Shown one piece after another: positions 1 to 64,000 of a DNA stretch of 64,000 nucleotides. A program made the translations under genes and the position numbers. The number at the start of each line of letters is the position of its first letter. Position 1 is the stretch's first letter. A model generated the notes under the pieces. The model had not been told where the DNA came from and searched no databases. It saw only the letters and a list, made by a program, of their open reading frames with translations. The stretch comes from a virus. The stretch lies in UHGV virus genome UHGV-0125682. One strand, written 5' to 3'.

Positions 1-1001
1 CTAACAGCACGTCTGAAGTGCTGGCCGCTACACCGAAAGCTGTCAAGGCTGCATATGACCTGGCTAACGGGAAGTACACAGCCCAGGATGCAACCACGAC
101 ACAAAAAGGGATAGTTCAGCTCAGTAGCGACACCAACAGCACTTCTGAAACATTAGCTGCAACTCCAAAAGCGGTTAAAGCTGCATACGATCTAGCAGCC
201 GGAAAGGCACCATCCAATCATATACATCCCTGGAATCAGATCACTGGTGTGCCAACAGCTTCATTGACAGCGAAAGGCATCACTCAGCTCAGTAGTGCCA
301 CTAACAGCACGTCTGAAGTGCTGGCCGCTACACCGAAAGCTGTCAAGGCTGCATACGATCTGGCAAACGGAAAACAACCGGCAGATGCCACGCTCACTGC
401 TCTGGCAGGACTTGCCACTGCAGCAGATCGGTTGCCTTATTTTACCGGAGCAGACCGCGCAGCGCTGGCAACCCTTACAGCTATTGGTCGCGCTATTATC
501 GCTAAGGGCAGTATAAAAGATGTCCTCAATTACCTTGGTTTAGGAGAAGGCTCGGCGCTACCCGTTGGTGTACCTGTTCCGTGGCCCACCGCCACACCGC
601 CAGCAGGCTGGTTAAAGTGCGACGGGCGCGCCTTTACAAAAGAACAATATCCTGTTCTGGCCAGAGTCTACCCGACCCTCCGTCTTCCCGATTTACGCGG
701 TGAGTTTATTCGTGGCTGGGATGACGGACGTGGTGTGGATGCCGGGCGACAATTATTATCTTCACAGGGGGATGCAATAAGAAATATTGAGGGATTCGCA
801 GATGGCGGGATCGGTATGTCTTTTGATGCAATCAGAGGGGCTTTTTATGATGCAGGAACACGATCTGCGAGAATGCCGAATAACACAACTGATATAGGCA
901 AAACCGATGACCTTGGATTCGACGCCTCTCGTGTCGTGCCAACAGCTAATGAAAACCGTCCTCGTAATATTGCCTTTAATTATATCGTAAGGGCGGCATA
1001 A
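1..1001 (+). CDS. Tail fibre protein, 5'-partial (repeat region plus currently expressed C-terminal cassette A)
   Basis: Open in frame from window edge; ~40-aa repeats ...SE(T/V)LAATPKAVKAAYDLA(N/A)GK...; conserved segment GEGSALPVGVPVPWPTATPPAGWLKCDGR...RGEFIRGWDDGR; ends ...NRPRNIAFNYIVRAA. Confidence 0.85.
   Translation, partial: NSTSEVLAATPKAVKAAYDLANGKYTAQDATTTQKGIVQLSSDTNSTSETLAATPKAVKAAYDLAAGKAPSNHIHPWNQITGVPTASLTAKGITQLSSATNSTSEVLAATPKAVKAAYDLANGKQPADATLTALAGLATAADRLPYFTGADRAALATLTAIGRAIIAKGSIKDVLNYLGLGEGSALPVGVPVPWPTATPPAGWLKCDGRAFTKEQYPVLARVYPTLRLPDLRGEFIRGWDDGRGVDAGRQLLSSQGDAIRNIEGFADGGIGMSFDAIRGAFYDAGTRSARMPNNTTDIGKTDDLGFDASRVVPTANENRPRNIAFNYIVRAA
523..548 (+). other. Candidate invertase crossover site 1 (26 bp; complement reads TTCTCCTAAACC-AA-GGTAATTGAGGA)
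   Basis: Half-site TTCTCCTAAACC resembles gix/hix half-sites (TTCCTGTAAACC / TTCTTGAAAACC); 2-bp AA core; lies at start of repeat R1 inside coding sequence. Confidence 0.55.
537..715 (+). repeat. Repeat R1 (~170 bp, one of four near-identical copies)
   Basis: Near-identical to 1009-1190 and, in inverse orientation, to 2420-2597 and 2860-3035; encodes the conserved tail-fibre segment. Confidence 0.9.
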
Positions 1002-1020
1002 AAACGTTGGTTTAGGAGAA
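995..1020 (+). other. Candidate crossover site 2 (complement TTCTCCTAAACC-AA-CGTTTTTATGCC)
   Basis: Same conserved half-site and AA core as site 1; stop codon of cassette A lies in its variable half. Confidence 0.55.
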
Positions 1021-1524
1021 GGCTCGGCGCTACCCGTTGGTGTGCCTGTTCCGTGGCCCACCGCCACACCGCCAGCAGGCTGGTTAAAGTGCGACGGGCG
1101 CGCCTTTACAAAAGAACAATATCCTGTTCTGGCCAGAGTCTACCCGACCCTCCGTCTTCCCGATTTACGCGGTGAGTTTATCCGTGGATGGGACGACGGG
1201 CGCAAAGTTGATACAGGACGTAAGTTGCTGTCCGCACAAGGGGCAACGCTGTTAAGAACAGCAATGCTGGATTATTATAACCAGGACACTACGGGAACCT
1301 CGGGGATAGTCGGCATGGGATTCAACAATGAAGATTCCATTACAGACCTTCGTGAGGGCAGCTTTAAAATGCCGGACGGGACAACATTCAGCGATCCTGT
1401 CATAGCAATGTCAGACAATGGTATGCAGGCTACTATTCTGACCTCTATCAGAAGCGGGTATGCGAAGGGTATCACTGTCAGACCCCGTAGCATTGCACTT
1501 AATTACATTGTGAGGGCAGTTTAA
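1003..1524 (+). CDS. Silent tail-fibre C-terminal cassette B (no own start; ORF-track ATG at 1042 is incidental)
   Basis: Begins with repeat R2 encoding same conserved segment, then unique ~100 aa, ends ...RPRSIALNYIVRAV; frame closed by stop at 988-990. Confidence 0.6.
   Translation, partial: NVGLGEGSALPVGVPVPWPTATPPAGWLKCDGRAFTKEQYPVLARVYPTLRLPDLRGEFIRGWDDGRKVDTGRKLLSAQGATLLRTAMLDYYNQDTTGTSGIVGMGFNNEDSITDLREGSFKMPDGTTFSDPVIAMSDNGMQATILTSIRSGYAKGITVRPRSIALNYIVRAV
1009..1190 (+). repeat. Repeat R2
   Basis: Direct copy of R1 with one mismatch over ~170 bp. Confidence 0.9.
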
Positions 1525-2138
1525 TGAGTAACACTGCAGTTCTGGATGAAAACGGTATCGCCACTGTAGCGGGCGATATCACTGTATATCACTATGACGA
1601 GGAAACCCGGGAATACACCTCATCCTCTGTGGAGTATCTCGCCCTTGGGGTGGGTACTCCGGCACATTCGTGCGCCGATGCACCGCCGGAGGCAATTTCG
1701 GGTTACGTGGTTTGCCGGACTGCCACGCTGAACGGGTGGGAGCATGTGCCTGATCACCGCGGCGAGACGGTATACAGCACGGAGAACGGTAACCCCGTTC
1801 TGATTACCCAACCGGGTGATTACCCGGCGGACACCACCACAAAACAGCCTGCCACACCATGGGATACCTGGAACGGTGAAGCGTGGGTAACTGATACTGA
1901 ACGGCATAGAGCCGCAGAGCTGGAGACTGCCAAACTGCAACGCCAGAAACGGGTGGATCAGGCGATGAAGTCCATCGACCTCATCAACCTCAAACTGCGG
2001 GCAGGTCGCAGTCTGAAACCAGAAGAAACGGCAAAACTGAACGCCGTGCTGGATTATATCGACGAGCTGAACGCACTGGATATCAGCAAGGCACCTGAAA
2101 TCAGCTGGCCGGAAGCGCCACTGGCGCTTGCCGGCTGA
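1524..2138 (+). CDS. Tail fibre assembly protein (Tfa/U-like chaperone)
   Basis: 204 aa; start overlaps cassette B stop (TAATG); N-terminus MSNTAVLDENGIATVAGDITVYHYDEE... and size typical of Tfa. Confidence 0.75.
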   Translation: MSNTAVLDENGIATVAGDITVYHYDEETREYTSSSVEYLALGVGTPAHSCADAPPEAISGYVVCRTATLNGWEHVPDHRGETVYSTENGNPVLITQPGDYPADTTTKQPATPWDTWNGEAWVTDTERHRAAELETAKLQRQKRVDQAMKSIDLINLKLRAGRSLKPEETAKLNAVLDYIDELNALDISKAPEISWPEAPLALAG

Positions 2139-2144
2139 ACGGTA

Positions 2145-2597
2145 TCACGCCGCCCTCACGATATAGTTAAATGCGATATTGCGGGGGCGAGCTGATACAT
2201 AAGCCCACCAGTCATATCTTTGTGCACCTTTAGAGGATGCATCAAATATCCACTTTTTGCCATTTATGACCCCCAGTTGATTAGAGGTTAAAGCGTCACC
2301 AAATCCGTATTGTGTAGAGCCGAGCGAACTGATATCTCCGGTATCATTATCATCAAAACCGGATACGATAGTCCCTTCCTGAAATGAAAGTAGCGCACGC
2401 CCGGTATCAACCTTTCGTCCGTCATCCCATCCACGGATAAACTCACCGCGTAAATCGGGAAGACGGAGGGTCGGGTAGACTCTGGCCAGAACAGGATATT
2501 GTTCTTTTGTAAAGGCGCGCCCGTCGCACTTTAACCAGCCTGCTGGCGGTGTGGCGGTGGGCCACGGAACAGGTACACCAACGGGTAGCGCCGAGCC
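2145..2597 (-). CDS. Silent tail-fibre C-terminal cassette C (inverted; absent from ORF track, no ATG)
   Basis: Reverse strand translates without stops: ...LPDLRGEFIRGWDDGRKVDTGRALLSFQEGTIVSGFDD...ARPRNIAFNYIVRAA*; preceded by inverted repeat R3. Confidence 0.6.
   Translation of the reverse strand, partial: GSALPVGVPVPWPTATPPAGWLKCDGRAFTKEQYPVLARVYPTLRLPDLRGEFIRGWDDGRKVDTGRALLSFQEGTIVSGFDDNDTGDISSLGSTQYGFGDALTSNQLGVINGKKWIFDASSKGAQRYDWWAYVSARPRNIAFNYIVRAA
2420..2597 (-). repeat. Repeat R3 (inverted copy)
   Basis: Reverse complement matches R1/R2. Confidence 0.9.
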
Positions 2598-2623
2598 TTC
2601 TCCTAAACCAACGTTTCATGCCG
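2598..2623 (-). other. Candidate crossover site 3 (TTCTCCTAAACC-AA-CGTTTCATGCCG)
   Basis: Conserved half-site plus AA core, inverted relative to sites 1-2. Confidence 0.55.
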
Positions 2624-3035
2624 CCCTTACGATATAATTAAACGCAATGTTACGAGGACGAATGGTTACATAATTAACCCCATCACCTCGTGAAGGCCCT
2701 GCAAATGAAAAACGGGAAAATCCTGGTTGGTTAGAAACAATTTGGTCATAGTTATTGATTGAATGACCAGACCCAATGTCGAAATTACCTCCGTAATGAG
2801 AAAAACTTGTACCATCCTGCCGTGAAAGCAGATCGCGCCCTGTATCCACTTTTCGCCCGTCGTCCCATCCACGGATAAACTCACCGCGCAAATCGGGAAG
2901 ACGGAGGGTCGGGTAGACTCTGGCCAGAACAGGATATTGTTCTTTTGTAAAGGCGCGCCCGTCGCACTTTAACCAGCCTGCTGGCGGTGTGGCGGTGGGC
3001 CACGGAACAGGTACACCAACGGGTAGCGCCGAGCC
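2616..3035 (-). CDS. Silent tail-fibre C-terminal cassette D (inverted)
   Basis: Reverse strand: GEGSALPVGVPVPWPTATPPAGWLKCDGR...RGEFIRGWDDGRKVDTGRDLLSRQDGTSFSHYGGNFDIGSGHS...IRPRNIAFNYIVRAA*; ORF track shows only the distal 91 aa. Confidence 0.6.
   Translation of the reverse strand, partial: GSALPVGVPVPWPTATPPAGWLKCDGRAFTKEQYPVLARVYPTLRLPDLRGEFIRGWDDGRKVDTGRDLLSRQDGTSFSHYGGNFDIGSGHSINNYDQIVSNQPGFSRFSFAGPSRGDGVNYVTIRPRNIAFNYIVRAA
2860..3035 (-). repeat. Repeat R4 (inverted copy)
   Basis: Reverse complement matches R1/R2. Confidence 0.9.
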
Positions 3036-3061
3036 TTCTCCTAAACCAACGTTTATCTCTC
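3036..3061 (-). other. Candidate crossover site 4 (TTCTCCTAAACC-AA-CGTTTATCTCTC)
   Basis: Conserved half-site plus AA core; immediately upstream of invertase gene. Confidence 0.55.
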
Positions 3062-3115
3062 AAATCCTCCCCACATTATCTCAGTACTTTAACCACTCAA
3101 AAGGGAGTATTTTTA

Positions 3116-3688
3116 ATGCTGATTGGCTACATACGTGTGTCAACAAATGACCAAAACACAGATTTGCAACGCAATGCATTAATGTGCGCAGGATGTGAAC
3201 AGATTTTTGAGGACAAAATGAGCGGAACCAAGTCGGAACGACCAGGCCTGAAACGCGCTTTAAAGTGCCTTAAAAGAGGGGATACATTGGTGGTCTGGAA
3301 GCTGGATCGGTTGGGTAGAAGAATGAAACACCTCATTGCTCTCACAGAAGAGCTACGCGCAAAAGGTGTCAATTTTCGCAGTCTGACGGATTCAATCGAT
3401 ACCAGCACTCCGATGGGAAGGTTCTTTTTTCATATGATGGGTGCACTGGCAGAAATGGAGCGTGAACTGATAGTTGAGCGCACGCTGGCAGGACTGGCTG
3501 CTGCGCGATCACAAGGAAGAGTTGGAGGACGTCGCCCGAAACTGACGAAGGAGCAGCATGAGCAGATCGCAAGATTGCTCCAGAAAGGGTATGACAGAAA
3601 GCGGCTGGCAATTATCTATGATATTGGACTGTCAACGATCTACCGCTATCACCCTGTTGGGACTGTCATAACGCAACCTGAAATGTAA
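3116..3688 (+). CDS. cin: Serine DNA invertase, Hin/Gin/Cin/Pin family
   Basis: MLIGYIRVSTNDQNTDLQRNAL...VVWKLDRLGR...MGALAEMERELIVERT...; resolvase catalytic domain plus C-terminal HTH; RBS AAGGGAG; true ATG at 3116 (ORF track starts at 2987). Confidence 0.93.
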   Translation: MLIGYIRVSTNDQNTDLQRNALMCAGCEQIFEDKMSGTKSERPGLKRALKCLKRGDTLVVWKLDRLGRRMKHLIALTEELRAKGVNFRSLTDSIDTSTPMGRFFFHMMGALAEMERELIVERTLAGLAAARSQGRVGGRRPKLTKEQHEQIARLLQKGYDRKRLAIIYDIGLSTIYRYHPVGTVITQPEM

Positions 3689-3904
3689 TTCTTTTTCAAA
3701 TAATGAAACGCCGCGTGGATGCCATTTATTGCACAAGATAGAGTGCATTTATCGCGCGGCGCATCATCATTTGTTGATATGCGAATGTATCCAATAAGCA
3801 TATGTCTCCCTTGTATGCTAAGGATACGATCCTAGAAGATGTCCTGTAAGGAAATAACAAACTGACTAAGTTAGTGGCGCATTAGATGTTATTTCTGGAG
3901 GGGT

Positions 3905-4231
3905 ATGTTTGCAGATTATGAAAATCTGGCTGTAGTAGTCATAACATCCCTACTAAGTGGAACCGGCGTATTCCTTCTCGGAGTTAGAGACGGGCGCATT
4001 TCTGCGTCCCTGCTCAATCTTGCGAGTGAATTGTTTACTGCGGTAACAGCCGGGCTTGCGGGGTATGGGGTGGCGGTTAGCCAAGAATGGCCTGAAGGTA
4101 TCATTTTCTGCGTTGTTCTGATTGCCAGTAACAACGGTAGTGAAATTTTACAGGGCTTGAAGTCCAGAGCTAGTAACGTCTTGAATCTCTTAAGCGTAAT
4201 AGCGAATGGGGGAAAAGGTGGAGAGAAATAA
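3905..4231 (+). CDS. lydA: Holin-like small membrane protein (P1 LydA-like by size and position)
   Basis: 108 aa with hydrophobic segments and charged C-terminus; AT-rich; RBS GGAGGGG; follows invertase as in P1. Confidence 0.5.
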   Translation: MFADYENLAVVVITSLLSGTGVFLLGVRDGRISASLLNLASELFTAVTAGLAGYGVAVSQEWPEGIIFCVVLIASNNGSEILQGLKSRASNVLNLLSVIANGGKGGEK

Positions 4232-4677
4232 TGGGTAACTTTGGAAATTATTTCATTTTTATCATGGCATTTGTTGCCATCATTGACCGTTTCATTTTTC
4301 GTCGCAAGAGTGTTGAGATTTTGAGTATTGGTGACGCTGTAGTGAAAGAATCCGCTATAGCATTTCCTGTTTCGCTACGTGTTAAGCGAAGCTGGGTCAG
4401 CAATGCTCAAATCGAATATTGGTTGCAAGACCTGAAAAATCCATCTGTGGTTATTTCAGGGAAAACGCGACCAGTTGACGCCTCAAAACGCGGTGAGAGA
4501 GAAGAGTATTTGCTCATCGATACGAAATATCTTGAGCCAACGAAGTGGGATCTGAAAGTCACATTGACTAACGGTAACTGTCGACTGAATCCGCTTTATC
4601 GCATTTTCCCTATCAATGACTGCATAGAGCGCCAGTTTACGATCGAAAAGCGTGAAGGAGACTGGGATGTCAAATAA
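4231..4677 (+). CDS. lydB: Antiholin-like protein (P1 LydB-like by size and position)
   Basis: 148 aa, N-terminal TM; ATG overlaps upstream stop (TAATG). Confidence 0.4.
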   Translation: MGNFGNYFIFIMAFVAIIDRFIFRRKSVEILSIGDAVVKESAIAFPVSLRVKRSWVSNAQIEYWLQDLKNPSVVISGKTRPVDASKRGEREEYLLIDTKYLEPTKWDLKVTLTNGNCRLNPLYRIFPINDCIERQFTIEKREGDWDVK

Positions 4678-5287
4678 GAATAATTATGTTCTTCTTAATT
4701 ATGATGAGTTAAACGAAAAGGGGCTGTCAAAACTCGTCAAAGAAATCAGCAAAGGTGGTTACAAGATAGCGAGGGTGATCCCTGCAAGTAATGGCAGGAA
4801 GAAAGATGGGATCATGACGCGCACGTTTACCCTTATTGGTATTGATGAACAGACAATGGAAGTTCAGGTTAACGATACCGGTGATATATCTGGGATCAAA
4901 CTGAATGGTAAAACAGTACCGTTCAAGCCAGTAAAAACAATGTCGGCTTTGGGGCAATCTCTTGCGGCTTTATTTAATCGCGGAGCAACTTCTTTCCAGA
5001 AGTCATTAGCTCGAAAACTTGCTCGTGCAGCAAAAAATATTGATGACGGAAATAAGAAGCGGCAGGGAGTTAAATCTAACGCTCAGAAATTAGCTGAAGC
5101 GAAAGAATCACGTGATGCACTCCGTGAAGATATCGCTAATGCTAACGACAAACTGTCTAAACTCCAGAGCAAGTCAGACAAAGTAATGCAAGATACGGGT
5201 AACGTTAAAGCTGCCTTGTCTCAGGAAGTAGCTAAGACACGTGCTCTTAAAGAAGAAATCGCGCGCCTGGAGGATGAGCATGATTAA
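4667..5287 (+). CDS. hdf: Hdf-like coiled-coil protein (dar operon, by synteny)
   Basis: ~206 aa from ATG 4667 (RBS GAAGGAGA); coiled-coil C-terminus; precedes DarA-like gene. Confidence 0.4.
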   Translation: MSNKNNYVLLNYDELNEKGLSKLVKEISKGGYKIARVIPASNGRKKDGIMTRTFTLIGIDEQTMEVQVNDTGDISGIKLNGKTVPFKPVKTMSALGQSLAALFNRGATSFQKSLARKLARAAKNIDDGNKKRQGVKSNAQKLAEAKESRDALREDIANANDKLSKLQSKSDKVMQDTGNVKAALSQEVAKTRALKEEIARLEDEHD

Positions 5288-7205
5288 CAATCCTTTACGA
5301 ATTAATATTCAGTCTACTTTTGCTGATACGATCCCCGGCTATGTGCCAAGTCGCTGGTCTTCAGAAGAATTAAGCGAAGATGACCTGATTTTTGAGGCGG
5401 CGACCTTAGAAGATATTGAGCTTGCCTATATGGGCAATGAAATTCTGGTTGTGTCTGACGAAGCTATGTTTGAGTCCATAACTACAACCAGAATTCGGTT
5501 AGCTCAAACAATGCGAGCTTTCGTCCGTGCGCTGAATCGTGGCCTGAATGGTACGAATATTATGGCAGGGACTGATGAAGCCGGGACCGATGAAAATGGA
5601 CGTAATTGTATTGGTGGTGCGATTATCGGTCGTGTACGTCGGGTAGCTAATATCCCTGTTTTGACCGCGCAGATACCGCTTACTGACGGGCAGAGTACAA
5701 GCATAATTTTCCACTCTCCAACAGCTGACGGGGCAAAAATAAAGAGTAACGACGAGCTTGTTGCATTTCAGTTTTTACTTAATAAGCGTAACGTAACTCA
5801 CGTTGTCGCCCCGATTGGTGGGAGAGATGTTTCTTTAAGCCAGGTATGCCAGGCGCTATCTAATTTGATTGAGCGTAACAGCGAAAAATTTAAGAAAGCA
5901 AAAGAGCGCCAGGACAAAATGAAGGCAGATATTGAGAGTTATCTCAATGAAGCAGATAAACTGGCAGAAGAACGGTCAATAATGATTGATCAGGTGGACG
6001 TTGCGCAACGTGGGCTGACTGAAAAGCGTGCTGCTCTTACGGAGATGCAAAAAAAACTTGATGCCCAGAAAGCCATCAACGAGGAATTACAAGAAAAACG
6101 CGATAAATTGTTGTCTGCTAAAGGTGAAAAAACGAAGGAACGAGCGTTTAGTGACCAGCTGCGACATGTAAAACATAATCTTGCCATTGACGGAAAAACA
6201 GTGCTGGATAATGGCGCTGAAGTTAATTATATCACGTCCGGCAGTGACAATTTCGTTACGATAGTAGCACCTGAAGGTAAATTCAGTATTGATGCCAGTG
6301 CTGTCAAAGGAGGCAGTTTGGCAGATGCTGCAACCAAATTACTTAAAGCCTACCGAGAGCATAACGCAGATAAATATAAAGTTGATGTGTTACCAGGCCA
6401 GCAGGAAGACCCCGAACCACCACAGACAGACCCCGAGACGAACCCAGTATCACAACCAGAGAGCCAGGATGTAGGTAAATACCACTATGCACTTCAATCT
6501 CGCCCGGCTGGTGTTGGTGCTGTGCCGGATGGAAATAAAGCCGTGCTTGATCGTCCTGACCAGGCTGATCAGTATTACGAATATGCTCGTCACGGTATCA
6601 TTACGTATGACCGTAAACTGACAGATGAAGAAGTCAGCCAGTACGAGTTGCTCTATCTTCCTGATGAAGATGAGCTGAAAGATTTTGCAGGCCAATTGGT
6701 TGTGTCCAGCATGTCGAAACATATTGATGGCTATGTAGACCTGTTTGGCAGTGACCTGAAAACATTCAAGGCGCAAGTGAAAATTCTTTTCCGCAAAGCG
6801 TTTCCAAACGTGGCGTATCCACTTGGTGATGGGGAGAACCTTTTCATTATGGACGTGTATAACGCCCTTCAAAATCATTCAAGCGAAGTAAAAACAGAGC
6901 ATGTGGTTGAGCCGGAATCACAACCACAACCAGCACCAGAACAGGAGCCGGAGCCAGAAGAAGCTGGTGAATCAGCAAGTGAAGCTGATCAGGAGGCAGA
7001 TAAAGCACTGGAGTACCTGAAATCCGTGCCGGAGCAGTTTACATCCCGCGATCTGACGGTCATCAGTGCTGAACTTGATCATGTGCAGGAAGCAGCAAAC
7101 GCTCTAATCAGCGCAGGTCGATACGACGAGAACGAAGCCACTGTTGGTGCAGCAGTTGACTACCTGATCAACATTCTGGCTGAAATTCAGCAGGGAGGTG
7201 CTTAA
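5283..7205 (+). CDS. darA: DarA-like anti-restriction / capsid-internal protein
   Basis: ~640 aa; central coiled coil and acidic PE-rich linkers; size and order match P1 dar operon; no sequence motif independently confirms it. Confidence 0.45.
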   Translation: MNNPLRINIQSTFADTIPGYVPSRWSSEELSEDDLIFEAATLEDIELAYMGNEILVVSDEAMFESITTTRIRLAQTMRAFVRALNRGLNGTNIMAGTDEAGTDENGRNCIGGAIIGRVRRVANIPVLTAQIPLTDGQSTSIIFHSPTADGAKIKSNDELVAFQFLLNKRNVTHVVAPIGGRDVSLSQVCQALSNLIERNSEKFKKAKERQDKMKADIESYLNEADKLAEERSIMIDQVDVAQRGLTEKRAALTEMQKKLDAQKAINEELQEKRDKLLSAKGEKTKERAFSDQLRHVKHNLAIDGKTVLDNGAEVNYITSGSDNFVTIVAPEGKFSIDASAVKGGSLADAATKLLKAYREHNADKYKVDVLPGQQEDPEPPQTDPETNPVSQPESQDVGKYHYALQSRPAGVGAVPDGNKAVLDRPDQADQYYEYARHGIITYDRKLTDEEVSQYELLYLPDEDELKDFAGQLVVSSMSKHIDGYVDLFGSDLKTFKAQVKILFRKAFPNVAYPLGDGENLFIMDVYNALQNHSSEVKTEHVVEPESQPQPAPEQEPEPEEAGESASEADQEADKALEYLKSVPEQFTSRDLTVISAELDHVQEAANALISAGRYDENEATVGAAVDYLINILAEIQQGGA

Positions 7206-7573
7206 TGACCATCTCTGTTTTAGACCGCCTGAAATTAGGTAAAGAGCTATCAGATCTAATGCAGGCGCAGAAAACGGCGCCAGTATTGCAACGCGTCACC
7301 ATTGGTAAGCAGATTGTTGATGTGATGCTGAAATTGGGCTTGGGGACTGCCGCGCAACCGGCAGCGGAACCGCAACAACAGACTGATCCTGTTGTAGATG
7401 AAGTTCCTAAGATAGTGACTGACTTCCTGGGCGGTGTGTTCACAAAGTCCACACAAATGGAATTTATTGATGCGCTGCGTGGGATCTCAAACTATGTTGG
7501 CGAGTTCCTTACGTTGGAACAGGCAAAAGAGCAGACCATAAGCTGGGTGAAAGCCAACGGTTATGCAGGGTAA
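7205..7573 (+). CDS. ddrA: DdrA-like small protein
   Basis: 122 aa; ATG overlaps darA stop; synteny only. Confidence 0.35.
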   Translation: MTISVLDRLKLGKELSDLMQAQKTAPVLQRVTIGKQIVDVMLKLGLGTAAQPAAEPQQQTDPVVDEVPKIVTDFLGGVFTKSTQMEFIDALRGISNYVGEFLTLEQAKEQTISWVKANGYAG

Positions 7574-7666
7574 TCAAAGGGGCTGAAATGCCCCTTTCAC
7601 TTTCCTGTAAGTCCATAAATCACACACTTTTTACACTTCCTGCTTTCTATGTAAGGGGAGTGTATT

Positions 7667-10600
7667 TTGAACAAGTCAGTTACTTCCGCGCTATCCGAAG
7701 CAGCAGACATTAACAGTGTTATTGCGCTGGTTTCTTCATTAGAGAGGCGAGAAACACGCCAGGGGCGCAGTAGTTACGTAGTCACCAGTAAAGGGGCAGA
7801 GGTAAAGACGGCTTTTAAGGTCGTTGATGCCAGCAGTCTGATCATTTCGAACAACCTTGACGGTACGATTAATCCGGCCTTCCCGGAAGAACTCCAGCCA
7901 CGTGACCGTACACGGCTATCAAGCAAACTCCAGGTTAACCGTATTGCCTCCAATTTACGCCCGGCACAATTAACGGATTCCGGCATGAGCAGCCACGGAG
8001 CGCCGATAGTTGGTCCGGACAACGTTGTTGAATCCGGCAACGGAAGGAGCATGGGTATCTGGCGTGCCTATGAGCAAGGGCAGGCGGATGAATATCGCCA
8101 GTACCTGATCGATCATGCAAAAGAGTTTGGTCTGAATCCTGACGACATTTCACAAATGTCTATGCCCGTATTGGTGCGAGAAAGACTCACAGATGTAGAC
8201 CGCGCACAATTTGCCCGCGATTCAAACATCAGCGATCTGCAAGAGATGGCTGCAAGTGAAAAAGCGTATGCGGATGCGCAATTTCTCACTGAGAGCGTCA
8301 TGGCGCTATTTAATCCTTCAGATGATGGAAATCTACTGGCGCGGTCCAATGATGCGTTTATTCGTGCGTTTTTGCGCGAAATAGGTGATACGGCGACGGC
8401 AGGTTTGCTTACTGCCGATGGGCGTCCAACGAAACAACTTATCGACCGCATCCAGAATGCAATTTTTGCCAAAGCGTACAAGGATGAAAGGCTTGTTCGG
8501 CTGGTGGCGGAAGAGCCAGATCCGGAAATGCGTAACATTCTTACCGCATTAAATACGGCAGCCAGCGATTTTGCGCAAATGCAGTCGCTTTCAGGTGATG
8601 TTCACCATGACACGGTAACCGGACTGGTAGACGGTATAGAGCAATTGAATGGTCTGGATAAACAGGCTATTGCCGCGCTACAGGAAGCAATTAACCTTGT
8701 TCGTGAAGCAAAAGATAACGGTCAGGCAGTAGAAGAGGTGATCGCACAGCGTGGATTGTTTGGAGATAGCACTCCGGAAGCAGAAGCGCTTGCTCTGTTT
8801 ATTGTTGCCAACAACCGAAGCGCTAAGCGAATGGGGGCAGCTTTCAAGAAACTGGCGCAAAAAATTAACGATGAACTTATTCACCAGCAACAAGCGTTAG
8901 GCGATATGTTCGGCGGCGGAGATGTCGATCTGCGTAGCATTTTATCTGCCGTTTCTGATGAAATTGAGGCTGAGTATGGCGAAGGTAAAGGGCTTAATTT
9001 CGCCATGTTTGAATCGGTTTCAGGAGAGGTCGAACCATACATTTCAAAGCTAATTGCTGATGCGACCAGCGTGGAGGACTTGATCCGAATCGTGAAGGTG
9101 TCAGAAAAAATTAAGGAGTCCGCAAAAAAAATAAAGCGCAATGTATTTTTGGAACTTGGTTTTTATATTCGCAATGTCACCGTTAATGAGATTAAGGAGT
9201 GGGCTAAACGTTATGGATACAGCGACGCTGTGTTAACAACGATGTTATTGTCTTATCAACGCAGCAATTTTTATGCTAACGCACTGCGTGACGCGATTGA
9301 AAAAGGAGATGAAGCTCCTTCGCTCGCAGATGAAAGAAATATTGATTGTGATATTGAAACGTTTTGCAACATATCAGAAGAAGGCGTGCCCGCTGAACAA
9401 TTTATACGTGTTTTACATAATGCAGCAAAACATATTCCTGATGACTTTAGTATTGATGAATTGCGCAATGGTTGTCTTGTTTGGTTAGGTAACTATTTAA
9501 AATCTCCAGCGTCTATTGCAGAGAAAACAGCTTTAAGATTTAGAAAGGAAATGAATAAAGCTGGAAGCGCAGAAGAGATGGTGTGCATAATCCAAAATAC
9601 TTTGAAGTTATTCAAAAAGAGCTTGCATAATATCGACGATATTATGGCGGCTGGTAGGAAAATAACAGCCAGTGTCGGAGTTAGCTCTGAACTAACGGCA
9701 GAGGAGATCGCTGATGCGTATATTGAGACACTTGTCAGGCTTAAGGAGATAGTGGAATTAGCAGAGCATTCCTCATATTACGGAATCAAGGAGCGTGTTG
9801 ACTTTACTATAGAACAAATCAATAAAGTTAGGTCAAATAAGGAAAAACTCACTGACTACCTTGCTGATGTTTTGCACCAGAATGATCATGGGATTGGATA
9901 TGATCTGAAAAAAATGCTTGTTTTTAATCTGGACATACCGGAAGACTTGCAAGCAGAACTATATGAAATAGCTTCATTAACACGTGGACAAAAAGCCTAT
10001 CCTAATGCGCTTGAAAATGTAGTACATAAAAAAGTCAGAGCCGCATTTGACATGATTCTTGAATCGTCAAATGTGTCACATGACCAGTCTAAGGAATGGA
10101 GTCGTGGGATTGCTATTTCTGATGAAGCAGAGCAGTTAAGTGGTCACGATAATGAAACTTTCTCCCGTAAAGCATACAGTATTCGCGAGACGATTGAAAA
10201 AGCCTATATTATTTCAGGAGGGACTTTATCTACATTAAAAAATATTAACCACAAGAACAATGTTCGTGCTTTTGCAAGTCGAAATGGGAATATAACAATT
10301 GATGCTAATAGTGATCACGAGCGTGTATTATGGCATGAAATAGGTCACCATATAGAACATTCAAATCCCCATCTATTGGAGAGGGCCAAAGCCTTCATTA
10401 AATCAAAAACTAACGGTAAAGTTTCTTATCATAATATTGGTAGCCGTGGCAGTGCTGAGTATTTGGTGCGAACCGACCTAAGTCATGGATATATGTCTAA
10501 AATTTATATGGAAAATACGGTAAGTTCTGTCAGCGGCAGATTTATATCAAAGCCACCTGCATTAAGCAATTGCAGGGCGACTGAGATTTTTTCTATGGCC

Positions 10601-10708
10601 TTGCAGATGTATGCCGATCCGGAGCAGGCGACTAACTCTGTATTAAACAATGACGGCGTGCTGGAATTTTTCTTGGGATGTATGAAGGAGTTGCAAAATG
10701 AAGTATAG
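7667..10708 (+). CDS. ddrB: DdrB-like large protein with C-terminal HExxH (putative Zn-metallopeptidase) motif
   Basis: 1013 aa; TTG start with RBS AAGGGGAG; C-terminal half AT-rich; motif LWHEIGHHIEH near aa 880. Confidence 0.45.
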   Translation: MNKSVTSALSEAADINSVIALVSSLERRETRQGRSSYVVTSKGAEVKTAFKVVDASSLIISNNLDGTINPAFPEELQPRDRTRLSSKLQVNRIASNLRPAQLTDSGMSSHGAPIVGPDNVVESGNGRSMGIWRAYEQGQADEYRQYLIDHAKEFGLNPDDISQMSMPVLVRERLTDVDRAQFARDSNISDLQEMAASEKAYADAQFLTESVMALFNPSDDGNLLARSNDAFIRAFLREIGDTATAGLLTADGRPTKQLIDRIQNAIFAKAYKDERLVRLVAEEPDPEMRNILTALNTAASDFAQMQSLSGDVHHDTVTGLVDGIEQLNGLDKQAIAALQEAINLVREAKDNGQAVEEVIAQRGLFGDSTPEAEALALFIVANNRSAKRMGAAFKKLAQKINDELIHQQQALGDMFGGGDVDLRSILSAVSDEIEAEYGEGKGLNFAMFESVSGEVEPYISKLIADATSVEDLIRIVKVSEKIKESAKKIKRNVFLELGFYIRNVTVNEIKEWAKRYGYSDAVLTTMLLSYQRSNFYANALRDAIEKGDEAPSLADERNIDCDIETFCNISEEGVPAEQFIRVLHNAAKHIPDDFSIDELRNGCLVWLGNYLKSPASIAEKTALRFRKEMNKAGSAEEMVCIIQNTLKLFKKSLHNIDDIMAAGRKITASVGVSSELTAEEIADAYIETLVRLKEIVELAEHSSYYGIKERVDFTIEQINKVRSNKEKLTDYLADVLHQNDHGIGYDLKKMLVFNLDIPEDLQAELYEIASLTRGQKAYPNALENVVHKKVRAAFDMILESSNVSHDQSKEWSRGIAISDEAEQLSGHDNETFSRKAYSIRETIEKAYIISGGTLSTLKNINHKNNVRAFASRNGNITIDANSDHERVLWHEIGHHIEHSNPHLLERAKAFIKSKTNGKVSYHNIGSRGSAEYLVRTDLSHGYMSKIYMENTVSSVSGRFISKPPALSNCRATEIFSMALQMYADPEQATNSVLNNDGVLEFFLGCMKELQNEV

Positions 10709-10991
10709 CATTGTGAGTCCCGCTGGGATTAGAGGGATTGTTGAATGCTCTGATGACGGCACATTGCGTATATTTGAAGGCGATATTTCGGAAGAAAATA
10801 TTGCGCAAGATTTACGCTTTATCAACACAAATTCCGCAATGGGGATCGTGAATACCATTCATGCCGATGGGGTGTTTGTTCTGCGGAGCCTGGAAACTGT
10901 TGGCTGGGAGGTTGAGTGGCCAGAGGTGGAAGGAGATCCTGACGACGAAGACGATACTGGCGAATCATATCAAGACATTGATGTGAATTGA
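10698..10991 (+). CDS. Hypothetical acidic protein (overlaps ddrB end)
   Basis: 97 aa ORF; ATG at 10698; followed by terminator. Confidence 0.4.
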   Translation: MKYSIVSPAGIRGIVECSDDGTLRIFEGDISEENIAQDLRFINTNSAMGIVNTIHADGVFVLRSLETVGWEVEWPEVEGDPDDEDDTGESYQDIDVN

Positions 10992-11004
10992 TATGATTGA
11001 TAAT

Positions 11005-11027
11005 CCCGCCGTCAGGCGGGTTTTTTT
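11005..11027. terminator. Rho-independent terminator between convergent genes
   Basis: CCCGCC-GTCA-GGCGGG followed by TTTTTTT. Confidence 0.75.
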
Positions 11028-11289
11028 AGCGTGGTGTAAGAATAAATTCAGGATGCTCTCCAGCAAGCAATAACAGGTACTCAAATTCACCAGCCATAAG
11101 GCGTCTCGGTTTATTTCTATCTTCTTTGAATTGCCAAGCCCGGAGTTGATACCCCATTTTGTGGGCTAACTCCGTTTGCGTTAGCCCCATTCGCTGGCGG
11201 ATTTCAATTATAGTTTCCGGGGTGTTTGGTGGGAGTTGTTTCACAATATGCCCTTTGCCAATGCTGTGATTCGCAACGAAGTATATCAT
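11026..11289 (-). CDS. hxr: XRE-family HTH regulator (P1 Hxr-like)
   Basis: 87 aa; ...IRQRMGLTQTELAHKMGY... helix-turn-helix. Confidence 0.55.
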   Translation of the reverse strand: MIYFVANHSIGKGHIVKQLPPNTPETIIEIRQRMGLTQTELAHKMGYQLRAWQFKEDRNKPRRLMAGEFEYLLLLAGEHPEFILTPR

Positions 11290-11301
11290 CGTTGAATCGA
11301 T

Positions 11302-11604
11302 TCACAGAGCTGCGCCGAATAGACCGCAGCATGGCATCCCTTCATCACAGTACCTGGCCCATTCTTTTTGGCATTCTTCTGTTTGCGCGTATTGGCTTAA
11401 CGCGTCATCCAGCATATCCCAGGCCTTATAGGAATCCTCTGCAACGCTAAACAAAGTCCTGCCTTCCCGGCTTAGAATTTGCAGATTGTAAATGTTTTCA
11501 TTGCTCAGACATGCGCGGCTGATATGCATGTAAACCGACCATGCAGGAACTCGATTTTTGATAGCAAGTTGGTGTAATTTGGAATTAATTAAAGAGCTTT
11601 TCAT
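11302..11604 (-). CDS. Hypothetical protein
   Basis: ~100 aa from ATG preceded by GGAGAAA; Cys-rich C-terminus. Confidence 0.4.
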   Translation of the reverse strand: MKSSLINSKLHQLAIKNRVPAWSVYMHISRACLSNENIYNLQILSREGRTLFSVAEDSYKAWDMLDDALSQYAQTEECQKEWARYCDEGMPCCGLFGAAL

Positions 11605-11787
11605 GGGATTTCTCCGCAGCAAAGTGGTCAACTTTTTCAATCTTAATGCGCACAATGTGCATATTCAAGTTTTATTCTTCACTTTGTTACGAGAGGGGCC
11701 AGCCAATATTTCTAGTTGAAAAGATCCATCATCAAAAATCACATACTGATTATGCTGCCGCAAACTGAAAACATTTCGCGGTGACTC

Positions 11788-13470
11788 ATGGCAACGAAAG
11801 ACAAAAACAAAGGCTTTCTGTCGGCATTGAAGAAAGCCTTCAACAGTGGCGATGTCACGCCTGCCGATCCGGTCGTTTTTACGAGCGGTCATAGTGTCGT
11901 TGCGCGTTCTGGTCTGTCCGCTTTACGTCCGGGGATACTGGGTGGCAATAGCGATGGCATGACAAGCGCGGCAGATACAGTATCAATTTCGGCAGAACTG
12001 CCCGGCGACCGCCTGCAAAAGTACAACATCCTGGAAACGATGGCTAAAAGCCCGACTATCTCGACGGCTTTAAATATTCACATTGCACATGCGCTTGCGC
12101 CTTCAAAAAAAACCGGACAAGCATTCATCCTTTCGCCAAAGGATGGTTCCGATGCCGAGGCAGTAAGTAGATGTGAAGAGTTAACCGCTGATTTGGGGAC
12201 GATGATTAATGACGGACTTCCTTCATGGGCCATGATTATGGCGATCTTTGGGGTGTCTTATGTCCGACCTTATGCTGAACAGGGCAGGGGGATAACAGGC
12301 ATTGAGTCCAGTTATTACACTCTGCCACACTTCGTCCAGGAGTTTTATCGTGGTAGCCAGCTGGTAGGTTTCAGTGGTGATTACATTCTGGATACGCATA
12401 GTTTGCGCAGAGTAATAACCGAACCGTGGAATCTGGTTTCCATGAAAAATCCCTATTGGACGCCACAGCATAAAGTTATTCCGGTTAGCTACGGCACAAA
12501 AGGGTACTCACTGTTAAGTGATCAGGCTGATAAGCCGTTAATGGAGACGCAGAATTACGGAACTTCATTCCTGGAATACAGCTATGAACCTTACCTTAAT
12601 TTATGTGCTTCGCTCGCCGCGCTGAAATCAACGCGAAATAATGCAGCCAAAATTGACCGCCTGATTGCTCTTACGACGAACACACTGGACCCGGTTAATG
12701 CGGCGAACTATACGCGTGGCGTCAGCCAGGCATTGAAGCGTCATAGTGACCTGGTGGCGCAAAGGTCGATTAATGCCAACGCTATTCCGACTGTGCTTAA
12801 CCATCTGATACCTGTTATGGGAGACGGGAAGAACGGCATCACCATTGATACGCAATCCATACCCGCAGATATCAGTGGTATCGAAGACGTTATGTTTCAC
12901 CTCCGGCAGCTTGCTGCAAGCCTCGGCATTGACGCAACAATGCTTGGCTGGGCTGATCAGATGAGCGGAGGGCTTGGAGAAGGCGGCTGGCAGCAAACTG
13001 CTATCCAGGCTGCATTGCGTGCGAACTGGATCAGACAGGCCGCCCAGCGAACTATTTATCGGCTTCTGGACATTCACCTCGCTTATAAATACGGCAAGGT
13101 TTACACCGAAACAAACCGCCCTTATGACGTGCAATTCAACTCAATGAACACAGCTATCCAGGAAGAGGAAAACCGAGAACTGGATGCACGCGCCAACTTT
13201 GTTGCTGTCATCTCCCAAATTATGGACCAGATCCAGAACAACCCGAAACTGGCTGGTAGTGACGCGTTTATGCGTTATCTGTTCACCGAGCAGTTGCACA
13301 TCGACGATGACACTCTCAACACCATGATCAAAGAGTTTAAGGCGAATGAATCAGAGCAAAACAGCGAGCATGGTATGTACGAATCCGCGCCGTTGTCGTC
13401 CGGTGACGATCCGGAAAACTGGACGCCAGAACAGTTAATAAACTTTGCAAAATTTGTGATGAGCAATTAA
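11788..13470 (+). CDS. Putative virion morphogenesis protein (possibly portal, P1 Prt-like by size)
   Basis: 560 aa ORF; assignment by size and neighbourhood only. Confidence 0.35.
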   Translation: MATKDKNKGFLSALKKAFNSGDVTPADPVVFTSGHSVVARSGLSALRPGILGGNSDGMTSAADTVSISAELPGDRLQKYNILETMAKSPTISTALNIHIAHALAPSKKTGQAFILSPKDGSDAEAVSRCEELTADLGTMINDGLPSWAMIMAIFGVSYVRPYAEQGRGITGIESSYYTLPHFVQEFYRGSQLVGFSGDYILDTHSLRRVITEPWNLVSMKNPYWTPQHKVIPVSYGTKGYSLLSDQADKPLMETQNYGTSFLEYSYEPYLNLCASLAALKSTRNNAAKIDRLIALTTNTLDPVNAANYTRGVSQALKRHSDLVAQRSINANAIPTVLNHLIPVMGDGKNGITIDTQSIPADISGIEDVMFHLRQLAASLGIDATMLGWADQMSGGLGEGGWQQTAIQAALRANWIRQAAQRTIYRLLDIHLAYKYGKVYTETNRPYDVQFNSMNTAIQEEENRELDARANFVAVISQIMDQIQNNPKLAGSDAFMRYLFTEQLHIDDDTLNTMIKEFKANESEQNSEHGMYESAPLSSGDDPENWTPEQLINFAKFVMSN

Positions 13471-13483
13471 CCGGAGGGAAATA

Positions 13484-14482
13484 ATGCAATCACTGAATAC
13501 TGTTACGGATCGCTTCTCCCTGGTAGAGAAAATCCGCAAACACACACCGCAGAACAACCGAAATTACGTCATTCAGTCGGTACGAGACACATTCAACTCG
13601 CCAGAAACAAAAGAGCGTATCGCGCTGGGTGAGATGTATGGTTATTACGGTCATGGTCGCCGGGCGATGCACTATAACAAAACGAAAAGCCTGAACTTGC
13701 CGGAAGTCTCTGTTGTGATGGTAGATGGGAAGCCTGTTGTATTGGAGAACGTGCCGTCAAACAGGACTATCGACATTTCGATTGACGACAACGGCATTGT
13801 TACTCATACGCAGGAAATACTGGATACAGACACCGGGCGTATTGTTCAGGGCATGATTAATTCTGGTGCTGGTGGTTGGTCGTGGGCTACATCTGGTCCA
13901 GATTCATCGGTATCCCTGGTAAAGTCTTTCCACGGCTTTGATTACGTAACTGTGCCTAACTATATCAGCCTCGACAAGAAAAGCCTGATGCTTGAATCAG
14001 CAGAAGAGCGCGATGCGGCTATTCATGCAGCACTTATCGAACAAGGTTTTACCGATAACGCTGCTACGGATCTGGTTCACCACTTTTCAGCAATGAAAAA
14101 TCAGCAAGCCATGCTCGAATCTGCACATCGTGAAGCCCTGGAATCAGAATTGATGCTCCTTGAAGTGGAAAACATACAGCTTCGAGATAAGCTGCGCGCT
14201 CAAACAGCGATGATGGAAAGCCAGGGGGAAAATGCAAAGCAATGCCGCCGGATTTTGCGTGACGCTATCCAGGAAATGCCTGTTTTTATCAGCGCAGAAC
14301 AGCGCCGGGCGCTCTGCCGTATGCAGTCTGAAGATGATGCCCGCATAGTGGCTGCGATGCTTGAATCTCTTGGGGCAAATGCTACTTATGGCTTACCGGT
14401 ATCAGGCAAGAAAGAACCAGAGTTATCACCGAAGGAGAACAAAAACACCACCCCGTTACTCTTCGTTTCCAGAAGGGGGTAA
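13484..14482 (+). CDS. Putative head maturation protease/scaffold (P1 Pro-like by size)
   Basis: 332 aa with C-terminal coiled coil; immediately after preceding gene. Confidence 0.3.
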   Translation: MQSLNTVTDRFSLVEKIRKHTPQNNRNYVIQSVRDTFNSPETKERIALGEMYGYYGHGRRAMHYNKTKSLNLPEVSVVMVDGKPVVLENVPSNRTIDISIDDNGIVTHTQEILDTDTGRIVQGMINSGAGGWSWATSGPDSSVSLVKSFHGFDYVTVPNYISLDKKSLMLESAEERDAAIHAALIEQGFTDNAATDLVHHFSAMKNQQAMLESAHREALESELMLLEVENIQLRDKLRAQTAMMESQGENAKQCRRILRDAIQEMPVFISAEQRRALCRMQSEDDARIVAAMLESLGANATYGLPVSGKKEPELSPKENKNTTPLLFVSRRG

Positions 14483-14492
14483 TCGCCTTGTT

Positions 14493-14510
14493 AAGTTAAA
14501 TTTCTAACAT
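14493..14510 (-). promoter_or_regulatory. Operator-like motif (AAGTTAAATTTCTAACAT)
   Basis: Instance of recurring 18-bp motif AAATTAGTTTTCTAACAT. Confidence 0.4.
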
Positions 14511-14597
14511 AGTGTATTTATATACACTGTTGATCCTGGTGGATGGGATCGAGTAGGATCGCGGTCACTGCTCCGGTAGCGACTGCCAAAAAAGCAA

Positions 14598-14620
14598 AAG
14601 CCGCTGAGAAGCGGCTTTTT
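14598..14620 (+). terminator. Rho-independent terminator
   Basis: AGCCGCT-GAGA-AGCGGCT followed by TTTTT. Confidence 0.7.
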
Positions 14621-14682
14621 GGGTGTATAAATCCACTGCCATAGATTTATACGGTAGATAGATTTTTTCACGGAACTATCTG

Positions 14683-15645
14683 GTGAGTATTTTAAATTCA
14701 GTTTCAGTAACTTTCAACACTTCTGAGTATAAAAACAACACTGAATACCACAAAAAAATCAAAGGTCATCAGTTGAGTTTTTTTGCTCGTCATAGCGGTC
14801 TTCTTTCCCCTTCACATAGCGCCATTATTGCCGAGTTCGCCAACCTGGCAGGGTCTACCGATGAATACATGATCCGTCGCTCATATGCTGATATGTCCGA
14901 GATTACAGGACGCAGTATTTCTACTGTGCGCCGGGCATTTGCTGAAGCGACGAAGTGCGGAATGCTTGTTAAGCAACATCAGGTAGCGAATAACAATGCC
15001 CAGGTGTGTAACGTATATCGGTTTACGACACAATTTCTCCACTTCATTCATGTAGCAATGGAGATAGGGGGTAAGCAGGGCATCAAATTTGCCAACGCCA
15101 CAAAACTGGTTAAGCAGTTGATTTCAAAGGTTCGTTATTTTTTTGAAACTGGGAACCCCCTGTTCAAATTGAACAAGTCCCCCCATGTTCAAAATGAACA
15201 GCCAATAGAAAATAAGAGTTACTCTATAGCCAAAAGAAGAGAAAGATCATGCGCGGTTCAGCCAAAGGCTTCACCAGCAGATAGTTCTCAAACGGATAAC
15301 GGTGTACTGGATAAAAAACCAGTAATCAGGGAAGAACATACCAACCACTGCCTGGCGGCGGCAAAAGCGAGAGCTGCAAAGCGTCGTTCAGACGAGGGGC
15401 ACGCAAAACGGCAGGCTCTGTATCGTACCGCTGAAAAGCTGGCAAAAAAATTTGCATGGATACGTAGTGCCGCTACCGCAGTGAATAAGCCTAAACAATC
15501 CAGTGCCCTGGATTTCTCAATGGATTATTCTGGCTCCCAGGGGTGTGCAACCATTGGTGAAGCCTTTGACCTGATGAAACAGCGTGGCTATCGGTCTGAA
15601 TTTGACCGTGAGGATTGGTCAATCCCTGCGGGATTTAGGGGATGA
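14683..15645 (+). CDS. Putative replication initiator, winged-HTH (RepL-like)
   Basis: 320 aa; GTG start uncertain; wHTH-like SEITGRSISTVRRAFAEATKCGMLVK; twin palindromes inside the ORF. Confidence 0.4.
   Translation: MSILNSVSVTFNTSEYKNNTEYHKKIKGHQLSFFARHSGLLSPSHSAIIAEFANLAGSTDEYMIRRSYADMSEITGRSISTVRRAFAEATKCGMLVKQHQVANNNAQVCNVYRFTTQFLHFIHVAMEIGGKQGIKFANATKLVKQLISKVRYFFETGNPLFKLNKSPHVQNEQPIENKSYSIAKRRERSCAVQPKASPADSSQTDNGVLDKKPVIREEHTNHCLAAAKARAAKRRSDEGHAKRQALYRTAEKLAKKFAWIRSAATAVNKPKQSSALDFSMDYSGSQGCATIGEAFDLMKQRGYRSEFDREDWSIPAGFRG
15161..15200. other. Twin 15-bp palindromes inside RepL-like ORF (candidate origin or binding site)
   Basis: TGTTCAAATTGAACA and TGTTCAAAATGAACA, 25 bp apart, each preceded by a C5 run. 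Confidence 0.4.
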
Positions 15646-15698
15646 CCTGTGTGTCTACAAAACATCCCAATGATCGGAAAATGCTCGTTCGATGATTT

Positions 15699-15716
15699 GT
15701 GTTAGAAAATTAATTT
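15699..15716 (+). promoter_or_regulatory. Operator-like motif (GTGTTAGAAAATTAATTT)
   Basis: Recurring motif; upstream of icd/ant module. Confidence 0.45.
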
Positions 15717-16058
15717 GCTGTTTCTAAATCGGAATGTATGATCTGCATCATCGACTGAAGTCATCCATTGCTGAAATTTTTAGTTGATCTTCCATGTTTT
15801 CAGGCTTATATTCATGCCGTCGTAGCAAATTCTGCGACCGGGTTTGACAGCCTGAATACTTACGCGGACAACCGCACATTTCCGATATTGCGGTATTTTT
15901 GTGTCCGTAAAACCACGTTACGCCCGAATTATGGTGGGGCGTGATGGGGAGGCTTCGGCCTGCTGGTTTCGTAAGTGCCAGTCTGTCAACCCTGTCACGT
16001 CCTGCCACCTGTTTGACAGCGGGTCGCAGGTTGTTTATCAACTTACGAGGCCGTAACT

Positions 16059-16283
16059 ATGGTTAATGCCAATCCTTGCTCACGCCCAGAATTCATCTGG
16101 CGTTTCCACTCCCTGCAAAAACACTGCGATCACTTCGCAATTGCCGCAACCGAAAAAGAAGCCCGTTCTCTGATCCCTGATCAGTATGGTGTTCTTACTG
16201 GTCGTTTCTCTACTTCCCCACAACCAAACACTAATCCCTGGTATCGCAATATTACCAATCCCGGAATTGCGGAGGCACACTGA
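16059..16283 (+). CDS. Small protein paralogous to 56458-56673 (Icd-like position upstream of antirepressor)
   Basis: 74 aa; shared motif EFIWRF.S.QKH......AATE.EARS with the second copy; stop overlaps next start. Confidence 0.45.
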   Translation: MVNANPCSRPEFIWRFHSLQKHCDHFAIAATEKEARSLIPDQYGVLTGRFSTSPQPNTNPWYRNITNPGIAEAH

Positions 16284-16990
16284 TGGAAATCTGCATTCTT
16301 GAAAAGCCATCAATGACCAGCATTGAGATCGCGGAGCTGGTGGGAAGTCGTCACTCTGATGTTAAACGCAGCATCGAAAGACTTGTTGCTAAAGGAGTTA
16401 TCCAACATACGCCATTGGCTACAGTTGAGAATAATCAATCACTTAGCCCTAATAAATACACAAAAGCCTATTTCTTCGAAGGCGAGCAAGGCAAGCGCGA
16501 TAGTATTGTCGTCGTCGCGCAGCTCTCTCCCGAATTCACCGCCCGGCTGGTGGACCGCTGGCGCGAACTGGAAGAACAAGTACGCCAGCCGTTGACCGAA
16601 ATAGAGATGATCGCCGCAATGGCTGCAAATGCAGTTCAGCAGCAAAAGCGGCTTCATGTTGTTGAGTCAAAGGTTAGTCAGGTGGTAGAAACCGTCGAGC
16701 AAATCAAGAAGGGCAACATGCCAGATGGTTACATTGGCTACCGCCAGCTGGCTGCGAAATGTGGACTGACCGAAGCCAAATGCCGCAACCTGGTTAATGC
16801 TTACCGGATTCCCACCGATACACATGAGTTTTTAACTCCAGAGGGGGTATTGTCGCGTCGTTCCATCGTGGCCTTATCTCCCTTCATGAATGCTTTTAAC
16901 CGGATGATGTCGGAGGCTGAACACCGAGGAAAACGCTGGTATCACCCCAAAATGGGGCAATTCCAGGTGATCGGTTGGGGAGGTGAGTGA
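16283..16990 (+). CDS. Rha-family phage regulatory protein / antirepressor (Ant-like), lacking C-terminal domain
   Basis: MTSIEIAELVG.RH..VKR... Rha-type N-terminus; ~75% identical to 56673-57614 but stops early. Confidence 0.7.
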   Translation: MEICILEKPSMTSIEIAELVGSRHSDVKRSIERLVAKGVIQHTPLATVENNQSLSPNKYTKAYFFEGEQGKRDSIVVVAQLSPEFTARLVDRWRELEEQVRQPLTEIEMIAAMAANAVQQQKRLHVVESKVSQVVETVEQIKKGNMPDGYIGYRQLAAKCGLTEAKCRNLVNAYRIPTDTHEFLTPEGVLSRRSIVALSPFMNAFNRMMSEAEHRGKRWYHPKMGQFQVIGWGGE

Positions 16991-17187
16991 TGGACATCAT
17001 GCAGGCGGTAAAAAAAATCAGGGAAGGACAGGCTGAAGTGTGCCGCCGTAAAGCATGGAGTGTTGGTGTATGGGCCTGGCCTGATAATTACTCTACTACC
17101 GGATGGTTTTGTATTAATGGACTCCAGATCCGGGAAGTTGATTTATCGACGGCTGATATAGTCGGTAATGATTGGATCGTGACTTGA
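16987..17187 (+). CDS. Separate ORF matching the C-terminal domain of the intact antirepressor paralogue
   Basis: 66 aa ...CRRKAW.VGVWAWP... matches C-terminus of 56673-57614; different frame from 16283-16990. Confidence 0.4.
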   Translation: MMDIMQAVKKIREGQAEVCRRKAWSVGVWAWPDNYSTTGWFCINGLQIREVDLSTADIVGNDWIVT

Positions 17188-17195
17188 AGCGTGAT

Positions 17196-17220
17196 GCCCC
17201 GGCCTGGCCGGGGCTTTTTT
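17196..17220 (+). terminator. Rho-independent terminator
   Basis: GCCCCGGCC / GGCCGGGGC stem followed by TTTTTT. Confidence 0.7.
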
Positions 17221-17705
17221 CATGCCTCATTAGTTGAGGTTGCTGCGTCTCCGACTGGTAACAGAGCGGTATTGCGTGGTTCGCCAGCAGGCCAGCGATA
17301 GCCAGACACTCTTGATGTTGGGAATGCACGAATATTAACCGCATCCCCCTGGTTCCCACCCAGGACAAGCAGATCGCCATTGGCGCGGCGTCCGACAACG
17401 AAGCCTACGTGCCCACCGCCTACGCGGGTAAATACAACGATACATCCGTATGCCGGTGTATCTAATTTCTCGCCCCAATCCAGATAGGATTTTGCCGACT
17501 CAAATCTTGTTGAGCGGATGCCTACACGTTCCAGCATTGCACCGACAAATGCTGCGCACCACGGCGTTTCATCGTCTTTAATTCCGCCGCGCTTGATGTC
17601 GCGCCAGAACTGAACGATTTCAGGGTTGTGTTTAGCGCCTTTTATTTCAGTCAGGCCAATGTGCTTACGGGCTTCAATTAGCCAGCGAGGTTCAATGTTT
17701 GCCAT
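17220..17705 (-). CDS. Putative peptidoglycan hydrolase (CHAP / NlpC-P60-like)
   Basis: 161 aa; ...TPWCAAFV... and ...GGHVGFVVG... resemble Cys/His hydrolase motifs; not a T4-type lysozyme. Confidence 0.45.
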   Translation of the reverse strand: MANIEPRWLIEARKHIGLTEIKGAKHNPEIVQFWRDIKRGGIKDDETPWCAAFVGAMLERVGIRSTRFESAKSYLDWGEKLDTPAYGCIVVFTRVGGGHVGFVVGRRANGDLLVLGGNQGDAVNIRAFPTSRVSGYRWPAGEPRNTALLPVGDAATSTNEA

Positions 17706-17855
17706 ATTTTTCTCCCGGTCATGGGTTAATAAGTAGGCAAACTATGGGGAGTATGTGATTTTGACGGTAGTATCGTCCCCCTGAAAATAACATTCTCCAT
17801 ACCCTCTCAACCGTACCGCATAGCGGAATTTTTACGGTTTAGAGGGGGAAATCCT

Positions 17856-20800
17856 TTGGACAAATTACTTCATTCAATCAGTGAAGCCTCCAGCTTAGGC
17901 GAACTGATTGAAATTGTTAGTCGGTTGCATAAATTACGTGCTGTTGCGACCTTTGGCGTCAGGAAAGCCGATGGCGTCAGTATTCAGAAAACACGCCGTG
18001 CAGCAAACAATGCCGCAGTAAATCTTCTTAATTCCCTTCCGCCCGGCTTCGATGGGGCGAAATTAACTGACGAACAACGTCAGATTCTTGCTGGGTATAC
18101 CGGTGAAGGCGGCCTGACAGATGGTGAGGGCAGCCAATACGAATACTACACGCCACAGTTTATGGCTGAAGGTATATGGGATCTGTTTGCTGACTACGGT
18201 ATTGATGGCGGGCACGTACTGGAACCATCAGCGGGCACAGGTATTTTCCAGGAGACAAAACGGCAGGGCATGATAATGACCAGCGCCGAACTGTCTCCGA
18301 TTTCTGGTCGAATAAACCAGCTTTTGCACCCGGAAGACGATGTGAATATCGGGGCGTTTGAGGCGCTGGCGGCGAAAGATGCAATGTATGACCACGCTGT
18401 TGGTAACGTACCGTTTGGTGAAGGGCGTTCCGGCGTTGCCGGGCTTGATCCGGCATATGCAAACGAGAAGAACGTTGGCAATTACTTTGTGCTGCGCACG
18501 ATCGACAAGGTTAAGCCAGGTGGGCTTATCGTATTGGTGGTGCCGAATGGCATGACCGATGGTACGAAATATAAAAAATTGCGCGATAAAGTCAGCCGTA
18601 AAGCGGAATTTTTGGGCGCACATCGTATGCCTTCCGGTACGTTCAGCGAATCTGGAACAGATACCGTGGTGGACGTATGGGTATTGCGTAAACACCCGGA
18701 AACCTTCCTGGAGATGATCCCCGACACGGATGATGCAACGCTCAAATCGGCAAACGTCCTTTGGGATACCTTCCTCAAAGGGAAATGGTTTACAACCGAT
18801 GGGAAGCGATTTGTTTACGGCGACATGGAACGTACCAGCTTCCGCAATACCCTGGTGGTGAAAAAAGACGGTCGTGTATCCAATGAGTCGATGAAAACCG
18901 CGCTATCTCGTCGCTTTGATAGTCGCATCAATTGGGATTTGCTCGGCGTAACTACTCAGGCATGGCAGGGCGCGAAAGTGGGCGATAAACGCCTTGTAGG
19001 CGGTATCTGGCATGAGTTTGATGGTCTGAAATGGGTTAAGGACACGACAACCAAATCCTCCGCGCTTGATGTAAGTCGATATGGTGTTTCGACGTTTGGC
19101 GATCTGCAGATCGCGTTCCAGTCAACAAACGGGATTCTGGCTTTGTCATGGGACCAGATATCGGCGATCGCGTCCGACTATCCATCGGTTGTCAGTGATG
19201 AAGTGGCAGCAATGATTCGCTTTGCTGGCAAACAGCGAGAAAAAGACAGGGAGCGCGTTATGCGCGGTGCGTTGATAGGGCAGTTGATCAACAAGGCACT
19301 TGATTTGCGTAACCTGGGGGTGAACGTTGATGACAAACTGGCAGATGCATCCCGCCTGGCGGCAGCAGAAGTTGCGAAGTATGGACCACCGCACGCGATT
19401 AAGCTGAATGGGCTTGCTGAAGCTGGCGCTAAAAACTGGATGACGTTCACTGGCAATGTGAAACAGGATGGTTCCACTTCTGACCTTCTGGCAGGGCGAC
19501 TTGATGTAACGGATGGTGCTGCCGGTATTGACTTTACGCGTCCTGAACAAGTGATAGCACATCTTTTTAGTGATGTAGCCCTTAATCCTATAACGCTGGG
19601 CGACTTTCGTGAGGCGTTTGCTGGTGAACTGCCAGAGGACGACGACGCGGTCCTTGAATACCTGGCGAAATTTGATGATATCGCTATTGATGGGTATGGC
19701 TGTCTGCTGCCGATGGACCGCGCCACCAGCGGCGATGTTGCAACCAAAACAGCACTGCTGGTGGGCTGGCGTGATGCGTCAACAGGTGAGCAGAAAGCGA
19801 ACTTTGAGCGTCAGTTGGCGAAAATCGAAGAGAAACGCATTTTCACGCCACTAAATAAAGTCACCGTTAATCTGAATGCCCGCTGGCTGGATCGCCGCTT
19901 GATAAAAGAGTTCCTGGCAGAGCAGGGCTATGACGAGTTTAAGTACACTGAACCTGATCTGAAGGTCGTCGATGGCATTCTGGTATCTCCGGACGATTAC
20001 GAAGGTAAGGACGGGGTATTTACCGGCTATCAGCTACGAACCGTAAACGGCAAAAACGGGAATGAGTTCAAGAAGGCCAACAATAAAGACGGCTTCCTGA
20101 ACCAGTTAGAAAACTACCTGAACGGTGTTAAACCGCGTGGGCAGAACGCTAACGAGTACCTGGATAAAATTGCTCAACTGGAAGTTAGTTTTAACGACTG
20201 GTTACGCACTCACCCGCAGGCTGATCAGATAGCCCGCGAGTATAACGACGCATTCAATGGTTTCATTCCGTTCACGCATTCTGACGCACCGCTTGGCCTG
20301 GAAGGGCTTAGTGGAAAGCGCATTCCTCTTACTTATCAGAATGAAGAAGTTCGGCGCTTGTCAGAAGATGGGCGCGGCATCATGGGATTTGGTACCGGGC
20401 TGGGTAAAACCACGACCGCGCTTGCGCTTGAGGCGTATAACTTCGAAACAGGTCGCACTAAACGCACGTGTATTGTTGTTCCGAAGGCGGTTTATCAGAA
20501 CTGGTATCACGAGGCACAGAGTTTCTACAGTGCTGATGCCTTCGCCAATATGATGTTTATCGGTTTGGATGAAGTTCGTGATGACAGCGGAAATATTCTG
20601 ACCGCGCCGGTGCTTGATGAAAATGGCGAACCACGCCTCGACAGTAACGGGCAGCCTCTTACCAGAAATGTTGTGAAAGAGTCCGCCAGCGCCGTTATCG
20701 TTCAGCGTATGAACATGATCCCGTCGTCAAATTGGCGAACGGTCATCATGACAAAAGAACAATTCGCGTCTATCCCGCTACGAGAAAAAACCATCGAGGA

Positions 20801-23800
20801 GAACTCACAGCAAGCTGTCTTTAATGCTGTGGAAATGGGGCGTCTTGACCTGGCGTCCGGTAAACACCGTGATGCGCAGAAGAAGAACAAGATTAAGGAT
20901 CAGGCCGCGAATACCGGTACAACGAAGAAGCAGAATATCCCGTACTTTGAGGATATGAACTTCGATAGCGTGATTGCCGACGAGGGGCATAATTACCGCA
21001 ACTCCTTTAATGCCGGGCGTGAAGCGGGACAACTGGCATATTTGCCTAACCCGGCAGTATCCAAGATGGCCCGCGACATGGCTGTAAAAGCTGCGTACAT
21101 GATGAAACGCAACAACGGGCGTGGTGTAGTCATGCTGACGGCAACTCCGCTGGTGAACAGTCCGATTGATGCCTTCAACATGCTGTCTACTGTCATTCCG
21201 CAGGAAGAGTGGATGCGCATGGGTATTGTTACGCCGGATGATTTCGTTCGCGTGTTCGGCAAAACAGCCACAGTTCAGGTTCAGAAAATTTCCGGTGAGG
21301 TGGAAGAGAAGCAGGGGCTGGTGGGCTTCCAGAACCTTGATGGTCTGCGTGGTATTTTCCACCGTTGGACCACTCTGAAGACTGCCGCAGATGTCGGAGC
21401 GACGGTTAAAATTCCCGATATCATCGAGAACACCTTGCAGATCCCGATGACAGGGGAGCAGGAGGCTGCTTATGAAGAGCTTCGTAAGCGTGCTCAGGAG
21501 TTAAGTCGCAATGATGAGCTGACAGTCGATGAAAACGGGCATATCACTAACGACAAACCGGATGATTTCATCTTCTCCATCATCCGCGACATGGATAAGG
21601 TTGCTATAGATCCGGATCTGTATGCCAGTGCGATTACATTCCAGTTCCCCGTTGAGCTTGCAGACAAGGTAAAAGCTATTGCTGATGCCCTGCCAAAAGT
21701 CGCAGGCGGTAAAGTGGCAGATGATGCAGACGAGGCCGAAGAAGACGGCGCTGGTGGACTGGTCAGTACGCGTACCAGCAAGGTAGTGAAGACCACCTTT
21801 AGTGAACATCCGGCGCATGTTGAAATACGCGCCAGCATTGAACTGGAAGCTGAAATACTGAAGGCCATTGCTGCCGCCGGGATTGATCTGCAGCAGGTAT
21901 CACACCCCATCCCACCGAAGTATGCCGCGCTGATCGAAAACCTTCGTGAAGGTCTGAAGAACGGTAAACAAATTGTCTTCATTGATGAAAAAGCCCAGCA
22001 CCAGAAGCTGCGCCGTATTATCGCCAGTGCACTGCAAATGCCGGAGCAGGAGATAGGCATTATCAATGCGACGACCGTTAGCCAAGCTGGCGGCATCAAG
22101 CTGAAGAAGGTGAATAAACCGACTGAACCTACTCCGAATAAAAACGGTGAATACAAAGAAGGGGCATGGGAAACCTACTACAGCAAACTTGCCCAATATG
22201 AGGATTATCTCTCAGCTAAAAATGATGCTGGCCTTGAGGGCATGGAAGGTATTGCCGCCGACTATAACGAAGGTCGCACGCGCATCATAATCTGTAACAA
22301 GAAGGCTGAAGTAGGTATTAACCTGCACATCGGGACAACCGATATCCACCACCTGACACTACCCTGGACACCAGCCAGTATCGACCAACGAAATGGGCGC
22401 GGTGCGCGCGTAGGGTCACCGCAAGAGAAGGTCAATGTTCACTACTATTGTGGCAAAGGCACATTCGATGACTTCCGTCTGGATACGCTTAAACGTAAGA
22501 AAGACTGGATCAAGATGGTGATGACCTCCGACATGTCAGAGATCGCCAATGGTGATGCGGATGATGCTGATGAACGCGCCATTATGCTGGCGGCAAACCC
22601 GGAAGAACGCCGCGCAATCATGGCTCGCCAGGCGCAAGAGCGTGAAGAACGTCTGAAACTGAAAGCACAGCGCGAGGCCAACAATGCTCTCGATATCTAC
22701 CTGAAAGCGGCAAACGCCGCCGGAAAAGATATCGGCATGATGGAGACAGAACTGAAAAGCGCGATGGAACAGATAGAGTATTACCAGCGAAATCTTGACG
22801 ACCTGATAAAAGCGGGTACGAACAGGAATGGGCAAAAATACGCGCTTGAGCAGTTGAGTAGCTACAGAAAACGTGCGCGGGTGCTGCGGTTTGCGATCAC
22901 CAGGGCAAAAGACGCGGATACCATAATGAAACGCTCTCGTGGTGATGTGGAGCGCGCTATTAAGTCTGGTGTGCTGGATATCAGTATCGATGTTATTCAG
23001 AACCCACAGGAATATATGCGCACTGACAAGAATATCCTGTTGCATAAAGGTAGTTATTACCGTGCAGTCATTGATGATCGCGAAACAACAGCGATTGTCC
23101 GGGTGGAAAAAATTGACGGTGAAAAAGCACAATACCTCTGCCGTATCGCCTGGCTGGATAGAGCAAGTCGTTACGCTCGAGCACCGGGGTCAATCGTTAC
23201 ATTGCCGTTTGACTCTGTGATTGAAGCGGTAACTTTTGAAGAGGGGGTAGCTGAATCGCGCGCAACGGCTGCGCGAGGTGTTCAGTGCCACCAGCTATCA
23301 ACAATACTTACTCGCGATCAGTTCTATGATGCTATTCGCAATGGGGTAATGAATGTTATTGCTGGTAAACCTGGTAATGCATGGGGCGGTGGGTCAGCTA
23401 TTAAATACTGGGCATATCGCACAGATGATGGTCAGATCGCGCTGTCATCGGCCTATGATGGCGTGATAGGCCAAAAAATCGGGCGAGCATCGGATATAGC
23501 ACCTGAGCGATGGATATATCCTGATGGCAACGACGAGGCGCTGAAGCGTGAAGTGGCAAAAATACAAGCCAGTGATAACCCGCTGAATATCGTGGACGGC
23601 GAGGGATTCCTCCAGGCATTGTATGGGTATGATTACACCCAGGGAATGCAGGCATGGGGCGCACAGGCAACGATGGATGATGTTGCCCATGAGTTCGAAA
23701 ACTGGATGGCTGGGCGTGGTCTGTCAGGTCGTTCGCTTAATAAAGTCACTTCTGAAGATATTCTTAGCTTGTTCCGCAAACCGTCCGGAGAAGGTCTGGA

Positions 23801-24692
23801 ATCATTCTGGAGGACCGTGCTGGCATACCGTTTATTCCAGGGCAGGATGAAAGCCTTTAGCAATATCGATGATATTGAACGGATGTTTAATCAGGTCAAG
23901 ATCGCGAAAATTAAGGCGAAGATCGAAAAAACACGTTCTGCGCTGGTGGCCTGGCGCGATGCATTGTTTGAGCAATATAAATCACTCAGTGATGCAGATG
24001 GATGGGCGGCATTGGAACAGCTGGCGAATAATGGGGTAGATGGAGCGAAACTCGCCATTGTTCAGGCTGATAACCCCCTGGAATCACCGGCAGCACAGTG
24101 GATTAAGGTGGGGGCTGTCATCAATGCATTTGATGAAAAACACATTAGTAAGGACGATTTTGCTGATGCTGTTTCTGTTAATCGCCTGGTAGAAATGGCT
24201 ACCCGCCGCGCCCGTGAGTTGAAAGACGGCGACTATGTGAATGAGTTGCCGGATACGCTCAAATCGGCAACGTGGCAGGACTATGTATCGCTGAAAAACG
24301 GCGGGGCCACTGAATCAGAGATCGCGGAAAGGCTTGAGCAGGCTGAAAGCAAAAGAGAAGAGCAGGCGGCAGTGGCTGAAGCCAGAGCTGATGAAGCGGC
24401 GAATGATGACTATATCATTGTGGTTAATGATAAGCCGATTCGCGCTAAGGCGCGTGTTCGCGGGCGCTGGTGGAGCGTCAGCGAGGACGTTGGCGCGGTT
24501 TATCTCATTGCCGACCAACCAGGTTCCTCGACAATACGGAACGCCAAAGACGCGATTAAGAAGATTGGCGGACGTTTCTGGAATTTTGAAGCAAACCCGG
24601 TTGCTGATGTGAACTTTGACCGTCCTGCATGGATGGTATCTACGCGTTACTCGGTAGATGAACTGCGTAAAATAATCGCCGATGCGGCCTAA
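17856..24692 (+). CDS. darB: Giant N6-adenine methyltransferase-helicase fusion (DarB-like anti-restriction protein)
   Basis: 2278 aa; TTG start with RBS; MTase motif I LEPSAGTGIF and motif IV NVPF; Walker A GTGLGKTT; motif II DEGHNYRN; size matches P1 DarB. Confidence 0.8.
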   Translation: MDKLLHSISEASSLGELIEIVSRLHKLRAVATFGVRKADGVSIQKTRRAANNAAVNLLNSLPPGFDGAKLTDEQRQILAGYTGEGGLTDGEGSQYEYYTPQFMAEGIWDLFADYGIDGGHVLEPSAGTGIFQETKRQGMIMTSAELSPISGRINQLLHPEDDVNIGAFEALAAKDAMYDHAVGNVPFGEGRSGVAGLDPAYANEKNVGNYFVLRTIDKVKPGGLIVLVVPNGMTDGTKYKKLRDKVSRKAEFLGAHRMPSGTFSESGTDTVVDVWVLRKHPETFLEMIPDTDDATLKSANVLWDTFLKGKWFTTDGKRFVYGDMERTSFRNTLVVKKDGRVSNESMKTALSRRFDSRINWDLLGVTTQAWQGAKVGDKRLVGGIWHEFDGLKWVKDTTTKSSALDVSRYGVSTFGDLQIAFQSTNGILALSWDQISAIASDYPSVVSDEVAAMIRFAGKQREKDRERVMRGALIGQLINKALDLRNLGVNVDDKLADASRLAAAEVAKYGPPHAIKLNGLAEAGAKNWMTFTGNVKQDGSTSDLLAGRLDVTDGAAGIDFTRPEQVIAHLFSDVALNPITLGDFREAFAGELPEDDDAVLEYLAKFDDIAIDGYGCLLPMDRATSGDVATKTALLVGWRDASTGEQKANFERQLAKIEEKRIFTPLNKVTVNLNARWLDRRLIKEFLAEQGYDEFKYTEPDLKVVDGILVSPDDYEGKDGVFTGYQLRTVNGKNGNEFKKANNKDGFLNQLENYLNGVKPRGQNANEYLDKIAQLEVSFNDWLRTHPQADQIAREYNDAFNGFIPFTHSDAPLGLEGLSGKRIPLTYQNEEVRRLSEDGRGIMGFGTGLGKTTTALALEAYNFETGRTKRTCIVVPKAVYQNWYHEAQSFYSADAFANMMFIGLDEVRDDSGNILTAPVLDENGEPRLDSNGQPLTRNVVKESASAVIVQRMNMIPSSNWRTVIMTKEQFASIPLREKTIEENSQQAVFNAVEMGRLDLASGKHRDAQKKNKIKDQAANTGTTKKQNIPYFEDMNFDSVIADEGHNYRNSFNAGREAGQLAYLPNPAVSKMARDMAVKAAYMMKRNNGRGVVMLTATPLVNSPIDAFNMLSTVIPQEEWMRMGIVTPDDFVRVFGKTATVQVQKISGEVEEKQGLVGFQNLDGLRGIFHRWTTLKTAADVGATVKIPDIIENTLQIPMTGEQEAAYEELRKRAQELSRNDELTVDENGHITNDKPDDFIFSIIRDMDKVAIDPDLYASAITFQFPVELADKVKAIADALPKVAGGKVADDADEAEEDGAGGLVSTRTSKVVKTTFSEHPAHVEIRASIELEAEILKAIAAAGIDLQQVSHPIPPKYAALIENLREGLKNGKQIVFIDEKAQHQKLRRIIASALQMPEQEIGIINATTVSQAGGIKLKKVNKPTEPTPNKNGEYKEGAWETYYSKLAQYEDYLSAKNDAGLEGMEGIAADYNEGRTRIIICNKKAEVGINLHIGTTDIHHLTLPWTPASIDQRNGRGARVGSPQEKVNVHYYCGKGTFDDFRLDTLKRKKDWIKMVMTSDMSEIANGDADDADERAIMLAANPEERRAIMARQAQEREERLKLKAQREANNALDIYLKAANAAGKDIGMMETELKSAMEQIEYYQRNLDDLIKAGTNRNGQKYALEQLSSYRKRARVLRFAITRAKDADTIMKRSRGDVERAIKSGVLDISIDVIQNPQEYMRTDKNILLHKGSYYRAVIDDRETTAIVRVEKIDGEKAQYLCRIAWLDRASRYARAPGSIVTLPFDSVIEAVTFEEGVAESRATAARGVQCHQLSTILTRDQFYDAIRNGVMNVIAGKPGNAWGGGSAIKYWAYRTDDGQIALSSAYDGVIGQKIGRASDIAPERWIYPDGNDEALKREVAKIQASDNPLNIVDGEGFLQALYGYDYTQGMQAWGAQATMDDVAHEFENWMAGRGLSGRSLNKVTSEDILSLFRKPSGEGLESFWRTVLAYRLFQGRMKAFSNIDDIERMFNQVKIAKIKAKIEKTRSALVAWRDALFEQYKSLSDADGWAALEQLANNGVDGAKLAIVQADNPLESPAAQWIKVGAVINAFDEKHISKDDFADAVSVNRLVEMATRRARELKDGDYVNELPDTLKSATWQDYVSLKNGGATESEIAERLEQAESKREEQAAVAEARADEAANDDYIIVVNDKPIRAKARVRGRWWSVSEDVGAVYLIADQPGSSTIRNAKDAIKKIGGRFWNFEANPVADVNFDRPAWMVSTRYSVDELRKIIADAA

Positions 24693-24728
24693 CAGATAAG
24701 GAGCGGCCCCAACTGGGGCCGAATTTGA

Positions 24729-25163
24729 ATGACGACATTAATTGACACTGTAAAACCGACGGAATCCTACCTTGAGGACATTTTGCCGCAGGCGCTCAAT
24801 GGCAGGAGTGAAGAGGCGTTTCTGGATGCATATCTGAATGGCATGGTGGAAAGGCTGAAACGAGATCCACAGCTTTATCACCTTTATGGGCCGTGGTGGC
24901 CTGCGCTTAAAACGTTATTGCTGGAGCGCGGCGACATATCATTTGGACAAGTTGTAGATAGTGATGTGGCAGAGATCTACAAAATGAGTCGCCCGGCGCT
25001 TACGGTTTTGGCTGGGCATCTGTATTCGAGCGATCGCCTGGAAAATGACGCGGTATACAATCCTGTTCATGCTCTGGAAGTCGCACCTTATGCCGATGAT
25101 ACAGAGCCATACGTGTACACAAGTTACGACGAGTCTATAGAGAAATATCGAATTATGGGGTAG
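24729..25163 (+). CDS. Hypothetical protein
   Basis: 144 aa ORF directly downstream of darB. Confidence 0.5.
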   Translation: MTTLIDTVKPTESYLEDILPQALNGRSEEAFLDAYLNGMVERLKRDPQLYHLYGPWWPALKTLLLERGDISFGQVVDSDVAEIYKMSRPALTVLAGHLYSSDRLENDAVYNPVHALEVAPYADDTEPYVYTSYDESIEKYRIMG

Positions 25164-25165
25164 CC

Positions 25166-25426
25166 ATGCGAAAGAATCGTAGGTTTACGGTCGAAGACCT
25201 AAAGGAATATTCCATATCGAAGGGGTATATCCTTGAGTTCCACCGATACAAGAAGGTTTTTACGCTGCGAAAAGCAGAAAACCCTGCGAACTGGAGCTGG
25301 ATATACTTTCCTCACACCGATGATAAGTTGGTAGAACTTGTTGATGATTTAACCTATGAAGGTTGGTTGATCGCAATCGACAAGACAATCAAAGAATTAT
25401 CCGAACAGGATAAAATAACCCTTTAA
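25166..25426 (+). CDS. Hypothetical protein
   Basis: 86 aa ORF. Confidence 0.45.
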   Translation: MRKNRRFTVEDLKEYSISKGYILEFHRYKKVFTLRKAENPANWSWIYFPHTDDKLVELVDDLTYEGWLIAIDKTIKELSEQDKITL

Positions 25427-25562
25427 AAATAACAGGTTGGGTAAATGCCATGCGATTTACCCTCCTTGTTGATTAAGGTCACTCTTTACTCTAAAAGCAA
25501 ATCCGACCTGTTGCATATAGACCATCCTTGAGTAGTATCTCTCTTGTTTTACAAATCTAACG

Positions 25563-26057
25563 TTGTTGTTATTATTTCGCATATTTACTATCAATGGGTG
25601 TGTTAGAAAAATAGCGCGAAAGAGAAGGCGTCGCAGTGAATATTCTGAAACATCCCCACATGCCGCAGCTCTTAGAGAACTGGAGAAAAACCCAGATCTA
25701 ATCAAAAGGAACCATGAGCATTACGAGCAGGTTCGCGTCCTGGACTGGATGTATCGCAATATGCGTTATGTGTATGAGCATACTCACGCCACTCCAAACG
25801 GTGGCCTGCGAGGCATAAGGACGGCAATAAAAATGGTGGCAGAGGGCCAAAAGAAGGGATATCCCGATCTTTCTATAGACCTTGCTTGTGGGGGATACCA
25901 CGGAATGCGCATTGAGATGAAACATGGGAGAAATCGCCTGACTCCCGAACAACTCGTCTGGATGACTCGCCTCACAGAAGCCGGTTACTACTGCTTTGAG
26001 GCGCGCAGTGCCGCTGAAGCCATAAAAGCTATCACGGAGTATGTTTGTCTTGATTAA
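25563..26057 (+). CDS. VRR-NUC domain nuclease-like protein (start uncertain)
   Basis: ...PNGGLRGIRTAIKMVAEGQKKGYPDLSIDL...IEMKHGRNRLTPEQ...; no in-frame ATG before the domain, TTG at 25563. Confidence 0.5.
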   Translation: MLLLFRIFTINGCVRKIARKRRRRSEYSETSPHAAALRELEKNPDLIKRNHEHYEQVRVLDWMYRNMRYVYEHTHATPNGGLRGIRTAIKMVAEGQKKGYPDLSIDLACGGYHGMRIEMKHGRNRLTPEQLVWMTRLTEAGYYCFEARSAAEAIKAITEYVCLD

Positions 26058-26071
26058 ACGGAGAAATCGTT

Positions 26072-26272
26072 TTGCGGTTACTTAACGTGGCAGAACTTAT
26101 CCCTGCAGGAACTAATGCTATCGCTCGTCGTCGCTCATGGCAGCAGGCTCTATGTATTGAGATCTCGAAACGTATCAATGGAAGTTTTGAAGCTCGCAAT
26201 ATTGTTACTGGCGATAAGGTTCACATAACCCCGGAAAGTGCAAGCGCTGATGATTGGGAGTTTGTACATTGA
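26072..26272 (+). CDS. Small DUF2829-like protein
   Basis: 66 aa, TTG start with RBS GGAGAAA; motifs ARRRSW and C-terminal ADDWEFV shared with C-terminus of 31646-32221. Confidence 0.4.
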   Translation: MRLLNVAELIPAGTNAIARRRSWQQALCIEISKRINGSFEARNIVTGDKVHITPESASADDWEFVH

Positions 26273-26568
26273 GCAAAAAATATTATGTGAGTCTGGCGTT
26301 CGCTGACGATGCGGGGAGGACGCGGAGTATCACGTTGAGCACACCGGTTAAGGCTGTGACAGCGCCGTTAATCCGTGAAGCTCTCAGAGAGCTGGAATTG
26401 GGTGAAAACTCGGCACTGTTGTCGGTTAGTTGGTTAGGGAAAATGTCAGAGAAACAATACGTGGATGGAGTTACCCCAATAACAGTAATGAGGCTACTTT
26501 CATTGCTGCAATGGGCCATCGTACCTGTATTTATCGCGTATCTTATTTATCAGGCTGCAACACAGTAA
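26269..26568 (+). CDS. Hypothetical protein with C-terminal TM helix
   Basis: ~99 aa; non-ATG start; followed by strong terminator. Confidence 0.4.
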   Translation: MSKKYYVSLAFADDAGRTRSITLSTPVKAVTAPLIREALRELELGENSALLSVSWLGKMSEKQYVDGVTPITVMRLLSLLQWAIVPVFIAYLIYQAATQ

Positions 26569-26580
26569 TTGCATAAAAAC

Positions 26581-26604
26581 CCGCCAATTAGCGGGTTTTT
26601 TGTT
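26581..26604 (+). terminator. Rho-independent terminator
   Basis: ACCCGC-CAATTA-GCGGGT followed by TTTTTTG. Confidence 0.8.
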
Positions 26605-26643
26605 TATTGCATCTTCCGATACCGTCATCAAACTAATAAAATA

Positions 26644-26660
26644 TGTTAGAAAACTAATTT
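26644..26660 (+). promoter_or_regulatory. Operator-like motif (TGTTAGAAAACTAATTT)
   Basis: Recurring motif upstream of 26682 gene. Confidence 0.45.
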
Positions 26661-26681
26661 AACAAAGTAACGGGAACAGCA

Positions 26682-27890
26682 ATGAGTCAACACACTGATA
26701 CTTCTAATCTGGAAATTATCTCGACAGCAATTGAAACGCTGCGCACACAAATCGCTCTTATACAGAAACGGAATCCGGGTGATGACCTGTCAAAGCGACT
26801 GCACGAGAGTGTCATTGCCACTACAGATAACCTGGTGGCGGAAATCAACAAGCTGCTTGATGATGGGGCAGTTGATTACAATAAGCTGGTGGATCAGTTT
26901 GAGGAATACCAACAAGCCGTTAATGATGGCTTGATCCGTTTTTCACAAGTCACAGGCGTATCAGCGACAGTTGAAAGCCTGGGTGATGCAGTTAATCAAT
27001 TTGCCGCGAATATGCGTAATGAGATCGGCAATCTGGAAGCGCGTCTTGAACAGGCAAATACACTGCGTAAATCTGCCGAAGCCGATTTGAACCGTTACAA
27101 AAAAGACTATCCGCCCAGCCTGACAAAGCGGCTGGATGTTGCGGAGAAGGATAACCGCACGCTGAAAAGAGAGCGCCGGGAACTAAAAGAGCGTTTAACC
27201 AAGCTCAATCAGCAATGCATTGATTATCAAGGCGAAGGCGTCACACTGCGTAAAAAGTTGGCTACAGCGCAGAGCATTATCGAAACATTAAAGCGAGAGT
27301 GCTCACAGCTTGGTCACGATCTGAACCGTGCTTGTGGCATGGGACAAAGACCAGAGACATTTCCACTTATGTATGACGGAAGGGATGCCATTGCCTACAT
27401 CCATGAGTATCCGCACGGCCTGGTTGCGGAAACTGGGCAGCGTGGCGAAGCACTGCTGACGGCTAATTACCATCAACAAATCAGAACCAATCGCCTGTTA
27501 ACGATGGATGTGATCCCATCGGTATGGGGAACGCCGCTTTACTATCGCCTGCCGGGCTTCGAAAAGGACTGGAATACCGACATAGACGAATGTCTCGCAG
27601 ATAAAATTATGGCGTACCTGGAGACGGATTTTCCGTGCTTATATCGCCGGATTATGGACTCTAAGGATGCGCCAATCGATGAATTAAAAATGCGTCCGGA
27701 GACGCTGGAGGCAATCAAGCAGACGGAGTTTGATACTGTATTCAGTGTGGCCTGCATTCCAAGCTGTTTCCATGAAAGCATTCCGTTCATGCAAGGAGAT
27801 CGTCGTCAGGAAATCATTGACGCTTGCCGGGTATGGGCGAACGAATGGGATAAGAATAATGGGGGTGTAGAAGATCTTTACGGGAAATAA
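26682..27890 (+). CDS. Hypothetical coiled-coil protein
   Basis: 402 aa; heptad-rich N-terminal half. Confidence 0.55.
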   Translation: MSQHTDTSNLEIISTAIETLRTQIALIQKRNPGDDLSKRLHESVIATTDNLVAEINKLLDDGAVDYNKLVDQFEEYQQAVNDGLIRFSQVTGVSATVESLGDAVNQFAANMRNEIGNLEARLEQANTLRKSAEADLNRYKKDYPPSLTKRLDVAEKDNRTLKRERRELKERLTKLNQQCIDYQGEGVTLRKKLATAQSIIETLKRECSQLGHDLNRACGMGQRPETFPLMYDGRDAIAYIHEYPHGLVAETGQRGEALLTANYHQQIRTNRLLTMDVIPSVWGTPLYYRLPGFEKDWNTDIDECLADKIMAYLETDFPCLYRRIMDSKDAPIDELKMRPETLEAIKQTEFDTVFSVACIPSCFHESIPFMQGDRRQEIIDACRVWANEWDKNNGGVEDLYGK

Positions 27891-27892
27891 TG

Positions 27893-27909
27893 TGTTAGAA
27901 ATCTAAAAT
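27893..27909 (+). promoter_or_regulatory. Operator-like motif (TGTTAGAAATCTAAAAT)
   Basis: Recurring motif at start of ORF-poor island. Confidence 0.4.
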
Positions 27910-28048
27910 CACAATTCGAATGTATTGATTGTGAAGGTAACTTAACATAGAATTTTCCTTGCTGGTGGGCGGTACCCACGTTTCGCTTGCTGGGCTTGAT
28001 AGTCACTTATTGGTTATTGTTCGCCCACCAGCATTTAACAAATTAAAG

Positions 28049-28065
28049 TGTTAGAAAAGTATAGT
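28049..28065 (+). promoter_or_regulatory. Operator-like motif (TGTTAGAAAAGTATAGT)
   Basis: Recurring motif. Confidence 0.35.
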
Positions 28066-28250
28066 AACGCAAGAGCACGCTTTGGCACCGTGCAGGCCAA
28101 AGTTCAGCAGGTTTAGTGCGGAAAGTGGTTTCAGAGAGAGCACTTTGCGGAGTAAACGACAATACATGTTGAGCCAAGGAAGGTCTTTTTAAGGTGTTTA
28201 TTGATGATGGTCCGGCAGAGAGTAACGGTACATGCTGCATCTAATCATCA

Positions 28251-28316
28251 ATGCACATCTTCAACATTAAGGAGGCATAGGGATTTTTGTGGCGGTTACC
28301 TTTTGCCCTGAGTCTC
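28251..28316. other. Long hairpin 1 (13-bp perfect stem CAACATTAAGGAG, 40-nt loop)
   Basis: Perfect inverted repeat; no credible ORF. Confidence 0.45.
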
Positions 28317-28543
28317 CTTAATGTTGCGGTAATGCACCTATGCGGATGTGGCCTTGCATTGTGTCTTGAAAGAATGGGGTAAGGCCGGGGATATCCCCAG
28401 GGGGAGGCACCCCCGCTGCAACGAACAGCCACAGACGGCAGTCGAGTGATGGAAACGTGCAAAGACTTTAAACCTCGTTACGGCTGGCGTGGCAAACGCG
28501 ACAACCGAGACAGAGCGGTGACGGGCGGAGAGAGTGCCGCATC

Positions 28544-28620
28544 AAGAAAGAAGCCGACTTGTGATCCCTTTCAGCGGGCATTTGAAAGTGAATCCAGCTC
28601 AGGCAGTCGGCTTCTTTCTT
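28544..28620. other. Long hairpin 2 (15-bp perfect stem AAGAAAGAAGCCGAC, 47-nt loop)
   Basis: Perfect inverted repeat with nested CTTTCA/TGAAAG; terminator 21 bp downstream. Confidence 0.45.
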
Positions 28621-28640
28621 GTGTGAGATGTAGCGTATTT

Positions 28641-28664
28641 GCCCATCTTCGGGTGGGCTTTTTT
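28641..28664 (+). terminator. Rho-independent terminator inside non-coding island
   Basis: GCCCATC-TTCG-GGTGGGC followed by TTTTTT. Confidence 0.6.
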
Positions 28665-28850
28665 AGGGTTTTCGTCATGGTTAGCGACTTTGCGGCGGTT
28701 TATAAACTGACCATTAAAGTAAATGCAAACGATGATCTGATGATGGTAGCGGCCTAAGAAGCCAGACGCCACGGGGTATGAGTCGTCCCCCGTCAAAAAA
28801 TCGACCGCAGAGTGTCCCCGTCTGTGTATTAGGGAACGGGGAGGCATAAC

Positions 28851-28923
28851 AGGCAAGGGCGCTGGTGTGATTAACCAGATGAATGAGAAGGGTCAGGTCT
28901 TTCTGGTCAGCGCCCTTACCTGT
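28851..28923. other. Long hairpin 3 (15-bp stem, one mismatch, 43-nt loop)
   Basis: CAGGCAAGGGCGCTG ... CAGCGCCCTTACCTG. Confidence 0.4.
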
Positions 28924-29124
28924 TACGTCCCTCCCGCGTAACAGCCATTGATTAATGGCTTTCTGGGATAACATCCTACTACGGGTATATCCCGTCATGC
29001 TGAAGGCGCTAATCACGCTGGAAGCCAGGGTTGTGCATCCCCTGTTACCGAATTGCAGCCAGGGCGCGGTGCGCCGAAAAGCATACGGAGGTGGAAGCCC
29101 TCGCCGGAGACGTACCCGGCAAGT

Positions 29125-29201
29125 GATGGTGTAGCTCAGTAGGATAGAGCAGCAGCCTTCTAAGCTGTCGGTCGGTGGTTCGAATCCACCCACCATCGCC
29201 A
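29125..29201 (+). tRNA. tRNA-Arg (anticodon TCT)
   Basis: Cloverleaf folded by hand: acceptor GATGGTG/CACCATC, D-arm GCTC..GAGC, anticodon loop CTTCTAA, T-loop TTCGAAT, 3' GCCA. Confidence 0.85.
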
Positions 29202-29203
29202 AT

Positions 29204-29279
29204 GCCGGTTTAGCTCAGTTGGTAGAGCGCCTGCCTTGTAAGCAGGATGTCAGCGGTTCGAGTCCGTTAACCGGCACCA
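29204..29279 (+). tRNA. tRNA-Thr (anticodon TGT)
   Basis: Acceptor GCCGGTT/AACCGGC, D-loop AGTTGGTA, anticodon loop CTTGTAA, T-loop TTCGAGT, 3' ACCA. Confidence 0.85.
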
Positions 29280-29288
29280 ACACAACAG

Positions 29289-29365
29289 GTAAGGGTATTT
29301 TGCGACGTCGGAGATCGCCGTGCTTGGCAGAGGGTTCGAATCCCTACGAAGTACCCTTACCGTTG
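29289..29365 (+). other. tRNA-like remnant / hairpin 4 (10-bp stem around canonical T-loop GGGTTCGAATCCC)
   Basis: GGTAAGGGTA...TACCCTTACC stem; has T-arm but no D-arm or anticodon arm. Confidence 0.4.
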
Positions 29366-29508
29366 TGATGAAGTGCAGCTCTTTGAAGCAACCAGAAGAT
29401 AAGCATCTGGCTTCACAACATAAACCGCAGGAACGACCAATAAACGGTAGTCCGTATGGAGAACACCCCGTTGAGGAAGAGGCCTGGCCGGAACCGTAAC
29501 CGGCACTA

Positions 29509-29598
29509 CAACGTTGAGAACACTGGCGTAACGGGGTCATATCCCAATCTATGAATAAATGTTGCGTTGCAGCGTGACAACCAGTGTTCTCAACATTG
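29509..29598. other. Long hairpin 5 (18-bp stem, one mismatch, 54-nt loop)
   Basis: CAACGTTGAGAACACTGG ... CCAGTGTTCTCAACATTG. Confidence 0.4.
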
Positions 29599-29917
29599 TG
29601 GTGAATGCGCAGGCTGATGCGCGAAAGACATTGCAGCTATTGCGGAAAAGAGCTGTTCGGCGGGGCAATTAAACGCCCGTGAGAGTCTGAAATAACCGCA
29701 AGCCGGAGATCAGCACCGGTCGCCACAATAACGGGAGAGTAGGGAGCATGGTGCTCAAGCAGTCTTGAAAACCGTCCCATTGCGCACGCGGAACAGTTAA
29801 AACAATCCTCCTTAGTGGTTAAGTCAAACATCCCGGCGTTAATTGTTAACTGGTTAACGTCACCTGGAGGCACCAGGCACCGCAGCTTTTTTATTCGTTA
29901 AATAATGGAGTGAGAGG

Positions 29918-30154
29918 ATGCAGAACAATCCGAACAAATGTCGAACGCTATGGGTGCGGTTATATATTTATGTCGTCCTCTGTTTGATTGTGTCACTGGT
30001 TCTGTATGTTTGGCTTTTGCCAAATATGATCTCATCTGACAGCACAATACTTGTATTGTTGGGAGTCCTTCTCGCGCTCATTTACCCGGCTTTTGCAGTA
30101 GTCTTTTTTCGTGAAAAAACCAGGAAATTGATTAATGAAAAAAACGTTGATTAG
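29918..30154 (+). CDS. Small membrane protein
   Basis: 78 aa, two hydrophobic helices; overlaps start of next gene. Confidence 0.45.
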   Translation: MQNNPNKCRTLWVRLYIYVVLCLIVSLVLYVWLLPNMISSDSTILVLLGVLLALIYPAFAVVFFREKTRKLINEKNVD

Positions 30155-30962
30155 TGCAGCGATTATTTTTGGTTCTTTATGTCTGACCGGATGCGACCGG
30201 GTAGAACCAGGCAATGTAGGGATCAAAGTAAATAAGCTGGGGGATGATAAAGGTGTCGGCGAAGTAGTTGGCGTTGGTCGCTACTGGACAGGCTGGAACA
30301 CAGAAGTTTATATCTTCCCGACCTTTAAGCAAATGAAGACCTATGATGATCCGTTCAGCTTCCAAATGAGCGACGGGACAACAATTGGTTACCACATTGG
30401 TGTAGCTTACAAGGTTGATCCGGCAAAAGTCACAACTGTATTTCAGACCTACCGCAAAGGCGTGGATGACATTACCGACACCGACCTGCGCCAGAAGATT
30501 GCCGACGCACTTAACCGACTGGCCAGCAAAATGACCACCGACAAATTTATCGACGGTGGCAAGTCTGAACTACTGGATGCAGCTCTTAAAGACATCCAGG
30601 AAGAAATGACGCCCATCGGTATTCAGGTAATGAGCCTCTCATATGTGGGCAAGCCGGAGTACCCGCCAACCGTTATCGACAGCATTAATGCCAAAGTCAC
30701 GGCGAACCAGAAAACTCTGCAACGCGAGCAGGAAGTCAAGCAACGCGAAGCAGAAGCCAACATGCTGCGCGCAGAAGCTGCCGGACAGGCCGATGCCATT
30801 CGCACAAAAGCCCAGGCTGAAGCTGATGCCATTCGTTTACGCGGTGAGGCTCTGCGCCAGAACCCCGGCGTTATGGAGTTGGAAGCGATCAACAAATGGA
30901 ACGGAACGCGACCGCAGTATATGACCAGTAATACCGCTGTTCCGTTTGTTCCGGTGAAATAA
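30135..30962 (+). CDS. SPFH/band-7-like lipoprotein (P1 Plp-like position near tRNAs)
   Basis: Lipobox LSAAIIFGSLCLTGC; coiled-coil A/E/Q/R-rich C-terminal region. Confidence 0.6.
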   Translation: MKKTLISAAIIFGSLCLTGCDRVEPGNVGIKVNKLGDDKGVGEVVGVGRYWTGWNTEVYIFPTFKQMKTYDDPFSFQMSDGTTIGYHIGVAYKVDPAKVTTVFQTYRKGVDDITDTDLRQKIADALNRLASKMTTDKFIDGGKSELLDAALKDIQEEMTPIGIQVMSLSYVGKPEYPPTVIDSINAKVTANQKTLQREQEVKQREAEANMLRAEAAGQADAIRTKAQAEADAIRLRGEALRQNPGVMELEAINKWNGTRPQYMTSNTAVPFVPVK

Positions 30963-30975
30963 CCAAATAGAGAAC

Positions 30976-31107
30976 ATGATGGAATTTTGGACGTTTGCCG
31001 ACAAGAACCCTTGGTGGACATTTTTATTTCTGCTGGTGGTTGCATATGGGGTCGAGCAAGCAGCAAAAGCCTTACGCGGTCCTGGCAAAAAGCGTAAGCG
31101 GAATTAA
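30976..31107 (+). CDS. Small hydrophobic peptide (below ORF-track length cut-off)
   Basis: ~43 aa MMEFWTFADKNPWWTFLFLLVVAYG...KKRKRN; ends 10 nt before tRNA. Confidence 0.3.
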   Translation: MMEFWTFADKNPWWTFLFLLVVAYGVEQAAKALRGPGKKRKRN

Positions 31108-31116
31108 CAGTAATCT

Positions 31117-31192
31117 GGCCCTTTAGCTCAGTGGTTAGAGCTGGCGACTCATAATCGCACGGTCACCGGTTCAAGTCCGGTAGGGGCCACCA
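31117..31192 (+). tRNA. tRNA with CAT anticodon (Met or lysidine-modified Ile2)
   Basis: Acceptor GGCCCTT/AGGGGCC, D-loop AGTGGTTA, anticodon loop CTCATAA, T-loop TTCAAGT, 3' ACCA. Confidence 0.85.
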
Positions 31193-31645
31193 TATTTGGT
31201 TGTAACACGGCGTATGGCACATGCGTCGTTAGCGGTCTGGTGACGTTAAAGGGGTTACCTTTTCCCCAAGCTCAGGCAACAAACCAGGTAGCCGGAATGT
31301 GCAAGCCCCGTACATAGCGTCGGACCGAGGACTCACCACCCTGGCGATTCGGTGTGACAGCCGGAAGAGTACGGCGCACAACAGGAAAAGGCGTTTAATT
31401 AACGCGAGCGCCGTTTCCGTTGTGGTAATTGCGGCTATGCGCTCGTGACGAAGCCATTTTCATTCACTACGTTCTGATAAGTGACGTCGCCAGGAGTGGC
31501 TAACCTGGCAGGTGGAGGCACCACCGCCACAACTCCTTTCAATTCATCATATAGCCGCTCAGGCTGTACCCCTTAATTAATACGAAGTTTCGACATCTCT
31601 ATCGGTTTAACCGAGGGATGGTCGCGCGTGTAAAAAGGAGACGTT

Positions 31646-32221
31646 ATGTTAACGGCGAACGATAACGCGTATGCAGAAGCAGATCTCATATTGAGTGACT
31701 TCATCGGTCAGCGGGAACGCTGGACACAAAAGCGAGAGGAACTTTATGCCTCGTTAGTTCGCAAAGGTGTCAACATTGAAACCGCTCAAAGCGGCGATAT
31801 GACGGTAGTCAGTGTTGGATTACATGGTGTGAGCGTGTCCGCAGCCAATCATGAGCCATACGTAGCGTTATCAGAGTCGATGGCAAGGCTAATTAAGTTT
31901 CTGAAGCAAACAGAAGCCAATAATGTTTTCATCGCCAAAAAGAACATCAATTTTTCTGCCGCCGTGTTCTGGATGATGAAGGGGCTTGACGCCCGCCGGG
32001 CATCATGGCCTAAAGGGAGCTATATGTCGATGTTCCGTGGCAGTATAGGCAGCAAAGAAAAGCTCGTCGAATTCCTGCCGGAAGAAGCATTCGATATTGT
32101 GGAAGGGTGCGATGTGATGATTATGCCTCGGCTGGTAATGATGAATGGAGACTTACAGGCACAGACAGACTGGTTCGCCACTGGCGTGGATATTATCGCG
32201 ACTGACTGGGAGGCATTCTGA
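31646..32221 (+). CDS. Protein with C-terminal DUF2829-like domain
   Basis: 191 aa; RBS AAAAGGAGA; C-terminal ...RRASWPKGSYM...NGDLQAQTDWFATGVDIIATDWEAF paralogous to 26072-26272. Confidence 0.5.
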   Translation: MLTANDNAYAEADLILSDFIGQRERWTQKREELYASLVRKGVNIETAQSGDMTVVSVGLHGVSVSAANHEPYVALSESMARLIKFLKQTEANNVFIAKKNINFSAAVFWMMKGLDARRASWPKGSYMSMFRGSIGSKEKLVEFLPEEAFDIVEGCDVMIMPRLVMMNGDLQAQTDWFATGVDIIATDWEAF

Positions 32222-32613
32222 TGTACGAGACCACAAAATTAAGCATTCACGAAGTATCCAATGTGGAGTGGAATATCGTCACCTGTAAGATTGTATCGTG
32301 TAATGCTGCGCGTACTGATGCAGGCCATAAGAGCACGATAACAGGCTACATGGTAATGGCTTATAGGGGATTGAGAGTTCGCTTTATCTGGAAAGCTCGG
32401 CAATTGACACCATTCAGAGAGCCGTCAATGCCATTAGAGGTAGAACAGGATTATTTAAGCCTGCCGGAAATAGACGGTGCAACGCTGGTGGATTCTGATG
32501 GTCGTAAGGCTGATTTTGAAGTCAGCTTAAAGGTGGCGCAGGCCGTAATTAATAACTCACGTGGTAAGTGGATCGCTAAGGTAAAACACGGCGTTCGCTT
32601 ATCTCGCTGGTAG
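32221..32613 (+). CDS. Hypothetical protein
   Basis: 130 aa; start overlaps upstream stop. Confidence 0.5.
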   Translation: MYETTKLSIHEVSNVEWNIVTCKIVSCNAARTDAGHKSTITGYMVMAYRGLRVRFIWKARQLTPFREPSMPLEVEQDYLSLPEIDGATLVDSDGRKADFEVSLKVAQAVINNSRGKWIAKVKHGVRLSRW

Positions 32614-32645
32614 TGTTAGATGAATGGAATTAATTTTCTAATATA
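32613..32645. promoter_or_regulatory. Paired operator-like motifs in inverted orientation
   Basis: TGTTAGA...TAATTTTCTAATA upstream of 32722 gene. Confidence 0.4.
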
Positions 32646-32721
32646 ACCAACTTTTTGCCAGTCTATACAGAAATAACATTCTCATTATCATCCCCTCGGT
32701 CATTTCCTGCCTGGGGGATTA

Positions 32722-33114
32722 ATGGAGCATATCAGCAGCGCAGAAATTGCGGATATCATGATTAGGGCTGACTGCTATCTGACAGTCACCGAAATCACCA
32801 CTCTAGCTAAAGAAAAATATCCTCACCTTCATGTTTCACGCGTAAGTGTAACCAACATCATTCGGCATTTTGTGCGGTCAAGCCGAGCTATTTGTGAGCT
32901 TGATGATCGTGTTTACCCACGGAAATACTGGTTGCATGGCCTGAACGGATATCAGTTCAAGGTGCGCGGGCGCACGCCTGAATACGGTAGCTTACTGGTT
33001 AAAAACTGTAGCAGGAAATCAGTCGAACAGGCGCGAAAAGAGCAACGAGAGCTGGTGGACATGGCGAATAAGCTGTGGAATGCCGCCGTTAAAAAGCGTG
33101 GTGTTGCTTTATGA
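32722..33114 (+). CDS. Putative late-promoter activator (P1 Lpa-like by position upstream of pacA)
   Basis: 130 aa; HTH-like LTVTEITTLAKEKYP; operator motifs upstream. Confidence 0.4.
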   Translation: MEHISSAEIADIMIRADCYLTVTEITTLAKEKYPHLHVSRVSVTNIIRHFVRSSRAICELDDRVYPRKYWLHGLNGYQFKVRGRTPEYGSLLVKNCSRKSVEQARKEQRELVDMANKLWNAAVKKRGVAL

Positions 33115-34475
33115 GTCTGGTTAATTGGGAGGAGCACCGCGCCCGCTTTATAGCGTTGCGTGAAGAAAAAGGGATCACTGTAAAGGAATACTGTGAGGAG
33201 CATGGCCTTAGCTTCAATACAGCCAGAAAGCATCTCAATATGAAAAAAAATGAGGTGCGGTCGCAGGTAAAGACAACAAAAAAAAGCACCAAATCACCTG
33301 AAAAAAAACGGGCGGGAAGAGCAACAAAAAAGCTGGAAGAGGGTGCAGAAAAAACAAAATTTACAGAAATTGACAATTCGCAGGGCGCAGGTTCTTTCCG
33401 AAGTATGCCGAGAAAGAAAACTTCGGATCATGAAAATAATGCAAATAATAACAATGAGATAAAAGAATCTGTCAGGAGATCATTGCGCGAAAAAATGGCG
33501 AAAATGATCCCCGAAGAAGATAAAAGCGCCCCAAAAATTGAGGGATCTTCAGCAATGATCCCTGGCGGTGCTGTGCAGCGTGCCACATTGCCCACTACGA
33601 ATGTGGCTCGCGATATGATGAAGAACGGCGCAGAAGAACACCTGCGGTTAGCAATTCAAATGGCGCAAGAGCGCGCACTTCAGTATCAAAGCATTGTTGA
33701 TCAGGAGGCCGAACGTCTACAGGCGGAAATAGACGCCTTGGGCGATAAAGAGCCAGAAGGAATGCACCCTGGGCAGCGCCTTCTCGGTCTAATCAGTGAC
33801 GCTGCCTACTACATGAATGATTTTATCAGTAGGTTGGCAGCTATATATCAGTCCGAACAAAAGCTGCGACAGGGGGATGAAAAGCTTCGTCAGAGCGCTC
33901 GCCAGCAAGCATTCAAAGAGGCTGAGGCCAGAGAAAAACTCGAATTAGCACGCCTACAGGCCGAACAGCGTGGCAAAGAGATTGAATATCGCATTGGCGC
34001 TGACGCACGCGCAGCCAGAGTTATCGCCGCCGCTATACGTATGCGTGAGCGCGAGGAACTGGATGATATCAGTGTTGCTGAATACATCGAGCGCCAGGGG
34101 GTCAGCGTCCCGGCTATCCTCGCGGCGCGCGCGGCGAAAGCTATCACTCTTCTCGAACCACCTGTTTCTGACGTCAATGATGTTGATGATGAACAGCTGG
34201 ACAAAGAGGCAAGGGAGTTTGCAACGCTTCAGGCTAACCATCCGCAATGGCTGGCAGAGCGCCGGGCGGATGTGGCAACCATTGTTGAAGAATTGGGGTG
34301 CGGAGATTACGACCGCAATGGCGAGCGTAAAGCTGGAGAATTCGAGGCCAACGACGAAGAGCTGGATATTGACCCTTCGGCAACGGCTGAAATTTACGGT
34401 GATTATGATGCATCTGATGCAGGGTATGACGCCGGAGATGATGATATCGCGATAGAACCGCCGGAGGATGATTAA
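33111..34475 (+). CDS. pacA: Terminase small subunit (PacA-like)
   Basis: 454 aa; N-terminal HTH ITVKEYCEEHGLSFNTARKHL; K-rich linker; acidic C-terminus; GATC-hexamer cluster inside; directly precedes large terminase. Confidence 0.7.
   Translation: MSLVNWEEHRARFIALREEKGITVKEYCEEHGLSFNTARKHLNMKKNEVRSQVKTTKKSTKSPEKKRAGRATKKLEEGAEKTKFTEIDNSQGAGSFRSMPRKKTSDHENNANNNNEIKESVRRSLREKMAKMIPEEDKSAPKIEGSSAMIPGGAVQRATLPTTNVARDMMKNGAEEHLRLAIQMAQERALQYQSIVDQEAERLQAEIDALGDKEPEGMHPGQRLLGLISDAAYYMNDFISRLAAIYQSEQKLRQGDEKLRQSARQQAFKEAEAREKLELARLQAEQRGKEIEYRIGADARAARVIAAAIRMREREELDDISVAEYIERQGVSVPAILAARAAKAITLLEPPVSDVNDVDDEQLDKEAREFATLQANHPQWLAERRADVATIVEELGCGDYDRNGERKAGEFEANDEELDIDPSATAEIYGDYDASDAGYDAGDDDIAIEPPEDD
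33420..33565. other. Candidate pac site (clustered TGATCC/GGATCA Dam hexamers)
   Basis: GATC at 33426, 33506, 33545 and 33557 within ~140 bp of pacA. Confidence 0.35.
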
Positions 34476-35983
34476 TGGCTGGCGGGCGCAAGATTAAATG
34501 CGTCACCAGCGATCCACGCTGGCGCGATATGGTAATCAAATACCGCTACAACTTTACCCAAGCTGTTGTCGATATTTTTGGGATGTTCCCCTCCCACCAG
34601 CAGCAGCAGATCATTCAGTCAGTGCAGGAAACGGGGAGTAGGACTACCGTCACGTCCGGACACGGAACGGGGAAGTCGTCCCTTACCGCGATGTTGCTGT
34701 TGATTTTTATGATCCTGTTCCCCGATGCCCGTGTCATCATTGTTGCTAACAAGATAGGCCAGGTAAAAACAGGCGTATTCAAATACGTTAAACAGTATTG
34801 GGCGAATGCAGTTAAGCGTCATGGGTGGTTGCAGACCTATTTTGTCCTCTCTGACACCATGTTTTATGAGCGCTCCCGTAAGGGGATTTGGGAAGTTCTC
34901 TGCAAAGGTTATCGACTCGGCAACGAAGAAGCGCTGGCGGGGGAACATGCGGCACATTTGCTTCTAATTCTGGATGAAGCATCTGGTATATCTGATAAGG
35001 CGATCGGCGTAATGACCGGTGCTCTTACTGAAGAAGATAACCGGATGTTGATGCTATCCCAGCCAACAAGGCCAAGTGGTTATTTCTACGATTCGCACCA
35101 TTCTCAAGCAAAAACCCCAGACAACCCGAAAGGGATCTGGACAGCAATTGTTCTTAACTCGGAAGAATCACCGTTCGTCACACCACAATTCATCAAGCAG
35201 AAGCTTCTGGAATATGGCGGGCGCGATTCTATTGAGTACATGGTCAAGGTGCTTGGTCAGTTCCCACGAGAAATTAACGGCTATTTGCTTGGTCGTGATG
35301 AATGCGATCGCGCAGCTCGCCGCAAGGTGTTGTTGGAGAAAAACTGGGGATGGGTGGCAACGGCTGACGTTGGTAATGGGCGAGATAAGTCGGTCCTCAA
35401 CATCTGCAAGGTATCTGGTCACAGGGATAAGCGGCGCGTTGTTAACTTTAAGGTAATGGAGATGCCTGGCACTATGGACCCATTGGCCTTTGCTGACTTC
35501 ATATATAACGAATGTACGCCGGAAAAATACCCGAATATAACAATCGCGGTTGATGCCGATGGTTTTGGTTCTGATACGTGTGCGCAGTTGGTGCGTCGTG
35601 GTGCGAACCCGGTACGTATTCGGTGGGGAAAACCCATGTTTGCAAACAAAGACAGGGAGCGATTTGTTAATCAGCGTGCCTACGCAAATATTATCGCGCG
35701 AGATGCCATAAAGTCAGGGCGTATGCGGATAGACAGTGACCCTAAAACGGCAGAGCAAGCGTCAAAAATCCCCTTTTTACTGAATGAAGAAGGGAAAATG
35801 GCGATGATGCGCAAAGAGCACATGCGGCAAAAGCTAAACATCAAATCGCCTGACCGATGGGATACCTACTGCTTCACTATGCTGGTGGACTATGTGCCTG
35901 CTAATGAAGATATTGGTGCCGAAATGGCAACTTTTCGGGATCAGGTTCTGGCGGATATCGAAATGCCGGATCTGGATATATAA
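34475..35983 (+). CDS. pacB: Terminase large subunit (PacB-like)
   Basis: 502 aa; Walker A TSGHGTGKSS; Walker B LLLILDEASG; ATG overlaps pacA stop. Confidence 0.85.
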   Translation: MAGGRKIKCVTSDPRWRDMVIKYRYNFTQAVVDIFGMFPSHQQQQIIQSVQETGSRTTVTSGHGTGKSSLTAMLLLIFMILFPDARVIIVANKIGQVKTGVFKYVKQYWANAVKRHGWLQTYFVLSDTMFYERSRKGIWEVLCKGYRLGNEEALAGEHAAHLLLILDEASGISDKAIGVMTGALTEEDNRMLMLSQPTRPSGYFYDSHHSQAKTPDNPKGIWTAIVLNSEESPFVTPQFIKQKLLEYGGRDSIEYMVKVLGQFPREINGYLLGRDECDRAARRKVLLEKNWGWVATADVGNGRDKSVLNICKVSGHRDKRRVVNFKVMEMPGTMDPLAFADFIYNECTPEKYPNITIAVDADGFGSDTCAQLVRRGANPVRIRWGKPMFANKDRERFVNQRAYANIIARDAIKSGRMRIDSDPKTAEQASKIPFLLNEEGKMAMMRKEHMRQKLNIKSPDRWDTYCFTMLVDYVPANEDIGAEMATFRDQVLADIEMPDLDI

Positions 35984-36011
35984 AAGCCCCGCGATGCGGG
36001 GCCGGTTGTGA

Positions 36012-37049
36012 TTACCAGAGCTTCGCGGCGTACTGCGTTTGGGGGAATGTGTATCCGTAACGTTCTTCGATTGCTTTGCCGTATTTTTTACGAGCTTCAT
36101 TCAGTTTAATGCCGGTCAGGTCGTCTCCAGAGGCCATCATTACGTCTAACAATTCCAGATCCATTTTATCCAACCTTGCCATTGCTTCACGTGATGTACG
36201 TATCTTACGCTCAATGATATGGCGAATAGCCGGATCGGCATCCTCCAGCATCTTAGCGGATTTCTGCTTAAGGCTTTCATTGCGAATATCGATGTTCCTT
36301 AAGATGTACGACTTCGCAACGTAGCTTGGCTGGTGTTTTTCCAGGTCACGAACACGATATAAGTTAAAATCGCCGAGAAGGCTGCATGGTACCGATTCGA
36401 CGCCAGAATAAATTGTAATGCTCCGGCGTTCACCAACATTATTGACAACGGGGATCGTTGTCTTCGGTAGTCTTGCGAAAACCAATGCGCCATGTGCGCC
36501 AACTCTAAAGCGAGAAAGGGCATTGCTGCCTTCGATGTTTGTTGTCAGCACAACATCTGTATATGCCTCTTTACGCGCCCGGTAGATCTCGCCTTCAGGC
36601 TCAGCTTCAAAGAAGCGCTGTTCTTCTTCAAGAGCACCTACGATTTGAGAAAAAACCCTATTTTTCAGGCTTTTCTTTATGATTTTGTCGTATTTTTTTA
36701 GCAATTGTTCACGTGTAAATGTACGTGTTGTTGTAGCGCTTTGCACAACGACATGCGTGCTTTGATTGGTGTCCTCAATGATGAATGGGATCGGAGAATA
36801 TACAGACTCAACAATGTTCGACGCTTTGCCGTCGGCATCGCGGCACATGTCAACGAAGGCTTTCCATTCAGCAAGACATTTTTCAGCTTCTTCTAATATG
36901 TTTTGGTCATGCGTTAATGCAACATGGCGGAATTCCTCGCCAGCATAACTGGTATCATGGAAAACAGAGTTTGCGACCACCAGCTCTTTCCACCGTTCAG
37001 CGGTTTGCAGGAACCGTTTGTACTCTTTCTCGATCGACTTCTTACTCAT
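36012..37049 (-). CDS. Putative C1-type immunity repressor (by position between pacB and rox)
   Basis: 345 aa; divergent from dre; operator-like motif 12 bp upstream of its start. Confidence 0.4.
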   Translation of the reverse strand: MSKKSIEKEYKRFLQTAERWKELVVANSVFHDTSYAGEEFRHVALTHDQNILEEAEKCLAEWKAFVDMCRDADGKASNIVESVYSPIPFIIEDTNQSTHVVVQSATTTRTFTREQLLKKYDKIIKKSLKNRVFSQIVGALEEEQRFFEAEPEGEIYRARKEAYTDVVLTTNIEGSNALSRFRVGAHGALVFARLPKTTIPVVNNVGERRSITIYSGVESVPCSLLGDFNLYRVRDLEKHQPSYVAKSYILRNIDIRNESLKQKSAKMLEDADPAIRHIIERKIRTSREAMARLDKMDLELLDVMMASGDDLTGIKLNEARKKYGKAIEERYGYTFPQTQYAAKLW

Positions 37050-37060
37050 TATTCCTACTC

Positions 37061-37078
37061 GATTTAGTTTTCTAACAT
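37061..37078 (-). promoter_or_regulatory. Operator-like motif (GATTTAGTTTTCTAACAT)
   Basis: Recurring motif immediately upstream of putative repressor gene. Confidence 0.45.
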
Positions 37079-37259
37079 AAAATTACTATGACAAATTTAT
37101 GTCGAATAACAGGGTGAGTAAAGGATCGAACTGTGATTTTTTGTCATCAATTTTAGAAAACCAACCGTAGAAACCACACTTCGCAAATTAAAGACCATGA
37201 AGGCAACGTGTTACTGGTCATCATCAATCTATGATGGATTAAAAAAAATCGGCATTTTA

Positions 37260-37291
37260 TAACTTTAAATAATTGGCATTATTTAAAGTTA
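37260..37291. other. rox: rox-type recombination site (14-bp inverted arms, 4-bp spacer)
   Basis: TAACTTTAAATAAT-TGGC-ATTATTTAAAGTTA; matches rox as recalled; 150 bp upstream of Cre-like gene. Confidence 0.8.
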
Positions 37292-37443
37292 GGCTATAAT
37301 CATGTGTAGATGAACAGTGTTGACATCACTGAAAATACGTGCCTCGAATCAAAGGCTTGTATTTTGAAAATTAACTTATAGCTACCCTGTCATTTTTATA
37401 TTTTTCGCGTAGCGTCATCTGTATATAGAGGTCAAATAGTTTC

Positions 37444-38472
37444 ATGGGCGAATTAATTATCTCTGGCAGTTCCGGTGGTTTTCTGCGCAACATTGGCAAA
37501 GAGTACCAGGAAGCCGCAGAAAACTTTATGCGGTTCATGAATGACCAGGGAGCTTATGCGCCGAATACTCTGCGCGACCTCCGTTTGGTGTTTCATTCCT
37601 GGGCGCGCTGGTGTCACGCTCGCCAGCTTGCCTGGTTTCCGATCTCACCAGAAATGGCCCGCGAGTATTTTCTTCAGCTGCATGATGCCGATCTGGCTTC
37701 GACCACCATTGATAAGCACTACGCCATGCTGAACATGCTGCTTTCGCATTGTGGCCTTCCACCACTTTCGGATGATAAAAGTGTTTCTCTGGCTATGCGG
37801 CGCATCCGGCGCGAAGCGGCAACTGAAAAAGGCGAACGAACAGGCCAGGCTATACCGCTGCGGTGGGACGATCTGAAACTGCTCGACGTCCTGTTGTCCA
37901 GGTCTGAACGGCTGGTGGCCCTGCGCAACCGGGCTTTTCTCTTTGTTGCATACAATACGCTGATGCGTATGTCGGAAATCTCGCGTATTCGTGTAGGAGA
38001 TCTGGACCAAACAGGTGACACTGTCACGCTACATATTTCACACACGAAGACAATAACGACCGCCGCCGGGCTTGATAAGGTGCTTTCCCGTCGCACTACC
38101 GCTGTGCTGAATGACTGGCTGGATGTTTCCGGGCTTCGCGAACATCCTGACGCAGTGCTGTTCCCGCCGATACACCGTAGCAATAAGGCCAGGATCACGA
38201 TAACGCCCCTTACTGCACCTGCAATGGAGAAAATATTCAGCGACGCCTGGGTGTTGCTGAATAAAGGAGATGCTACGCCAAACAAAGGAAGATACCGGAC
38301 GTGGACCGGGCATAGTGCACGCGTCGGGGCCGCTATCGATATGGCTGAAAAGCAGGTCTCTATGGTGGAGATTATGCAGGAAGGAACCTGGAAGAAACCG
38401 GAAACACTTATGCGGTATCTGCGCCGTGGCGGCGTGTCTGTGGGGGCTAATAGCCGCCTGATGGATTTATAA
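37444..38472 (+). CDS. dre: Tyrosine site-specific recombinase, Cre family (Dre-like)
   Basis: 342 aa; Cre-like ...WTGHSARVGAAIDMAEKQVSMVEIMQEGTWK...; 34 bp cognate inverted-repeat site upstream. Confidence 0.9.
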   Translation: MGELIISGSSGGFLRNIGKEYQEAAENFMRFMNDQGAYAPNTLRDLRLVFHSWARWCHARQLAWFPISPEMAREYFLQLHDADLASTTIDKHYAMLNMLLSHCGLPPLSDDKSVSLAMRRIRREAATEKGERTGQAIPLRWDDLKLLDVLLSRSERLVALRNRAFLFVAYNTLMRMSEISRIRVGDLDQTGDTVTLHISHTKTITTAAGLDKVLSRRTTAVLNDWLDVSGLREHPDAVLFPPIHRSNKARITITPLTAPAMEKIFSDAWVLLNKGDATPNKGRYRTWTGHSARVGAAIDMAEKQVSMVEIMQEGTWKKPETLMRYLRRGGVSVGANSRLMDL

Positions 38473-38488
38473 ATTAAATTTCTAACAC
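38471..38488 (-). promoter_or_regulatory. Operator-like motif (AAATTAAATTTCTAACAC)
   Basis: Recurring motif just after dre stop. Confidence 0.4.
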
Positions 38489-38545
38489 ATCTTTTTAGAT
38501 TAACATCTTTGCTGTAAAGTACCCTCGCCTATTTAGGAGGGTGCT

Positions 38546-38890
38546 TTGCAGAGTCAAATCACGGAATCAAGACGCTTCAAGGTGGATGGTTACACCGTAA
38601 CCTTCGCCGCTGGTGTTAAGAACAGTCATGCTGTCGTTGTGTTCGGCATCATGACCGGGCTTGAGGCCGTCCCTGTGTTTACCCTCGAAAAAAACTGGCG
38701 AAATCTGGAGGAAGCAGAAAGCTACGTCCGGAAAGTAACCATCATTGCCGCCGAAAAACTCCTGGCCCACTATCAGGAAAATTATCGCACTATGGTCGAG
38801 AAGATTAATCTCGCTTTCACTCGCCCCACTACCGGCTTTATTGCACCGGATACTAATGCAGGTCGATATCCTGCAAGGGGGCGTCGGTGA
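38546..38890 (+). CDS. Hypothetical protein
   Basis: 114 aa; TTG start with RBS TAGGAGGG. Confidence 0.45.
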   Translation: MQSQITESRRFKVDGYTVTFAAGVKNSHAVVVFGIMTGLEAVPVFTLEKNWRNLEEAESYVRKVTIIAAEKLLAHYQENYRTMVEKINLAFTRPTTGFIAPDTNAGRYPARGRR

Positions 38891-39363
38891 AAACTTATTA
38901 CCCATCTCTGAATTGTTACCCGTCTTCCTATCCAGAATTATCCGGGAAGCTGTTAGCTCTATTAGCTAAAGCACCTACGGAATGGTTTAAGCCAGTCGTT
39001 ATCAATCCACACTTCCTGGATTACGGATCTGTTCGCACTCGTAACGAACTCAAAAACCTACTGGCGCATGGATTCATTCGACACCGTGCCGGGAAAGGCT
39101 ATCAGTTAGCGATTGCGCCAGAAGAGGCCGTGCGGCTATTCGCATATCGTGACAGCCAGACAAAAGCTCGGGTAATAGCTCAAATACTTCTTAACGGCAG
39201 CACCTATGCCCGCCAGTTTGGCGGCGACACGTCGCAGTTCTTGCGGGCGGTGCGATCGCTGGAGGAGCAAGGGGTTATTGAAAGTTCCTGTCTTCCTGTT
39301 CCTACCGTTCCACATATCAAACGTCGGGTTTACACCTTCACGCAGAGAGCTAAAAAACAATGA
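38887..39363 (+). CDS. Hypothetical protein
   Basis: 158 aa; GTG start overlapping upstream stop. Confidence 0.45.
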   Translation: MKTYYPSLNCYPSSYPELSGKLLALLAKAPTEWFKPVVINPHFLDYGSVRTRNELKNLLAHGFIRHRAGKGYQLAIAPEEAVRLFAYRDSQTKARVIAQILLNGSTYARQFGGDTSQFLRAVRSLEEQGVIESSCLPVPTVPHIKRRVYTFTQRAKKQ

Positions 39364-39854
39364 TTTACGTAAAAGTGAAACGCCTACATCCGGCAGCAAA
39401 ACTTCCAGCTTATGCCACCTCCGGATCGGCGGCGATGGATTTTGAGGCTGTTGAAATAAAACCATGCGTCGATAGCAATGGTGCAATTTCCTCAAGCTGG
39501 TGGGTGTACACCGGACTGGCTATGGAGATCCCGCCCGGCTGGTGTCTGAAACTCTATCCGCGCTCCGGATTGGGCTGCAAAAAACATACTCGCTTGGCTA
39601 ACTGCGTAGGAATTATCGACTCCGATTATCGCGGTGAAATCATGGCAAAACTGATTACTGATCCAGGCGGGGAAGTCGTTCGTCTCAAGCCTGGAATGGC
39701 TGTCATGCAAGGCATTTTTGAGCGTGTTGAACAAGTCTCACTAGTCGAGGTTGAGGAACTCAACGAAACGGAGCGTGGTGCTGGTGGCTTTGGTAGCACA
39801 TCGGAAGGCCACTTTGAAATAAAGCGTTCACCGCTTCAGTACGAAAAGTTATAA
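39360..39854 (+). CDS. dut: dUTP diphosphatase
   Basis: 164 aa; motifs AYATSGSAAMD, RSGLG.K, GIIDSDYRGE, GGFGSTS. Confidence 0.9.
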   Translation: MIYVKVKRLHPAAKLPAYATSGSAAMDFEAVEIKPCVDSNGAISSSWWVYTGLAMEIPPGWCLKLYPRSGLGCKKHTRLANCVGIIDSDYRGEIMAKLITDPGGEVVRLKPGMAVMQGIFERVEQVSLVEVEELNETERGAGGFGSTSEGHFEIKRSPLQYEKL

Positions 39855-39868
39855 GCAGAGAAAAGACC

Positions 39869-40636
39869 ATGAATAACATGAAAACAATTCAATACCGCTT
39901 GCGTAATGGCCTGCTGGTGGCTGTTAACGCCGACATGTCACTGCCGTTTGACACGATTGAACGCACTATCATGACGTATCTCGGCTTTAATGAAGAGCTG
40001 AATGAAGAGCATGGCGTAGCTATATGGAGTGATGCAGAAAGCGGCGTTCATCGTTACATCACCGCCAGGGGCAAAGACTACTCTCTTGAAGAACTGTTTA
40101 CCCTTGCACAGTCTTTCGAATGTGTAGCATTAGACCTGTTTAATGATCCTGCTATAGCGCAACGACTTATACGCGAGTTTGGGCTATCCGTTACACCAAT
40201 TATCTTTAAAAATGGCAGCCTGACTGGCACATGGCGCGTAGAACGCATCTCAAACTACCTTCCATATAACCGACAGTTAAATGGAGTAATCTCCGGCGTT
40301 AATCAGCCCGTAGCGTGTGAAAATGTAAACCTGGTTGTCGCTGTTTTGGCAACCGCATGTCGTGTTATCGGTTTGGCTAAACAGGCATTTATTCATTTCC
40401 CAAATGGTGCAGAAGGTAGCGCAGAGATTATCGCGTGTGATTTCGAATTTACCTGGATGCTACGCGAATATCTGGACCAAACAGTATTCCGTGCCGAAGA
40501 ACTGGATATGTATATCACGTCAACGATTCCAGACGATGTGCGAGCTGAAGCAATCGCTACAGCCAGGGCGAAATGCCGTGCGGCGATTGCAGAACAGGCC
40601 AAAGAAGAAGTTAAGGAAGTGGCAGATGGCGACTAA
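39869..40636 (+). CDS. Hypothetical protein (upstream partner of PacB paralogue)
   Basis: 255 aa; stop overlaps next ATG by 11 nt. Confidence 0.5.
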   Translation: MNNMKTIQYRLRNGLLVAVNADMSLPFDTIERTIMTYLGFNEELNEEHGVAIWSDAESGVHRYITARGKDYSLEELFTLAQSFECVALDLFNDPAIAQRLIREFGLSVTPIIFKNGSLTGTWRVERISNYLPYNRQLNGVISGVNQPVACENVNLVVAVLATACRVIGLAKQAFIHFPNGAEGSAEIIACDFEFTWMLREYLDQTVFRAEELDMYITSTIPDDVRAEAIATARAKCRAAIAEQAKEEVKEVADGD

Positions 40637-41720
40637 GAGCAATATTTATAAAGATCCGCGCTGGCTGTCGCTGGTGGAGAAATATAAAGACAATTGGGTA
40701 CTGGCAGCAAAAGAATTGTTTGATATTGATTTAAGCCACCAGCAACAACAAATTGTTGAAGCTATACAGCCCAATAATGCAAAAGCTACTGTCACCACTC
40801 CGTATGGGATCGGACGACCGCAAGTGCTTGCTGTTATTAGTACCCTTTATACGATTATGTATCCTGATTCCCGGACAGTAATTGTTTATCCAAAATCAAA
40901 TGTTTGCAAAAGAGGAATTGTTGCATATGTGTGGCAATGTTGGGAGGCATTGCTGAAAAAACAACCTTTTATCATTGAGTATTTTAAGGTCGGTGATAGC
41001 GGTCTGATGTTCAATGAATTTTGGGGAATGTGCTTTTGTAACTACCGCCTTAACTATGAAGATAGCATTGCAGGTCACTACGCCGACCATCTTTTATTCA
41101 TTATTGTGGATTCCGCACATATCAGCGATCGGGCATACAGCATTGTGTGGGCAAGCATGACTAGTGGTGATTCACGCATATTGCTCACTTCAATTCCGTC
41201 ACCAGAGGAAATAGGCTTTTTTTATGATTCACATCATGGACGTGCTTTAGCTGAAGATAATCCGAGTGGTGTATATAAAGCCATTAAGCTGAGTGCGGAG
41301 GATTCACCATTTATTACCCAAGAATATCTTGATCATTTTGCCGAAAGGTATGGCGGGCGAAATAGTGATGACTATCGTCGTATGATTCTTGGTGAGTTCC
41401 CTGGTATTAGGGAGGCTGTTCTTGAATCAGATATGCCGAAGACAATGCGCTTTTCGATGCCTGATGGTAGTGAATGGACAATGCCATTACGAGTGATAGC
41501 CCGGCATCATGCGCAGCACCACGCCAAAAAACATGGCGTCACAACATTAGAATGGTTGAAATCGCACACTATTCCACTCTTCACTGCAGATCACAATGCT
41601 ATCGTTGAGTGGGCAAAAACAATTCCGTGGGAGCATGTCGCTGAATATGCTCACATGCTAAAACCGCCGAAAGACAGGCACGAAATTAGCTGGCTGACAG
41701 CCGAAAAAATCATTGAATGA
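40626..41720 (+). CDS. PacB-paralogous terminase-ATPase-like protein with degenerate Walker motifs
   Basis: ~364 aa from ATG 40626; aligns with PacB N-terminal ~270 aa (DPRW, HQQQQI, FYDSHH conserved); Walker A is TTPYGIGRPQ (no GKS/T), Walker B is LLFIIVDSAH (DE to DS); no PacB-like C-terminal nuclease region. Confidence 0.7.
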   Translation: MATKSNIYKDPRWLSLVEKYKDNWVLAAKELFDIDLSHQQQQIVEAIQPNNAKATVTTPYGIGRPQVLAVISTLYTIMYPDSRTVIVYPKSNVCKRGIVAYVWQCWEALLKKQPFIIEYFKVGDSGLMFNEFWGMCFCNYRLNYEDSIAGHYADHLLFIIVDSAHISDRAYSIVWASMTSGDSRILLTSIPSPEEIGFFYDSHHGRALAEDNPSGVYKAIKLSAEDSPFITQEYLDHFAERYGGRNSDDYRRMILGEFPGIREAVLESDMPKTMRFSMPDGSEWTMPLRVIARHHAQHHAKKHGVTTLEWLKSHTIPLFTADHNAIVEWAKTIPWEHVAEYAHMLKPPKDRHEISWLTAEKIIE

Positions 41721-41755
41721 TAGTAAGAAGCCCGCCTGGTTGAGCGGGCTTCTTT

Positions 41756-42136
41756 TCAAATATTGGAACCATATAGTTCACGTAGTTTTTTCGCTACTGA
41801 AGATACGGGGATTTCACCAGTTGCAGCCCCCACTGCAAGCTCCACCAGCACGGGATCATCATATACCTGTATACCGTTACGGCGTAGAAATAGCAGCGCA
41901 CTGTTTAGCGCGGTACGCTTATTGGCATCATTGAATATATGCCCTCTCGCCGTAGCCACCAGGTAGGTGGCGGAGACTTCGAAAAGGTCGGTGATCTCTT
42001 CGTAGGCAACTCTGGCCTGAACTCTCCCGATAATGGCCTCTGCCCTACCCGGATCTGACATTCCCGGCAGGCCGCCGTAGCGGCTTATATTCGCATCATG
42101 AAGCGCAATAAGTTCTTCCGGTGATATATGCCTCAT
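41756..42136 (-). CDS. doc: Doc toxin (Fic-family kinase; death on curing)
   Basis: 126 aa [25 protein letters not shown]...; near-identical to P1 Doc as recalled; overlaps phd stop. Confidence 0.95.
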
Positions 42137-42357
42137 TATCGGTTAACCAGTTCCTTGTTGGTGGAGTCCAGGGTGTCAAACAGGGATGCAAATTCGGCAT
42201 CCAGCGCCGCTTTTTTGTAGGCTTCAAAAGTAGCCTTGCTAACAATTACTGCTGGCTCACGGCCTCTGCGGGTGATTTCAACCTCTTCCCCGGCTTCAAC
42301 ATTGTTGAGCACTTCAGAAAGGTTGCCGCGCGCGGTACGGAAGTTAATGGATTGCAT
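42136..42357 (-). CDS. phd: Phd antitoxin
   Basis: 73 aa from second Met: [39 protein letters not shown]... Confidence 0.95.
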
Positions 42358-42465
42358 AAACACCTCGTGTGCTCGTTATGTGTACGCAATTATAGGTTTT
42401 AATGATGCTGAATACCACTTCTTGGTGCCTTAAATCCTCGAGATGCAGTCTTGCAATTGCTGGGA

Positions 42466-42888
42466 TTAAGCAGAATAAGTGGTTGGAATTCTGAGCAGTA
42501 ATCCAATCTTGGCTATGTGCTCATATGGCAGCTCTCCGGTTTTACCATCATGTATCGAGGCTATCAGATTCAATTCTTGCGCCGCTTTACGAATTTCAGT
42601 TTCTGATGGAACAAGGCGAAAACCGATGTGTAACATTTTGATATAGAAAGGTAATAGTTCGTACTTCACCCGTAACTGTGCTGCCGCATCTTTCAAATCA
42701 TGGATGATTTCTTGTTTTAAGTCAGAGCGGGGATTCGATAGCTTTGCTTGGTTAGACAATAACAGATGCGATATTTCCCCCAACTGTTCCTTGAATGAAA
42801 TGTAAGACTCAACCCCCTTGATGATGAGTCGACCTAGGACAAAAACGCTTACTCCAGTGACAACAGTGACAAAAGCAGACGAACTCAT
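42466..42888 (-). CDS. Hypothetical membrane protein
   Basis: 140 aa with N-terminal TM helix. Confidence 0.5.
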   Translation of the reverse strand: MSSSAFVTVVTGVSVFVLGRLIIKGVESYISFKEQLGEISHLLLSNQAKLSNPRSDLKQEIIHDLKDAAAQLRVKYELLPFYIKMLHIGFRLVPSETEIRKAAQELNLIASIHDGKTGELPYEHIAKIGLLLRIPTTYSA

Positions 42889-43022
42889 TCGCGTACCTAA
42901 AAAGAGAATTATAACCTCATCTTATCTTCAAGTGAGTAACCGCGTCTAATGGGAGGAATCATTTAAATGGCCAGGGCGATATAGATCCAGTCATGCCTCT
43001 CTATGGTTTCTCTGAAAACAAA

Positions 43023-43412
43023 TCATATAGCAGGACTATCATCAAATTCACCGCCCCTGGCGTCATTGATAATGTGGGTGATCACACCAAAAACAGCATT
43101 ACTACCCGTGTAACCATCGTCATCTACTGGTAACGCCTCTTTCTTCCCGGTGCTTAAATCCTCCAGGTGCTGGCGCGGATACTTCCGGTATCTTTTTACG
43201 CGATATTCTCCCTCCATAGCGCATATAAGCAGTGAGCCATCAACCGGAGTAAGTGAGGAATCAACCACCAGCAAAGCACCTTGCAATATTCCCTCACGGT
43301 GATGGCTGTCTGCCGCCCGCATGAAGTAGGTCGCTGAAGGATGTCTGATTAGTTGCTGATCAAGAGAAATACGGCTTTCAACATAATCCGCCGCAGGAGA
43401 AGGGAAGCCCAT
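43023..43412 (-). CDS. humD: UmuD'-like protein (P1 HumD homologue)
   Basis: 129 aa; GFPSPAADYVE...HPSATYF... matches UmuD' N-terminus; LexA box at its promoter. Confidence 0.85.
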   Translation of the reverse strand: MGFPSPAADYVESRISLDQQLIRHPSATYFMRAADSHHREGILQGALLVVDSSLTPVDGSLLICAMEGEYRVKRYRKYPRQHLEDLSTGKKEALPVDDDGYTGSNAVFGVITHIINDARGGEFDDSPAI

Positions 43413-43430
43413 AGCGTTTTACCTTAATGA

Positions 43431-43450
43431 TACTGTTTATTCATACAGTA
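43431..43450. promoter_or_regulatory. LexA (SOS) box
   Basis: TACTGT-TTATTCAT-ACAGTA between humD and divergent 43603 gene. Confidence 0.8.
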
Positions 43451-43602
43451 TACATTGAAAAGGCATAGTTTGTGAAAGCGGGGTTTGTAAGCAACGCCGC
43501 TGGCGGCAAGGTCTACGTTCACCTTGTCTCGCTCTTCCTGGCTTTTAGCTGCTATATTTCGATCTGACACAAGAAACCTCCAGGAGTTAGTGGATCAGGC
43601 AC

Positions 43603-43953
43603 ATGCACAATAACGTTCTCAATGTTAGCCGTTCAATTCAGACAATCAGAGACTGCACCAGTGTGGTGGCATCAATCCCATTGCGAAACAGCATAGACGA
43701 ACTGCAAATTCGTGTATTGAATCCGAATCAGGCTAATAAGCAATTGCGCTTTATTTTGACGCTGAAAAGTGAAACAGAGGGGATAAAGCACAGCGTAAAA
43801 GTGTTTTCTGAGGCCATTCTGCTTAATGGGAAGCTCCGGCATCTGGTAAGGCCAGAACGTCAATATCCTGACGTCCTGGCGCGTGAAAAAGACCTTCTTT
43901 CTGAAGTTCAGGATAGGGTGATCGATTTCGTCAAATGCTATCCCCTGCATTGA
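43603..43953 (+). CDS. Hypothetical protein (possibly LexA-regulated)
   Basis: 116 aa; divergent from humD across the LexA box. Confidence 0.5.
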   Translation: MHNNVLNVSRSIQTIRDCTSVVASIPLRNSIDELQIRVLNPNQANKQLRFILTLKSETEGIKHSVKVFSEAILLNGKLRHLVRPERQYPDVLAREKDLLSEVQDRVIDFVKCYPLH

Positions 43954-44222
43954 GGGCAGGTGTTCCCTTCCGCAAAGTAGGGAAAACTGCTATCAAGTTC
44001 ATCACACCATCTGCGATGGTCGTAGCACCAAAACGCCTCCCACGGTGCACGGAAATACTTCATCCACCAGGACACTCGATCAGGTATATCTGCTGGTGGC
44101 AGTTCTTCTGGCAATAATTTGCCTGATAATTCCCTTTCCGCCCGCGACAGCATTTTTTTGAGGCTCGCGTTCTCTTTTTCAAGCTCATCTACGCGCACCT
44201 GTAATTCAGCTTTCGTTGGCAT
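43938..44222 (-). CDS. Hypothetical protein with C-terminal Cys cluster
   Basis: ~94 aa from MPTKAELQ...; ends ...CPQCRG. Confidence 0.4.
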   Translation of the reverse strand: MPTKAELQVRVDELEKENASLKKMLSRAERELSGKLLPEELPPADIPDRVSWWMKYFRAPWEAFWCYDHRRWCDELDSSFPYFAEGNTCPQCRG

Positions 44223-45711
44223 GGTCCGCCTCATGCTTTTCAGCCACCAGCGGCAATAAAGCCCTGGCCATCTTATGAACCAATAGTGCATCAATAATGC
44301 CAAGCGTATGCCCCGGCTTAATGTTTAATGCCGCCTCAAGGTGACACCTTTCCAGGCCACTTTTCTCGGCTTGTTTATGATGATCTGGTGTAATAACGTC
44401 GCCCAAAACACGGCTAATTCTTTCTCGTAATTGCTGGGTGCCAGCACACTTGATCGCTGTATCGTGGAGACGGTTAACCAGTTCGCGATAAACATGCGGC
44501 TTAATTCGGATACGTTCACCGGTGACGCCCTTTCCTGGTGCTGGCACCGAACTATCCGGAATATCCGGATAGTTGCCTGCCAGTCTACGCAAAACGGCCT
44601 TAACAGCCTCAATACGGTCATCATCGCAATTTTCCAGCGTATCTATGCGATCGAGCATGATGATGGCGTTATCAATATCAGGATTGCCGGTCCACTCATT
44701 ACCGCGATTGGATTCGGCAGCCTGGTTGCCGCGTACTGGTTGATTATCGGCTTTACCCAGTCTGTCGTTGCTGCATGAATGCCCTTCCAGCAAGGCCAAT
44801 GCTTGTCGCATGAAATACGCAATATGTTTGCCGTGGTAATCGTCTTCATCGATGTGAAAAGCGATACTGCGGATGTATTCAATTGCGTTTTCAATGGCCT
44901 CCGGCGTTATCGGCGCTGACATATTTTGATTTTGGAGTGCCAAGACGCGACTGGCATCCTCAACGTTCTTCACTGCATCTGCGCAGTAGTTATAGCGATT
45001 GCATTCCACTAACTTCTGCTTGAGATTTTCAATTGCTTGCGCGACATCAGCCTGTATTTCCGGAACTGGCGGAACGGCTGTCTGCTGCTCTCGAACGTCA
45101 TTAGTCGCTATCGGTTCTGCTGCCAGCTGACTGGCATATTTGTTAATGGTAACGATAAGCTCTTGCTCGGCCTCATCCAGACAATCACCGATACCTCGCC
45201 TGTCACCGTCAAAATCATCGAAATCGGCACGAATCTTGGCAACCTTCTGGATTGCGGACAACACCTCACTAGGAATTACCGGATAGTTGGTTGACGTTTC
45301 CGCGATTTCCCGAAAATTATTGGTTGACGAATTCTTGTTTTCCCGAAAGTTTCCGGACTGAAGCATGGCTTCGCGGCAATCGTTCCAGCCTGTAGCGTAT
45401 GCAGCCGCTTTGCTGCTGCCTTCAACTGGCGCATCCTGCCAATACATTTCTTCCGGCACTACCTGCACCTGAGGGGTGGCGTAGAGTGGAATTCCTCCCC
45501 CTCCACCAGAAAATTCATTGCGAGCGTTATACTCACGACCATCTGCGTCATCACGCATCCACGCCACCGGTTCTGCTTCCAGCGATGCCAGCGCGATACG
45601 AAACACATTGGCAAGCAGGCTGTCTGAAGATTGGTTATCGTGCGCCGGGTCGCTCAGGAAGCCTGTGATGAATGATTTAATCTCCGCACGTTCTTTGGTA
45701 ATAGTGGTCAT
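44206..45711 (-). CDS. Hypothetical protein; C-terminal module shared with 54184-54798
   Basis: 501 aa; Gly5 run; C-terminal ...KPHVYRELVNRLHD...GTQQLRERI... Confidence 0.55.
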   Translation of the reverse strand: MTTITKERAEIKSFITGFLSDPAHDNQSSDSLLANVFRIALASLEAEPVAWMRDDADGREYNARNEFSGGGGGIPLYATPQVQVVPEEMYWQDAPVEGSSKAAAYATGWNDCREAMLQSGNFRENKNSSTNNFREIAETSTNYPVIPSEVLSAIQKVAKIRADFDDFDGDRRGIGDCLDEAEQELIVTINKYASQLAAEPIATNDVREQQTAVPPVPEIQADVAQAIENLKQKLVECNRYNYCADAVKNVEDASRVLALQNQNMSAPITPEAIENAIEYIRSIAFHIDEDDYHGKHIAYFMRQALALLEGHSCSNDRLGKADNQPVRGNQAAESNRGNEWTGNPDIDNAIIMLDRIDTLENCDDDRIEAVKAVLRRLAGNYPDIPDSSVPAPGKGVTGERIRIKPHVYRELVNRLHDTAIKCAGTQQLRERISRVLGDVITPDHHKQAEKSGLERCHLEAALNIKPGHTLGIIDALLVHKMARALLPLVAEKHEADHANES

Positions 45712-45721
45712 GTGTTACTCC

Positions 45722-45985
45722 TTAACCCGCAGTGCTTTCAACTGATGAGGGGAACAAAATCTTTTCATCAAACCCTGCATTCATATCATGAACAGCAACA
45801 CACCAATCCATCGACGAACGATTATCAAGAGCCTCCATGATTTCATCCATGCGGCGCAGGTCATACAGGTAAATGCTTTTATCGCCAATGGTGTAAAAGC
45901 CAATTTTTTTCGGTGATGGACAGCGATCAAGAACGTCCTGTAATTCGTTCAACCATGCCCGTTCTTTTTTTGTTAAAGTTGCCAT
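45722..45985 (-). CDS. Hypothetical protein
   Basis: 87 aa from MATLTKKERAWL...; RBS AAGGAGA. Confidence 0.5.
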   Translation of the reverse strand: MATLTKKERAWLNELQDVLDRCPSPKKIGFYTIGDKSIYLYDLRRMDEIMEALDNRSSMDWCVAVHDMNAGFDEKILFPSSVESTAG

Positions 45986-45986
45986 A

Positions 45987-46175
45987 TCACTCTCCTTTAG
46001 TGCGCAAATGGTTTTTCCAGCGGTTTTGCGCCGCGCTGGGCTTTTTGCAAAAACCACAATCCATCATCCCGTAATATTTCATCAACCCCATCCGTCGGTT
46101 GCTGAGTCTCACCCACTGCCAGACGCCAGGAGCGTTTCTACGAACTAACAGAATCTTTGCTTTACGGTTTTTCAT
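45987..46175 (-). CDS. Hypothetical small basic protein
   Basis: 62 aa ORF. Confidence 0.3.
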   Translation of the reverse strand: MKNRKAKILLVRRNAPGVWQWVRLSNRRMGLMKYYGMMDCGFCKKPSAAQNRWKNHLRTKGE

Positions 46176-46347
46176 CGCTTTGCTCTCCTGCGTCTCTTTG
46201 CTGCTCGTCGTGCCGCTGCAATACCGGTATGGCGGCGCTTTGGTGCCGGGATGATGTTGTCAGCCATCAGGACATACGGCTTTGCAATTAGCGCAGAAGC
46301 CCAAAAACGAGTCGGGTACGGTAACAAGCCGATACATGCCACACGCA

Positions 46348-47109
46348 TTACTCACCTCCTTTGATGCGAATGCCTGCAGCGCGGATTGCAGCGATGACTT
46401 CAGAAACTTTGTATGCCATTACCGTTTGGTAATCATCGTGAAAATCTGTTCGATGAAGCATGCTGCTACGTTCCGGGAGCGATATTTCCCGAGCATCCAG
46501 TTCCTTAACGCGTTCCTCCAGTTCGTAGACCCTGCATTGTTCTCTATCATCAATCAGATATAACCCAAGACATTCGCTTTCTACCCAACCGCCAAAATCA
46601 TGATCGTAACGCTCACATGAAAACTCACCGTCACCGTCCTTTGTTGGAATGGTGTAACTATCTAATGGGCCACCATATGTCGGCACATTTCCCAATGTTG
46701 GATGCTCAATCCACATGAAAAATGCACGTCCGGTTATTGGGCAAATATCTGGCCGCCATTGGTTACGAACAGCCTTGGTTTCGGATAATTCTTCAGCGTG
46801 TTGTTTTACTTCCTCAAGCTCAACTCTCAGCTTCCCTACCGTTAGCGCAATATCCTCGTTCTCCTGATCGCGGCGTTTTATGTATTGCTGGTTTCTTTCC
46901 CGTTCATCCAGAAGCGCCAAGACGGTAGCCGGATTGGCTGCGGCGATGAATTCAGCATCACGAGATTCGTTTTCACTGAACACCATAGCTATTTGCTCAT
47001 GGTTTATGCCGTCAGTGGAGTAAATCTCATCGTCGAATTCAACAGCCCACTTACCTTTCGTAGCCTTCTCTGCCGCCTCACGCAGTGCCTGATAGTCAAT
47101 CTTGCTCAC
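46348..47109 (-). CDS. Hypothetical protein (MSKIDYQALREAAE... N-terminal family, Ea22-like)
   Basis: 253 aa; N-terminus shared with 47847-48032. Confidence 0.55.
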   Translation of the reverse strand: MSKIDYQALREAAEKATKGKWAVEFDDEIYSTDGINHEQIAMVFSENESRDAEFIAAANPATVLALLDERERNQQYIKRRDQENEDIALTVGKLRVELEEVKQHAEELSETKAVRNQWRPDICPITGRAFFMWIEHPTLGNVPTYGGPLDSYTIPTKDGDGEFSCERYDHDFGGWVESECLGLYLIDDREQCRVYELEERVKELDAREISLPERSSMLHRTDFHDDYQTVMAYKVSEVIAAIRAAGIRIKGGE

Positions 47110-47410
47110 TGGCAGCCTCCTTTGCCGGGATTTCTAACTTTTGAGTGGTTGTATCAAATTCAAACAACTTAACCACGTCATCAAACAGGACATAATCACC
47201 ATCAGGATCTTCAGTCATATCTGCGCCACAATCCTGACCGCACGAGTCGCAACCATCCATATCAAGCTCGTATCGCTTCAGGTTTGCGATATTTGATAAA
47301 TTCAGCGCCAGTACAGCCAGGTCATAAACCTCTTCGGCAGTGACATCGCTGTTCAGTCCCATTTCATGGCGATATATGATTTTTTCTACCCGTTGTTTTG
47401 TGATTGTCAT
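47096..47410 (-). CDS. Hypothetical acidic protein
   Basis: 104 aa; overlaps neighbours by a few nt. Confidence 0.45.
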   Translation of the reverse strand: MTITKQRVEKIIYRHEMGLNSDVTAEEVYDLAVLALNLSNIANLKRYELDMDGCDSCGQDCGADMTEDPDGDYVLFDDVVKLFEFDTTTQKLEIPAKEAASEQD

Positions 47411-47850
47411 TTTTGCTCACCTCCCTGTTCTTCCAGAAAAATACGCATAGCCTCAAGCATCTCTTCGGTGTCATACGGTGACAACTTGTCACGCAGGATG
47501 TGTTCAATGCTGTTAATGAACTTGCGGATTGCTTTGCGTTCAATTTCAGCCAGGAAAGCGTCGGTGGCTGACATATTTCCTGTTGCCTTCATGGCCTTCA
47601 AAATAACCAGAACGCCATCTCGCCCAACCACCTCAGCGATAACCTCAGTGTTGTCGCCAACAACATCGCAGAATGCCTGAACTGCCTTACGAGCCAGCTC
47701 ATTCTCCACTGCCAGCGCCGCGCACTTGGCCTCAAGAGCGGCAACCACTTCCTGATGGTCTTTGTACTTAACGTATGAGCCGGAGATGTCATCACCTTCG
47801 GTGTTTAGCCATGCGTCATTGCAATTCACTGCGTAGGTTCTGATGCTCAT
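47407..47850 (-). CDS. Hypothetical protein, ATDAFLAEI...EQ(L/I)RKGG paralogue family
   Basis: ~147 aa from MSIRTYAV...; motif shared with 51553, 52191, 53392 genes. Confidence 0.5.
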   Translation of the reverse strand: MSIRTYAVNCNDAWLNTEGDDISGSYVKYKDHQEVVAALEAKCAALAVENELARKAVQAFCDVVGDNTEVIAEVVGRDGVLVILKAMKATGNMSATDAFLAEIERKAIRKFINSIEHILRDKLSPYDTEEMLEAMRIFLEEQGGEQK

Positions 47851-48032
47851 GTTGATGCTCTCCCGCCCCTGACAGACGCCAGGCCAGTCAATAAAGTATC
47901 CGCACAATGCCTACCCTCAGACGTGCGCGCAGGATAAATGCCGTTATGACCCGGCAAAATATATGCTACCCATTCATCTTGCGTTGCCTGTTCCGCCGCC
48001 TCGCGCAGTTCTTGATAGTTAATTTTGCTCAC
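47847..48032 (-). CDS. Short ORF with Ea22-like leader fused to unrelated sequence (possible remnant)
   Basis: GTG start; first 22 aa match N-terminus of 46348-47109, then divergent. Confidence 0.3.
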   Translation of the reverse strand: MSKINYQELREAAEQATQDEWVAYILPGHNGIYPARTSEGRHCADTLLTGLASVRGGRAST

Positions 48033-48720
48033 TGGTTGCCCCCTGAATACGCTTAAACTCGATTACCCACACCCAAGGATTAGCGTTCCAACTATCTTCG
48101 CCATAAATTGATTTCCATAGGCTACGGAAACATGGGTAATGCTTATCGCCAATGAGGGTCGATTCTGTTGGTGCGCCCTCAGCCCTTGCATCGCATTCGC
48201 TGATATCGTTCAACCGCTCAACGCGCACGTTGGTAATTTCCAGAAGAATGCGCGATGCCCAGCGCGGCATGTGAATTGATGGACACCACCCGCCATCAAA
48301 TTTTTCATTCACAGTGTGAGGTTTCCAGTCGGCATCATCGGGTATCGACCACAAGCCGTAATCACCCGGCTTTTGCTCACAACTGGCCCGATAAATCCTT
48401 GCTGCGTTCTTCTCATCGCCACGACAAAGGTTGTCGTTCCAGTCCACACTGCAACCATCCTCATTGCCTAATATCGCCCACGCCTCACGGACCCATATGC
48501 GATCACCAACGTTACCGAACGGGCATAAACCATGTTCAGGTGCATCCATAACGTGGGTATAGACACCATTGCGTTTCTTTGTCGGTTTACGGATAACCAG
48601 GCAGTTATCGGCCCTGACATTTTTTACAGGTCGGCGAGTCTGCGTCTTCCTTCCTTCGAGGATGGCCCTGACCATCTCATCGTTAAAAATCATCCCGCGT
48701 TCTTTCATTTTTTGATCCAC
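48019..48720 (-). CDS. Conserved phage protein (MIFNDEMVRAILEGRKTQTRR N-terminus)
   Basis: 233 aa. Confidence 0.55.
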   Translation of the reverse strand: MDQKMKERGMIFNDEMVRAILEGRKTQTRRPVKNVRADNCLVIRKPTKKRNGVYTHVMDAPEHGLCPFGNVGDRIWVREAWAILGNEDGCSVDWNDNLCRGDEKNAARIYRASCEQKPGDYGLWSIPDDADWKPHTVNEKFDGGWCPSIHMPRWASRILLEITNVRVERLNDISECDARAEGAPTESTLIGDKHYPCFRSLWKSIYGEDSWNANPWVWVIEFKRIQGATSEQN

Positions 48721-48724
48721 CTCA

Positions 48725-49720
48725 TCAGTTATTGAAAGTGATCACTCCGCGCTCGATGGCGAAGTCAAAAAGCTGGTTAGCGGCTACGTAAAGGCGTATG
48801 CCATGTGCTTTTTCCCATGCCCGGACATCGTTTTCTGCGCTTCTGGCGCAGTCATCGCAAAGAGGAACAGCCCAGCGGTCGTGTTCGTTTAACGAGCGGG
48901 CGCGGTACATGAACGGGTGGTTAACTTTGCCACCGCATCCGATGCACGGACGAGAAACCACAAACCGGAGATAAGCCGGGCTTTTACCGAGGACCGCTTT
49001 TGGTCGGCGCATATAAAGCAGGCCGGAATCCTCATCTACAGACAGGTTGACGATCTGCTCTGCGGTTATGTCCACCAGCTCGCGGGTACTGTGCTCCCAG
49101 GTGATATCTGATTCTTTCAGCGTACCGGTAGGGATTTCAGTTTTTGGCTGACAAAATGCAATGCGACCGGCTTCATCTGGCAGCTCATCTTTCAGATTCC
49201 GGCGAATGGCCCAAAAAGTGAGTTCAACCATGCTCAGATCGCGTTCTGGCGGTAGTTTTAACTCGCTCGCAGCCCAGTTCATAACCCAGTTGGCACGATT
49301 CAGGGATAACTGGTCGTCCAGCTTGCTGTACCCCTTCATCATGTATTCCGCATCATGCTTCCAGCACAGGCGAACGGCAGAGCCGTTATAGAAATGAGTG
49401 GTTAGCTGGTGGCTGCAATCGCGCTTATCGTGCGCCTGGCAATCGTGGATATTGGAACTTACCCAATGAACAAGCGAATCTTCACCGCCCAACGCGTTAA
49501 ATACGCGCTCGCTTTGAAAAAACGGTTTCAGAGACTGGTTGGCAACCAGCGAATAATTCAGATCCACTACGCCATCTGGCGTGTTTTCAGCCTGTTCACG
49601 CGGAAGTGGGGAGATAATGAAACGGCGACCTACGCCAATGTAGTTACTGGTGGGCTTGTCTACCGGAAAGACAGCCACACCAGCTCCGTTTACGAAATGA
49701 GGTGTGATTATTGCACTCAT
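48725..49720 (-). CDS. Hypothetical protein, possibly DUF968-like
   Basis: 331 aa; Cys/His cluster ...RPCIGCGGKVNHPF...CDDCARS... Confidence 0.45.
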   Translation of the reverse strand: MSAIITPHFVNGAGVAVFPVDKPTSNYIGVGRRFIISPLPREQAENTPDGVVDLNYSLVANQSLKPFFQSERVFNALGGEDSLVHWVSSNIHDCQAHDKRDCSHQLTTHFYNGSAVRLCWKHDAEYMMKGYSKLDDQLSLNRANWVMNWAASELKLPPERDLSMVELTFWAIRRNLKDELPDEAGRIAFCQPKTEIPTGTLKESDITWEHSTRELVDITAEQIVNLSVDEDSGLLYMRRPKAVLGKSPAYLRFVVSRPCIGCGGKVNHPFMYRARSLNEHDRWAVPLCDDCARSAENDVRAWEKAHGIRLYVAANQLFDFAIERGVITFNN

Positions 49721-49762
49721 AATGTATACCGACTCTGTTTTGTTCCGAGCGGTAAAATAATA

Positions 49763-49793
49763 TGTTAGAAAACTAAAATCAATGTTCTAACAC
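49763..49793. promoter_or_regulatory. Operator-like motifs (TGTTAGAAAACTAAAAT plus TGTTCTAACAC)
   Basis: Recurring motif between two genes of the leftward operon. Confidence 0.45.
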
Positions 49794-49817
49794 ATTTTGA
49801 GTGCGTAAATGATTTGA

Positions 49818-50510
49818 TCAGACTTTAAGCTGCCCTCCCTTCACCTGCATTAGCGTCAGATTTCCGCAAAAAACCGCGCCCGTGTCTATGTAGTGCTGAT
49901 TCCAGTATGCTTTTGGTCTTCGTACCGGTGTGTGCCCAAAGATAAAGCGATCTGCGCCTGTGATTTCTCCACCAATGCCATCTATCGAATCACCGACGCG
50001 ACTGCGCGACCAGACAACATCAAAAAGCGACACATCCTTACCGAACTGGTACTCTCCACCTGGATAGTCGGCATGGGCTATAACGATAGTTTCATGCCCG
50101 GTGTTCAGCTCAATGATATAGGGAAGACGTCTTACCAGCTCCACCAGCGCCCTGGCTAATATTTCCCGATCAGCGTCCAGCATGAAGAACCATTGACCGC
50201 CATTCATTAGCCAGTTATTCACATTGCCTGCGGGACTTAACGCATCGATCATTAATCGCTCGTGGTTTCCCATAACCGACCGAAACCAGGGCATCTGCAA
50301 TAGCTCCAGGCATTCAACATTTTCGGTGCCGCGATCGATAAGGTCGCCAACCGATATCAGTAAATCCTGCGCCGGGTCAAAATCCACACGATGGAGTTCA
50401 TTCATAAGTAGGGTGTAGCAACCGTGCAAATCACCAACAACCCATATGTTTCTGTAGCCTGAACCATCAATACGGCTATATAAATTCACTTCATGCAGCG
50501 CCTGGTTCAT
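49818..50510 (-). CDS. Ser/Thr protein phosphatase (lambda-phosphatase family)
   Basis: GDLHGC, GDLIDRG, GNHE metallophosphatase motifs. Confidence 0.85.
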
Positions 50511-50818
50511 GCGGCAACCTTCTCCCGCAGCCAGATACAAACCGGGCCATCTTCAGTGTCATGAATAGAGCCAACAAACCATCCTTCGCCCGCTGGTCGC
50601 TCTGGTTCCCAGGCGGCAATATCGGGACCATCTGCGTCCAGATTAAAATCATCTTCATCCATACTGCGAATAGTCCACTGAAGATTATTTTCCTTCATCC
50701 AGGCGTCAAATTCCTCAGTGGATATATATTCACGACCTGCGCAAAACTTTTCATACTCCGGATGTGTCCAGCAGCCATATTCATCACGTTCTACCGGCAT
50801 TTCTTTAATTGTGCTCAC
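50507..50818 (-). CDS. Hypothetical protein
   Basis: 103 aa. Confidence 0.45.
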
Positions 50819-51039
50819 TCTTCATCCTCCAAGTCGGCAACGGCATCCATCACATCAGAACCGCGAATAAACTCAAAAGCACGGCAAGCCATTTCAAACA
50901 CCTGTTGTTCTTGCGGATGCGGTGACTCCCAATACTTAAAACCAGGTCGATGCTCGTAACCCATCATGGAATAAAAATCGCCAGCAAGTTCAATCGCGGC
51001 ATCAACAAGTTCGCGATTTGTCATCGTCTGTTCTGTCAT
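50815..51039 (-). CDS. Hypothetical protein
   Basis: 74 aa. Confidence 0.4.
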   Translation of the reverse strand: MTEQTMTNRELVDAAIELAGDFYSMMGYEHRPGFKYWESPHPQEQQVFEMACRAFEFIRGSDVMDAVADLEDEE

Positions 51040-51311
51040 TTTGTTTTCTCCTGTCTGAACATCACTATCATCAGGTCGCCTTTTGTCGCTATCCTCGCTG
51101 TTGTGCCTGGTTCAATGCTGCCAAGTTCAAATGCGTCATAGAACGCTTCTAATGCCTTCAGGCGTAGTTCCTGTTTGCGCCGTTTTTTCCACTGTTTCAG
51201 GAAAATGGAACCCAGCCATCGCCATGTACGGGACATGATGTAAAGCCAACCGAGAAGTGCCAGACCGGTATTTAGGGCCGTATCGAGCGTTATCGTGGTG
51301 TCGATATTCAC
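51036..51311 (-). CDS. Hypothetical membrane protein
   Basis: 91 aa with TM segment. Confidence 0.4.
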   Translation of the reverse strand: MNIDTTITLDTALNTGLALLGWLYIMSRTWRWLGSIFLKQWKKRRKQELRLKALEAFYDAFELGSIEPGTTARIATKGDLMIVMFRQEKTK

Positions 51312-51556
51312 TGTGGTGGCTCCTGCTTTTCTGCCTTTAATACCATGCGAGAACCATCATCCAGCTCCCAATTAATTTCACCGCCTTCAGCCATGACTAG
51401 ATGCCAAACGAGTTGTGCGGCCTCGTTGGTTACATCACGACCGCGATCATTGCCGACACGACGTTTTGTTCCATCCCCTAAGTCACGCATTTTTGCCAAC
51501 ACGATGGTTTTTGATAGCGGTGAAAAACCAAGCTGTAGTCGTGCGGTATTACTCAC
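51308..51556 (-). CDS. Hypothetical protein
   Basis: 82 aa. Confidence 0.4.
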   Translation of the reverse strand: MSNTARLQLGFSPLSKTIVLAKMRDLGDGTKRRVGNDRGRDVTNEAAQLVWHLVMAEGGEINWELDDGSRMVLKAEKQEPPQ

Positions 51557-52194
51557 TGTTTGCCTCCTTTTCGAAGCTGGTCAGCGAACCTATCAGCTGC
51601 ATCCGCGCAAGCAGAAGCAACGGAATCAAAAAATGGATCATCTCCGGTATCGCGCATCGTCAAAGCGAATGCCTCCACCCCTTGTGCCTGTATTTCTACA
51701 AGGTATGCCTTAGATGTAGTGCTTTTCGCCTCGCCTAATTCGTTATGAGCGATGTTCGCTATACATGCGATGTCTATATCTGGATGATTAATTGGGCAAT
51801 GGCTAAGAATTGCCTCAAGTGCTGCTTTTTTGCTTTGGCATTCCGCCACCATCGCCCCGCAATTGCTTTCATATTCGGCAATACGCTGTTTAGCAGCCTC
51901 CAGCTCAACACGCAGCTTCTCAAGCGTTAGAGCCATCTCCATGTTCTCGTCCAGCAGTTCAATCACATCAGGATCGCTATCATCAACTACTGTTATGCGC
52001 GATTTTTTGTAATGCTCGTCAGCATAAGTTCGTCCAGTTTTGAAGCATCCGTCGTCCTCCATGCCGGAACAGGCATAAACAACATGTGATCCAGATATGC
52101 GCTGCATTGACATTTCCTCGCCACAAACAGAGCATTTAGGCGCTGGTTTCGGTGAAAAACGTTCACGTAACGTATGATAGTAAAGCTCGCTCAC
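51553..52194 (-). CDS. Hypothetical protein, N-terminal zinc ribbon, paralogue-family C-terminus
   Basis: 213 aa; CSVCG...YACSG; ends ...FADQLRKGGKQ. Confidence 0.5.
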   Translation of the reverse strand: MSELYYHTLRERFSPKPAPKCSVCGEEMSMQRISGSHVVYACSGMEDDGCFKTGRTYADEHYKKSRITVVDDSDPDVIELLDENMEMALTLEKLRVELEAAKQRIAEYESNCGAMVAECQSKKAALEAILSHCPINHPDIDIACIANIAHNELGEAKSTTSKAYLVEIQAQGVEAFALTMRDTGDDPFFDSVASACADAADRFADQLRKGGKQ

Positions 52195-52988
52195 TGGCTG
52201 CCTCCTTTGCGAAGCTGTTCAGCGATATCTTCGAGAACGCCATCAGAGAATGAGCGGTCAAAATCGCCTTCCCGCGCATTAGCCATAAACTCAGTAGAGG
52301 TAAGAATCATCCGGGCAATATCCGCGGCGTTCTTCGCAGTATCATCAATAAAACCAGCTTCCCAAGCAGCCAGCATTCTGTTCGCCACAAAGTAAGCGCC
52401 CTCCTTGCGTGCTTCAGTCTTCACTTCATCCAGGAAAGTGTCGGTCGCAGGAGTGGTTTTTTGTGGTGATAGGGCGATACGAATTGTTTCAAGAGCTGGA
52501 TCTATTTCCACTGTTGGCACTTTGATAAAACCAAGCTGCACGCCATTCATAATGAACGTGCGGCGATCCTCACATATCGCCTTCAGTCTCGCATTCTCCG
52601 CAGCCAGCGCCGCGCGATTACCCTCCAGCTCTGCAATGCGCTGTTTTGCGGTATCAAGTTCAATCGATAATTTTTCCAACTGCTCTTTATGCTTCTTATA
52701 TTCCTGATATGCGTGCCAGGACTGACCTTTGCGCACACTATCAGTAATATCAGTAATCTGTTCTGGTGTTAGCGTAGTCAGTGGCTGTGCTGGGAAAATC
52801 AGCACTTTCCCGGAATCCCAATCAAAACCAGCGTGAATTGACTGAACCTCAACTGAGGGTGTTGAACCAATGCTGCCAGGCGAATGAACAACGATCGTTA
52901 CATCCATATCGCGACGATGGCTGTGGTTGTTGGACAAAATACGATTCACCAACTCAGAAAATTTGGAGAATTTCATGCGGAGCCTCAA
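52191..52988 (-). CDS. Hypothetical protein, paralogue family
   Basis: 265 aa; ...ATDTFLDEV...AEQLRKGGSQ. Confidence 0.5.
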   Translation of the reverse strand: MRLRMKFSKFSELVNRILSNNHSHRRDMDVTIVVHSPGSIGSTPSVEVQSIHAGFDWDSGKVLIFPAQPLTTLTPEQITDITDSVRKGQSWHAYQEYKKHKEQLEKLSIELDTAKQRIAELEGNRAALAAENARLKAICEDRRTFIMNGVQLGFIKVPTVEIDPALETIRIALSPQKTTPATDTFLDEVKTEARKEGAYFVANRMLAAWEAGFIDDTAKNAADIARMILTSTEFMANAREGDFDRSFSDGVLEDIAEQLRKGGSQ

Positions 52989-53395
52989 TATGCAAAATAG
53001 ACCGTTGCCACGCCGTTATAGTGATCAAACGATACGGCGTTTACTTCATAGCTGGCAGGGAGCTTCGATCCGAGAACATATCCGGGCCACGTTTTCCATG
53101 GAATTTCTCTACTCTCACTATCCCCATATACCGTACATCCAAGTGAACCTACAGCTTCATTAGAACGCGTGCCGCACGTTATGAATCCCAGATTTTGCTT
53201 ACTGCTCTTAATGGTGATTGAGTGAACGCTGGCTGATGCATTAGCAGCACGCTGTGCCTGTTGGTTTGCGATATTCGCAGAGTTCGCAGCAGCTACAGCA
53301 GCCGTAGTCGCGGCGGTAGAGGCTACAATAGCTGCTGAAGCATGCACTTGTTGGATATTCACCAACAATGCCGCGACAAAAATCATCTTCTTCAC
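52985..53395 (-). CDS. Secreted protein (signal peptide)
   Basis: 136 aa; MKKMIFVAALLVNIQQVHA. Confidence 0.5.
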   Translation of the reverse strand: MKKMIFVAALLVNIQQVHASAAIVASTAATTAAVAAANSANIANQQAQRAANASASVHSITIKSSKQNLGFITCGTRSNEAVGSLGCTVYGDSESREIPWKTWPGYVLGSKLPASYEVNAVSFDHYNGVATVYFAY

Positions 53396-53880
53396 TTGTC
53401 AGCTCCTTTGCGAATCTGTTCCGCCCATTCTTCAAGGGATTTCTCCGCATATTCACCGGACAGGCCATCAATCGGGTGCGGTTCATTAGCCAACTCTTCT
53501 TTCGCTGACAGAATCATGCGTGTAACGTCGAAAACTTCACGTAAAGACTTATTGATAAATCCGTGGTTGAAAGCAGCAGCAAGACGGCTTGCGGTATAGT
53601 TAATCCCCTCGTTGCGAGCCTCCGCACGAATTTCAGCCAGAAAAGCATCGGTGGCTGGAGTTTCGCTGTGGTGCAGGGCATCGTTGATAATCATTGCAGC
53701 AACTCCGGCCTGCCCTGCATCCGTGACCGACACATGCTCAAGAGTTACAGCCATTGCATGTTTCAGCCCAGCATTCTCCGCCGCCAGCGCCGAGCGTTCT
53801 TTCTCAAGTCGGGAAATTTCCGTTACATACTCAGCGTTACGCTCTGCCAGTTGTGCTGGCGTTAAACCTTCAGACTTCAT
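53392..53880 (-). CDS. Hypothetical protein, paralogue family
   Basis: 162 aa; ...ATDAFLAEIRAEARNEG...AEQIRKGADK. Confidence 0.5.
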   Translation of the reverse strand: MKSEGLTPAQLAERNAEYVTEISRLEKERSALAAENAGLKHAMAVTLEHVSVTDAGQAGVAAMIINDALHHSETPATDAFLAEIRAEARNEGINYTASRLAAAFNHGFINKSLREVFDVTRMILSAKEELANEPHPIDGLSGEYAEKSLEEWAEQIRKGADK

Positions 53881-54187
53881 GTACTCTCCTTTCGAAATAA
53901 ACGTACTGATTAATCATGCTCAAGGGCATTTCGAGTTTTTCTGCGATCTCACGGCGGGGAACACCACACCGATGAAGCTGCCGTGCCAGTTCTATATCGC
54001 CCTGCCGGTATTTGGCTGACGGGTGAAAGTCTCCTTTCAGAATCATGCAGATCCGCAGTTGCCGCGCTTTGGTTCTGACAGCACTACCGGTACGCCCGAT
54101 CAGCCTCCCAATACTCTCGACTGTCATAGTCCCGGCGCACTGGCGGAGTATCATGATTTCTGCCCTTCCCCATCCCCGCCAGCTCAC
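53870..54187 (-). CDS. Putative DNA-binding protein (HTH)
   Basis: ~95-105 aa; HTH-like ...VPRREIAEKLEMPLSMINQYV. Confidence 0.45.
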   Translation of the reverse strand: MSWRGWGRAEIMILRQCAGTMTVESIGRLIGRTGSAVRTKARQLRICMILKGDFHPSAKYRQGDIELARQLHRCGVPRREIAEKLEMPLSMINQYVYFERRVHEV

Positions 54188-54798
54188 GCAGAACTCCTTC
54201 TAACCAAAAGAACGCCATCTTCAGAAACAACGTTGCAGGACTTCAGGTAATTCATTGCCTCTTTCGGTAATGGATTCTTTGGATCGGCGTTTGCCAGGGA
54301 TTTCGATAACCTCATGATAAATTTGATCATTACCTTCTGGCGGAGCTTGTGCTCATGAGATAAAGACAGGTAATAGGAAATGGTATGGGCTAAACGCTCA
54401 CGAAGCTGTTCTGTGCCGTGATATACAGCAGCGATATCACGCAGTGCATTGACCAGTTCCCGGTAAATATGCGGAGCAACCTGGCATTCAATGTTGGTTG
54501 GTGACTCATAAATTACAGTCAGCCCCAGCTTTTCAGCCAGCGCGTGCTCTGCACGAGCACCAATCGATTCCTCCCATCGATTGAGCAAGTAGATCGCATC
54601 AGCAGAACGCACCATTGCCAGGCAAATATCCATGTATTCACTCTGACAAAGGCCACCAGGTAACACAGCTGGATTCAGAACGATATGCCCTTCAGCCATC
54701 AGCTCGCTCGCTTTCGCATTAAACGCCGCACGGTTGTAGTCTGGATAACCAGTCATCGGCCCCGCGATGTAAATTTTCAAAACACGTCTCACCATCAA
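54184..54798 (-). CDS. Nucleoside 2-deoxyribosyltransferase-like (DUF4406-type) protein with extra C-terminal module
   Basis: KIYIAGPMTGYPDYNRAAF...GHIVLNPA...; C-terminal ...PHIYRELVNALRD...GTEQLRERL shared with 44206-45711. Confidence 0.55.
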   Translation of the reverse strand: MMVRRVLKIYIAGPMTGYPDYNRAAFNAKASELMAEGHIVLNPAVLPGGLCQSEYMDICLAMVRSADAIYLLNRWEESIGARAEHALAEKLGLTVIYESPTNIECQVAPHIYRELVNALRDIAAVYHGTEQLRERLAHTISYYLSLSHEHKLRQKVMIKFIMRLSKSLANADPKNPLPKEAMNYLKSCNVVSEDGVLLVRRSSA

Positions 54799-54989
54799 AA
54801 TTTCCCCAGCATCGTGACGAAAAACATCAGCACGGCAAAAAGCTCAATACCTAATTCAAGTAGCGCCAACGCCCCGAAAAAAAACACATAGAACAGGCCA
54901 ATCTCATTCACAGATGGCTGGTGGATCGCACTTAAAGCTATAAGCATCATGTCCTCCAAACATTTATCAGTGATGATATTAATGTTTTG

Positions 54990-55006
54990 TGTTAGAAAAT
55001 CAATTT
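54990..55006 (+). promoter_or_regulatory. Operator-like motif (TGTTAGAAAATCAATTT)
   Basis: Between the leftward operon and ref-like gene. Confidence 0.45.
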
Positions 55007-55067
55007 TGAATATCTAACTGCTTTGATCAATCATAGAAAAATCGCTGAAAAGTAAGAGGCAGCCATC

Positions 55068-55646
55068 ATGCAGAAACAGAGCTATTGGGAGAAACAGAGA
55101 CAAAAAGCCATGCAAAAATTGGCTGACCCAGCCTGGCGAGAGGAACAAAGGGCAAAGCGCCTTCAACAAGCTCAACGCCAGCAGCAGCGAGCGAGAGAAA
55201 AAGCCGCATCGCCTGAATATCGGCAAAAGAAAATTGAAAAAGCAAAGCAATATGAACAGCGGAGAAAAGATAAAGCTGTATCCGCTCCGTCCAAAAAAAC
55301 ACGCACGTCACGCGGCCTGAAAGGCAGATCACTCACAGCCGATGAACGCCGGATACAGACCGCTATCGGTGCTCTCCCCTGCATTGCCTGCCATATTCAC
55401 GGGCAACATAGCCCAGTGGTATCCCTGCACCATATCTTCGGGAGAACGGCAGAGAACGCGCATAAATATGTCCTCCCTTTGTGTAAATGGCACCACCAGT
55501 ACGCAGCGCCAGCCGAGGTCAGAGAACAATATCCCTGGCTGGTCCCTGTTCATGCTGACGGAAAAATAGGCGGAAAAGCAGATTTCATGCGGCACAATGC
55601 CGATGAAATGACGTTGTATCAGATGGCGATTGAGTTGATAAATTAG
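55068..55646 (+). CDS. ref: HNH-type nuclease, P1 Ref-like
   Basis: 192 aa; K/R/Q-rich N-terminal ~95 aa then ...CIACHIHGQH...HHIFG...PLCKWHHQ. Confidence 0.5.
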   Translation: MQKQSYWEKQRQKAMQKLADPAWREEQRAKRLQQAQRQQQRAREKAASPEYRQKKIEKAKQYEQRRKDKAVSAPSKKTRTSRGLKGRSLTADERRIQTAIGALPCIACHIHGQHSPVVSLHHIFGRTAENAHKYVLPLCKWHHQYAAPAEVREQYPWLVPVHADGKIGGKADFMRHNADEMTLYQMAIELIN

Positions 55647-55657
55647 TTTTCTAACAT
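55640..55657 (-). promoter_or_regulatory. Operator-like motif (AAATTAGTTTTCTAACAT)
   Basis: Exact consensus instance just after ref stop. Confidence 0.45.
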
Positions 55658-55976
55658 TTTAAGTTGAATTGAAAAACTCTCCGATGTACATTCACTACCG
55701 ATTGGCACACCGGTCAACTTTTTGAGACAAACTGTTTAGTTTTTCGTATTATTGCCTCCGCCATACCTATGGCGGTGCAATATAGGTGGCTGAAAAGCCC
55801 CCGTTGACTCACGGTGTTCCAGCCTTTATTGCGCCGCCACCAGACCGTGGAACAGTCGATGGCGGCTCCGAAAGCAAGGAGTCACAACACTATGAACAAC
55901 TACAGTCTTTTCCCATCACTCGTCTTCCACCACTCACGCGATAATCTGCATTCTTTGCTCGCGCCGGGGGTGTCAA

Positions 55977-56147
55977 AATGACTGTTCGCTACCTCAACTT
56001 TCAAATCAAGAACATTACTGGCGGTTGCTATGACTGGTTTGTCACTCTCGGAAAAGAAGTGATCACCGGGAAGCTGGATGAAGTGAAAGCTAAAGCAATG
56101 GCCTACGCCTGCAAGCAAGTCAGGAAGAAATCCGCCAAAGCATAAAA
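55977..56147 (+). CDS. Possible small protein (below ORF-track cut-off)
   Basis: 56 aa MTVRYLNFQIKNITGGCYDWFVTLGKEVITGK...; terminator-like hairpin downstream. Confidence 0.25.
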
Positions 56148-56457
56148 CACTGACTGTTGCGCCCTGGCATTATCGTGGGGTATATTTCTACGGCACCTTA
56201 GAAAAACGGGTGCCGGGATTGGAACCCCGGATAATGCAAAAGGCGACACAGACGCCGAAAGCGTCTTTTTTTGTGTCATGCCATCGCACAGCCATACGTA
56301 GCGTTTAGCTCAGAGATCAATGGTAGTGCTGGCTGGGCTGCCGAAAGGCAGGCCGGTTCCCTTTTGCGCCGGTAGTTCCAACCCAGTCAGTGCTACCGCC
56401 ATTGAGATTGGAACCTCACGCGGTAGCTCCTTAAATTAGCAAAAGGAGGCTGCCAAT

Positions 56458-56673
56458 ATGGCTACTATCCCTACCCCAACTCATTCTGAATTTATCTGGC
56501 GTTTCTATTCCTGCCAAAAACACCTGTATATCTGCGTCATGGCTGCTACCGAAGCAGAAGCTCGTTCATACCTTCCTGAAGAACCCTGCATTTTTGCCGC
56601 ACGCTTCACTCTTGATGCGATGGAGATCCTAAATTACTGGAATCTGCCAATGAACTGCGTGGAGGTGCACTGA
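56458..56673 (+). CDS. Small protein paralogous to 16059-16283 (Icd-like position)
   Basis: 71 aa; RBS AAAGGAGG; stop overlaps next start. Confidence 0.45.
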   Translation: MATIPTPTHSEFIWRFYSCQKHLYICVMAATEAEARSYLPEEPCIFAARFTLDAMEILNYWNLPMNCVEVH

Positions 56674-57614
56674 TGAATCTGTCCATCTCTCAAAAAGCGA
56701 CAATGACCAGTATTGAGATCGCGGAACTGGTAGGTAAGCGTCATGATAATGTGAAGCGTACCATTGAAGTATTAACTAAAGGTGGTGTCATTCAATTTCC
56801 TCAAATTGAGGAAATTGAAAATAAACAATCAGTTGGCCCTCGTCGATTTTCCAAGGCTTACATATTTGAAGGCGAACAAGGAAAACGAGACAGCATCATT
56901 GTCGTCGCGCAGCTCTCTCCGGAATTCACCGCCCGGCTGGTGGACCGCTGGCGCGAACTGGAGAATGCCCGGGTACAGTTAAAATCAAAAGCCGAAATTC
57001 TGGCTGAAATGGCGCAAATGCATCTTGAGCATGAACGCCGGATCAACGCCGTAAATGCCCAGGTAGCCGAGGTATCAGCACAAGTATCGATGGTCGCTGA
57101 AACACTCGAGCAAATAAAGAAAGGCAATATTCCGGAAGGCTACATTGGCTACCGCCAGCTGGCGGCGAAATGTGGCCTGACTGAAGCCAAATGTCGCAAC
57201 CTGGTTAACGCTTTCCGGATTCCCACCGATACGCATGAGTTTTTAACTCCAGATGGTTTGCTTGCGCGACGCTCCATTGTGGCCCTGGTCCCCTTCCGGA
57301 AAGCCTTTAAGCAGGTGATGTCGGAGGCAGAACCACGCAATAAACGCTGGTATCATCCAAAGATGGGGATGTTTCAGGCAATCCACCATCCTGTGCCTGA
57401 AAGCCCAAAGGATAATCTGTCACTACATACCGTCAGAGAGAAGATCAGGACTGGATACGCAACAGTGTGTCGTCGTTCTTCCTGGCCTGAAGGTATATGG
57501 GTGTGGCCCGAAGGTGGATCACGAAAGCACTGTCGCACCATCCGTGACGGGAAAATCCATGCTATTGATTTAGCTCCAGAGGATGTTATTGCTATGGACT
57601 GGATTGTTAGTTAA
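56673..57614 (+). CDS. Rha-family phage regulatory protein / antirepressor (Ant-like), full length
   Basis: 313 aa; MTSIEIAELVGKRHDNVKR...; C-terminal domain present. Confidence 0.7.
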   Translation: MNLSISQKATMTSIEIAELVGKRHDNVKRTIEVLTKGGVIQFPQIEEIENKQSVGPRRFSKAYIFEGEQGKRDSIIVVAQLSPEFTARLVDRWRELENARVQLKSKAEILAEMAQMHLEHERRINAVNAQVAEVSAQVSMVAETLEQIKKGNIPEGYIGYRQLAAKCGLTEAKCRNLVNAFRIPTDTHEFLTPDGLLARRSIVALVPFRKAFKQVMSEAEPRNKRWYHPKMGMFQAIHHPVPESPKDNLSLHTVREKIRTGYATVCRRSSWPEGIWVWPEGGSRKHCRTIRDGKIHAIDLAPEDVIAMDWIVS

Positions 57615-57673
57615 ATGCTGCATCCCCGGCGACGCCGGGGATTTAACTGCCAAATAATCGGATTATCCGCACG

Positions 57674-57985
57674 ATGAAAAAAATAGATTTCACTTATTCT
57701 GCCGCCACACTTGAGCGGCGCTTCACCCTCATTAGAGAGTTGGAACTGTCAAAAGTCTGGTATCAAATCCTACTGGATGAAGAGTTTTCACTGATGGTTA
57801 TAGCAGAAAAATTGGCTATGCCTAATGATCGGCACAAGGTCATAGCCAGCCTCGATCTGGTGACAAACAGATACTGGGAAACAGAGGAACTACATGAGGC
57901 GGGAGTAATTCGTGACCTGATGGAGAATTCCGTTCCCCGCCGCTATCGTGCAGGGAACGGCATCTCCGTGGTTAAAGGTGTTTAA
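57674..57985 (+). CDS. Hypothetical protein
   Basis: 103 aa. Confidence 0.45.
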   Translation: MKKIDFTYSAATLERRFTLIRELELSKVWYQILLDEEFSLMVIAEKLAMPNDRHKVIASLDLVTNRYWETEELHEAGVIRDLMENSVPRRYRAGNGISVVKGV

Positions 57986-58374
57986 AGCTCACCTGCGCGC
58001 TGTTTTTCAAGCACAGATTTAACATTTGGCGCTTTCCCTTTAAAAGAATGGAAAGTGCCACATTTTTCTGTTTTAACCTCGCGCAGAGCTTCGCCATCGG
58101 CGTTCTGCCATTGATGGGATAATGTCATATCACCGCGAGAAGGAACATCCAGCGAGTACAGCGTGTAAGTTCCCCCCATCTCCGCATACTCCTGGAACAC
58201 ATAGCTCATTACGTCAGATTCAGTTTTTCGGTGTGCGTTATCAACCTTATTCCCATTCAGAAATATGGCATCTGGATAGATTTTTATATCAAACCTACCG
58301 CACTTAACTTGTAAATTTCCGGCGCTCGCGATCAAAGGGAAAGACGCCAGTAAAGCAATAGCCAATCTTTTCAA
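57982..58374 (-). CDS. Secreted protein (signal peptide)
   Basis: 130 aa; MKRLAIALLASFPLIASA. Confidence 0.5.
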   Translation of the reverse strand: MKRLAIALLASFPLIASAGNLQVKCGRFDIKIYPDAIFLNGNKVDNAHRKTESDVMSYVFQEYAEMGGTYTLYSLDVPSRGDMTLSHQWQNADGEALREVKTEKCGTFHSFKGKAPNVKSVLEKQRAGEL

Positions 58375-58394
58375 TTCTGCCTCCGCTGCGTAAC

Positions 58395-59018
58395 TTATTG
58401 CCCGTATTTTTTACACCATTGCTCTGCCATTTGTTTGGCTAAAGGCCCGGCTACTGCACTGTATTCTGCTGTTTTACTTTGCACACATGAAGCAGATGTT
58501 TTTTTATTTCGCTGCTCGGTTAGTTTGCGCTCATAAGCCATCATGCTATCGAACCCGGCAATATCACTTTGGCGAAGCATTCCCTTTTTAACCAAAAATT
58601 GCTGCCCCTCGGGCACCAGCGCAAGCATAAAAAGTGGTTGTAATAACTCACCTAATCCTTGCTGGCGATACACTTCGAATTGCTGCCATCCCTGACTTAA
58701 TCTGGAAAGAGTATCTTTGGTTGAATAACCTGTTTTTGTTATAGCTTTGTCCGTCAGATATGCTGTATATGCAAAAACGCAAAAGTCAGTTTTACCAATA
58801 AACTGAGTTCCAACAGGCCGTAATGGAATGCCCTCTCTCTTGCAAAAGTCCATAATTGCCGCTTGTGAATGATCCCCACCAGCGTTATTCATAACCTGCT
58901 GCCCTGCCCTGAATTGTGCAGGTAACGCAGTTGCATTGGCTGTATTAACAGATACGCATCCCAACATAGCCGCGAGCGCGGTCCCTAAAACCCTTAACTT
59001 CACTACACCGTCCTTCAT
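58395..59018 (-). CDS. Secreted protein (signal peptide)
   Basis: 207 aa; hydrophobic N-terminus ...LGTALAAMLGCVSVNTANA. Confidence 0.5.
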   Translation of the reverse strand: MKDGVVKLRVLGTALAAMLGCVSVNTANATALPAQFRAGQQVMNNAGGDHSQAAIMDFCKREGIPLRPVGTQFIGKTDFCVFAYTAYLTDKAITKTGYSTKDTLSRLSQGWQQFEVYRQQGLGELLQPLFMLALVPEGQQFLVKKGMLRQSDIAGFDSMMAYERKLTEQRNKKTSASCVQSKTAEYSAVAGPLAKQMAEQWCKKYGQ

Positions 59019-59286
59019 GTAAACAAAATGAAGTTTTATGTTACAAAAACAATCAACTACATCAACATGATTTAGGCCAAATTTCGGTCAAAAAATAAAA
59101 TCCACAAAAAGTGGTTGACACTATTTTGGAAATCACAAACTGCACATAATCCATCGCGCTAACGGCTCCCGTTGAAGGTTCTTTTGACGATTAACTTTCA
59201 GCCGAAGCGCGGTAGGGAGTCATAACGCCAAAGCAGGCCGCCATGTGCGGCCTTTTTTTGTATCCGTCATCCGTGGAGGAAGGACA

Positions 59287-59940
59287 ATGGAAAAGATCGC
59301 AATATTCAGCCTGACCACCAGCAAGCCTCAAATGCTCACTGCAATACTGAAAGACGGTGCTCTCATTATTAACGAAGTAAAACCCCTTCCCGCGTCAGCA
59401 TTGGAGCAAAAGCAAAAAATTCCTCCAGCCATAGCAGCCCTGCGGAAAAGCAAATTTAAGGTACTGGTAGACGAAATTACGCCAACGATCTCCGCTGGCA
59501 CCGGAGCAAGCCAGGTGACTCTCAAGACCCGTCATGCCGATGGCAGAGCAGCAATCATCGTCGGGATGGAAAGATACAGAGAGTTAAAACTCCAGAAGCT
59601 ATTATCCCTGCCGCAAAATAACAAAGGTGCTTTCGAAATCCCCGACTCTATCGTTGATACCGAATACAACGGTAACGGAGAAGAAGTCTACAGGGTGAAC
59701 TGGCAGGATATCAGGCCGGAGCATATTCTGATGATCCTGTGTTGCTACGCGACCGTATACCACAACGTTGCCAGTGCGGATTACGTAGAGCAGATGACCG
59801 GTACAGTCGATAAAGAGCAAAAAACAGGCATACTCGCTTCGTTCCTTTCCATTATTGGGCATGAAAAAGTTAAAGCAGGCACCTCCCAGCCAAAGTCACT
59901 GGCTGGGAAAGAAGTTGATGAAGATACCGTGATACTTTGA
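59287..59940 (+). CDS. Hypothetical protein
   Basis: ~217 aa from MEKIAIFSL...; RBS GGAGGAAGG. Confidence 0.5.
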   Translation: MEKIAIFSLTTSKPQMLTAILKDGALIINEVKPLPASALEQKQKIPPAIAALRKSKFKVLVDEITPTISAGTGASQVTLKTRHADGRAAIIVGMERYRELKLQKLLSLPQNNKGAFEIPDSIVDTEYNGNGEEVYRVNWQDIRPEHILMILCCYATVYHNVASADYVEQMTGTVDKEQKTGILASFLSIIGHEKVKAGTSQPKSLAGKEVDEDTVIL

Positions 59941-60268
59941 TCACATTAGTAGCTTTGTTAACTCCCTCAATACCAGGTAGAAGAGTAACAAAAATATTGA
60001 CGCCAGTATTTGAGTGGACAATGAAGCGTTCATAAACAGATCAATTAGCATTAATAATTCGAAGATAACATCCATGTCATGCACTCCGTTTAATTTTTAA
60101 TCTAATGCCAGCAAATGAAGCTGGCCCCCGCATAAAGATTAATGAAAGTCACTTGTCACCAGTGAGGGGATTTATGAACCACATCCCCCTGAACTGGTGG
60201 CCTGTCTGTTTCTCGCATTTCACACCCTGCATACAGTTTCCCCCAGGTTATGACTGAGGGGCTTTGTT

Positions 60269-60598
60269 ATGGGCTATAGCAGACTCGACGATAGGTACAT
60301 TGAAGACGATATTTTTCGTGCGCTGTTTCACCAGGAAATGATTAAGCGGGTATCGGAGTATCACTCTGATAATTTCCAGTACACGATAAAGATTGATGAA
60401 GTATATCGTTCAGACCTTGCAGCCTACAGGGCGTATGGCAATGCAGATTTGCGCTGGGTATTCCGGGTGCTGGTGGGCCATGAGTCAGAAATGGAAGAAA
60501 TGCCCGCCGGGACCACGTTAACTCTTCCTGATGTGGCATGGCTGAGGAACAAGATCCGTGATTACGCGAGCGCGGAACCGGAGATAGAAAATGCCTGA
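60269..60598 (+). CDS. Hypothetical protein
   Basis: 109 aa. Confidence 0.45.
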   Translation: MGYSRLDDRYIEDDIFRALFHQEMIKRVSEYHSDNFQYTIKIDEVYRSDLAAYRAYGNADLRWVFRVLVGHESEMEEMPAGTTLTLPDVAWLRNKIRDYASAEPEIENA

Positions 60599-61781
60599 TT
60601 TCCTGAAAAACCAGGACGGGCGCTATATCACTGACGGTCTGTCCTCTAAGGACTTCACGCGTTTATTCGACCTTATCAGGAAAGAACAAACCCGTAAGCG
60701 CCGACAAGCTCACCGGACGCTGACGCCAGGCAGACTTAGGAACAAATCCGCCGAAGATATTCTCAAGTTAGGGAAGAAAAAAGGCGGCACGTTCTTTACG
60801 CGAGACGATCTGAAAGGCTTCGAAAAGCTACGGAGTAAAACGCGCGAAAAATATGACAGCAAGACGGCTGGCATCACATACGCCCAGCTGGTGGCATCCA
60901 GCCAGGCTATCGATATTAAGCGTGCAAATAACGCCGTGGATGACGGATCTGGTATCAAAAGAGCTACACCCGTATCTCTTCGCCACAATGTGATTAATAT
61001 CCGCGTAGAAGCATCGGATATATCCGTCCACCAGCACCATATCGTCCGGATACGCTTTGAAGAATGGGATCAGATGGTTGATGATATCGCAGAAGACGAT
61101 AAATCAGCTCTCAAAATCACTAAATCACTGTGCGCCGGGCGAGTGTCTTTCGATTGTGACTGTGGTCGTCATCAATACTGGTATCGTTACATCGCCACTG
61201 CGGGTAACTTTGCCCTGGCACCGCCAAAAGAATACGCCTATCCAAAAGTTCGCAACCCGAAGCTGCAAGGCGTCGCCTGTAAACACGTGATCCACTCAAT
61301 GACGCGGTTACAGTCCGCCAGTTGGCAAATGAGTATTGCTCGTGCGCTACAAAAGGCTGCAACGCAAATTGCATTTGGTGACGATCGCCGCCGTACAACC
61401 AAACACTTCTCAAAAGAAGACGAGAAGGAGTTTAATCGCAATCGTAGCAGTAAAACGAACGTTGACGCTGCCAAGCGAGAATGGAGGCTCTATCAGAAGC
61501 GCCAGGCCGCTTTAAGCACAAAACTGGCAAAGGACAACGGCAAGATTGACAAGCTACGTGACCAACTGACCAAGGCCAGAAAGTTGTCAGACGCACAGAA
61601 AAAACGGGCGGCAGCAAAAGAAGCGGCGTTGCAACGTGAGAAACAGAAAAACAAGGAGCTTCAGCAACGCCTGGCCGATCAGTTCGCACTGAAGAAGCAG
61701 GCGTTCATTGATGCGCTTGTCATGGCTGGAACACCACCAGCACAAGCTGAAAAAATGTTCATGGAGTACATAAAAAATTAA
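60591..61781 (+). CDS. Hypothetical K/R-rich protein with SWIM-like CxC...CxH zinc-finger motif
   Basis: 396 aa; ...FDCDCGRHQYWYRY...GVACKHVIH...; basic coiled-coil C-terminus. Confidence 0.5.
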   Translation: MPDFLKNQDGRYITDGLSSKDFTRLFDLIRKEQTRKRRQAHRTLTPGRLRNKSAEDILKLGKKKGGTFFTRDDLKGFEKLRSKTREKYDSKTAGITYAQLVASSQAIDIKRANNAVDDGSGIKRATPVSLRHNVINIRVEASDISVHQHHIVRIRFEEWDQMVDDIAEDDKSALKITKSLCAGRVSFDCDCGRHQYWYRYIATAGNFALAPPKEYAYPKVRNPKLQGVACKHVIHSMTRLQSASWQMSIARALQKAATQIAFGDDRRRTTKHFSKEDEKEFNRNRSSKTNVDAAKREWRLYQKRQAALSTKLAKDNGKIDKLRDQLTKARKLSDAQKKRAAAKEAALQREKQKNKELQQRLADQFALKKQAFIDALVMAGTPPAQAEKMFMEYIKN

Positions 61782-61783
61782 CA

Positions 61784-61808
61784 AAGGTGGGTTTATCCCA
61801 CCTTTTTA
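61784..61808. terminator. Bidirectional rho-independent terminator
   Basis: AAAGGTGGG-TTTATC-CCACCTTT flanked by A- and T-runs, between convergent genes. Confidence 0.7.
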
Positions 61809-62524
61809 TTAGCATCGCATTTAATTTTTTCAAGTGAATCAGAAAGCTTTGAGAGAAGCTCCTCAAGTGTTTCCCTGTCATTTGTATCACCCGAACGAAA
61901 AGATGAGTTTTTCACGGCGGTAAAAAATTCATAAAAATCATCCACCGAATTTAAGCTCTCACCTTTCTCTCTATATAATTTAATAATATGAATGATATCG
62001 CTATCCACACATTCAATCTGTTTCCTAATTTCTTTAAGCCGTTTTTCTAATGATTCAAGTTCTTCTTCTTGTTCAATATACTTTTTAACGTCTCTCTGCT
62101 TCTTAATGGCTTTCTTAATATCACTGTTAATTGTCCTTATTTGTTCTTTTTTATTTGCAATTTCATCTATTTTTCTTAATTTAGCATATAATGTGCTTGT
62201 CACCAAAGAAATTAACAGGGTTAACAGTGGCGCTAATATTGATGCCACAACACCATAAATAAAAGGCAAAACAAAATGAGCTACGAACGATGGTAAAAAA
62301 AGATTCCCCAATAATGGGATCTTTTCCCCGACAAACACTATAGATAATGTATACATAACATCATCTTTTGACTTCAGTAATATAAATATGTCTCGCCAAT
62401 TAGAAATTAAAAACGAAATAAAAATGTAGGCAAAAACCTTATTAAACAACTTATCTTTTACAGCATCTTCTAACAGATTTTGGGTAGAGGAGTTTTCCTT
62501 TTCTATTGATGAATCAGCGCTCAT
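61793..62524 (-). CDS. AT-rich membrane protein with C-terminal coiled coil
   Basis: 243 aa; hydrophobic helices in residues ~30-110, then K/E-rich heptads; markedly lower GC than neighbours. Confidence 0.55.
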   Translation of the reverse strand: MSADSSIEKENSSTQNLLEDAVKDKLFNKVFAYIFISFLISNWRDIFILLKSKDDVMYTLSIVFVGEKIPLLGNLFLPSFVAHFVLPFIYGVVASILAPLLTLLISLVTSTLYAKLRKIDEIANKKEQIRTINSDIKKAIKKQRDVKKYIEQEEELESLEKRLKEIRKQIECVDSDIIHIIKLYREKGESLNSVDDFYEFFTAVKNSSFRSGDTNDRETLEELLSKLSDSLEKIKCDANKKVG

Positions 62525-62555
62525 ATAATTACCAAATATTTAAACATTGATTTTA

Positions 62556-62580
62556 TGTAAAAGCGGTCATCCAGACCGCA
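62556..62580 (-). terminator. Rho-independent terminator downstream of higA
   Basis: Minus strand GCGGTC-TGGAT-GACCGC followed by TTTT. Confidence 0.6.
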
Positions 62581-62584
62581 AAAC

Positions 62585-62944
62585 TTAAACACCAACCAGA
62601 CTTTCCAGTGGAATACCAAACTGGGCATGTAAACGACGAATCATAGGTAACGTCAAATTTCGTGTCCCATTAAGCACTTCGTAAACACGGTTTGACTTAC
62701 CAATTGCCGGTTCCAGATCCTTCACGGTCAGCCCTTGCTGTTCCATACGGAATTTAATGGCCTCAATAGGTGATGGTGGCTCAATTGGGTAATGTTTTTT
62801 CTCGTACTCCTCAATGAGAAGACACATGACCTCAAAGAAATCACCTTCCGGGGTGTTCATTTCCGGTTCGTTATCGAACATCGGTTCGACCGCACGCAGT
62901 GCGGCCTCATAATCTTGTTCTGTACGGATAGGTTTAATGTTCAT
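62585..62944 (-). CDS. higA: HigA-type antitoxin (XRE HTH)
   Basis: 119 aa; C-terminal HTH ...LTVKDLEPAIGKSNRVYEVLNGTRNLTLPMIRRL...; directly downstream of HigB-like toxin. Confidence 0.75.
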   Translation of the reverse strand: MNIKPIRTEQDYEAALRAVEPMFDNEPEMNTPEGDFFEVMCLLIEEYEKKHYPIEPPSPIEAIKFRMEQQGLTVKDLEPAIGKSNRVYEVLNGTRNLTLPMIRRLHAQFGIPLESLVGV

Positions 62945-62947
62945 GAT

Positions 62948-63250
62948 TTACTCCAGTTCTATTGTATCCGCTTCAATGGCATCGTATTCCTTATGTGTTC
63001 CAATAAACTTAACGAACATCCATCCTCGCTGATAAGCAATTGCGACAATTAACCTGTAATCATTTCCCTTAATATTGAACACCACGCGCCTGTTTTTAAG
63101 GATGCTGGCTGTCCGGTACTGTTCTTTGATCTCAGCCGGATTTTTCCAGTCAGCCTTTGTTGCTTCATCAACCCATGCCTTTAATGGCTGTTCTGCATCG
63201 GGATTCTTCGCCCAGAAATCCCTTAGTGTTTTTACCGAAATTATTTTCAT
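62948..63250 (-). CDS. higB: HigB-type toxin (RelE/ParE superfamily)
   Basis: ~100 aa from MKIISVKTLRDFW...; ...FVKFIGTHKEYDAIE... resembles HigB GTHKEYD motif; RBS GAAGGA. Confidence 0.75.
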   Translation of the reverse strand: MKIISVKTLRDFWAKNPDAEQPLKAWVDEATKADWKNPAEIKEQYRTASILKNRRVVFNIKGNDYRLIVAIAYQRGWMFVKFIGTHKEYDAIEADTIELE

Positions 63251-63280
63251 CACAGATTCCTTCTCTCTGAAAGCAGAGTA

Positions 63281-63326
63281 GTCCCAATATGGGACAATGT
63301 AAAGCACTTTAGTCCCATGCTGGGAT
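63281..63326. promoter_or_regulatory. Twin palindromic operators upstream of higB
   Basis: GTCCCAATATGGGAC and GTCCCATGCTGGGAT, 31 bp apart. Confidence 0.55.
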
Positions 63327-63395
63327 ATGAATTGAAATCACAATCTCCAGACAATGCACCCTCGATACCTGATAAATCGACCTTTGAGGATGCTT

Positions 63396-64000
63396 ATGGG
63401 CCGTTTTGACGAATGGTTTTCTGACGATGCAAACCTGGCAAGTAAGGAGTCAGAACATGACAGCACGCAGAGAGAAACGCCAGCGCCGATTGAAGCGAAT
63501 GCAGGAGGCGCGCCGGAACATGGCAATACCAGTTCGGATTCATTCAGCATTCTGGAAGAGCAACCCGCCGCCAAAGCTGATAGCCATGATAATTTTGCTG
63601 ATAGCAACGGTGGCCTTACTCCAGATGCTGGCGAATCAGATATAGCCATACTTCCACCTTCCCTGGCTGGCAGAGAACCAACTCCACAGCTAAAAGCACG
63701 CTATAACGGGCATAAAGCCTTTAACGACCAAATCCGCGCAGACTGGATGCTGATTATTGAATCCAGCCCAGACGCGTTTCAGGCTCTCTTATATCGACCA
63801 GATGTTGGCACATATGGGGTAGTCAGCGACGAAACAGGAGAAGAGTCATTCACTGAACTGGATAACAACCAGCGCGAACTGACTTACCAGGAACCTGAAA
63901 TCGTTTATGTGCTGGATAACCCGGACGGGCGTGACTCTTTCCATGCGATTGACGCAGACGGTGAGCAGGATGGCTTAACCGATGATGTTCTGATTCTGCG
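63396..64000 (+). CDS. Hypothetical acidic protein, 3'-partial (runs off window; not in ORF track)
   Basis: ATG at 63396, open for 201 codons to window end; divergent from higB. Confidence 0.5.
   Translation, partial: MGRFDEWFSDDANLASKESEHDSTQRETPAPIEANAGGAPEHGNTSSDSFSILEEQPAAKADSHDNFADSNGGLTPDAGESDIAILPPSLAGREPTPQLKARYNGHKAFNDQIRADWMLIIESSPDAFQALLYRPDVGTYGVVSDETGEESFTELDNNQRELTYQEPEIVYVLDNPDGRDSFHAIDADGEQDGLTDDVLIL

Follow-up and report, generated by a model that had tools for sequence, protein, structure and literature searches.

A probable intact immI-type immunity operon with a Tad2-like third cistron in a D6-like phage-plasmid

Overview

The region 15700-17224 of UHGV virus genome UHGV-0125682 most probably represents a single operon of the P1 immI type, complete in all its parts and carried by a D6-like phage-plasmid (probability about 0.8). 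The window, i.e., the whole 64,000-nucleotide stretch analysed, is a phage-plasmid with ~96% identity to Escherichia phage D6, and the module itself shares 96% nucleotide identity with D6 (MF356679 / NC_050154). Its cistrons are arranged in the order icd, a 235-aa Rha/Roi-type ant and orf65, and every boundary between them is a TGATG stop/start overlap placed behind GGAGG (Table 1). The genes of the module are already annotated in D6, where they are called orf19 (icd), orf18 (putative anti-repressor “similar to HK97 Roi”) and orf17 (65-aa hypothetical protein). Phage-plasmids of this kind, with orf17, occur commonly in both E. coli and Salmonella, the module being present, with at least 80% of its length covered, in 110 plasmid records. 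A sequence-only reading of this DNA had regarded the antirepressor gene as split and had offered a frameshift pseudogene, programmed frameshifting or a two-protein arrangement as explanations. The present analysis favours the last of these; the suspected pseudogene or recoding site is removed from the annotation, and the module is read as a fully intact P1-type immunity operon.

Table 1. Features of the immI-type module, with positions in the window
Feature	Position	Strand	Evidence
Candidate C1 operator, D6 type (TGTTAGAAAATTAATTT)	15700..15716	+	Perfect copy of enriched 17-bp motif
Weak candidate upstream promoter, overlapping the operator	15715..15742	+	TTGCTG, 16-nt spacer, TATGAT; read from sequence
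Promoter homologous to P1 P1c4 (former P51b)	15784..15812	+	TTGATC, 17-nt spacer, TATATT; promoter scan
a1/b1 leader element (upstream C4 targets)	15806..15858	+	Rfam RF03163 c4-a1b1, 55.9 bits (gathering score 46.7)
a1 site, TTGACAG	15844-15850	+	Alignment to P1 immI
b1 site, ACTTACG	15858-15864	+	First base is the last base of the RF03163 match; extends just beyond it
Predicted C4 antisense RNA gene	15927..16012	+	Rfam RF01695, 69.6 bits (gathering score 45); mature-like core 15933-16009
a2 target site, TTGACAG	16013..16019	+	Complement of a'; aligns with annotated P1 a2
b2 target site, ACTTACGA	16041..16048	+	Complementary to the b' loop at all 8 nt; aligns with annotated P1 b2
icd, Icd-like cell-division inhibitor, 74 aa	16059..16283	+	NCBIfam NF033153, phrog_1426, D6 icd annotation
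ant, Rha/Roi-type putative antirepressor, 235 aa	16283..16990	+	Pfam Phage_pRha, phrog_63, phrog_1726, D6 orf18
Coupling junction	16979..16992	+	GGAGG, 6 nt, ATG overlapping the ant TGA (TGATG); read from sequence
orf65, predicted Tad2-like (DUF2829) fold, 65 aa; D6 orf17	16990..17187	+	phrog_7385, AF2 model, PDB fold matches
Intrinsic terminator, operon end	17196..17224	+	8-bp all-G+C stem followed by T run, 9 nt past the orf65 stop

The leader and its antisense RNA

The leader is 413 bp in length (410 bp in the earlier reading) and had been described as carrying operator-like motifs. A 17-bp motif, derived by k-mer counting from the leader, occurs at 11 sites in the window against 0.41 expected, a number reached in 0/100 shuffles, and is present as a perfect copy at 15700-15716. 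The P1 C1-operator consensus ATTGCTNNAATNNNTTT showed no enrichment in the window (10 matches against 11.9 expected) and was dropped as the operator pattern in favour of the 17-mer. Further copies of the 17-mer lie upstream of repL (14493-14509), c1 (37061-37077) and ref (54990-55006), which are locations of C1 operators in P1, and the motif is probably the C1 operator, with binding predicted from the sequence. As regards promoters, the one found by the promoter scan aligns with the annotated P1c4 of P1. The upstream element, which scored under the threshold of the same scan, is a weak candidate whose geometry is similar to that of P1 Oc4/P2c4, where the end of the operator overlaps the -35 element.

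The proposal that the leader could encode a C4-type antisense RNA is upheld by the covariance models, since both RF01695 and RF03163 scored above their gathering scores. The C4 RNA has a predicted folding energy of -42.8 kcal/mol (z = -5.16), and in the predicted fold b' (TCGTAAGT, 15969-15976) is located within the loop of a hairpin, with a' (CTGTCAA, 15983-15989) in a single-stranded stretch. Each has two predicted partners: a' would pair with TTGACAG at a1 and a2, and b' with ACTTACG(A) at b1 and b2, the latter abutting the GAGG that serves as the icd ribosome-binding site. The c4 sequence aligns to the annotated P1 c4 and is nearly identical to it outside the b' loop; relative to P1 (GTTAGTG) and P7 (GATTGTG), b', b1 and b2 are altered jointly in the window. 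Across 22 D6-like, P1 and P7 sequences, a1 and a2 are both the reverse complement of a', as b1 and b2 are of b', and this three-way covariation holds for two alleles of a and four of b, which occur in six combinations. The leader carries the full C4 apparatus. Through their combinations the a/b alleles would provide a naturally occurring series of antisense regulators orthogonal to one another, and the target alleles have a bearing on heteroimmunity between P1-like and D6-like plasmids that reside together. On the minus strand, an ORF of 97 aa (15748-16041) overlaps c4 and the c4 leader.

A scheme for regulation can be proposed on the basis of the established P1/P7 mechanism. A C1-type operator and two promoters would be followed by the a1/b1 leader, by C4 and by a2/b2 beside the icd ribosome-binding site. 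C4 would be excised from the leader transcript, and its a' and b' loops would pair with a2 and b2, thereby blocking translation of icd and, with it, downstream transcription and translation. Transcripts outrunning C4, as upon infection or derepression, would allow icd, ant and orf65 to be produced together, with translation of orf65 coupled to that of ant.

The icd and ant genes and their paralogues

The small Icd-like ORF that overlaps a Rha-type antirepressor gene in the manner of P1 immI was found as described. With P1 Icd its product shares 61% identity (E 8e-27), and the NF033153 model is matched at 40 bits (cut-off 25). GGAGG at 16271-16275 is followed by TGATG at 16281-16285, in which the icd stop codon overlaps the ant ATG, and translation of icd is predicted to be coupled to that of the downstream gene.

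The N-terminal Rha winged-helix domain of Ant235 lies above the Pfam threshold (Phage_pRha, PF09669: 33.4 bits, cut-off 29.9; 37.3 bits for the paralogue Ant313), and phrog_63 “anti-repressor Ant” is matched with an E-value of 2e-46. It is correct that the antirepressor ends at 235 aa and that a part resembling a C-terminus continues in another frame. Nevertheless, Ant235 is without detectable truncation, since its match to the anti-repressor profile phrog_1726 reaches the penultimate position (263/264), and the protein appears to be complete at 235 aa without an extra domain. As similarity to P1 Ant1 is undetectable by BLASTP (E 0.36), we infer the antirepressor role of the Rha-type protein from its position only.

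The intact 313-aa paralogue at 56673-57614 is confirmed; its residues 1-237 are 65% identical to Ant235. It belongs to a second icd/ant module (56193-57614; D6 orf83-orf82), a paralogous operon equipped with a separate C4 (76.7 bits) as well as an Icd and a Rha-type Ant; Rfam assigns its a1/b1 leader to “isrK”. Neither the a site (TTGGAAC) nor the b site (GCAAAAGG) of this module agrees with that of the first, so that cross-regulation between the two C4 RNAs is not expected. In the second module a Tad2-like domain is fused to Ant via a linker of ~18 residues, whereas in the first it is a separate gene.

Predicted structure and relatives of orf65

The small ORF, which lies in the -1 frame relative to ant, had been delimited as 66 aa (16987-17187). 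Its existence in the other frame stands; its start is likely to be ATG 16990, giving 65 aa as in D6, and GTG 16987 is unlikely because GGAGG (16979-16983) is only 3 nt away from it, as compared with 6 nt for the ATG. Over its full length orf65 matches phrog_7385, a family of 65-aa proteins (E 2e-49). The AF2 model has a pLDDT of 93, and among its Foldseek matches in the PDB the best 16 are all Tad2 (probability 0.99-1.00, TM 0.72-0.78), the next ones having a probability of <0.3; matches in BFVD are DUF2829/Tad2-like proteins, some of 60-66 aa. It is thus predicted that orf65 has the Tad2/DUF2829 fold, which provides a first structural assignment for orf17 of D6-like phage-plasmids, a protein termed “hypothetical” in D6 and in the plasmid records examined.

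At the level of sequence, orf65 itself scores 15.2 bits against Pfam Tad2-like PF11195 (E 0.03), below the cut-off of 25, with the match spanning model positions 1-72/73. The Pfam model is matched by 4/5 members of the orf65 family (best E 3.6e-9), and family member P0008 carries PF11195 in a precomputed annotation. Sequence search of the PDB gave only weak matches, to AcrIIA7/HgmTad2. The link to Tad2 is drawn from the predicted fold together with the Pfam matches of family members. In SPO1 Tad2, gcADPR is contacted by W25, N26, W73 and D79 (bioRxiv 10.1101/2023.05.01.538930). When these residues are mapped through the HgmTad2/AcrIIA7 sequence alignment, and not through superposed structures, W25 corresponds to W23 and D79 to D56 of orf65, both invariant in the family, while N26 is replaced by S/P and W73 by V/I/Y/F.

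The cluster of the 65-aa protein comprises 165 member sequences. Word-indexed homology searches with orf65 and P0008 returned almost nothing; among 50,697 phage records, D6 was the only tblastn match to orf65, and an exhaustive profile search gave only eight representatives, including a repeat protein that is a spurious match. Free-standing relatives measure 68-96 aa, and two of them occur in other phage-plasmid contigs (~90 kb), away from any ant gene. The earlier description of the small ORF as the C-terminal domain of the antirepressor holds insofar as orf65 matches residues 256-313 of the 313-aa paralogue (41% identity, E 3e-16). However, orf65 appears to be an autonomous Tad2-like module that also exists as a free-standing gene elsewhere.

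Possible roles of orf65

Tentatively, orf65 may be regarded as a small-ligand-binding, sponge-like protein of the anti-defence type that would be supplied at the very start of infection. Since the long loops of Tad2 are missing, it is uncertain whether it could act as a sponge. The setting is that of a Tad2-like module within an antisense-RNA-gated operon which would be among the first transcribed on infection; binding of a signalling nucleotide by orf65, if true, would link immunity control to anti-defence.

Only slightly less likely is that orf65 is not independent but serves Ant as a detachable subunit or as a module for its oligomerisation, binding Ant235 or mediating oligomerisation or C1 binding, and so restoring in trans what the 313-aa paralogue contains in cis; the arrangement would be similar to the Ant1/Ant2 complex of P1, which requires two proteins. 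In hundreds of contigs the paralogous Ant carries this domain in fused form, and the C-terminal domain is included in phrog_63, while the predicted tight translational coupling of orf65 with ant suggests matched amounts of the two products. Further, only half of the four Tad2 ligand contacts remain, Tad2 proteins are oligomers whose fold could act as an oligomerisation module, and P1 Ant works as an Ant1/Ant2/C1 complex according to the annotation of the P1 record. Against such a role, distant homologues are free-standing and far from any ant gene, and domain-less proteins of the Ant235 type have a family of their own, phrog_1726. The AF2 model of the 313-aa paralogue (pTM 0.31, pLDDT <50 at the C-terminus) gives no sign of domain docking but, with the linker and the domain of low confidence, speaks neither for nor against it. 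The conserved fusion in the second module argues for a functional tie to Ant over full independence.

A further reading is improbable: the Tad2-like module would be a small-ligand sensor on the lysis-lysogeny switch, attached to Ant in the second module and a separate but coupled subunit in the first. Its ligand would be a nucleotide, either a host immune second messenger of the gcADPR/ADPR type or a different one, and binding would modulate the antirepressor. If true, signalling for abortive infection would be sensed by the plasmid prophage, which would then escape. In a weaker version, the immI operon may double as the earliest-expressed anti-Thoeris locus. The rest of the probability falls to roles other than a sponge-type protein or an Ant subunit.

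A probable two-gene arrangement at the ant/orf65 junction

The apparently split antirepressor is best supported as a fixed two-gene arrangement and not as damage. The junction GGAGG(T/C)GAGTGATGG is kept in 22/22 related sequences examined, including phage D6 and plasmids of 90-94% nucleotide identity; the comparison covered phage D6, four good plasmid assemblies and 16/16 IMG/VR contigs, with pSa1423-90k (L003) left out as an indel-ridden assembly. The design of the icd/ant boundary is copied here, with a ribosome-binding site followed by a stop codon that overlaps an ATG, and the two-protein arrangement is further favoured by the nearly full match of Ant235 to phrog_1726.

A frameshift pseudogene or a sequencing error, whereby an indel would have broken a once-fused 300-aa antirepressor gene and left the 66-aa ORF as a dead remnant, is highly improbable. 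It could draw on the homology of the small ORF to the C-terminus of the intact paralogue, on the paralogue being truly frameshifted in some contigs and on selection on orf65 not being demonstrable within the D6 group, which is too conserved; pN/pS was 0.46 in one comparison, and four nonsynonymous against zero synonymous changes were counted in another, both with few substitutions between close relatives. The frameshifts of the second module are sporadic indels, mostly within a homopolymer run. However, the identical junction recurs in independent sequences that include a viable phage, D6, and pairs a well-spaced GGAGG with an overlapping ATG. No single indel or base change can join the frames, because the linker of the paralogue is 17 nt longer and has diverged in sequence. 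In addition, orf65 has gained no stop codon despite up to 11 substitutions, although a 1-nt indel in an A-run is present in one of the 16 IMG/VR contigs (L027). It is confidently modelled as a complete domain, and the terminator is located after orf65 and not after ant. Homologue searches and the IMG/VR loci yielded no fused orthologue of the first module.

It is scarcely credible that programmed -1 ribosomal frameshifting or stop-codon bypass yields a fused Ant-Tad2 beside the 235-aa Ant: the second ORF does overlap the end of ant in the -1 frame, and four variants (L024-L026, L028) have this frame free of stops over the 22 codons upstream, but in the window there is no room to shift because the TGA of that frame (16984-16986) precedes the ant stop (16988-16990) by one codon, no X XXY YYZ heptamer occurs near the junction before that stop, its read-through would meet TAA six codons on, and orf65 has its own ribosome-binding site and ATG.

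Comparison with known systems

Tad2 (Thoeris anti-defence 2, for example SPO1 Tad2 and Myroides ModTad2; PF11195) sequesters Thoeris signal molecules and counteracts Thoeris. It shares with orf65 a fold in which an antiparallel sheet comes after an N-terminal helix, an R-x-x-W motif and a C-terminal D...DW-I-V. Both are small phage proteins, with orf65 predicted to be early. Tad2 has 89 aa, as compared with 65 aa for orf65, which is without the extended loops and short helices that contribute to the tetramer and pocket of Tad2. Unlike Tad2, the orf65 module is coupled or fused to an antirepressor.

In D6, the junction and orf65 are identical to those of the window and the same three genes are called, while the Ant of the window represents another allele of a hypervariable N-terminal cassette. 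The D6 record is without annotation of the C4 RNA, of the operator or of a function for orf17.

With the immI operon of P1 and P7, the module shares the element order (Oc4, P2c4/P1c4, a1, b1, c4, a2, b2, icd, ant1/ant2), the position just upstream of the promoters for what is here a candidate operator, the logic of the a and b targets, in which b2 is placed beside the icd ribosome-binding site, and the overlap of the icd stop with the start of the next gene; leader and c4 of P1-group records are 87-92% identical to those of the window at the nucleotide level. The two differ in b-site specificity, ACTTACG in the window, and in the operator, as the candidate 17-mer is distinct from the P1 consensus. 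Moreover, the operon lies downstream of repL in the window and upstream of kilA-repL in P1/P7, and the ant position is occupied by a protein of the Rha/Roi type, for which no similarity to Ant1/Ant2 could be detected. The operon is thus predicted to work like immI with an effector that is not an orthologue of P1 Ant1/Ant2. Unlike P1/P7, the genome of the window carries a second, orthogonal copy of the operon, and the first copy contains an additional third coupled cistron, orf65.

The ant/orf65 junction

Judged from sequence comparison, the split between ant and orf65 in module 1 (the icd/ant/orf65 operon) is no damage but a conserved two-gene arrangement. The ORFs noticed in the sequence-only reading are present as described, and its small ORF is homologous to the C-terminus of the 313-aa paralogue encoded by module 2 (the second icd/ant operon); its start, however, is probably the ATG at 16990 (giving 65 aa) instead of 16987. 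Ant235, the 235-aa Rha-type protein, shares 65% identity with paralogue residues 1-237, and orf65 shares 41% identity (E 3e-16) with residues 256-313. A GGAGG (16979-16983) is positioned 6 nt 5' of the orf65 ATG, while the A of the ant stop (TGA, 16988-16990) doubles as the first base of this ATG; the operon repeats this design between icd and ant (GGAGG at 16271-16275, TGATG at 16281-16285). Every base of the ant/orf65 junction is the same in Escherichia phage D6, and the junction is kept in three good plasmid assemblies (90-94% identity) as well as 16/16 IMG/VR contigs, the sole variation among the compared sequences being T or C within GGAGG(T/C)GAG. Ant235 matches phrog_1726 (a 264-position anti-repressor profile) to the penultimate position, orf65 matches phrog_7385 (a family of free-standing 65-aa proteins) end to end (E 2e-49), and a strong terminator lies 3' of orf65, with none so placed after ant. 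The conserved junction, its ribosome-binding GGAGG and the ATG overlapping the ant stop thus bear out the two-protein arrangement, one of three possibilities raised earlier.

A second possibility, a frameshift pseudogene, is made very unlikely by the recurrence of this junction, by the GGAGG/ATG that orf65 possesses and by the paralogue linker: given its divergence and its additional 17 nt, no single indel interconverts the split and fused forms. Recoding is likewise very unlikely, since a TGA (16984-16986) closes the orf65 frame and leaves no overlap where a ribosome could slip, a slippery heptamer is absent at the junction, and read-through of the ant stop reaches a TAA six codons on.

Genuine frameshifts differ from this split: those in the module-2 ant of some contigs (L042, L044-L046, about nt 616 of ant; L043) are sporadic, arising from a C added to a C-run or from the loss of 2 nt, and represent either pseudogenes or homopolymer sequencing errors. 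An A8 run is located inside orf65 (17010-17017), where contig L027 and database protein P0003 resemble indel variants.

Orf65 as a Tad2-like protein

An exhaustive profile search across 1.84 billion representatives yielded very few orf65 relatives; some are free-standing, with lengths of 68-96 aa, and the rest take the fused form of 313 aa. The Pfam Tad2-like family (PF11195) is matched by 4/5 family members (best E 3.6e-9); orf65 itself scores sub-threshold, yet its alignment spans the whole model length. With the AF2 model of orf65 (pLDDT 93), the 16 best Foldseek matches in the PDB were Tad2 structures (probability 0.99-1.00, TM 0.72-0.78), with no credible match there besides Tad2, and the BFVD matches were phage proteins of the DUF2829/Tad2-like type, several of them just 60-66 aa long. 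Tad2 of SPO1 sequesters 1''-3' gcADPR, chiefly via W25, N26, W73 and D79 (bioRxiv 10.1101/2023.05.01.538930). Mapped by sequence through HgmTad2/AcrIIA7, the equivalents of W25 and D79 (W23 and D56) are invariant in the orf65 family, whereas N26 and W73 are replaced, which suggests that the orf65 ligand, if one exists, may differ from that of SPO1 Tad2.

Two distant free-standing homologues are found on other phage-plasmid contigs (about 90 kb), where their neighbours are small accessory genes in the vicinity of the capsid and StbA regions; as ant is not adjacent, the Tad2-like module is autonomous. In L010-L012, these homologues measure 68 and 96 aa; they are flanked by the capsid gene region on one side and by upfB/StbA-type genes on the other, and roughly 320 nt of intergenic sequence precede each of them. 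The Tad2-like/Ant fusion of module 2 is kept in hundreds of contigs, and coupling to Ant in one module together with fusion to Ant in the other suggests a functional tie. Orf65 may be either an independent sponge-like protein or an Ant subunit, with the full-length AF2 model of the 313-aa paralogue favouring neither.

C4 antisense RNA and its targets

The suspected C4-type antisense RNA is confirmed in the leader by Rfam (C4 at 15927-16012, a1b1 element at 15806-15858) and by comparison with P1 immI, a fully annotated region whose alignment with the leader served to place its elements.

Leader elements of module 1 and copies of the 17-bp candidate operator motif
Feature	Position	Sequence	Basis or remark
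Candidate operator, leader copy	15700-15716	TGTTAGAAAAYTAATTT	enriched motif
Candidate operator, other copies (starts)	14493, 26644, 27893, 32627, 37061, 38471, 49763, 49776, 54990, 55640	TGTTAGAAAAYTAATTT	enriched motif
Weak candidate promoter	15715-15742	TTGCTG, 16 nt, TATGAT	overlaps operator end
P1c4-type promoter	15784-15812	TTGATC, 17 nt, TATATT	P1 alignment and promoter scan
a1	15844-15850	TTGACAG	P1 alignment
b1	15858-15864	ACTTACG	P1 alignment
c4	15933-16009		P1 alignment
a2	16013-16019	TTGACAG	P1 alignment
b2	16041-16048	ACTTACGA	adjoins icd ribosome-binding site

The predicted C4 fold leaves a' single-stranded and puts b' in a hairpin loop. The b site of the window and D6 (ACTTACG) differs from that of P1 (GTTAGTG) and P7 (GATTGTG), with b', b1 and b2 altered in concert. 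Across 22 module-1-type sequences (including loci L001, L004-L006 and L013-L028) plus P1 and P7, two a alleles (TTGACAG, TTAGCAG) and four b alleles (GTTAGTG, GATTGTG, ACTTACG, ACGAATG) occur in six combinations, and targets and C4 elements are mutually complementary in every one; such covariation provides strong evidence that the C4 RNA and its targets function. The exact P1 a/b pair is carried by some D6-like elements, and P1 and P7 sites are mixed in others.

Module 2 harbours a second C4 RNA (56316-56403) with an entirely different a/b pair (TTGGAAC and GCAAAAGG). An Rfam match to 'isrK Hfq binding RNA' (62.5 bits, 56193-56271) corresponds to its a1/b1 leader, where both sequences are complementary to loops of the second C4; the sites appear again at about 56408 and 56439-56446, beside the second icd start.

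Candidate operator and predicted regulation

Operator-like motifs had also been proposed for the leader; the window shows no enrichment of the P1 C1-operator consensus, but a 17-bp motif is enriched (11 copies in the window against 0.41 expected by chance). Besides the leader copy, others lie just 5' of repL, ref and c1 (the last located by synteny with D6), and P1 operators are placed likewise. Together these sites probably make up the C1 operators of D6-like phages, and they are distinct from the P1 consensus. The weak candidate promoter, which we infer from its sequence, resembles P1 P2c4 over Oc4 in its overlap with the operator end.

For module 1, the parts, their order, complementarity and conservation have been shown here. 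By analogy with the established P1/P7 mechanism, C4 would be processed out of the leader transcript and pair with a2/b2, blocking icd translation, whereupon the coupled downstream genes would not be expressed; C1 would reduce transcription at the upstream promoter. Production of Ant is predicted always to be accompanied by that of orf65. Since no similarity between Ant235 and P1 Ant1 can be detected, only the position and family annotation of Ant235 point to antirepressor activity.

The N-terminal winged-helix segment of Ant (16346-16471; residues about 22-63) forms a hypervariable cassette, of which D6-like elements that are nearly identical elsewhere (L013-L047) carry at least six alleles. 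The window has in module 1 the very allele that contigs L044-L046 have in module 2, which indicates cassette exchange between the two paralogous ant genes.

Comparison with D6 and related elements

The 15400-17400 region is 96% identical to D6, a P1-like plasmid prophage, and E. coli and Salmonella plasmids contribute about 110 records that contain at least 80% of module 1. The D6 gene calls are the same (repL, icd as orf19, orf18, orf17), and a convergent peptidoglycan hydrolase and darB come next; orf18 (235 aa) is annotated as 'putative anti-repressor similar to HK97 Roi' and orf17 as a hypothetical protein of 65 aa. Three tRNA genes detected by Rfam (29125-29276 and 31117-31189) correspond to the D6-annotated tRNA cluster. 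The second icd/ant pair is also present in D6 (orf83/orf82), and D6-like Salmonella plasmids have already been described as having two ImmI-like regions that include c4 and icd (PMC6799933). The two-gene ant/orf65 layout, already called in D6, is normal and conserved; new here are the Tad2-like identity of orf65 and its split-versus-fused pairing with two paralogous Ant genes, along with the C4 b-site allele of the window and D6 and the candidate operator motif.

Follow-up and report, generated by a model that had tools for sequence, protein, structure and literature searches.

A putative tmRNA-derived RNA, with an arm complementary to the host's tmRNA, in a structured island beside phage tRNA genes

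Beside a pair of tRNA genes in the phage genome UHGV-0125682 is a segment (28661-28856) that, judging from its sequence, is a tmRNA-derived module: it has a resume context, a 10-codon tag, and two pseudoknots that are supported by covariation. Its 5' part is complementary to the tmRNA of the host. An earlier note on this DNA had overlooked both this anti-tmRNA module, the chief feature of the surrounding island, and a truncated tRNA-Ser gene. Our preferred explanation, which we put slightly below an even chance, is that the island is an array of RNAs whose tmRNA-derived member would anneal to the host's tmRNA, mask its template, and substitute a phage tag. A wider reading is somewhat more tentative: an RNA of ~190 nt, found in many enterobacterial phages, would hijack trans-translation as a natural hybrid host-virus two-piece tmRNA, and the neighboring long-stem cassettes would be a translation-directed toolkit. 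The carriers would then be P1-like plasmid prophages, lambdoid prophages, and N4-like, ViI-like, and T1-like phages, and the cassettes, including a mimic of the tRNA elbow, would be released from one processed transcript.

The island and its structured RNAs

The island occupies 27.9-29.9 kb of the 64,000-nucleotide stretch that we analyzed (the window). It contains no credible ORFs, as the earlier note had said of these ~2 kb: plus-strand ORFs reach at most 103 amino acids, no Pfam domains were found in the island's ORFs, and the longest ones traverse hairpins or tRNA genes. All of the modules are oriented as the tRNAs are (Table 1). The note's view of the island as non-coding structured RNA around a tRNA pair is supported, and the comparison that it proposed, with the tRNA region of P1, shows that the two are homologous. 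P1 is syntenic with the window from 28638 on, and 28638-29619, which covers the module, one cassette, both tRNA positions, and the T-arm cassette, is 93.5% identical. Phage D6 has 97.6% identity to the interval across 91% of its length. Both here and in D6, the island is flanked by pmgS on one side and by an SPFH lipoprotein gene, trnI, and lpa-pacAB on the other. The region is a mosaic and pieces of it are also found in unrelated phages; for example, the segment closed by GUGGUG...CACCAC has 95-99% identity with lambdoid and Stx phages.

Table 1. Features of the island, in window coordinates
Feature	Position	Strand	Basis or remark
Repeated regulatory motif copy GTGTTAGAAATCTAAAA	27892..27908	+	Left edge of island
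Sigma-70-like promoter TTGATT-17-TAGAAT	27925..27953	+	Consensus scan; alone not above chance
Long-stem hairpin, 12-bp perfect stem	27960..28033	+	z -4.4, 0/200 shuffles; D6 lineage only
Second GTGTTAGAAA motif core	28048..28057	+	Motif count
Imperfect long hairpin, 20-position stem	28191..28261	+	Folding
Long-stem hairpin no. 1, closed CAACA...TGTTG	28262..28326	+	z -5.2
Long-stem hairpin no. 2, 17 perfect pairs	28543..28621	+	z -4.6
Intrinsic-terminator-like hairpin, C(UUCG)G tetraloop, U-run	28641..28664	+	Consensus scan
Putative tmRNA-derived module, without tRNA-like domain	28661..28856	+	Covariance model R1
Antisense arm, 46 nt	28667..28712	+	Close to the reverse complement of E. coli tmRNA nt 57-106
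12-nt single-stranded linker AUUAAAGUAAAU	28713..28724	+	U at -5, A at -4 of resume codon
Tag frame GCA AAC GAT GAT CTG ATG ATG GTA GCG GCC TAA	28725..28757	+	ANDDLMMVAA*
Pseudoknot a	28771..28806	+	Stem 1 28771-76/28788-93; stem 2 28782-85/28802-05
Pseudoknot b	28806..28841	+	Stem 1 28806-11/28821-26; stem 2 28816-20/28837-41
Long-stem cassette no. 3, UAACAGGCAAGGGCGCUG...CAGCGCCCUUACCUGUUA	28843..28929	+	z -5.5
tRNA-Arg(UCU)	29125..29201	+	ARAGORN; Rfam 72.1 bits
tRNA-Thr(UGU)	29204..29279	+	ARAGORN; Rfam 74.9 bits
Long-stem cassette no. 4, contains T loop GGGTTCGAATCCC	29281..29368	+	z -5.6
Short module GUUGUGAUGAAG...CUUCACAAC	29362..29419	+	Common to P22-like and other phages
Long-stem cassette no. 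5, 23-position stem	29504..29603	+	z -6.9
Module closed by GUGGUG...CACCAC	29598..29726	+	Two hairpins, complementary loops GCUGAU/AUCAGC
Truncated tRNA-Ser(UGA) pseudogene	29734..29781	+	5' 48 nt only; alignment with D6
3' boundary segment, hairpin and U-run	29782..29895	+	~81% identity to unrelated coliphage DNA

The two tRNAs that had been named, tRNA-Arg(TCT) and tRNA-Thr(TGT), are both called by ARAGORN and by Rfam; each has a cloverleaf, an anticodon, and an Rfam score above the gathering score. The first of them has been exchanged (it is Asn in D6 and P1 and Arg here). The sole genuine decayed tRNA of the island is the 5' half of a tRNA-Ser(UGA), which is intact in D6 and whose T arm and 3' acceptor strand are gone here via a 166-bp deletion between GCGCA repeats.

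The five long hairpins that had been pointed out are all real, with ends a few bases from those first proposed (z -4.6 to -6.9), and for none of them did any of 200 dinucleotide shuffles fold as well. The 64-kb window has 10 long-stem hairpins in total, of which 5 are packed into 1.4 kb of the island. Beyond the first five, we also noticed the hairpins at 27960-28033 and 28191-28261. Hairpin no. 2 holds the slot of a long hairpin that lies upstream of the tmRNA-like module in other phages.

We disagree with the suggestion that some of these hairpins are decayed tRNA genes. The one with the T loop, at 29281-29368, is a member of a family of long-stem cassettes, RNAs that are conserved among P1-like, lambdoid, and N4-like phages. 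Its top consists of a D-like hairpin and a T arm (GAGGG-UUCGAAU-CCCUA), a mimic of the tRNA elbow, and other phages carry this top on any of four closing stems, all of which show compensating changes. Similarly, cassette no. 3 differs from its counterpart in P1 by a compensatory change from U-A to C-G. The stems of the cassettes contain 172 G.U pairs versus 7 A.C mismatches. This excess, together with the compensating stems, argues that the cassettes are maintained as plus-strand RNA structures and are not wrecks. We did consider 29281-29368 as a tRNA and rejected it: neither ARAGORN (default and 90% thresholds) nor the Rfam tRNA model detects it, it has no anticodon arm, and its closing stem is 20 bp. 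The RNA island and a repeated motif at the left edge remain from the first reading, while the origin of the hairpins from decayed tRNAs does not.

As for that left edge, where operator-like motifs had been described, a repeated motif is indeed enriched, but it is not the P1 operator. GTGTTAGAAA is present at 27892 and 28048, and it occurs 15 times in the window versus 3.8 expected; an extended 16-nt form, TGTTAGAAANNTAANT, occurs 10 times versus 0.16 expected. The 17-bp consensus of the P1 C1 operator, ATTGCTCTAATAAATTT, has no matches in the 64 kb with up to 3 mismatches allowed. The copy at 27892..27908 may serve as an operator of the D6 type or else as a late-promoter box. A proposed intrinsic terminator within the island was recovered by a consensus scan: it is a G+C-rich hairpin with a 7-bp stem followed by a U-run (GCCCATC-TTCG-GGTGGGC and T6). 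It is also found in P1, where it overlaps an annotated "dicF-like region." Because this hairpin lies directly 5' of the P1 type of module, synthesis of the module would need read-through or another start.

The tmRNA-derived module and its tag

Our covariance model R1 matches the module at 145.9 bits (E 5e-43), and this is the single copy in the window. Among the Rfam models, tmRNA_permuted (RF04321) gives 25-34 bits, which is under its gathering score of 47. Five unrelated phage lineages have matches to tmRNA_permuted and beta_tmRNA that stay below threshold but coincide in position, and the tag, the stop-codon hairpin, and PK2 align between relatives of the module and the permuted models. In particular, pseudoknot a aligns with PK2 of beta-type tmRNA (beta_tmRNA positions 270-304). 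A viral contig (L110) that has a genuine two-piece tmRNA shares the module's ACCA..UAAAUGCAAACGA context. The standard tmRNA model, RF00023 (gathering threshold 47 bits), searched with E values up to 10, has no match in the window, and it matches part of a lambdoid relative at 11 bits. ARAGORN finds no tmRNA in the window, D6, P1, CS01, phiEa2809, ECBP1, or Pylas, nor a tRNA-like domain at any locus; we discarded the calls that it makes at 80% thresholds, which were built on non-conserved sequence that is specific to D6.

The structure is supported by comparison among relatives. Compensatory changes are found in 18 of 22 pairs of the module, and within the two H-type pseudoknots, both sides change in 14 of 18 pairs. 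In the alignment, 89.2% of the cells that should pair do so, versus 77.8% in shuffles. The covariation score is 0.337 versus 0.162 in shuffles; none of 500 shuffles matched it, and slid controls reached at most 0.14.

The tag frame has a UAAAU-GCA resume context, no start codon, a hydrophobic-Ala-Ala end, and a stop. All 10 codons and the stop are kept in 126 of 127 matches (the exception is L110, the genuine tmRNA), and the frame is intact at over 120 loci from five phage lineages. There are 30 nucleotide versions, which encode 17 ten-residue peptides, and no indels; one peptide, ANDDVVLMAA, has 7 synonymous encodings. Variation in codons 3, 4, 9, and 10 is mostly at the third position. The frame is constant although the lineages diverge at about half of the middle positions. 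The tag's pN/pS is 0.65, and because part of the tag lies within a helix, constraint at the RNA level contributes to its conservation.

Relatives of the module are present, unannotated, in 198 phage records from several families, and in 780 of 5,426 complete genomes of E. coli (about one in seven). The carriers include Ackermannviridae, Schitoviridae, Drexlerviridae, P1-like phages, and lambdoid prophages. There are also degenerate copies. The searchable literature contains no description of this RNA.

The antisense arm and what it might do

No other part of the family is as invariant as the arm. On the host's tmRNA (ssrA), the stretch that it complements comprises the 3' half of PK1, the resume codon, and the first six codons of the tag. 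For the arm in the window, the predicted duplex has an energy of -43.7 kcal/mol, and none of 4,052 background windows is as good. Arms of the P1 type, both lambdoid types, and the N4-like type have -40 to -46 kcal/mol, and 0-2 of the 4,052 background windows equal them. All 69 distinct elements prefer the host's tmRNA over their own tag region, by 23.9 kcal/mol on average, and neither of the targeted sequences GAAAAC and GUCGCA occurs in any phage tag. The identified hosts of arm-bearing phages are Enterobacterales without exception. The tmRNAs of these hosts are almost identical across the targeted region. Against our preferred explanation, a strand of the upstream hairpin pairs in cis with the arm's first 7-9 nt in many phages.

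From the end of the arm to the phage's resume codon is exactly 12 nt, and U-5 and A-4 are kept; since the members from IMG/VR were gathered with a pattern in which the linker's length and the tag's first 8 nt are fixed, the constancy of these is partly by construction, but members found by BLAST agree on both. In E. coli tmRNA, the resume codon is 12 nt past PK1, A86/U85 fix the frame, and the pseudoknots and the tag sequence can be replaced (PMC2481249). Also, trans-translation can be suppressed in vitro with synthetic oligonucleotides against tmRNA (PMC3384345).

The arm of the Erwinia-phage type does not fit as well. It has a 6-nt insertion, which predicts a host tag with CGAGAACGAAAAC, and no tmRNA with such a tag is present among the 185,579 genomes that we scanned. 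This was the sole prediction that we made, and it failed. Against E. coli tmRNA this arm is less exceptional: 14 of the 4,052 windows are equally good.

If our preferred explanation is correct, then the island would lack protein genes and would be transcribed together as one array of stable, structured RNAs. It would open with the repeated regulatory motif and the promoter-like site and would contain two functional tRNAs, one truncated tRNA, the long-stem cassettes, and the tmRNA-derived RNA. The 46-nt arm of the latter would pair with the 3' half of the host's PK1, the frame-setting nucleotides, the resume codon, and six tag codons, for which PK1 must open, and would thereby mask the host's tag template. 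Through this pairing, the phage RNA would also be tethered to the alanine-charged tRNA-like domain of the host. At 12 nt past the duplex, the phage's resume context (U-5, A-4, GCA), its 10-codon tag, and its two pseudoknots would be offered to the ribosome, and rescued ribosomes would add the phage tag (here ANDDLMMVAA) in place of ANDENYALAA. The sequences establish the structure, its conservation, selection on the tag frame, the lack of a tRNA-like domain, and the complementarity to the host's tmRNA; from these we infer annealing in the cell, templating by the phage RNA, and a benefit to the phage. Ribosomes are not known to resume on a template that is held solely by a duplex at this position.

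Alternatively, the module might be a pure inhibitor or sponge of tmRNA, which seems unlikely to us. The arm would block tagging or rescue, and the frame and the pseudoknots would not be translated and would act as a scaffold, as an aid to stability, or as a decoy for SmpB or S1. This idea draws on the same complementarity as our own, it has the precedent of the synthetic oligonucleotides, and it agrees with the absence of a tRNA-like domain and with the modest pN/pS of the tag. We do not see how it would explain 10 codons and a stop without indels across such divergent lineages, up to 7 synonymous versions of identical peptides, the retention of the U-5/A-4/GCA context and of the 12-nt spacing, or a phage tag that avoids the arm's own target sequence.

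Another idea, which we consider improbable, is that the module is the coding piece of a split tmRNA of the phage, that the acceptor is another phage RNA (perhaps a T-arm cassette like 29281-29368 after RNase P/Z-type processing and addition of CCA), and that the arm's antisense likeness is incidental. The permuted Rfam models are the closest ones, the true two-piece tmRNA of the viral contig has the same resume context, T-arm cassettes adjoin the module in some phages (L012, L034, L068, and L074), and the closure of the upstream hairpin, CUAUC...GAUAG, is the counterpart of the permuted model's outermost helix. However, at 22 of 91 module loci, no tRNA and no orphan T arm lies within 2.5 kb, and the tops of the upstream hairpins are unrelated from phage to phage. 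The T-arm cassette has U3.G70 instead of G3.U70, CCA is not encoded, and its very long stem is closed; in the window, 430 nt and two tRNAs separate it from the module. Also, a complement to the 5' region of the module is absent in cis.

We also disfavor, as more doubtful still, a view that is near to the earlier note's: that apart from functional tRNAs, the island is evolutionary debris, a graveyard of decayed tRNAs and tmRNA with recombination scars. One tRNA is truly truncated, the first tRNA was exchanged, the region is a mosaic of pieces from unrelated phages, and there are degenerate copies of the module (e.g., L027). But debris would not be expected to show compensatory changes in most of the module's pairs and in the cassette stems, 172:7 asymmetry between G.U and A.C, intact tag frames in five phage lineages, or copies of the module in so many E. 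coli genomes.

Finally, it is very improbable that the minus strand encodes proteins, as annotated for P1 (plp and upl), or that the hairpins act as DNA (attC-like sites or MITEs, which these imperfect palindromes with an extrahelical base superficially resemble), given that all of the modules are oriented as the tRNAs are, that the frequent G.U pairs would become A.C mismatches on the other strand, that the minus-strand ORFs overlap tRNA genes, cross helices with compensatory changes, and have no Pfam domains, that the ORF of plp has 96 amino acids here versus 125 codons by P1's annotated coordinates, and that there is no adjacent integrase. Residues 69-136 of the 162-aa ORF at 28714-29202(-) do match phrog_27020 (E 2.5e-45), a PHROG family of unknown function, but PHROGs are built from predicted ORFs, so the match shows just that others have called the same ORF.

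Implications and comparison with known systems

Ribosome rescue by tmRNA is nearly universal in bacteria, and tmRNA affects the growth of several phages, including lambda-P22 hybrids and Mu. (A lambda-P22 plaque assay was used in PMC2481249.) In the searchable literature, no viral factor is described that reprograms or blocks tmRNA by base-pairing. If our preferred explanation is true, then the degradation tag used by the host's quality control is rewritten by a large class of phage RNAs that have gone unannotated, and such RNAs are in about one-seventh of complete E. coli genomes and in families of therapeutic phages. This would add a new layer to the conflict between virus and host over translation, would give a natural case of a tmRNA assembled in trans, and would provide a ready-made tool for retargeting ssrA tagging. 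Annotations would change as well: plp and upl of P1 would not be genes, and the "empty" gaps beside phage tRNA clusters and the leader between Q and holin in lambdoid phages would hold RNA genes.

In P1, the tRNA region is the C1-controlled leader of the ban operon, and the homologous block lies between dmt/Pban-Op72 and tciABC-trnI-ban. Unlike P1, the window has no P1-type operators. In the annotation of P1, plp and upl are drawn across the RNA structures and the module is not annotated.

AgvB and AsxR are prophage anti-sRNAs from 3' of PR', in the leader of the lambdoid late operon (PMC4104026). Like them, the module is proposed to be a phage RNA that neutralizes a host RNA by base-pairing; unlike the module, they are 51-60 nt, depend on Hfq, have a different sequence, and target sRNAs and not tmRNA. 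The cassettes also show a likeness, as their 5' arm begins with CACAACA, the consensus of GcvB R1 targets, but in the cassettes this motif is buried in a stem.

YrlA, a bacterial Y RNA that mimics tRNA, has a long stem formed from both ends, with a T arm and a D-like hairpin on top (PMC4201824). The cassette at 29281-29368 has the same parts, but in an order that puts the T arm next to the closing stem, in the manner of an acceptor/T minihelix. The YrlA model (RF02553) does not match this cassette at E up to 10; in the window, it matches the T arm of a true tRNA only, at 24.4 bits versus a gathering score of 69.

The arm's (U)AGUUUUCGUC...GCGACU presumably overlaps the region that is targeted by anti-ssrA oligonucleotides. 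Those synthetic oligonucleotides, which are used in cell-free translation and ribosome display, are likewise complementary to the tag-template region (PMC3384345). The phage RNA differs in being natural, in reaching into PK1, and in being fused to a replacement template.

Like standard tmRNA (ssrA, RF00023), the module has the frame-setting U-5/A-4, 12 nt between helix and resume codon, and a 10-codon tag of the enterobacterial type followed by pseudoknots. Unlike it, the module lacks the tRNA-like domain, G3.U70, CCA, PK1, and PK4; is ~196 nt instead of 363 nt; is invisible to ARAGORN; and is encoded by phages of at least four families and by lambdoid prophages.

The module also resembles the coding piece of two-piece tmRNAs (RF04321, RF01849, and RF01850). 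The module shares their resume context (UAAAU-GCA-AAC-GA), a short tag that begins Ala-Asn-Asp and ends in Ala-Ala or Val-Ala with UAA inside a hairpin, a pseudoknot after the tag that aligns with PK2, and, as we propose, the need of a separate RNA for a partner with a tRNA-like domain. It differs from them in having no 5' acceptor strand, no analogue of the D loop, and no helix-2 strand to bind an acceptor piece. No acceptor piece is encoded either; instead, the 5' end of the module is antisense to the template region of the host's tmRNA.

RNA genes around the tRNA pair

The ORF-poor island around the tRNA pair is a mosaic of RNA genes, and the earlier note missed its most important member, an RNA derived from tmRNA. 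The window belongs to the D6 lineage of P1-like plasmid prophages. Over 91% of the island it is 97.6% identical to D6, and the stretch from 28638 to about 29620-29730 is common to P1, P7, RCS47, and SJ46. The gene order is darB-ulx-pmgM-pmgS, the island, a small membrane-protein ORF, a gene for an SPFH/band-7 lipoprotein, tRNA-Met(CAU), two ORFs, and lpa-pacAB, whereas in P1 the homologous block sits 3' of the C1-controlled promoter/operator Pban-Op72 and 5' of tciABC-trnI-ban. The small membrane-protein ORF and the SPFH gene hold the site of tciA/tciB of D6 and P1.

What the earlier note saw in this interval was confirmed, and its interpretation was supported in part. The scarcity of ORFs is real: Pfam domains are absent from every ORF of the interval, and the longest ORFs cross tRNA genes. 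(We rejected protein coding on this Pfam result and because a PHROG match was to a family of unknown function that was assembled from predicted ORFs.) ARAGORN and Rfam agree on the tRNA pair. The five hairpins that had been singled out have z-scores of -4.6 to -6.9, and 0 of 200 dinucleotide shuffles equal them. There are also two more long hairpins; 5 of the 10 long hairpins of the 64-kb window cluster inside 1.4 kb, and the spacers between hairpins do not have significant folding z-scores. The terminator-like hairpin is there too, with a C(UUCG)G loop and then a U-run. As for operator-like motifs at the left edge, the motif is indeed repeated well over expectation (GTGTTAGAAA has 15 copies in the window versus 3.8 expected, and the 16-nt TGTTAGAAANNTAANT has 10 versus 0.16), but the P1 operator consensus has no match in the 64-kb window. 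TGTTAGAAANNTAANT frequently lies 20-40 nt 5' of ORF starts, with one inverted pair, and it is probably the D6-lineage counterpart of the P1 operators or else a late-promoter box.

It had also been suggested that some of the hairpins are decayed tRNAs. The turnover of tRNA genes is real, but it occurred elsewhere. D6 has a complete tRNA-Ser(UGA) 3' of the tRNA pair, while the window's copy is cut to its first 48 nt; relative to D6, the remainder was lost through a 166-bp deletion between GCGCA repeats. (The tRNA-Ser genes of rV5-like phages match this fragment at about 92%.) The pair's first tRNA has also changed: the window has Arg(UCU) where D6 and P1 have Asn(GUU). Between the two versions, the D and anticodon arms diverge, while hardly anything differs in the acceptor stem, T arm, and flanks, as if the identity of the tRNA had been exchanged internally. 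The Arg version is also present in some P1-like contigs from IMG/VR (for example, L007). The tRNA features in the D6 record (MF356679) are on the opposite strand from the ARAGORN calls, which is likely an error in the deposit. The tmRNA-derived module of the N4-like phage ECBP1 is flanked by two odd tRNA-like genes, which are Ala(cgc) and Cys(aca) according to ARAGORN; the record has one of them as a pseudo-tRNA. Comparable genes lie 3' of the module in L071 and L101.

Positions of the features discussed, in the window and in related sequences
Sequence	Feature	Position	Strand
Window	ORF-poor island	27891-29900	
Window	Additional long hairpins	27960-28033, 28191-28261	
Window	Terminator-like hairpin	28641-28664	
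Window	Match to Rfam tmRNA_permuted	28652-28757	
Window	tmRNA-derived module	28661-28856	+
Window	Arm of the module	28667-28712	
Window	26-aa ORF ending in the tag	28668-28757	
Window	TAT at the UAG site	28692-28694	
Window	Tag	28725-28757	
Window	Cassette	28843-28929	
Window	tRNA-Arg(UCU)	29125-29201	
Window	tRNA-Thr(UGU)	29204-29279	
Window	plp/upl	29250-29540	-
Window	T-arm cassette	29281-29368	
Window	CACAACA of the T-arm cassette	29281-29287	
Window	Cassette	29504-29603	
Window	RNA with complementary loops	29598-29726	
Window	tRNA-Ser(UGA) fragment	29734-29781	
Window	Small membrane-protein ORF	29918-30154	
Window	SPFH/band-7 lipoprotein gene (Pfam E 8e-31)	30135-30962	
Window	TGTTAGAAANNTAANT, examples	14494, 15700, 26644, 37062, 38472, 49763/49784, 54990, 55641	
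D6 (L001)	tRNA-Asn(GUU)	5235-5310	
P1 (L002)	tRNA-Asn(GUU)	4494-4569	
P1 (L002)	plp/upl	4618-5187	
ECBP1 (L005)	tRNA-like genes	2310-2381, 2673-2751	
L027	Altered copy of the module	975-1025, 2347-2464	
L110	Two-piece tmRNA	4127-4477	

Long-stem cassettes and neighboring RNAs

Three long-stem hairpin RNAs of the island (cassettes) have a design in common with hairpins of P1, lambdoid prophages, and N4-like phages. Between a 5' arm, (C)ACAAC-A-GG-U-AAGAGC-AUU, and a 3' arm, AGU-GCUCUU-U-CC-GUUGU(G), they hold a variable cargo of 40-150 nt. The bulged A and the U.U mismatch are conserved, and the arms of the N4-like cassettes (CUAUCAAUGAGUACAUU...AGUGUACUCUUUGAUAG) covary. In the stems of 70 distinct cassettes there are 172 G.U pairs versus 7 A.C mismatches, so the fold is selected on the + strand, the same as the tRNAs. 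The long irregular stems, we infer, serve for processing or for recognition by proteins, and in this way free stable RNAs from one transcript.

The T-arm cassette, which is the hairpin with the T-loop, has a conserved top (GCGACGYCGGAGAUCGCC-linker-AGAGGGUUCGAAUCCCUAC) that consists of a D-like hairpin and a T arm that abuts the closing stem. This top occurs on four different stems with compensation in each, and the T-arm cassette is a maintained mimic of the tRNA elbow. Its architecture resembles that of YrlA (PMC4201824), yet the YrlA model does not match it. For the hairpins of the window and one lambdoid leader, Rfam gave no family match to the cassettes, and DicF, YrlA, GOLLD, ROOL, IsrK, and STnc were not above noise.

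The 5' arms of cassettes open with CACAACA (for example, in the T-arm cassette and in L011, L013, and L128), which is the consensus target of the GcvB R1 seed that is used by the prophage anti-sRNA AgvB (PMC4104026), and the 3' arm with its next bases (CGUUGUGAUG) resembles GcvB R1. The likeness may be a coincidence, because CACAACA and the R1-like stretch are both buried in stems. Another RNA module, closed by GUGGUG...CACCAC, has two hairpins with complementary loops (GCUGAU/AUCAGC), and lambdoid and Stx phages (L011, L013, and L128) carry it with 95-99% identity. Finally, plp and upl of P1 are annotated opposite conserved, compensating RNA structures; plp overlaps trnT and is shorter in the window than in P1. 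Probably plp and upl are not genes.

The tmRNA-derived module and its tag

A weak match to the Rfam model tmRNA_permuted (25.4 bits) pointed to GCAAACGATGATCTGATGATGGTAGCGGCCTAA, which would encode ANDDLMMVAA*. The approximately 190 nt around this tag have matches in unannotated DNA of 198 phage records. Among these phages are Ackermannviridae (Erwinia phage phiEa2809 and phages of Klebsiella and Serratia), Schitoviridae (ECBP1, Bp4, KP8, and Pylas), Drexlerviridae (CS01), and P1-like phages. The module is also in at least 120 contigs from IMG/VR; the pattern that was used to gather these prescribes the length of the linker and the tag's first 8 nt. Among complete E. coli genomes, 780 of 5,426 have it (683 sites on plasmids and 150 on chromosomes), and none of these sites has an annotated ncRNA or tmRNA feature among the matches listed. 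Its site in lambdoid prophages is between the genes for the Q antiterminator and the holin, either just 3' of PR'/tR' or directly behind a strong promoter. The P1-like contig L027 has a degenerate copy, with the arm swapped for unrelated sequence and pseudoknot a deleted.

Every member has 10 codons and a stop, with zero indels. There are 30 nucleotide versions of the tag and 17 ten-residue peptides (including ANDDVVLMAA, ANDEQFLAVA, and ANEEMYLAVA), and up to 7 synonymous versions encode a single peptide. In most members, an in-frame UAG lies eight codons 5' of the tag, so the tag has no ordinary start. This site reads UAU in the window and in a few P1-like contigs (L040 and L069), which in the window opens an ATG-started ORF of 26 amino acids that terminates in the tag. 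We rejected a conventional small ORF: with the in-frame UAG in P1, D6, and nearly all relatives, it is not conserved.

The covariance model finds one copy of the module per locus (145.9 bits for the window's copy). The stop codon lies inside a hairpin, and two H-type pseudoknots come next. There are compensatory changes in 18 of the module's 22 pairs. The covariation score of 0.337 compares with 0.162 for shuffles, none of 500 of which gets that high, and slid controls do not pass 0.14. PK2 of beta-type tmRNA aligns with the first of the two pseudoknots (pseudoknot a). The family thus derives from tmRNA, and selection acts on it as an RNA and, apparently, as a translated template.

The module has no tRNA-like domain. 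Neither ARAGORN at default thresholds nor Rfam at gathering thresholds identified a full tmRNA, and the permuted tmRNAs that ARAGORN reports at 80% thresholds have the right tag, but their tRNA-like halves are implausible, being in sequence that is found only in D6, and we rejected these calls. An IMG/VR viral contig (L110) that our pattern scan caught incidentally has a complete alpha-type two-piece tmRNA (alpha_tmRNA, 121.6 bits; tag ANDNVASRYALAA). Its outermost helix strand, GAUAG, lies about where the phage module begins, and it has an acceptor strand, a D-loop, and a helix-2 strand before GAUAG, which the phage module does not. L110 also has the ACCA..UAAAUGCAAACGA context in common with the truncated phage family, and it may represent that family's ancestral form.

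Complementarity to host tmRNA and a model of retagging

At its 5' end, the module has 46 conserved nt (the arm), which align with the reverse complement of nt 57-106 of tmRNA (the ssrA reference is from a RefSeq E. coli genome). For example, the reverse complement reads CGUAGUUUUCGUCGUUUGCGACUAUUUUUUGCGGCUUUUUACGAGGCCAACC, and the lambdoid type reads C--AGUUUUCGUCACGUUAGCGAC-----UUUGCGGACUUUUUA-GAAACUGACC. The paired blocks GGUUGG, UAAAAA, and GCCGCAA are in the 3' side of PK1, AGUCGC runs from A86 through the resume codon, and GACGAAAACU corresponds to tag codons 3-6. The predicted duplexes have energies of -40 to -46 kcal/mol, which 0-2 of 4,052 background windows equal (P1-type, both lambdoid types, and N4-like). 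The N4-like arm has a different sequence (GCGAUUAUGCGG) and keeps the complementarity in a shifted register. The complementarity is specific: all 69 distinct elements are predicted to prefer host tmRNA to the region of their own tag (mean difference, 23.9 kcal/mol), and the targeted GAAAAC and GUCGCA are in no phage tag. (Once we recognized the antisense relation, we dropped a PK1-like pseudoknot inside the arm, GUUUU/GAAAC and CUUUG/CAAAG, in which every position either does not vary or falls out of register from one lineage to another.)

From the end of the arm to the phage resume codon is exactly 12 nt, ending U-A-A-A-U. The resume codon of E. coli tmRNA is 12 nt past PK1, the frame is set by A86 (-4) and U85 (-5), and the pseudoknots and the tag sequence can be replaced with function kept (PMC2481249). 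We infer that in vivo the phage RNA would anneal to host tmRNA and mask the host's template, present the phage template with the proper spacing from a helical element, and use the host's charged tRNA-like domain. Perhaps the purpose is to alter degradation signals, because the phage tags end in VAA, MAA, or AVA, not LAA. This retagging model has weaknesses. First, pN/pS of the tag is only 0.65. Second, the 5'-most nucleotides of the arm pair in many phages with one strand of an upstream hairpin, and in the P1 type a terminator-like hairpin lies 5' of the arm. Third, the linker length and the opening of the tag were part of the pattern behind the IMG/VR set. Fourth, the identified hosts of these phages are all Enterobacterales, and the sole prediction that was possible failed: the host tag that is predicted from the Erwinia-type arm was not found.

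The main rival is that the RNA is purely an antisense inhibitor of tmRNA. Synthetic anti-tmRNA oligonucleotides do block trans-translation in vitro (PMC3384345); on the other side, the module has apparently been selected as a translated template, and we consider a pure inhibitor rather unlikely. A third reading, that the phage encodes an acceptor partner for the module, seems quite improbable: the T-arm cassette fails as an obligatory partner because 22 of 91 loci have no tRNA or orphan T arm within 2.5 kb, and complements of GCGACUUUGCGG, which we sought in every locus as a cis partner for the module's 5' region, do not occur at a consistent position.

We prefer the retagging model, and we think that the module merits experimental follow-up. 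Full-text searches turned up nothing relevant on tmRNA-like phage RNAs, on P1 and tmRNA, on the tag peptides, or on natural anti-tmRNA RNAs. Complete phage-borne tmRNAs and two-piece tmRNAs are already known; what appears here, a tmRNA derivative that lacks a tRNA-like domain and whose arm is directed at the host's tmRNA, is not among them.

Follow-up and report, generated by a model that had tools for sequence, protein, structure and literature searches.

The 64,000-nucleotide stretch of DNA analysed here (the window) carries at 31646-32221 a genuine gene for a 191-aa protein in which a Tad2-like domain is joined to an additional, conserved domain at the N-terminus, and it is from these features that we infer its function. 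On balance, the protein seems to belong, as a two-domain form, to the Tad2 sponge proteins of phages, and it would be best read as an early-expressed sponge for a nucleotide signal, with altered specificity. Coordinates of the gene, of its domains and of the surrounding features are collected in Table 1.

Table 1. Features in and around the 191-aa gene and related modules elsewhere in the window.
Feature	Position	Strand	Remarks
CDS, 191 aa, 21.4 kDa, pI 5.0	31646..32221	+	ATG start; ortholog of phage D6 orf6
Shine-Dalgarno sequence AGGAG	31636..31640	+	5 nt 5' of the ATG; sequence read directly
N-terminal domain, residues ~8-95	31667..31930	+	Helix, then alpha-beta-beta-beta-alpha; pI 5.3; no Pfam family
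Tad2-like domain PF11195 (formerly DUF2829), residues 102-190	31949..32215	+
Pocket codons W121; W176; D182	32006-32008; 32171-32173; 32189-32191	+
tRNA, CAT anticodon	31117..31192	+	Met according to ARAGORN; P1 homolog trnI annotated as tRNA-Ile2 (CAT, ileX-like)
130-aa ORF, phrog_7004	32221..32613	+	ATG shares one base with the TGA of the 191-aa gene
Operator-like 18-mer	27891..27908	-	Beside the promoter-like site; positional analogue of P1 Oban/Pban
Sigma70-like promoter	27925-27953	+	Adjoins the 18-mer at 27891-27908
Operator-like 18-mer	32628..32645	+	Lies 77 bp 5' of lpa; corresponds in position to P1 Olpa
66-aa ORF, D6 orf11, phrog_7206	26072..26272	+	Paralog according to the earlier note; possible remote DUF2829-like mini-domain
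66-aa mini DUF2829-like ORF, phrog_7385	16987..17187	+	GTGA overlap with the stop of the 235-aa Rha-like gene
Mini DUF2829-like module, ~60 aa	57432..57614	+	C-terminal end of a 313-aa Rha/Ant-like protein (56673-57614)

The 2.2 kb of the window around the 191-aa gene displayed 89 % DNA identity with Escherichia phage D6, a P1-related phage-plasmid, and the gene belongs to a phage-plasmid of the D6/P1 type from E. coli. P1, P7, SJ46 and RCS47 matched this region only across the CAT tRNA and ~190 bp beyond it. The protein was 91 % identical in amino acids to D6 orf6 (YP_009914683.1, H7U15_gp006), from which it showed no substantive difference: length and neighbours are the same (tci and tRNA on the 5' side; orf5, lpa, pacA and pacB on the 3' side). 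D6 orf6 is annotated as a 'hypothetical protein', and some copies are mislabelled as a type I toxin-antitoxin (TA) toxin. Copies of the gene were found on about 120-125 plasmids of ~75-98 kb, almost all of them non-mobilizable, hosted by Escherichia, Salmonella, Shigella, Pantoea and Enterobacter. As indicated by dN/dS ratios against D6 (0.08 for the whole gene, 0.07 for residues 1-95 and 0.10 for residues 96-191), both halves of the protein are under strong purifying selection.

The order of genes in the window was pmgS-like, tRNA-Arg, tRNA-Thr, a small membrane ORF, an SPFH/Band-7 protein, tRNA(CAT), the 191-aa gene, the 130-aa ORF, lpa and pacA. The amino-acid identity of the CAT tRNA was ambiguous because the ARAGORN assignment and the P1 annotation disagree. 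The 130-aa ORF had no match in Pfam or NCBIfam. It was found only in D6 and close relatives and was missing from the ~42 %-identity loci and from Pantoea, and was therefore rejected as an obligate partner of the Tad2-like gene.

The C-terminal part of the protein matched PF11195 (E 2.8e-9, profile positions 2-72 of 73) with 37.8 bits, above the curated gathering threshold of 25 bits, and this was the sole Pfam family found. When an in-house Tad2 HMM built from 31 diverse Tad2 domains was scored against the 558 ORF segments of the window, the 191-aa protein obtained 108.6 bits, far above every other ORF. Its best sequence matches in the PDB were SptTad2 and SPO1 Tad2, and a profile that included it recovered all solved Tad2 proteins with E values of 1e-16 to 1e-29. 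In PHROGs, the whole protein corresponded to phrog_7362 (function not assigned). No DNA-binding or enzymatic signature was found in Pfam or NCBIfam.

These matches bear out a DUF2829-like domain at the C-terminus, as the earlier note on this DNA had proposed from its letters. The same note had spoken of a fusion with an unrelated N-terminal domain, now recovered as a separately modelled domain, and of a position directly after the tRNA island, which agrees with the 453 bp separating the gene from tRNA(CAT); its suggestion of anti-defence activity was judged a sensible guess from sequence. The lengths that it had given, ~70 aa for the C-terminal domain and 120 aa for the extension, were in error and became ~90 and ~100 aa. 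The C-terminal domain opens with helix alpha1 (NFSAAVFWMMKG, ~residue 102), ~15-20 residues before RRASW, which limits the N-terminal extension to ~100 aa.

The full-length homologs retrieved by word-indexed searches extended to 42 % identity, had lengths of 191-204 aa and without exception carried a precomputed PF11195 match. When 1.84 billion representatives were searched exhaustively with a profile, 28 matches were obtained at E <= 1e-3; ~10 of these clusters (191-268 aa) aligned over both domains, and the remainder were short stand-alone DUF2829 proteins. A profile search of genome contigs with the family alignment found no relatives. In the 15-sequence alignment, divergent members were 34-47 % identical to the window protein in the N-terminal domain and 48-64 % in the C-terminal domain. 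The surface of the N-terminal domain evolves fast while its core is kept, and its pattern was still seen in members at ~20 % identity. Judging from these alignments, the two-domain architecture is retained to ~20-28 % identity among phage-plasmids related to P1 in Escherichia, Salmonella, Shigella and Pantoea.

The genomic setting was conserved as well. On contigs with 42 %-identity homologs, the gene lay between the pmgS/tRNA region and lpa-pacA-pacB-c1, and a 194-aa two-domain homolog (28 % identity) was encoded directly 5' of lpa on plasmid pEuc3 of Pantoea eucalypti. From E. coli D6 through Pantoea pEuc3, the two-domain gene was always found just upstream of lpa-pacAB. The fusion is not confined to this element; it is a conserved syntenic gene across a whole clade of P1-related phage-plasmids. 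One C-domain-only member of the same clade was encountered in Raoultella ornithinolytica (P0025, 112 aa, 53 % identity to the window C-domain). It starts at what is the last helix of the N-terminal domain; the gene may have been called too short, or the protein may be truncated naturally. No publication on the two-domain architecture or on D6 orf6 was found in a search that did not extend to the 18 homologs tested in a 2025 preprint.

Pocket positions were numbered from HMMER alignments to solved Tad2 proteins. Ligand contacts in SPO1 Tad2 are W25, N26, W73, S76, T78 and D79 (10.1101/2023.05.01.538930). HgmTad2 binds gcADPR through W21/N22 and S90/T92/D93 and has a separate cyclic-dinucleotide site formed by R31, S47, F70 and N85 (PMC10680739). 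In the 191-aa protein, the places of the gcADPR contacts were taken by W121, P122, W176, T179, V181 and D182. W121, W176 and D182 aligned with W25, W73 and D79 of SPO1 and with W21, W87 and D93 of Hgm, so that both pocket tryptophans of Tad2 and its pocket aspartate were present, and these three residues were invariant in the 15-sequence close family.

The polar contacts were not retained. SPO1, Hgm, Spt and Mod (four out of four) displayed GWNGK and W-x-x-S-x-[TS]-D, in contrast to SWP-KG and T-G-V-D in the 191-aa protein. P122 thus stands for an Asn and V181 for a Thr/Ser, both of which form hydrogen bonds with the ligand in SPO1 Tad2 and HgmTad2. Across the close family, P122 was nearly invariant and V181 invariant. 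Even the pocket aspartate was lost in some members of the wider two-domain family. Going by the alignments, the pocket keeps its hydrophobic core and differs in its polar lining.

SPO1 Tad2 (Gp34.65; PDB 8SME/8WJE), the founding member of the anti-Thoeris sponges, also carries PF11195, is ~16 % identical and shares the equivalents of W25/W73/D79, helix alpha1 and a C-terminal D-x-x-A-x-D-W motif. The 191-aa protein differs from it by N26 to P122, T78 to V181, the deletion of one Gly after the W-N motif, a beta2-beta5 segment that is ~6 residues longer and the extra ~100-aa N-terminal domain. SptTad2 and HgmTad2 (AcrIIA7; PDB 8WJD, 8KBI) are dual sponges for gcADPR and cyclic dinucleotides. SptTad2 was the best sequence match among solved structures (E 0.08-0.09) and aligned nearly without gaps through the insertion region; in the same alignment, the beta2-beta5 insertion comprised 27 residues in the 191-aa protein, 31 in Spt and 21 in SPO1. 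None of the four cyclic-dinucleotide contacts of HgmTad2 was conserved (R31, S47, F70 and N85 became F130, F143, I159 and T174), and the beta2-beta5 insertion, which is long in cyclic-dinucleotide-binding Tad2 proteins and carries these contacts there, was of intermediate length.

Since polar contacts were replaced and cyclic-dinucleotide contacts were missing, the mode of ligand binding probably differs in some respect from that of 3'cADPR in SPO1 Tad2. Tad2 homologs are very plastic in their ligands, which include 3'cADPR, His-ADPR, N7-cADPR, cyclic dinucleotides and cUMP/cCMP (PMC12393519). Together with this variety, the altered polar lining leads to the prediction of a sponge that probably has a non-canonical specificity. 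The P122 and V181 substitutions, the Gly deletion and the loss of the aspartate in some wider-family members were nevertheless counted against a sponge.

Structure prediction, a check that had been recommended in the earlier note, succeeded for one of the two domains. With the 15-sequence alignment as input, AlphaFold2 modelled the N-terminal domain confidently (block pLDDT 75-94 over residues 11-90), predicting helices at 11-20, 31-39 and 71-90 and strands at 43-49, 52-59 and 62-68. The C-terminal domain, for which the fold of Tad2 sponges would predict alpha1 and then a five-stranded antiparallel sheet, was poorly modelled from this shallow alignment (pLDDT 34-79). The shallowness may be a cause of this, as may the fact that the characterised Tad2 proteins are obligate oligomers.

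The N-terminal domain resembled the dsRBD and ribosome hibernation factor (HPF/pY) folds at the fold level only, with 8-17 % identity. It differed from both by its acidic pI, its additional N-terminal helix and the lack of a KKxAK or GPxH motif, and it is not a member of either family. The basic RNA-contact motifs of a dsRBD, KKxAK at alpha2 and the GPxH loop, were both missing, and conservation across the wider family concerned almost only structural residues. RNA binding is unlikely for an acidic domain in which these motifs are absent; most likely, the domain contributes to assembly or binds a partner.

In P1, the CAT tRNA is followed by ban; in the window, the Tad2-like gene fills this slot, the distal position of the tRNA-tci operon. 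Homology with P1 stopped ~186-190 bp beyond the CAT tRNA, where ban gives way to the Tad2-like cassette. The non-coding segment that follows the tRNA (31193-31378) was ~90 % conserved with P1, P7, SJ46 and RCS47, and 112 bp of it were also conserved with Stx2c-converting phages. It had no match in Rfam, and its predicted fold was no better than that of shuffled sequences (z -0.76). Between 27.8 and 32.8 kb, Rfam recognised three tRNAs only, all else being sub-threshold noise, and neither a promoter nor inverted repeats were found in the 453-bp spacer upstream of the 191-aa gene.

The consensus of P1 C1 operators (ATTGCTCTAATAAATTT, up to 3 mismatches allowed) had no match in the window. A de novo search uncovered the 18-mer AATTARTTTTCTAACAYA in 11 copies, against 0.25 expected, at 14494, 15698, 26642, 27891, 32628, 37062, 38472, 49761/49777, 54988 and 55641, including one overlapping divergent pair. 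From its distribution, this 18-mer is probably the operator of a D6-type C1 repressor. In P1, Oban/Pban heads the dicF-like region and the tRNA-tci-tRNA-ban operon, and an 18-mer and a sigma70-like promoter occupied the corresponding place in the window. By its position, the 18-mer in front of lpa would mark the next transcription unit, downstream of the 191-aa gene.

With the ban slot occupied and an operator-like site upstream, the Tad2-like gene is probably de-repressed early; the arrangement suggests the early, repressor-controlled expression that would be expected of a counter-defence gene. Against early timing count the negative promoter scan of the 453-bp spacer and a strong terminator-like hairpin, GCCCATCTTCGGGTGGGC followed by a T run, which intervenes at 28641-28658 between the putative promoter and the 191-aa gene. 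The hairpin lies upstream of the tRNAs, where P1 has its annotated dicF-like region, and it is overlapped by a sub-threshold Rfam match to tmRNA_permuted (28652-28757; 25 bits, the threshold being 47).

As a sponge, the protein would act as follows. De-repressed early behind the operator-like site in the slot of P1 ban, the gene would deliver a protein whose C-terminal domain oligomerises by contacts of helix alpha1 and of the beta-sheet, as in solved Tad2 proteins. The tryptophans of neighbouring protomers (W121 and W176) together with D182 would enclose an immune signal derived from nucleotides and withhold it from the effector of a Thoeris-, CBASS- or Pycsar-type defence, so that the phage-plasmid could replicate. 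The dsRBD-like N-terminal domain would most likely serve assembly or the binding of a partner.

Related modules were encountered elsewhere in the window. According to the earlier note, the C-terminal domain was paralogous to the 66-aa product of 26072-26272, a claim that did not withstand direct comparison. BLASTP aligned the two over 46 residues with E 0.007, no Pfam match was obtained for the 66-aa protein at E <= 10, and the hhalign probability was 7 % (P 0.005) between the two families and 6-8 % (local) or 11 % (global, P 7e-4) against broad Tad2 profiles. With the in-house Tad2 HMM, the ORF scored 5.5 bits, a value equalled by 12 out of 5000 shuffles, and ranked fourth of the 558 ORF segments. 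As pairwise, profile-sequence and profile-profile tests were all non-significant, the very result that the note had named as speaking against itself, 'paralogous' describes at best a plausible remote relationship. The top Foldseek match in BFVD was a 66-aa DUF2829 protein (E 0.015, TM 0.36). The one link of moderate weight was indirect, hhalign relating the 26072 family to the mini-domain family of the 16987 type with a probability of 58-63 % (P about 1e-4). From such comparisons, the 26072 protein may just as well be as not be a very divergent mini DUF2829-like protein.

Two other modules, missed by the earlier note, outscored 26072-26272 with the same HMM. The ORF at 16987-17187 matched PF11195 from end to end at a sub-threshold E of 0.034, and it and the C-terminal module at 57432-57614 are clear paralogs of each other (phrog_7385). 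Their mini-domain family was related to Tad2 domains with an hhalign probability of 93 % (E 2.5e-7), in an alignment with a deletion of 31 columns by which the mini-domains lose the insertion as well as the second pocket Trp (Val in its place). Mini modules (phrog_7385 and the phrog_63 C-terminus) share with the 191-aa protein the motifs G-x-x-v-x-R-R-x-x-W and D-x-x-A/G-x-D-W-x-V with the same spacing logic; they differ by lacking ~31 residues and by occurring as stand-alone 66-aa proteins or on Rha/Ant regulators. A Rha/Ant-type regulator was present twice in the window, intact at 56673-57614 and split at 16283-17187 into the 235-aa Rha-like gene and the 66-aa ORF, and the 'anti-repressor Ant' of phrog_63 likewise ends with a mini DUF2829-like module.

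The occurrence of DUF2829-like modules on Rha/Ant-type regulators of the same element implies that the domain may in some cases do something other than sponging. These modules and the altered pocket suggest that the serious rival is a role outside sponging, the 191-aa protein being a protein- or small-molecule-binding regulatory module in phage-plasmid development. It could act, for instance, in replication or in the lysis-lysogeny switch, its N-terminal domain contacting a phage or host partner. We regard this as possible, if somewhat unlikely. It would suit the changes in the canonical ligand contacts, the fast-evolving surface and kept core of the N-terminal domain, the replacement of ban and the tight synteny with the late activator lpa over a large evolutionary distance. 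It is at variance with the invariance of the Trp-Trp-Asp pocket core in the close family and with the lack of DNA-binding or enzymatic signatures in the searches above, and all DUF2829 proteins characterised so far are nucleotide sponges (PMC12393519, PMC10680739).

A further reading, which we consider distinctly improbable, is that the dsRBD-like N-terminal domain and the remodelled pocket define a distinct Tad2 branch of P1-related phage-plasmids. Such a branch would either sequester an immune signal outside those known to be sponged or combine sponging with a second activity of the N-terminal domain, candidates for which would be a second pocket, effector binding or higher-order assembly. 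If this were true, then in conjunction with the Rha/Ant modules DUF2829 would be a general reader of nucleotide signals and not only a sponge.

AcrIIA7 (HgmTad2), initially reported as a DUF2829 protein with activity against Cas9, is a member of the same Pfam family, which raises the question of an anti-CRISPR of this type. The Enterobacterales hosts are not known to carry type II-A CRISPR, which was counted against it, and AcrIIA7 was too dissimilar to be detected with the own profile of the 191-aa family. The anti-Cas9 activity of HgmTad2 and its homologs was, moreover, not reproducible (PMC10680739), and this very improbable reading was rejected. Least tenable, and effectively refuted, is a type I toxin, the label 'MW1434 family type I TA system toxin' borne by homologs in several RefSeq plasmid records (e.g. 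NZ_CP056699.1, NZ_CP045723.1) and by P0008: it conflicts with the Pfam Tad2-like assignment, no NCBIfam model matched, Rfam revealed no antisense RNA family, the protein is soluble, acidic and 191 aa long (GRAVY -0.05) in contrast to short hydrophobic type I toxins, and the name originates in a purely computational compilation of S. aureus candidates, of which MW1434 was not assayed (PMC6266405).

Recognition of the 191-aa protein as Tad2-like would correct this misleading label, which is spreading through RefSeq; should the protein be an ordinary anti-Thoeris sponge, better annotation would be the only gain. P1/D6-type phage-plasmids occur widely among E. coli and Salmonella of clinical and animal origin, residing for long periods in cells that carry signalling defence systems. 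A two-domain Tad2 protein would be a natural test case for the way in which accessory domains and pocket substitutions retune the specificity of sponges. A conserved, syntenic gene of the Tad2 type with an additional domain and an altered pocket would extend the sponge repertoire to phage-plasmids.
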